Positions 1 through 20,000 of a stretch of 20,000 nt of DNA are shown in pieces. The DNA lies in the NCBI RefSeq assembly GCF_004010195.1, contig NC_057752.1, forward strand, positions 13,531,212 through 13,551,211. The letters are read 5' to 3'. The notes under the pieces were generated by a model. That model made no database searches. It was not told the DNA's origin and worked only from the letters and a program-made list of their open reading frames with translations. The position numbers and the translations under genes are program-made. The stretch comes from Chiloscyllium plagiosum (lineage: Eukaryota). The stretch's first letter is position 1. Every line of letters starts with the position of its first letter.

Positions 1-142
1 TACCAGCCAGATGTTCCTCAAGTCCAATTCCCCATGTTGTGCAGATCCCCTCCCTCACTCAGTCCCTCTTACACCAACGCAGCTCAGACCAGGATAGCAG
101 CAGCGTGTGTTCTAATTCCAGCTAATGTGATGACTAGACAAG

Positions 143-945
143 TGTTATGATCAGACACCGAAATGTGGCTTGATAGATTTTTTTTTTGTTTTACTGAGGT
201 ACACTTTAAAACAGAAGTTTATTATACACAAGGAATGAGAATTGAAATAAAATAAAACAAACTATTGACATATAGAAGATTGAAGACTCTTGAAACTTAA
301 TAAAATACACTCCCATTAATCCCAAAAGCATTCCTTTACAGTCATCACATTAGAGAGAATTCCCTTATTTTGTCTATGAGGCTTAATTAACTGTGGCTTC
401 AATTCTCTGTCTTGAGAATCTGATAGCCTCGACCTGGAGCTATCGTATAACTGAGCTTAGACTTTCTCAGTTTCAAATAACCTCCTCAGGGTTTTAACAG
501 AGCACCTCTGGTATAGAACAAGCAAACTAAACTCCTTTCCCTAAGGTAAACTTTTTTTTTTAAAAACAGTTCCAAATTCGTTCCTTTTCTCAGGAGAAAT
601 TCTTGTACAGTTTTAGACAAAACGTCTGTAGTTTGACCCCAAACAGTAAATCTTCTGCTGCCGCCCCACCCCCACCCGTCCAAGTTATGGGTATTTCCCC
701 TCATCTAAACAGAATGCCTGACACACAAGCACTTATTTTGTATGCTTGTACAAATTCTCCCAAAGTAAACAATCTCCCACTAGCTTCCAAGAACTATTCC
801 CCTCAGACCATGTTTTAAAAGAAAGCGCCACAGTTGCAGAAATACTTACAAGTTAATCATAAAACCCCTTCAGACACACAGACCAAAACCTCAAATTCAA
901 ACTGTAAGATAAACGATATTATAGATAAACCACACCTTTTTACCA
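143..945. mobile_element. Putative solo LTR (family unknown)
   Basis: TG at 143 and CA at 944-945, flanked by a 4-bp direct repeat CAAG (139-142, 946-949). AT-rich and non-coding, with a minus-strand AATAAA near 218-223. Alternative termini TGTGATGA(126)...TTACCACA(947) lack a TSD. Confidence 0.4.
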
Positions 946-1654
946 CAAGTGGGAGAATTGAATTCGCCTCCCCTCCTCTCTCCTGTGGTCATTGACATTG
1001 AGGTGAAGGGTCAAAGATGATAGTGCAGCACATTACTGAAGGCGAGAGGAGTAGGAGCTAGTAGGAAGCAGTAGTTAAATTGATACCAAGCTTGAGTGAA
1101 GTGTGTTCGAGTCAGTGAAGACTGAAGGCCATCATGTGTCGAGTTTGAGGCAGACCAAAAGAATGAGTTGGAGGAGACGACAGTTTTAGGACACAGGGAG
1201 AAAAGTGTGTTGATTAGATGTTTGAAATTTAGGAGGCAGAAACGAGGAAAGCTCAGGAGTCTGCCATAGGAGAGAAAATCTAATAAAGTCAGCTCAGAAA
1301 GGACGGCAAAGGCGGCCATAATGGTGGCAGTTGACTGATCTTGCAAGACACAAAAGAAACCACGAGAGGAATTGAACCTTACTTTGGGTGCAAAACCTGA
1401 CAATTTCTGCTGCCCTTCATACAACAGTGAAAAGCACACAGGAAGTGTGCCGATCGCCATCTTGGATCAAGCAACCTTTGGTCGTCCTAGCAGCTCTCTG
1501 TTCGGGTCATGGCCTAAAGGCAGCGCTTACAGTCTGTCTGTCACTTCCTTTGTTGAACTGGACTGTGGTTGACTGGCCTTGGGCAGCCGTATTAGGGGTC
1601 CTCACACAGGCTTGAGGAACACAGGGACAAGAATGCCTTCCTGCAATAATCCAG

Positions 1655-1972
1655 GGTCTGGAAGAGACCACACCTGGAGTACTGTGCGCAGTTTATCCGA
1701 GGAAGAATATTCTAACGATGGAGAGAATGCAGCAAAGGGTTGCCAGACTGATTCCTGGAATGACTGATGCCAAGGTTGACATATAAAGGGAGAGTGAGTC
1801 GGTTAGGATTGTATTGCCTGGAGATTAGGAGAATGAGGGCTGGGGTGGGGGTCTTATAGAAACCGAGAAAATTCGCAGAAATTAGATGTAGGATTCTGAT
1901 GGTTGGGGATTCCAGAACAGGGATATGGGAGAGGCCATTTAGAACTGAGATGAGGAGAGATATCTTCACCCA
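1655..1972 (+). mobile_element. Decayed CR1-clade LINE ORF2 3' fragment
   Basis: agaccacacctggagtactgtgcgcagttt reads RPHLEYCAQF, the CR1 RT C-terminal motif. Continues with degenerate CR1-like sequence up to ttcacccagag, where the next element begins. Confidence 0.75.
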
Positions 1973-2690
1973 GAGTCATAGAGATGTACAGCACGGAAAC
2001 AGGCCCTTCGGTCCAACCCATCCATGCTGACCAGATATCCTTAATTCATCTAATCCCATTTGCGAGCACTTGGCCCATAGCCCTCTAAACCCTTCCTATT
2101 CATGTCCCCATCCAGATGCCTTTTAAATGATGCAATTGTACCAGCCTCCACCACTTCCTCTGGCAGCTCATTCCACTCATATACTACCCTCTGTGTGAAA
2201 ACATTGCCCCTTAGGTCTGTTTTGTATCTTTCCCCTCTCAACCTGAACCGACACCCTCTAGTTCTGGACTCCCCCACCCCAGGGAAAAGACCTTGTCTAT
2301 TTATCCTATCCATGCCCCTCATAATTTTACAAAACTCTATAAGTTTTGTAAACTCTATAACTTGTAACTCTATAACTCCTCAGCCTCCAACACTCCAGGG
2401 AAAACAGCCCCAGCCTGTTCAGCCTCTCCCTATAGCTCAAATCCTCCAACCCTGGCAACATCCTTGTAAATCTTTTCTGAACCCTTTCAAGTTTCACAAC
2501 ATCTTTCCGATAAGAAGGAGACCAGAATTGCATGCAATATTCCAACAGTGGCCTAACCAATGTCCTGTACAGCTGCAACATGACCTCCCAACTCCTGTAC
2601 TCAATGCTCTGACCAATCAAGTAAAGCACACTATCCTATCTACCTGCGACTCCACTTTCAAGGAGCTAGGAACCTGCACTCCAAGGTCTC
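1973..2690 (-). mobile_element. 5'-truncated CR1/HER1-like LINE (3' end)
   Basis: ORFs 2327..2629 (LYRTLVRPLLEYCMQFWSPSYRKDVVKLERVQKRFTRMLPG) and 2050..2322 (FTQRVVYEWNELPEEVVEAG) are CR1 ORF2 C-terminus. The 3' tail ctctatgactct lies at ~1973-1984. Confidence 0.92.
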
Positions 2691-2883
2691 CAAGAGACTC
2701 AAAGTGAACATTTCAGGCTGTGGACCTCTCATTAGCACCAGAGAGGAGCTGAGTGTTTTTCTTTTAAGGGAGTGGGAAGGGTGTGAGGTCAAGAAGAACA
2801 AAGGAGAAAGTCTGTGCTGGAGGTCGAGAGGGGGATTTTATGATGCAGCTTCCAAAACGCCTCATGGGATGCAGTCAGTCAGA

Positions 2884-3484
2884 GCATTGAGTGGAGAAGT
2901 TAGGACATTACGTTGCTGCTGCACAGGAAGTTGGTGAGGCCGCACTTGGAGTATTGTGTTCAGCTTTGGTCACCTTGCTGTAGGAAGGATGTTCTTAAAC
3001 TGGAAAGAGTGCGGAAGAAAGTTACAAGGATGTTGCCAGGACTCAAGGGTCTGAGTAACAGGGAGAGAGGTTGGACAAGCTAGGGCCTTTTTCTTTAGAG
3101 CATAGGAGACTGAGGGGGGACCTTCTGGAGGTGTATAAGATCATGGGAGGTATTGACAGGGTGAATATACTCAGTCTTTTTCCCAGCTTTGGGAATCGAG
3201 GACTAGAGGGCATCAGTTTAAGGTTAGAGGGGAAAGAATAAAAGGGAACCTGAGGGTCAACATTTTTACACAGAGGGTGGTACACGGTGGAATGAGCTGC
3301 CAGCAGAAGTGGTTGAGATGGGTATACTAACAATACTTAAAAGGCATTTGGACAAATACATGGGCAGGAAAGGTTTAGAAGGACATGGGCCAAGTGCAGA
3401 GAAATGGGGTTCGTGTGGATGGATATTTTGGTCGGAATGGACCAGTTTGGGCCTGTCTCTGTCCCGTCGGACTCTATGACTCTA
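2884..3484 (+). mobile_element. 5'-truncated CR1/HER1-like LINE (3' end)
   Basis: ttggtgaggccgcacttggagtattgtgttcag reads LVRPHLEYCVQ. Ends in tail ctctatgactcta. Homologous to 1973-2690 in the opposite orientation. Confidence 0.9.
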
Positions 3485-3571
3485 AAGGACACAGGCTGTG
3501 CTTAAATGAGACAGAAACTGCCACAAAGCATTACCTGAAGGGATTAAGAAAAAAAACAAAGCTGAGAACAA

Positions 3572-3915
3572 AGTGTCTGCGTGGGTTTCCTCCCACAGTC
3601 CAAAGATGTGCAGGTCAGGTGAATTGGCCATGCTACATTGCCGAAGAGAAAATGAGGTCTGCAGATGCTGGAGATCAGAGACGGAAATGTGTTGCTGGAG
3701 AAGCGCAGCAGGTCAGGCAGCATCTAGGGAACAGGAGAATCGACATTTCGGGCATTAGCCCTCCTTCAGGCTACATTGCCCACAGTGTTAGGTGAATTAG
3801 TCAGGGGTGAATATAGGGTAGGGGAATGGGTTACTCTTCAGAGGGGTGGTGTGGACTTGTTGGGCCGAAGGGCCTGTTTCCATACTGTAGAGAATCTAAT
3901 CTAGTCTAAATCTAA
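3572..3915 (+). mobile_element. 5'-truncated HE1 SINE interrupted by an insertion at 3643-3769
   Basis: gtgtctgcgtgggtttcctcccacagtccaaagatgtgcaggtcaggtgaattggccatgct matches the HE1 body seen at 10411-10753. Has the CR1-derived tail gggccgaagggcctgtttcc and a (TCTAA)-like terminus. Confidence 0.88.
3643..3769 (-). mobile_element. Short Penelope-type terminal (pLTR-like) fragment with 11-bp TSD
   Basis: Flanked by an exact direct repeat GCTACATTGCC (3632-3642, 3770-3780). Minus strand reads cctgaaggagggctaatgcccgaaatgtcgattctcctg...gatgctgcctgacctgctg...ccagcatctgcag, which I recognise as a shark Penelope terminal motif. Confidence 0.7.
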
Positions 3916-4182
3916 GCCAGCAGAGCAGAAGAGATGACAAATGAAGGAAAAACACGTTTCAAATAAGATCGTTCAGCTCTGCTACTGGGATGATGTTGCC
4001 ACTGCATGCATGGGAGAGGAGATAGCAGTAAAAGAAGAGATCAAACTGCCTTTTAAAATATAGATGAGCCAGCAGGCCCAATTGGAGTGAGGTGATGTTC
4101 CTGGCTGACGTTTGGAAGACATTTTCCCATCACCCTTTCACTCTCGAAGTTACAAACGCATCGCGAATGGATCAAACCATAC

Positions 4183-4344
4183 CTTTCTCGAAAATGGTGA
4201 TACTCCCTTTCCCGCCTTTGTTTGACCTCTTGGCGTTCTGCTGCGTCAAAGACCAGCTCCAAGTCGGTGATGGAGTCTCGATTGATGAGGTTGCCGAAGA
4301 AAGTCTTCTCTTCTTCACAGTTGCAATCATCTCTTGTCAGCTGA
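4183..4344 (-). CDS. B4GALNT1: Internal coding exon (162 nt, phase 2/2) of a beta-1,4-N-acetylgalactosaminyltransferase, B4GALNT1-like (GM2/GD2 synthase family), stem region
   Basis: Acceptor tttgattctcatttctttgtctgcag| and donor |gtatgg. Stop-free frame QLTRDDCNCEEEKTFFGNLINRDSITDLELVFDAAERQEVKQRREREYHHFRE(R) resembles recalled B4GALNT1 (CSCE...[29 protein letters not shown]) and B4GALNT2 (CKCE...VKARRQAEFEHFQRR). The CxC-to-DL spacing fits B4GALNT1 better; paralog assignment is unverified. Confidence 0.78.
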
Positions 4345-4639
4345 CTGCAGACAAAGAAATGAGAATCAAAGACGGTGCGATGAGCTGGTAGCGTCTGCTA
4401 CAAGAGTTATTCAAGACATAAAACAGAGAGACAGGAGGAAGGCCTTACGTTCCACCGTTCAAGTGGGTCGGGGGGTGGGGGGGAATCTTCTGTTCCTCAA
4501 CTCCAGCTCCCCGCCATCAGTTCAGTCACTCAACAACAAAAGAAATCTATCAATAAACAGCATCTGGAGAGATGAAGGGAGTTAGTGTTTCAGATCAGTG
4601 GCCTTTTCAGCAGAATGAACACATAACCCACGATATGGG

Positions 4640-5045
4640 ACCGTACTGGAGGGGGTGCAGAGGAGATTTGCCAGGATGATGCCTGGGATGGAGCAGTTTA
4701 GTGACGAAGACAGAATGCATAAGCTCAGGTTGCTTTCTATAGAGCAGAGAAGGTTGAGGAGGGATCTGATCAAAGTGGGTAAGATTACAAAGTGCATGGA
4801 CAGGGTGGATAACAAGCAGTTGCTCCCCTCAGTCAAAGGGTCAATAACAAGGGGGCAATCATTTTAAAATGGGTGGGGGTGGGGGGGGAACCTTTAAGAT
4901 GTACTTGGATTGAGCTTGAAGTGTCATCATATTCCAGGCTATGGGGCCTAGTGTGGGAAAGCGGGACCAGTGTAGATTTAGAGTAGTGTTTGTTGGCGCA
5001 GACTTGATAGGCCGAAGGTCCTCTTCTGTCCTGTAAGACTCTATG
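4640..5045 (+). mobile_element. Decayed CR1 LINE 3' fragment
   Basis: ORF 4655..4867 (VQRRFARMMPGMEQFS...LEQ/IEQRRLRRDLIK) is CR1 ORF2 C-terminus. Tail ggccgaaggtcctcttctg...gactctatg. Confidence 0.85.
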
Positions 5046-5329
5046 TCCGGTTTACAGCAAGGAGTGGATGGAGAAAGAAAAAGGATCTGTGACAAAGTGA
5101 ACAACAAAGAGAGGCTGAACGAAAGGCAAGTTCATCCTCCAGGGTGAGGGGGCAGGAGCACAGGCAAAGATACAAAAGATGTACCTGAGGCAGGTATTCT
5201 GCTAACTGAAAGGAATGTTTGGATAAAAATCTGCTCTCCTCCGACACCGAAAACATTTCAGCAACTTGGCTTCCAATTCTTACCCCTCCTCTCAGTAGAT
5301 GATCCATCATGGACTCCTCCCCTCCGTGG

Positions 5330-6025
5330 CTTCTATTCCCATTTCTGCTGGTACATCAGTATCCCCCCCCGATTTCCATAGCAACCTCAACTGCACTTCC
5401 TCACACCCTGCTTCCTGTCAGGACTCCGTCCACCACCCGCCCCCCGCCCTCCCATTTCTCCATCTTTGCTCTGTCTGTTCCAATGACACCACTTTCCATA
5501 GCAGCACTTCTGAGGTATTCCCTCAATCTGTCCACCACAGCAGTCTCCAAACCTCCTCCACTTCGAACCCAATGCCCCCACCAAAACCTGCCCTTTATTA
5601 AAATTAAAAACCTCTTTTTGCCTCTCCGTCCACTCCTTCCAGATGGAACAGTGCTTCACCTCCCACTTCTTTCAATCCAAGCGACTGCACACTTCTGTTC
5701 CGTCAGCAAGGGTGTTCTCGAGTTTCCTGCAGCCTAGCATTTTAATTCGCCATCTTGCTCTCACACTGATGCCTGTGACACGGTTCCAGAACAGCACCTC
5801 ATCTCTCAGCTCAGCGCTTCTGAACTCACACTTACATTCCAAGAATTTCAGCTGATAAGCTTAGTGACTATTTTGCTGCTTCTTTGTGGAACTCTTCAGA
5901 TTTTTTTCTTGTTTTTTTTTTTGTTTACTGCACGCCCGTCCCAGGTGCATCTTTTATTTCTTTCTTCTACTGTAAAACTTGCTTTTTTGTACCATCCAGA
6001 CTTGCTCAAAAGCGAATCCATCTCA
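5330..6025 (+). mobile_element. Highly decayed Penelope-like element (RT thumb, GIY-YIG remnant, 3' region)
   Basis: Peptide remnants CTSSHPASCQDS, FLHLCSVCSNDTTFHS, HSFQMEQCFT, AHFCSVSKGVLEFPAA*HFNSPSCSHTD and EQHLISQL are collinear with the Penelope ORF C-terminal half. The terminal sequence appears to resume at 9208-9245. Confidence 0.75.
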
Positions 6026-9000
6026 AAAGTTTGGCTTCTGGTGCAATGGCAGTGGAGTAGGGGTTTTGAGATCAGGGCTCATCTACTTAAGCAGTTTTTC
6101 ATCTTGCTTCTTTTCTTTTTTGTGTTTTCCTTTCTTCTACTTACTTCTTGTTGGAGAGCTCAGGAGCTTGTGACAGTGGTCAGCAAATAGACCCAGCGCA
6201 GACCCGTGGCTGTCGGAGAATAGGCCCAGCGCAGACCCGTGGCGGTCGGAGAGTAGGCCGAGCACAGACCGGTGGCGGTCGGAGAGTAGGCCCAGCGCAG
6301 ACCCGTGGCGGACGGAGAGTAGGCCCAGCGCAGACCCGTGGCGGACGGAGAGTAGGCCCAGCGCAGACTCGTGGCTGTCGGAGAGTAGGCCCAGCGCAGA
6401 CCCGTGGCTGTCGGAGAGTAGGCCCAGCGCAGACCCGTGGCGGTCGGAGAGTAGGCCCAGCGCAGACCCGTGGCGGTCGGAGAGTAGGCCCAGCGCAGAC
6501 TCGTGGCTGTCGGAGAGTAGGCCCAGCGCAGACCCGTGGCTGTCGGAGAGTAGGCCCAGCGCAGACCCGTGGCGGTCGGAGAGTAGGCCCAGCGCAGACC
6601 CGTGGCTGTCGGAGAGTAGGCCCAGCGGAGACCCGTGGCTGTCGGAGAGTAGGCCCAGCGGAGACCCGTGGCGGTCGGAGAGTAGGCCCAGCGCAGACCC
6701 GTGGCGGTCGGAGAGTAGGCCCTGCGCAGACCCATGGCGGACGGAAAGTAGGCCCAGCGCAGACCCGTGGCGGACGGAGAGTAGGCCCAGCGCAGACCCG
6801 TGGCAGTCGGAGAGTAGGCCCAGCGCAGACCCGTGGCGGTCGGAGAGTAGGCCCAGCGCAGACCCGTGGCGGATGGAGAGTAGGCCCAGCGCAGACCCGT
6901 GGCGGATGGAGAGTAGGCCCAGCGCAGACCCGTGGCGGTTGGAGAGTAGGCCCAGTGCAGGCCCGTGGCTGTCGGAGAGTAGGCCCTGCGCAGACCCGTG
7001 GCGGACGGAAAGTAGGCCCAGCGCAGACCCGTGGCGGATGGAGAGTAGGCCCAGCGCAGGCCCGTGGCTGTCGGAGAGTAGGCCCAGCGCAGACCCGTAG
7101 CGGTCGGGGAGTAGGCCCAGCGCAGACCCGTGGCGGACGGAGAGTAGGCCCAGAGCAAACCTGTGGCGGTCGGAGAGTAGGCCCATCGCAGACCCGTGGA
7201 GGACGGAGAGTAGGCCCATCGCAGACCCGTGGAGGACGGAGAGTAGGCCCAGCGCAGACCCGTGGCGGACGGAGAGTAGGCCCAGCGCAGACCCGTGGCG
7301 GACGGAGAGTAGGCCCAGCGCAGACCCGTGGCGGACGGAGAGTAGGCCCAGCGCAGACCCGTGGCGGACGGAGAGTAGGCCCAGCGCAGACCCGTGGCGG
7401 ACGGAGAGTAGGCCCAGCGCAGACCCGTGGCGGACGGAGAGTAGGCCCAGCGCAGACCCGTGGCGGACGGAGAGTAGGCCCAGCGCAGACCCGTGGCGGA
7501 CGGAGAGTAGGCCCAGCGCAGACCCGTGGCGGACGGAGAGTAGGCCCAGCGCAGACCCGTGGCGGACGGAGAGTAGGCCCAGCGCAGACCCGTGGCGGAC
7601 GGAGAGTAGGCCCAGCGCAGACCCGTGGCGGACGGAGAGTAGGCCCAGCGCAGACCCGTGGCGGACGGAGAGTAGGCCCAGCGCAGACCCGTGGCGGACG
7701 GAGAGTAGGCCCAGCGCAGACCCGTGGCGGACGGAGAGTAGGCCCAGCGCAGACCCGTGGCGGACGGAGAGTAGGCCCAGCGCAGACCCGTGGCGGACGG
7801 AGAGTAGGCCCAGCGCAGACCCGTGGCGGACGGAGAGTAGGCCCAGCGCAGACCCGTGGCGGACGGAGAGTAGGCCCAGCGCAGACCCGTGGCGGACGGA
7901 GAGTAGGCCCAGCGCAGACCCGTGGCGGACGGAGAGTAGGCCCAGCGCAGACCCGTGGCGGACGGAGAGTAGGCCCAGCGCAGACCCGTGGCGGACGGAG
8001 AGTAGGCCCAGCGCAGACCCGTGGCGGACGGAGAGTAGGCCCAGCGCAGACCCGTGGCGGACGGAGAGTAGGCCCAGCGCAGACCCGTGGCGGACGGAGA
8101 GTAGGCCCAGCGCAGACCCGTGGCTGTCGGAGAGTAGGCCCAGCGCAGACCCGTGGTGGTCGGGGAGTAGGCCCAGCGCAGACCCGTGGCGGACGGAGAG
8201 TAGGCCCAGCGCAGACCCGTGGCGGACGGAGAGTAGGCCCAGCGCAGACCCGTGGCGGACGGAGAGTAGGCCCAGCGCAGACCCGTGGCTGTCGGAGAGT
8301 AGGCCCTGCACAGACCTGTGGCGGTCGGGGAGTAGGCCCTGCGCAGACCCGTGGCGGATGGGGAGTAGGCCCTGCGCAGACCCGTGGCGGTCGGGGAGTA
8401 GGCCCAGCGCAGACCCGTGGCGGTCGGAGAGTAGGCCCAGCGCAGACCCGTGGCGGTCGGAGAGTAGGCCCAGCGCAGACCCGTGGAGGACGGAGAGTAG
8501 GCCCAGCGCAGACCCGTGGAGGACGGAGAGTAGGCCCAGCGCAGACCTGTGGCGGTCGGAGAGTAGGCCCAGCACAGACCCGTGGCGGACGGAGAGTAGG
8601 CCCAGCGCAGACCCGTGGCGGTCGGAGAGTCGGCCCAGCGCAGACCCGTGGCGGACGGAGAGTAGGCCCAGCGCAGACCCGTGGCAAGAGCTTGGGTGCT
8701 TCAACGAGATGGCCCTAGTGCTGACTCATGGCTGCTGCTGCGGAGAGGAGTCTGGGTTCCTGGCAGCATCTGCATCCAGCACAGATTCATGGAGGTGGCA
8801 GCAGACGGCGAGTTTGGCACGGTCGAACAGCCTGCATCATCAGCAGCAGCTGCATCGACAAGGTGGGCCCAAGCAGCCTCATGGCAGTGATGGAATGCGG
8901 TACCCAGTGACATCTACATTGGCGAGGCCATCGAGTCTTCGATGGACAAGGGCGTCGGGGGAGACAAGATGGCGCTGAAGGGTGGGCAACTTTCATTCCA

Positions 9001-9207
9001 GCGGTGAAGGGGACCTCCTGCCTGGTTAACAGGCCCATGGCGGAGCACTTAACAAGAAGGATTTGAAAGTTGAACACTTCCTTTATTTCTTCATTTTTCT
9101 GCCTTTATATTCTGTGCTTTGGTTTACTTTTCTGTATTTTAAGATGGTGCCGGAGAGTGGCGACACTATGCAACACTTTTTGCGACAATAAATCAATCAA
9201 ATTAATC
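6026..9207 (+). mobile_element. Putative non-autonomous retroposon with internal GC-rich VNTR and Rex1-like 3' tail
   Basis: Order: short head, T-rich tract, 33-bp VNTR, degenerate monomer relatives (8708-8890), T-rich tract, tail caacacttttTGCGACAATAAatcaatcaa. The 11-mer TGCGACAATAA is shared with the Rex1-type tail at 11690-11700. No clear TSD. Confidence 0.55.
6187..8685. repeat. 33-bp minisatellite, 75 full copies plus 24 bp; consensus GTAGGCCCAGCGCAGACCCGTGGCGGACGGAGA
   Basis: Directly visible. Phase is kept without indels (unit starts at 6187, 7243, 8101, 8662 differ by multiples of 33). 24/33 GC and 4 CpG per consensus unit. 26 identical copies at 7243-8100. Confidence 0.99.
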
Positions 9208-9245
9208 ATTTCCAGGTCCTGATGAAATATCACAGACATGAAAAC
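9208..9245 (+). mobile_element. Penelope terminal remnant with hammerhead-like core
   Basis: CTGATGA (9219-9225), A, ATATC-ACA-GACAT (stem with one mismatch), GAAA (9240-9243). Confidence 0.5.
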
Positions 9246-9249
9246 TTTG

Positions 9250-9453
9250 CCTTTTGATGGAATTTACGTGATCACATAACTTTCAAACAACATGTCAGCA
9301 CTGTACAGAATCTCACTCAAAACAGCGAGACTCCAAGACCCACTGTCGCCAGAAGTGTTTCAGCAGCTAAAGCACTTTTAGCAACCTTTCTTATTTTCTT
9401 ACTGCCCCGAGCTAAAAGGACATCCTTTCTCATCTTCATTAGGATTAGATATC
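9250..9453 (-). mobile_element. Ty1/copia (GalEa-like) RNase H remnant, downstream part
   Basis: Minus strand gives EDEKGCP/(frameshift)LARGSKKIRKVAKSALAAETL...LSEILY, matching the copia RNase H motif CPLxWxSKKIRRVVKSTLAAETL. Confidence 0.75.
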
Positions 9454-9762
9454 TGTTGCAGAGCTGAGTGGAGGTTGACACCCTTCTGAGAATTAAAACC
9501 AAAACACCCAGAGAAACTCACCTTGTTGTCTGATAAACAAATGTGCCAAGGGGTATAACTTACCTCTCATTCCACCCACCAATCGGTTATAAAGGAATGG
9601 TTAAAGGAAATGGAGTCCTTTCAGTCACCCCACAATCAGCAAGTAACAATTTACTTATCTAACTCCAACCGTGAACAAATTAACAGAACCTACCAATAAT
9701 CTGAGCAATTCCTCTCTAACTACCTATTCCCGAATAAAACAAGATTCTAACAGGATGCTGTT

Positions 9763-10080
9763 TGATTAGATTAGATTACTTACAGTGTGGAAGCAGGCCC
9801 TTCGGCTCAACAAGTCCACACCAACCCTTCAAAGAGCAACCCGTCCAGACCTATTCCTCTACATTTACCCCTTTACCTAACACTACGGGCAATTTAGCAT
9901 GGCCAATTCACCTAACCTGCATACCTTTGGACTGTGGGAGGAAACCGGAGCACCCGGAGGAAACCCATGCAGACACGGGGTGAATGTGCAAACTCCACAC
10001 AGACAGTTGCCAGGAAGCGGGAATTGAACCCAGGTCTCTGGCGCTGTGAGGCAGCAGTGCTAACCACTGTGCCACCGTGC
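9763..10080 (-). mobile_element. Near full-length HE1 SINE
   Basis: Minus strand starts gcacggtggcacagtggttagcactgctgcctcacagcgccagagacctgggttcaattcc (tRNA-derived A/B boxes). CR1-type tail and (TCTAA)n end. Confidence 0.93.
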
Positions 10081-10190
10081 AGCTACAAGTCCTACTTACA
10101 GAACAAAGCAATAAACTAAATCTTAATCTCTCAAAGTTCACATGGAACGTGTCTTGCGAAATGCTCCTCACCCTCTCTGCTGATCTTCTT

Positions 10191-10245
10191 TCTCTCTCTC
10201 TCTCTCTCTCTCTCTCGTGAGAGAGAGAGCGAGCGAGAGCGAGAG
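10191..10245. repeat. (TC)n directly followed by (GA)n/(GAGC) microsatellite, self-complementary
   Basis: Directly visible; a variant copy lies at ~11949-11993. Confidence 0.95.
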
Positions 10246-10410
10246 CTGAGGACTCTTAACTCTGGCAAATGGCAGTTAGCACTCCTCACGGTTTTCAAAA
10301 TGCCCACATCTTTTATACCCTTGATGACATATTAGTTTCTTTTCAATCAGATTGGTTCCCGATAGTCAAAAACATCAGGTTTAAATGTGATAGGTTTTCA
10401 GCACTTTAAT

Positions 10411-10753
10411 GGTGACACGGTGGCTCAGTGGTTAGCACTGCTGCCTCACAGCACCAGGTACCCGGGTTGGATTCCAGCCTCAGGCTGCTGTCTGTGTGGA
10501 GTTTGCACATTCTCCCCCCCGTGTCTGTGGGGGTTTCATCCGGGTGCTCCAGTTTCCTCCCACAGACCAAAAATGTGCAGGTCAGGGCGAATTGGCCATG
10601 CACAATTTCCCATAGTGTTCAGGGATGTGTAGGTTAGGTACATTAGTCAGGGGTAAATGTAGAGTTATAGGGTCTGGAATAATCTTCGGAGGGTCGGTGT
10701 GGAATTGTTGGGCCGAATGGCCTGTTTCTATGCTGTAGGGATTCTATGATTCT
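10411..10753 (+). mobile_element. Near full-length HE1 SINE
   Basis: Head cacggtggctcagtggttagcactgctgcctcacagcaccagg; tail gggccgaatggcctgtttc...gattctatgattct. Confidence 0.93.
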
Positions 10754-10968
10754 TAGTGCTTGGTTTAAATTGATTGGCTAAAATTGAAAAGGCTTGTAGT
10801 CTTGTAAAAATGCTGTTGGCTGTTTGATACAAAATGTTTCAATTCAGGCTCTCTCTTTAAACTGCCGTTTTAGCACCAAGAAAACACCATCTTGTAAAGG
10901 GACCACGCAATCCTCCCCCCCCCCCACCCCACCATTTTTACCATAATACACACACCAACTTCACCACA

Positions 10969-11040
10969 ATATTACGAAACTAGCTGCACTAGAACACGCA
11001 TTGGGAAGGTTAGCTCGTGGTCCAACTTAAAAACTACAAA
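10969..11040 (-). mobile_element. Ty1/copia RNase H remnant, upstream part
   Basis: Minus strand gives VVF...ANLPNACSSAASFVI, resembling the recalled copia motif LVVFSDASxANLPDGxSSAGGFII. Collinear with 9250-9453. Confidence 0.65.
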
Positions 11041-11150
11041 ACAAAAAAAAACTGTGGATGCTATAAATCAGAAACTGCTGGAAAAACTCAGCAGGGTCTG
11101 GCAGCATCTGTGGAGAGAAAGCAGAGTTAACGTTTTGGTTCCAGTGACCT
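11041..11150 (-). mobile_element. Penelope-type terminal fragment
   Basis: Minus strand aggtcactggaaccaaaacgttaactctgctttctctccacagatgctgccagac... is related to 3643-3769. Weaker copies at ~13845-13920 (+) and ~14452-14532 (-). Confidence 0.6.
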
Positions 11151-11174
11151 AACCAGAGTGCCCAGTCAGTTCAG

Positions 11175-11659
11175 CTAACAAACCATACCTGATGCAAGTA
11201 CATCAGAGCAGAATGCAGAATAGTGTTATAGCTACCGAGAAGGTGCAAAGAAAGATCAACTCTAGTCTAGGAGAGGGTCGTTCAGAAGTCTAATAACAGC
11301 AGGGAAGAAGCTGTCCTTGAATCTGTTTAAGCTTCTGTCTCTTCTGCCTGACAAAAGAGGATGTAAGAGAGTGTAATCGGGGCGGGAGGGGTCTTTGATG
11401 ATGTCCCCGAGGCAGTGGGAAGTGTAGACGGAGTCAGTGGATGGAAGGTTGGGTTGTGTGAGGGACTGGGCTGTGTTCACGACTCTCTGTAGTTTCTTAT
11501 GGTCCTGGGCAGAGCAGTTGCTGTACTAAGCCGTGATGCACTCGGATAGGATGACTTCCACAGCGCATCTGTAAAAACTGGTAAGAGTCCTTGTGGACAT
11601 GCCAAATTTCCTTAGCATCCTGAGGAATTTGAAATGTTGGTGTGCTTTCTTGACTGTAG
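11175..11659 (-). mobile_element. Rex1/Babar-clade LINE ORF C-terminal fragment
   Basis: Minus strand reads TVKKAHQHFKFLRMLRKFGMSTRTLTSFYRCAVE...KKLQRVVNTAQSLTQPNLPS...IIKDPSRP...LLSGRR...FKDSFFPAVIRLLN, the typical Rex1 RT C-terminus. Confidence 0.9.
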
Positions 11660-11710
11660 AAACAATACTTTCCACTATATCTCAGTTCATGCGACAATAA
11701 TAAATTGAAT
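11660..11710 (+). mobile_element. Rex1-type 3' tail in the opposite orientation to the adjacent ORF fragment
   Basis: aaacaatactttccactatatctcagttcatgcgacaataataaattgaatc resembles the recalled shark Rex1 3' terminus. Confidence 0.65.
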
Positions 11711-11960
11711 CTTCCTGTTATAGGCAGGATATTATTAAGATGGAGAGGGTTCAGAAGACATTTACCAGGATATTGAAGGGAATGGAGGGTTTGAGTTAGA
11801 GGGAGAGGGTGGGACTTCTTTCACTGGAGCGTCGGAGGCTGAGGGGTGACCTTATAGAGGTTTCTAAAATCATGAGGCATATAGATAAGGTGAACAGCAG
11901 ATGCCTTTTCTCTAGAGAATGCTCCTCACCCTCTCTGCTGATCTTCTTTCTCTCTCTCTC

Positions 11961-11993
<33 letters not shown>

Positions 11994-12388
11994 CTGAGGA
12001 CTCTTAACTCTGGCAAATGGCAGTTAGCACTCCTCACGGCTGAGGGGTGACCTTATAGAGGTTTCTAAAATCATGAGGCATATAGATAAGGTGAACAGCA
12101 GATGCCTTTTCTCTAGAGTGGGGGATTTCAAGATGAGGGGATATATTTTTAAGGTGAGAGGAGAAAGATTTTAAAAAGACATGAGGGGCATTTTTTGTTT
12201 AAACACAGAGAGTGATTTGTGTGTGGAATGAACTTCCTGAGGAAGTGGTGGATGTGGGGATAGTTACAATGTTTAAAAGGCATTTGGATCAGGACATGAA
12301 TAGGAAAGATTTGGAGCAATATGAGCCAGGAGCAGGCAGGTGGGACTAATTTAGTTTGGGATTATGGTCAGCATGGACTGATTGGACA
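11711..12388 (+). mobile_element. CR1 LINE 3' fragment with an internal 81-bp duplication and a templated insert
   Basis: MERVQKTFTRILKG, LSLERRRLRGDLIEV and WNELPEEVV-like sequence. 11837-11917 is identical to 12038-12118. Confidence 0.9.
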
Positions 12389-12389
12389 G

Positions 12390-12750
12390 CCTAAATTGTC
12401 CCATAGTGCCCAGGGATGTGTACGTTAGGGTGGATTGGCCATGCTAAATTACCCATAGTGTCCAGGGATGTGCAGGTTAGGGTGAATTGACCATGCTAAA
12501 TTACCCCATAGTGTCCAGCGATGTGCAGGTTAGGGTGGATTGACCATGCTAAATTACCCCATAGTGCCCAGGGATGTGCAGGTTAGGGTGGATTGGCCAT
12601 GCTAAATTGTCCCATGGTGCCCAGGGATGTGCAGGTTAGGGTGGGATTGGCCATGGGGAAAATGCAGAATTACACGAGTATGGGTGGGATGAACTGAAGG
12701 GTTAGTATGGGCTGAATAATCTGCTTCGACACTGCGGGGCTTCTATGATG
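12390..12750 (+). mobile_element. HE1-related SINE 3' part with 5 tandem ~53-bp internal units
   Basis: Unit taaattgtcccatagtgcccagggatgtgcaggttagggtggattggccatgc starts at 12392, 12445, 12497, 12550 and 12603, followed by a degenerate tail ending ttctatgat. Confidence 0.85.
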
Positions 12751-12769
12751 AAATACACTTCGTTTGCCA

Positions 12770-12890
12770 ATCTCTTGCCTCTTTTACAAACTGCTCAATA
12801 TCCTCCTGTGCAGCTCTCCTCAGTATTGGTTGTCACCTCCAATTTGGTATCATCCGCAGGTTTGGCAATTGTGTGCTCCATTCCAAAAAG
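12770..12890 (-). mobile_element. Ancient CR1 RT remnant
   Basis: Minus strand TIAKPADDTKLEV resembles the CR1 catalytic SKFADDTKL motif. Confidence 0.5.
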
Positions 12891-13242
12891 CTAGTTGCTA
12901 ACATTATATTGGTATGTACTGAGTATCCCTTAATAGCCCTCTTCCCATCAGTGCCTGATTTCATTTATTGATCTGCCTCTAAAGTGTTTTAATATTTTGC
13001 TTTATATTTCTGAATAATTTAATCCCTTTGTGTTGCCTTCTCTCTGAATCTCGAGTGATGTCTCTGATTCTGCATCCCTCTGTGTTTTTACGCCCTCAAG
13101 ATTTGCCCCTTTCCTAAACCTCAGCTCATTATTTATTCATCCATCAAATCTCAAGTGCTCCATTTCTCACCGTTTCTCATTAAGCATATCTTCCCAAACC
13201 CTGTTCAACCCTGTTTTATATGTTTCCCATTGTTTTTTCCTG

Positions 13243-13345
13243 ATTAGATCACTTACAGTGTGGAAACAGGCCCTTCGGCCCAACAAGTCCACAGCGACCC
13301 TCCGAAGAGCAACCCACCCAGACCCATTCCTCTACATTTACCCCT
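13243..13345 (-). mobile_element. HE1 SINE 3' fragment
   Basis: ttacagtgtggaaacaggcccttcggcccaacaagtccac... closely matches 9780-9870. Confidence 0.88.
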
Positions 13346-13921
13346 GGATCTGAATGTTAACTTTTCTCTTGTTGGGGGGTTTTAACACATTGGGTGAGAA
13401 AGGAGCTCTGTGCTGCTTGTAAGAACTCTATTTACCTCTCCCATTTACCAACCCCTGTTGTCTCATTAACATCAGTGCAACTGATAATTGCCCCAGTGAT
13501 TATTGGACTTTTCTTTCACTCATTCTCCAATTTACTCTGATTTTATTTTCCTGCAACTCCCTTCCACTATTAGCTCAGCTATAGACTTCACTGATTGGCG
13601 CGATTCATCCTTTATTCTCTCTCTCCATATCAGTTCGAGTTTTTATTGCTGCCAGCTGGTTATCCTCCATAAGCACATTTCTAAACGTTTCTTGTATTCC
13701 ACAATACATGATTTATATATTCTGGCAATATGTATTTATTTTAAGAGTTTGGATTTTGACTTAGTGGCATATGGGTTTGGTCTGTGCGTATTGAGGGGTG
13801 CAATGCTCAACTTGTCACTATCTCTGGAGCCGTGGTATTTTCAGCTGACAAAGAAGGATATTAAAACTCTGGTTCACTCTCCACAGATGTTGCCAGACCT
13901 GTTGGGTTTTGCCGGTAATTC

Positions 13922-14224
13922 AGAATCATAGAACCCCTACAGTGCAGAAAGAGGCCATTCGGCCCACAGAGTATGCACCAACTCACTGAAAAGTCCCAAC
14001 CACACCAATCCTGTGACCCAGCATTTCCCATGGGACAATTCAGCATGGCCAATCCACCCTAACCTGCACATCCCTGGGCACTATGGGACAATTTAGCATG
14101 GCCAATCCACCCTAACCTGCTCATCCCTGGACACTATGGGACAATTCAGCATGGCCAATCCACCATAACCTGCACATCCCTGGGCACTATGGGACAATTT
14201 AGCATGGCCAACCCACCCTAACCT
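13922..14224 (-). mobile_element. HE1-related SINE 3' part with ~3.5 tandem 53-bp units
   Basis: Reverse complement of the 12392-12655 unit, repeated over ~14028-14224. Tail agaatcatagaacccctacagtg at 13922. Confidence 0.85.
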
Positions 14225-14549
14225 ATGCCAGCTGCTCAGTTCAAGCAGCAACTGGGCACCCATTTGGCACCCACCTGCCTCCCTGGCACAGGTCCCCCTC
14301 CCCCAACCAAACCTTGGCCTACAAACACATCCAGGATGGTCCAGTTGCCCTGTCTCTCCAGACCACAGCTCTTCCTGCCACCTGTGATGAGAAAGTCGAG
14401 CAGCCCACGAGAAGTGGGCATCGCTAGCGAGGGCACCGTCTATCACCTCACAACAAAATGGCTGGGAAAGCTCAGCAGCTTCCGTGGAGAGAAATCAGAG
14501 TTCACATTTCTAGTCCAGTGATCCTTCCTCACTTTATTGCCTGAGGCTA

Positions 14550-14797
14550 ACTGAATTCAAATTCAGTACAAAACAATCTCTGGAATTGGAAGCGAGCCTT
14601 CTGGCACCCATGTTGTAAAAGCCCACCAACCCCTTTCACTAATGTCCTTTAGGGAAGGAAATCTGCCCTCCTTACCCAGTCTGGCTACACATGACGCCAG
14701 ACCCAGGATGGCTATAGGGTGTGATTGAAGTCCCCAAAATATTAACAAGGGGTTCTAGATTAATAGTTTGGTAACCTTACCACTACAGCACCATCTC
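14550..14797. mobile_element. SacSINE1-like DeuSINE fragments (+ core ~14550-14730; - tRNA-like head ~14745-14797)
   Basis: ttcactaatgtcctttagggaaggaaatctgccctccttaccc...ccagaccca matches the recalled SacSINE1 core. Minus strand gagatggtgctgtagtggtaag resembles its head. Confidence 0.65.
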
Positions 14798-15098
14798 TAC
14801 CATTACTGGCTCTCCCTGCTCCAATGCTCCATGGACTCAAGTGAATCCTCAATTAATGCCCACGACTCACGTACAATTTACAACAATCCTTCTAGATCTC
14901 TCTACCCAAAGGCTGATGCAACCCCAGGGAGGGCATGGAGGTAGCTGTTTGGTGCCCAGCCTAACTGTCCCCACCCCCTCATTCCCACTTTGACAAGCAC
15001 GGTGCTTGGAACCATGAAGATCCGATGGGAAAGCCTCCAATGTTATTTGAACAGGAATCGCTCTCACACTTGCCACCAGCGAATTGCGTCGGCAACTT

Positions 15099-15381
15099 TG
15101 CAAACGCACCTTCCCAGATCATCAAATCCTAGAGCGGGACTCGAAAGGAGGGGCCCAGGGAAACTGCTCACCCGACCAGGAGGGGCCCAGGGAAACTGCT
15201 CACCCGACCAGGAGGGGTCCAGGGAAACTGCAAACGCACCTTCCCAGATCATCAAATCCTAGAGCGGGACTCGAAATGAGGGGTCCAGGACCCCTCACCC
15301 GACCAGGAGGGGTCCAGGGAAACTGCTCACCCGACCAGGAGGGGTCCAGGGAAACTGCACACCCGACCAGGAGGGGTCCAG
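15099..15381. repeat. Compound tandem repeat: 32-bp units nested in a 130-bp higher-order duplication
   Basis: Unit ggagggg(c/t)ccagggaaactgctcacccgacca starts at 15147 and 15179 and recurs. The block caaacgcaccttcccagatcatcaaatcctagagcgggactcgaaa occurs at 15101 and 15231. Confidence 0.95.
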
Positions 15382-15911
15382 TGATGATCGGTCCAATAAA
15401 ATGAGGACTAACTGTAGCTTCAAATAACTAAACTGGAGCCTTCTACCTCTGACTTAAACTCCGCCGAAATGAAAGGTCCACAATCCAGGAGCATGCTTAA
15501 ATTATTTTTTATCCCCCCCCGCCCATAGCTTGGTGATTTGCTCACACCTATTCCTCAACATCAATTAATTCATTTCCGAACGAGACATTTGTGGCTTCTC
15601 AACAGGAGCAAATATTCTGATCAGTCTTTCTGAGGGTCAATCCCTACTTGATCCGGAGAGCTCATGTTTGAATATTCCCTTAATCCCAGAGCACACATTG
15701 GGCGGTGAACAATTTATTGGTACGCTGGTATTTGGAAATGAAAGGCGGTAATTTGTTTACGCAAACAATCTAAGTAACGCACTGCAGCCAGCTCAGCCGC
15801 TATCAACGCCACTTCGTGGTTCACAATTGAAAATGCTATCTCCAGTCGTTTCCCTCCCTCACACTCACACCCACGTACGCCCCCTCCCTCCCTCACACTC
15901 ACACACACACA

Positions 15912-16411
15912 NNNNNNNNNNNNNNNNNNNNNNNNNNNNNNNNNNNNNNNNNNNNNNNNNNNNNNNNNNNNNNNNNNNNNNNNNNNNNNNNNNNNNNNNN
16001 NNNNNNNNNNNNNNNNNNNNNNNNNNNNNNNNNNNNNNNNNNNNNNNNNNNNNNNNNNNNNNNNNNNNNNNNNNNNNNNNNNNNNNNNNNNNNNNNNNNN
16101 NNNNNNNNNNNNNNNNNNNNNNNNNNNNNNNNNNNNNNNNNNNNNNNNNNNNNNNNNNNNNNNNNNNNNNNNNNNNNNNNNNNNNNNNNNNNNNNNNNNN
16201 NNNNNNNNNNNNNNNNNNNNNNNNNNNNNNNNNNNNNNNNNNNNNNNNNNNNNNNNNNNNNNNNNNNNNNNNNNNNNNNNNNNNNNNNNNNNNNNNNNNN
16301 NNNNNNNNNNNNNNNNNNNNNNNNNNNNNNNNNNNNNNNNNNNNNNNNNNNNNNNNNNNNNNNNNNNNNNNNNNNNNNNNNNNNNNNNNNNNNNNNNNNN
16401 NNNNNNNNNNN
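15912..16411. other. Assembly gap (500 N), preceded by a CA-rich simple repeat
   Basis: Run of N; the round length suggests a placeholder gap size. Confidence 0.99.
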
Positions 16412-16454
16412 CCACACTCTCAGACAGTACATTCCAGACCCTAACCCTTCGAAT

Positions 16455-18112
16455 TAACCTGCCTCCTCCTACACTCTTATACATTCTTATTAGTGACAAA
16501 CAGCATGGTTTTGTGCAGGGGAGGTCGTTCCTCACTCACTTGATTAAGTTTTTTGAGGAGGTGACAAAGATGATCGATGAGGGAAGAGCGGTTAATGCTG
16601 TCCACATGGTCTTCAGTAAAGCCTGTGACAAGGCCCCTCGTGACAGACTGGTACAAACGGTGAAGCCACATGGTACCGGGGTGAGCTGGCAAGATGGGTA
16701 CAGAACTGGCATGGTCATCGGAGACACAGGGTAGCTGGGGAAGGATGCTTTTCGGAATGGAGGGCTCTGACCAGTGGTGTTCCGCGGGGATCAGCGCTGG
16801 GACCTCTGCTGATTTGGAGAAACGATGGCTCAGTGGTTAGCACTTCTGCCTCACTGCACTAGGGACCTGGGTTCCATTCCAGTCTTAGGCAACTGTCCGT
16901 GTGGCGTTTCCACATCATCCCTGTGTCTATGTGGGTTTCCTCCGGGTGCTCCGGTTTACTCCCACAATCCAAAGATGTGCAGGTTAGCTGAATTGGTCAT
17001 ACTAAGTTGCCCATAGTGCTCAGGGATGTGTAGGCTAGGTGCATTAGTCAGGGGTAAATGTATGGTAATAGGATAGGGAATGGGTCTGGGTGGGTGACTC
17101 TTCGGAGGGTCGATGTGACTTGTTGGGCTCATGGGCCTGTTTCCACACTGTAGGGATTCTGTTCTATAAAAACGTGGCTGGTTTAATTAGTAAGTTTGTG
17201 GAGGATACAAAGATTGGTGGAGTTGTGGATAGTGAGGAGGATTGTCAGAGGATACAGCAGGATATAGATCAGTTGGAGGCATGGACTGAAAAATGGCAGA
17301 TGGAGTTTAATCCAGACAGGTGTGAGGTGATGGATTTTGGAAGGTCATGTACAAGTGGAAATTATACAGTGAATGGCAGAACTCTCAGGAGTATTGATAT
17401 GCAGATGGGTCTGGGGGTGCAGGTCCACAGCTCACTGAAGGTCACAGCGCTGGGAGATAAGGGAGTAACAAAGGCCTATGGCATGCTCCCCTTCATTGGA
17501 AGGGGCATTGAGTATAAGGATAGACAAGTTCTGCTGCAGCTTTATAGAACTTTAATTAGGCCACACTTGGAATATTGTGTCCAGTTCTGGTCACCACACA
17601 ACCAGAAGGATGTGGATGCTCTGGAGAGGGTACAGAAACGGTTTACCAGGATGTTGCCTGGTAAGGGGGATTTTAGCTAGGAAGAAAGGTTGGATAGACT
17701 GGGTTTGTTTTCACTGGAACACAGGAGGTTGAGGGGCGACCTGATAGACGTTTATAAGGTTGTGAATGGCATGGAGAGATTGAGGAGCATGAGGCATTTC
17801 TCCAGGGTGGAGGGGTCAGTTACCAGGGGACACAGGTTCAAGGTGCGGGAAGGGAATTTAAAAGAGATGTACAAGGCAGGTTTTTCACACAAAGGGTGGT
17901 GAGTGCCTGGAACACCCTGCTACAGGAGGTGGTGGAAACAGACACAATAGCAGCATTCAGGAAGCACCTGGACCAATACATGAATAGGAAGGGAGTAGAG
18001 GGATATGGATCCTGTAAGTGAAGACAGTTTTAGTATGGAAGGGCAACATGTGTCGGCGCAGGCTTGGAGGGCCGAAGGGCCTGCTCCTGTGCTGGATCGT
18101 TCTTTGTTCTAA
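16455..18112 (+). mobile_element. 5'-truncated CR1/HER1-like LINE ORF2 pseudogene, interrupted by HE1
   Basis: QHGFVQGRSFLTHLIKFFEEVTKMIDEGRAV, GVPRGSALGPLL, ISKFVEDTKIGG (degenerate FADD), KWQMEFNPDRC, LIRPHLEYCVQFWSP. Contains stops and frameshifts; tail gggccgaagggcctgctcctg...ttctttgttct. Confidence 0.95.
16822..17167 (+). mobile_element. HE1 SINE nested in CR1
   Basis: Head gatggctcagtggttagcacttctgcctcac...gggttccattcc; tail gggcctgtttccacactgtagggattct. The CR1 frame resumes afterwards. Confidence 0.92.
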
Positions 18113-18455
18113 ATTCCAGATCATAACCTCCCAGCTCTTGTATTCAATGCATTGACTAATAAAGGCAAGTCTCCCATATATCTTCTTAACGACCTTATCT
18201 ACCTGTCCTGCTGCCTTCAATGATCTGTGGATATCAACACCAAACACCCTCTGACCTTCTGTACTCTCTGGGGTCCCCTTCTTCAACGTGTACTCCTTTG
18301 CCTCACTTGTCCTCTGAAAAATGGGTCACCTCACACTTTTCAGGATTACGTTCCCTTGCCACTGGCCAGCCCATCGACAACGTCCTGCATTCTAATGCTT
18401 TTCTCCTCCCTATTTACCACACAACCAATTTCTTTTGTCCAACTTGCAAAAGTTA
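18113..18455 (-). mobile_element. Decayed CR1 fragment
   Basis: Minus strand FGVDIHRSLKAAGQVDKVVKKIYGRLAFISQCIEYKSWEVM. Confidence 0.85.
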
Positions 18456-19084
18456 CTGGCTTCCTCTGTCAAAATACAGCATCACAAAATGCAGTTAGGA
18501 TTCACACGCCTCTTTGAAATCACAAGCTGATGGAATTGCTGACGTGGGCCAACAATTTGTGGCATTCAGACAGGAGGCACCCAAAGAATCCTCTCGCTAA
18601 TCTTAAAACTGACGTATCAGAGCTGGGCCTGCTCGAACAGGCCTCAGTAGGCCAGCCAGCCGCTGAGCTGGTAGGAAATACTGCCATTCGTTTGCTCAAT
18701 GCTTGTGAAAAGTGCCTCATGCGTTAGCCGCTGTTTGAGCGCTGCTTTTTTTTTTGCGTTCATGCATTGCTGTTGCCGCTTTGCCTCTGAGTCCTTTTGC
18801 ACTTGAAGGACTTTCATTTTGATCTCATTTGTTTCAAACTTGCTTTGTAAAGAGTAGGACCTCAGGCAGACACAGTCATAGTTTTAGAAACATCACCGAA
18901 TATTTGGCAAGCTTAACTGAAACTCGATACAGTCTTCCACTGCATACTTTGTGGATGATGTTACTGTGCTGATGTCCGCACACTGCTGCCAGTTTGCACA
19001 CAATACATTGCAAAAGTACTCCACAATCAATCCAGACATGACTGGTTTCAGAGCTGTGCTGGTAATTCTCGCACTTTTACGCTC

Positions 19085-19520
19085 CATTTCCTGTGTCTTT
19101 ACCCACAACAAGCCTTGTTCACCCATCGCTCACTGGTCTACATCAGCACTCCCACCCACTCCACCTCAGGGGTTTTTAAATTCTTATCTTCATTTCCAAA
19201 CCTTATTCGGTCCCGTCTTGGTAACCTCCATTCCCACAATCCTCTAAGATCTCTGCTTGACTCCAGTTCTGGTTTCCTGCATCCCCAATTTATGGCCATT
19301 CCTACAGTTGTCTTAAGCTCCTATCTCTGAAAATCCTCCCTCTGCATCTTTTACCTTATTTAGTTTCCATTCTAAATTTGGAGGTCTCCTGTCCTGATAT
19401 CTGTCTGTGGTTTGGTGTCATATTTTGTCAAATGTCTCCCACCTCCCTCCAACCCCATGTAGCAGCTCGGAATGCCCTGCATTGTTAAAGTGGCTATAGA
19501 AATGCAAATTGCTGCTGTAA
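19085..19520 (+). mobile_element. Old L2-like LINE 3' remnant
   Basis: Degenerate ...ttcacccatcgctcactggtctacat...tttaaattctt body, and terminus ttgttaaagtggctatagaaatgcaaattgctgctgt resembling L2 tails. Confidence 0.55.
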
Positions 19521-19534
19521 TCACAGCTTTTTAA

Positions 19535-19738
19535 AAAAAAACTTGTTCAGGAGATGTGGATGTCATTGCTTGTCCCTGGTTGACCCCCTTGAGAAGGTGG
19601 GGGTGAGCTGCCTTCTTTGAACCACTGCAGTCCATGTGCTGTGGGTAGACCCACAATGCCCTGAGGGAGAGAATTCCAGGATTTTAACCCAGCCACACTG
19701 AAGGAACGGCGATATATTTCCAAGTCAGGCTGGGGAGT
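19535..19738 (-). mobile_element. 3' end of an L2/CR1-group LINE
   Basis: ccttgagaaggtgggggtgagctgccttc...ctgcagtcc...ttccaggatttt...gaaggaacggcgatatatttccaagtcagg matches a recalled common shark LINE 3' end, reverse complemented. Confidence 0.65.
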
Positions 19739-19907
19739 CTTTAAATGCCTTTCTCTTGACTATTCACACAACTGAGCTTAAATTTTCTTAGCTTCAAATA
19801 ACCCCTTCAGGGTTCCACCCAAACTCTTCTGCTCTGGAGCTTCTAACTAAAATCCTTATTCCAAGGTAACATATTTTCTAACTTTTTTATGAATGACCTC
19901 CTTTCTC

Positions 19908-20000
19908 ATTTCTGCCACCTCCAAACGGACCCCATCACCAAGGATATATTTCCCTCCCCTCCCCTATCAGCGTTCCGAAAAGACCACTCCTCCGTGGCTC
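19908..20000 (+). mobile_element. Penelope-like element fragment running off the window
   Basis: Reads CHLQTDPITKDIFPSPPLSAFRKDHS, the Penelope RT/GIY-YIG linker motif. Confidence 0.8.

Follow-up and report, generated by a model that had tools for sequence, protein, structure and literature searches.

Organization of the locus

The window considered here is a stretch of 20,000 nucleotides from the bamboo shark Chiloscyllium plagiosum (NC_057752.1, positions 13,531,212 to 13,551,211), and its positions 6026–9208 hold a unit built around a GC-rich tandem array; unless another strand is given, all features lie on the plus strand. The left flank of this unit (5300–6025) is decayed and looks like the closing part of a Penelope-type coding region together with its terminus, and the right flank (9209–9250), which contains CTGATGA...GAAA and shows single-copy depth at 80% likeness, resembles hammerhead termini elsewhere in the window, in alignments that are weak and carry no significance estimate. 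We take both flanks to be probable parts of a Penelope-type terminus, a label for which they gave no Pfam or Atlas match. The first-pass annotation of this DNA had proposed that the element splits one such terminus; the right-hand piece is present, but it starts at 9209, one base after 9208. With TCA at 6023–6025 and again at 9206–9208, the flanks ending at 6025 and beginning at 9209 appear to form a single terminus bordered by TCA at each junction, the repeated triplet being either a target duplication of at most 3 bp or microhomology with the tail repeat; no junction duplication longer than 3 bp was found. Depth and linkage were read from contigs of three DNA runs from two organisms (A and B), placed on 8650–9760, and one contig from organism B crosses the 3′ junction, so that the insertion site is filled in B and neither organism offered an empty site.

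The unit opens with a putative 5′ head (6026–6090), which is CpG-depleted and lacks pol III A and B boxes, followed by a T-rich tract (6091–6160) whose likeness to 9087–9140 is one of low complexity only. The observed/expected CpG ratio is 0.0 across 6026–6187, and the head folds at chance level. No tRNA was found, no Rfam family came near its gathering score, and no pol III A/B-box pair lies within 6026–6190, in a scan that recovers SINE pairs at 10074, 10421, and 16826; the annotated lack of a tRNA-type head is thus borne out, as is that of any coding remnant in 6026–9208, where homology searches gave no credible homologue.

The 33-bp minisatellite itself (6188–8685) comprises 75.7 copies at 71% GC, with 95% matches and no indels at period 33 (TRF), and its CpG ratio of 0.88 stands against 0.0 and 0.52 for its flanks. 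Among the 75 full monomers, 26 types can be told apart, and the mean divergence is 3.6%; 34 of the 75 are identical to the consensus, and 26 of these are contiguous, forming a homogeneous core at 7247–8104 with the variants toward both edges. The depth of the monomer bin is 119x, 90x, and 59x in the three DNA runs, against 75.7 copies locally, and the long 33-mer array therefore looks locus-specific; the suggestion that such arrays had been seeded at many loci was not borne out, the monomer depth being comparable to the number of copies at this locus. Five of the six reading frames across the array owe their openness simply to the lack of a stop in the monomer in that frame, and homology searches found no credible homologue for the long open frames. 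A protein-coding array was rejected, the 31 matches inspected of the 42 listed being unrelated low-complexity repeats, with no Atlas match, as was a structured-RNA monomer, since 197 of 200 shuffles fold better than a dimer of it. A pattern scan of viral contigs and genome contigs returned no match, and its two matches in metagenome contigs were dismissed as chance matches to bacterial or phage-like coding DNA.

Structure and abundance of the family

Downstream of the array lie three degenerate relatives of its monomer, separated by spacers (8706–8750, 8776–8832, and 8841–8894). Taken singly they are modest: the scores of those at ~8706, ~8776, and ~8863 are matched by 1, 1, and 14 of 500 local shuffles, respectively, and that of the best single relative by 11 of 500 shuffles of 8686–9207. 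Jointly they reach a score of 81, whereas shuffles average 58, six control stretches give 34–61, and 0 of 400 shuffles attain the observed score, which upholds the earlier reading of monomer relatives 3′ of the array. As in TE-derived minisatellites, the monomer comes from a unit inside its host element (0/400 shuffles).

A multi-copy GC-rich body block (8726–8801) has a depth of 100–316x flank in the three DNA runs and is found in tandem in other copies. Of the 12 joints listed (of 45), 10 are go-back joints within 8650–8796 and imply periods of 74, 60, 60, 66, 41, 39, 39, 74, 60, and 60, so that the tandem periods of the body in other copies lie near 39, 60, and 74 bp; the family continuation past 8795, moreover, enters another monomer-like unit. 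Since other copies carry reiterated body blocks, the claim that the GC-rich repeat is intrinsic to the unit and variable between copies has gained support. At 8802–9030 the depth is just 1–31x flank at 80% likeness, indicating strong divergence of the body from copy to copy, and the contigs placed on 8650–9760 included no full-length paralogue.

A high-copy part of the family is the 3′ module (9032–9180), which contains a T-rich tract, the second of two AAGATGG boxes (9141–9160), and the start of the tail. Its depth at 9068–9143 reaches 856–1534x flank in the three DNA runs, a ratio of summed contig depth to that of the unique flank that does not equal copy number, and it is this depth that supports membership in a multi-copy non-coding family. 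Paralogous pieces of the module carry, among those listed, 19–26 differences per ~145–150 letters. Body and module are linked: 6 of the 15 joints examined (of 211) connect 8746–8805 with 9032–9081, each joint being taken at 80% likeness and carried by 1–4 contigs per run, with the intervening letters unseen. In addition, loose ends ahead of 9032 and 9081 run on into sequence homologous to the copy at 6026–9208, which joins the 3′ module to a longer body. The AAGATGG motifs were found as annotated, at 8966 and 9141; a motif scan places the first box at 8966–8985, the two boxes have 16 of 20 bases in common, and the whole window holds 8 occurrences against 3.75 expected.

The tail and its probable LINE partner

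Copies of the family share a 3′ end, with high depth up to 9180 and then one common continuation, which is carried by the loose ends past 9180 (95, 112, and 111 contigs per DNA run) and was read over 30 letters, the final bases of the family and its terminal repeat lying beyond that reach. This continuation folds as a hairpin with a 9-bp stem (−9.8 kcal/mol, z −3.7, 0/200 shuffles). The LINE-type 3′ tail of the window copy (9171–9191) lacks about 24 family nucleotides, including the hairpin, between 9180 and 9181, which suggests that this copy is probably no longer a template. It is followed by an imperfect short ATCA terminal repeat (9192–9208), assigned from its sequence; of the (ATCA)n end described earlier, three perfect units stand (two at 9192–9199 and a third at 9205–9208), but a long run does not, as the units are interrupted.

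The candidate partner is represented in the window by a LINE remnant on the minus strand (11175–11659), which consists of the C-terminal end of a reverse transcriptase ORF and a 3′ UTR (PF09004, E 4e-9) and which we take to be of Rex1 type. It has 17 homologues, the named ones coming from sharks and rays, and one of them also has RVT_1, while none was a named Rex1 match; no full-length partner LINE and no full-length Rex1 was retrieved in sequence searches. Abutting it on the opposite strand is a stretch (11660–11710, plus strand) that we infer from its adjacency to be the tail of this remnant, in an inverted-body insertion; this LINE-side tail has no significant hairpin in the window (z −0.2). 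When the family tail is compared with 11660–11700, a single decayed LINE copy, three blocks match in the same order (8/9, 8/11, and 12/13). The 11-mer TGCGACAATAA, which had been said to be common to both tails, is indeed present exactly at 9181–9191 and 11690–11700; alone it is weak, since two matches to its one-mismatch pattern are reached in 22 of 200 shuffles. The proposed alignment of the 3′ end to a tail of putative Rex1 type thus extends beyond 11 bases in three ordered blocks. To judge from these alignments, the tail of 6026–9208 would be LINE-type, with a partner that is probably Rex1.

Proposed origin and competing explanations

Our preferred reading, to which we give a probability of about 0.55, is that 6026–9208 is a dead copy of an abundant shark non-coding retroposon that was mobilized in trans by a Rex1-type LINE and in which the 33-bp unit expanded later. 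The family would consist of a body of short, degenerate, GC-rich units, duplicated to differing extents in different copies, with an AT-rich module on its 3′ side, then a LINE-derived stem-loop tail, and then a short terminal repeat. Its RNA would most likely be reverse-transcribed in trans, with the Rex1-type LINE protein recognizing the tail, and transcription, given a family copy without pol III boxes, would probably be by pol II, either from the CpG-rich head and body or by read-through. The copy described here may have entered the Penelope-type terminus before the split of organisms A and B, its 5′ head presumably being one unit with the rest of 6026–9208. One 33-bp body unit would then have grown in place into the 2.5-kb minisatellite through slippage, unequal exchange, or conversion at the DNA level, and turnover of the minisatellite may still outpace CpG decay. 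A more far-reaching version, in which an uncatalogued elasmobranch family arrived independently at the SVA design, with pol II transcription, no ORF, its own head, a Rex1 hairpin tail, a multi-period VNTR, and about a thousand or more copies, and with different units having grown into CpG-rich minisatellites at numerous loci, we regard as doubtful.

The whole unit could instead be an internally deleted LINE, in which head, T-rich tract, and GC-rich repeats make up the 5′ UTR of a shark Rex1 lineage, acting as a monomeric internal promoter and fused directly to its own 3′ tail; mobilization would be the same, and the element would be a simple bipartite derivative rather than a composite. Fish Rex1 5′ ends open with an AAGATGG-like box, and the CpG-rich repeats and AAGATGG boxes of the unit resemble a LINE internal promoter, in keeping also with its lack of either a coding or a small-RNA remnant. 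The second box, however, lies directly ahead of the tail and not at the 5′ end, and while bipartite ORF-less derivatives are frequent for RTE, the sources listed for them in the cited parts of that account are RTE, Ingi, Vingi, and R2 only (Kojima 2018, PMC5786205). In our estimate this explanation is unlikely. We consider it quite unlikely that the locus is chimeric, with only ~8690–9208 being LINE-tailed, the head and T-rich tract either another insertion or unique sequence, and the array a local expansion at a truncated 5′ edge. Such an origin would agree with the stepwise climb in depth toward the 3′ end, as seen with 5′-truncated copies, with the presence of 53-bp TE-internal arrays in the same window, and with a 5′ flank that has no significant likeness to the monomer (a score reached by 165 of 500 shuffles) or to the 3′ AAGATGG boxes; against it, the apparently single terminus flanked by TCA is most simply explained by one insertion, and the CpG decay of the head is what one would expect if it belonged to that old element.

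The identity of the partner, or of the head, could also differ. PF09004 may not be specific to Rex1, which would leave room for another LINE of the CR1 group (L2, Crack, or Daphne type); DUF1891, on the other hand, is among the domains drawn for a set of LINEs with Rex1 families among them (PMC7846101, Fig. 1 legend). A decayed tRNA-SINE whose head starts near 9023, and which would have acquired the GC body on its upstream side, is suggested by a one-mismatch A/B-box pair at 9023/9069, close to the jump in depth. Yet the loose ends ahead of 9032 lead into homologous body, and the candidate head at 9023 was rejected because its A/B-box pair, like the one at 8882, is at chance level: 139 of 500 shuffles yield two such pairs in 8686–9207, and 50 pairs occur across the window. 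Explanations of this kind seem to us very unlikely.

Comparison with known systems

The SVA, LAVA, PVA, and FVA elements, which in the cited description are hominoid-specific, L1-mobilized, and provided with a CT-hexamer/Alu-like 5′ part, share with the shark element a non-autonomous, non-coding, non-LTR nature and central GC-rich repeats, as well as units of about 30–50 bp in several lengths and a repeat number that is remodelled at the DNA level (PMC4432496). The shark element differs in having units of 60 and 74 bp too, in ending in a LINE-derived hairpin tail rather than poly(A), and in showing no composite of recognizable donor repeats. TRF detected no CT-hexamer array, there is no 7SL/Alu-type Rfam match in 5800–9500, and 6026–9208 lacks the L1 hallmarks of poly(A) and a clear target-site duplication (at most 3 bp at the junctions). 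The term SVA-like, used in the first-pass annotation, is therefore apt for the layout with its GC-rich variable repeats, but not for the parts of SVA or for an L1/poly(A) signature.

The bipartite ORF-less LINEs RTESINE1/2, WALLSI3, RTE-N2_Lch, RIME, and NARTc likewise have a LINE 3′ end and neither a pol III head nor an ORF; unlike the shark element, they are short, they are reported there only for RTE, Ingi, Vingi, and R2, and a VNTR is not described for them in the cited passages (PMC5786205). Non-autonomous elements that share a 3′ end with a LINE, as the shark element does, include SINE2-5_NV with Rex1-24_NV, a pair that already exemplifies the use of a Rex1 tail, and the shark pair HE1/HER1, although SINE2-5_NV and HE1 have tRNA-derived heads, whereas the shark element is headless in that sense and far longer (PMC3747384, Table 1). 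Bird SINEs that place GC-rich heads of unknown origin on bipartite RTE resemble it in the GC-rich 5′ part that is not derived from a small RNA, and differ in their RTE partner and in that the cited text mentions no variable tandem domain (PMC7245038). Finally, Ms6-hm in MaLR and the B1- and Alu-derived arrays show how an internal unit becomes a long single-locus array, as with the 33-bp array here, while in the shark family, in contrast to the arrays in that cited account, reiterated units are already present in many copies (PMC6947457).

Significance

That repeats grow inside mobile elements is already well known, and should the head prove separate, or the family already be held in a repeat library, the locus would be an ordinary TE-derived minisatellite. 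Our literature search, which covered the main texts of mostly open-access papers, met no description of such a shark family, which may nonetheless be contained in the repeat libraries that supplement shark genome papers. Non-autonomous retroposons with a VNTR are described, in the cited account, as hominoid-specific and L1-driven (PMC4432496); if our reading is true, there would be a VNTR retroposon outside the hominoids, driven by a stringent non-L1 partner. It would offer an independent and old test of whether the VNTR aids a retroposon, as promoter or through RNA structure, or is a by-product. For sharks, where unclassified repeats stand at 10.8% in the whale shark, a large share (PMC8455134), it would name a source for the CpG-rich, length-variable DNA of their genomes.

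Membership in a Multi-Copy Family

The window is vertebrate DNA rich in repeats, and the element at 6026–9208, which the first-pass annotation had described as an SVA-like composite retroposon, is a real member of a family on its 3′ side, where the support is better than that annotation could show, the 5′ side being a putative part of the unit. Public contigs were aligned to positions 8650–9760 for three DNA runs, two from organism A and one from organism B, and their summed depth was expressed relative to unique flank, a quantity that by the tool's own warning is not a copy number. Across the three runs this depth was 856–1534x at 9068–9143 and 362–661x at 9144–9181, 100–316x at 8726–8801, and 1–31x at 8802–8991, which we read as related copies on the order of a thousand. 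Among those listed, paralogue pieces show 19–26 differences from the element copy over about 145–150 letters, most commonly C>T and G>A. Six of the best 15 of 211 joints connect 8746–8805 with 9032–9081, each through 1–4 contigs per run and with the intervening letters unread, so that the GC-rich body and the 3′ module co-occur elsewhere. Go-back joints inside 8650–8796 make up 10 of the best 12 of 45 rows (table 5c), with periods, counted as span plus inserted letters, of 74, 60, 60, 66, 41, 39, 39, 74, 60, and 60 bp, and their recurrence indicates that other family copies repeat body units in tandem. Contig loose ends ahead of 9032 and 9081 run on in sequence homologous to the element copy; in those contigs, therefore, the 3′ module does not stand alone as a short SINE.

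The 33-bp Array

The array at 6188–8685 holds 75.7 copies with 95% matches and 0 indels (TRF), its 75 full monomers falling into 26 types. The core at 7247–8104 consists of 26 identical monomers, variants lie at either edge, partly as repeated blocks, and the CpG observed/expected ratio is 0.88 in the array against 0.52 in 8686–9031, with no CpG in 6026–6187. From the identical core, the edge variants, and the retained CpG we infer a minisatellite whose turnover is faster than its decay; the perfection of the core could partly be a polishing effect. Depth at the bin with the last monomer was 119x, 90x, and 59x flank in the three runs, the same order as the local 75.7 copies, so amplification of the 33-mer does not extend to hundreds of loci and the long array looks local to this locus, within a survey that covers at least 80% likeness and that arrays of less similar units would escape. 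The VNTR-seeding family of the first-pass annotation is thus a possible reading. The organism B depth suggests that this organism also carries the array, and one variant monomer pair in run X4 that is not in the element's array (table 5c) points to another locus or allele.

Three degenerate monomer relatives follow the array, at 8706–8750, 8776–8832, and 8841–8894. One by one their scores are modest; jointly they score 81, a value that none of 400 dinucleotide shuffles and none of six control stretches reached, and by this sequence comparison the repeat is intrinsic to a larger unit, as had been proposed.

Tail and Probable LINE Partner

Beyond 9180, 95, 112, and 111 contigs exit the window with one common continuation of about 24 letters, which then rejoins a TG(C/T)GAC motif. 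The family tail segment folds into a hairpin whose 9-bp stem is perfectly paired (−9.8 kcal/mol, z −3.7, 0/200 shuffles); the element copy's own tail folds at chance level. The earlier claim of a tail shared with the putatively Rex1-type tail at 11690–11700 is borne out by three ordered blocks between the family tail and 11660–11700 (8/9, 8/11, and 12/13, the last two by direct comparison), a comparison that covers the family tail up to, but not including, its last bases.

The LINE remnant at 11175–11659 (minus strand; PF09004, E 4e-9), which we take to be Rex1, has 17 homologues, one also with RVT_1, and those named come from sharks and rays. In 11175–11710 the minus strand carries its coding end and 3′ UTR, which directly adjoin a plus-strand tail (11660–11710). 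Since the 3′ UTR ends short of a tail, we take remnant and tail to be a single insertion whose body is inverted, an arrangement usually ascribed to twin priming. A review attributes to Rex1 a conserved 3′ UTR with a variable oligonucleotide repeat behind it (PMC6274825), and two further papers report Rex1 in elasmobranchs (PMC13343379; PMC8455134).

Ends and Age

The element's junctions read ...ATCTCA/AAAG at 6025 and ...AATCA/TTTCC at 9208, with TCA alone repeated, and the right flank contains CTGATGA...GAAA, as do other termini of the window. An organism B contig crosses 9140–9351, differing at 13 letters and by a single gap; as it spans the 3′ junction, the insertion and its short tail are older than the split of the two organisms. 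No empty site was seen in the three runs of organisms A and B, the 3′ junction being filled in organism B. A second multi-copy repeat occupies the right flank (9448–9523 and 9562–9760), its depth reaching several hundred times unique flank at 9638–9675.

Relation to Known Elements and Origin

The earlier likeness to SVA holds as an analogy only: set against the SVA family as portrayed in the consulted part of PMC4432496, the GC-rich variable domain is the only common feature. The element has no hexamer, Alu-like part, poly(A), or clear duplication and is not a member of that family. It would work like other tail-sharing partners of LINEs; SINE2-5_NV offers a precedent for a Rex1 tail but has a tRNA head of its own (PMC3747384, Table 1). 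Minisatellites born of retroelements are common, according to PMC6947457, and the window has two more, 53-bp arrays within SINE copies. No description of the family was found in a literature search confined to the main text of available papers; given its abundance, the family is probably already in automatic libraries as an unclassified model.

We favor, at a probability of roughly 0.55, a non-autonomous retroposon that a Rex1-type LINE would copy through the tail hairpin. It would be transcribed by pol II, its GC-rich body would be prone to slippage, one body unit would have expanded after insertion, and the present copy would now be dead. The two AAGATGG boxes, which have 16 of 20 bases in common and for which a family variant reads AAGATGGCGCC, resemble a YY1 site and are candidate sites of YY1 binding with a putative promoter role.

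The element might instead be a plain deletion derivative of the LINE, reduced to 5′ UTR and tail, which we consider unlikely; the portion of PMC5786205 consulted names no sources of ORF-less bipartite LINE derivatives beyond RTE, Ingi, Vingi, and R2. We give somewhat less credence to a nested locus with a head separate from the rest; the 5′ flank of the array shows no significant likeness to the monomer (165/500 shuffles). Least probable is another LINE partner or a decayed SINE head. The hairpin of the LINE tail at 11660–11710 is not significant (z −0.2), which counts against a shared hairpin tail. As for the head, the first-pass view of an element with neither coding remnant nor tRNA-type head agrees with our searches: no tRNA was found in the element and no Rfam family near threshold, open frames across the array have no credible homologues, and the head lacks an A/B-box pair in a scan that picks up such pairs in three SINE copies of the window.

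Genomic Setting

The 53-bp arrays, at 12380–12655 (5.2 copies) and 14030–14224 (3.7 copies), are an internal segment of a common tRNA-type SINE, in opposite orientations about 1.4 kb apart. A 32-bp GC-rich repeat lies inside a 127-bp higher-order duplication at 15099–15384, and an assembly gap (N) with CA-rich repeats at its borders spans 15912–16411. A piece of about 130 bp with a TC/GA fold-back microsatellite (10160–10291) is copied 1.75 kb downstream at 11918–12039, within a CR1-like remnant and flanked by a perfect 81-bp direct duplication (11837–11917 = 12038–12118); the copy looks like a templated local insertion. Pattern matches to L001 and L002, two overlapping bacterial or phage-like contigs, were rejected as chance; by reading only, they appear to encode a DNA methyltransferase, where L002 seems to hold an extra insertion.

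A probable 162-bp coding exon lies at 4183–4344 on the minus strand. Its acceptor and donor are canonical and a single frame is open; Pfam and PDB searches gave no match. If this exon is real, the element would lie antisense in, or upstream of, that gene.
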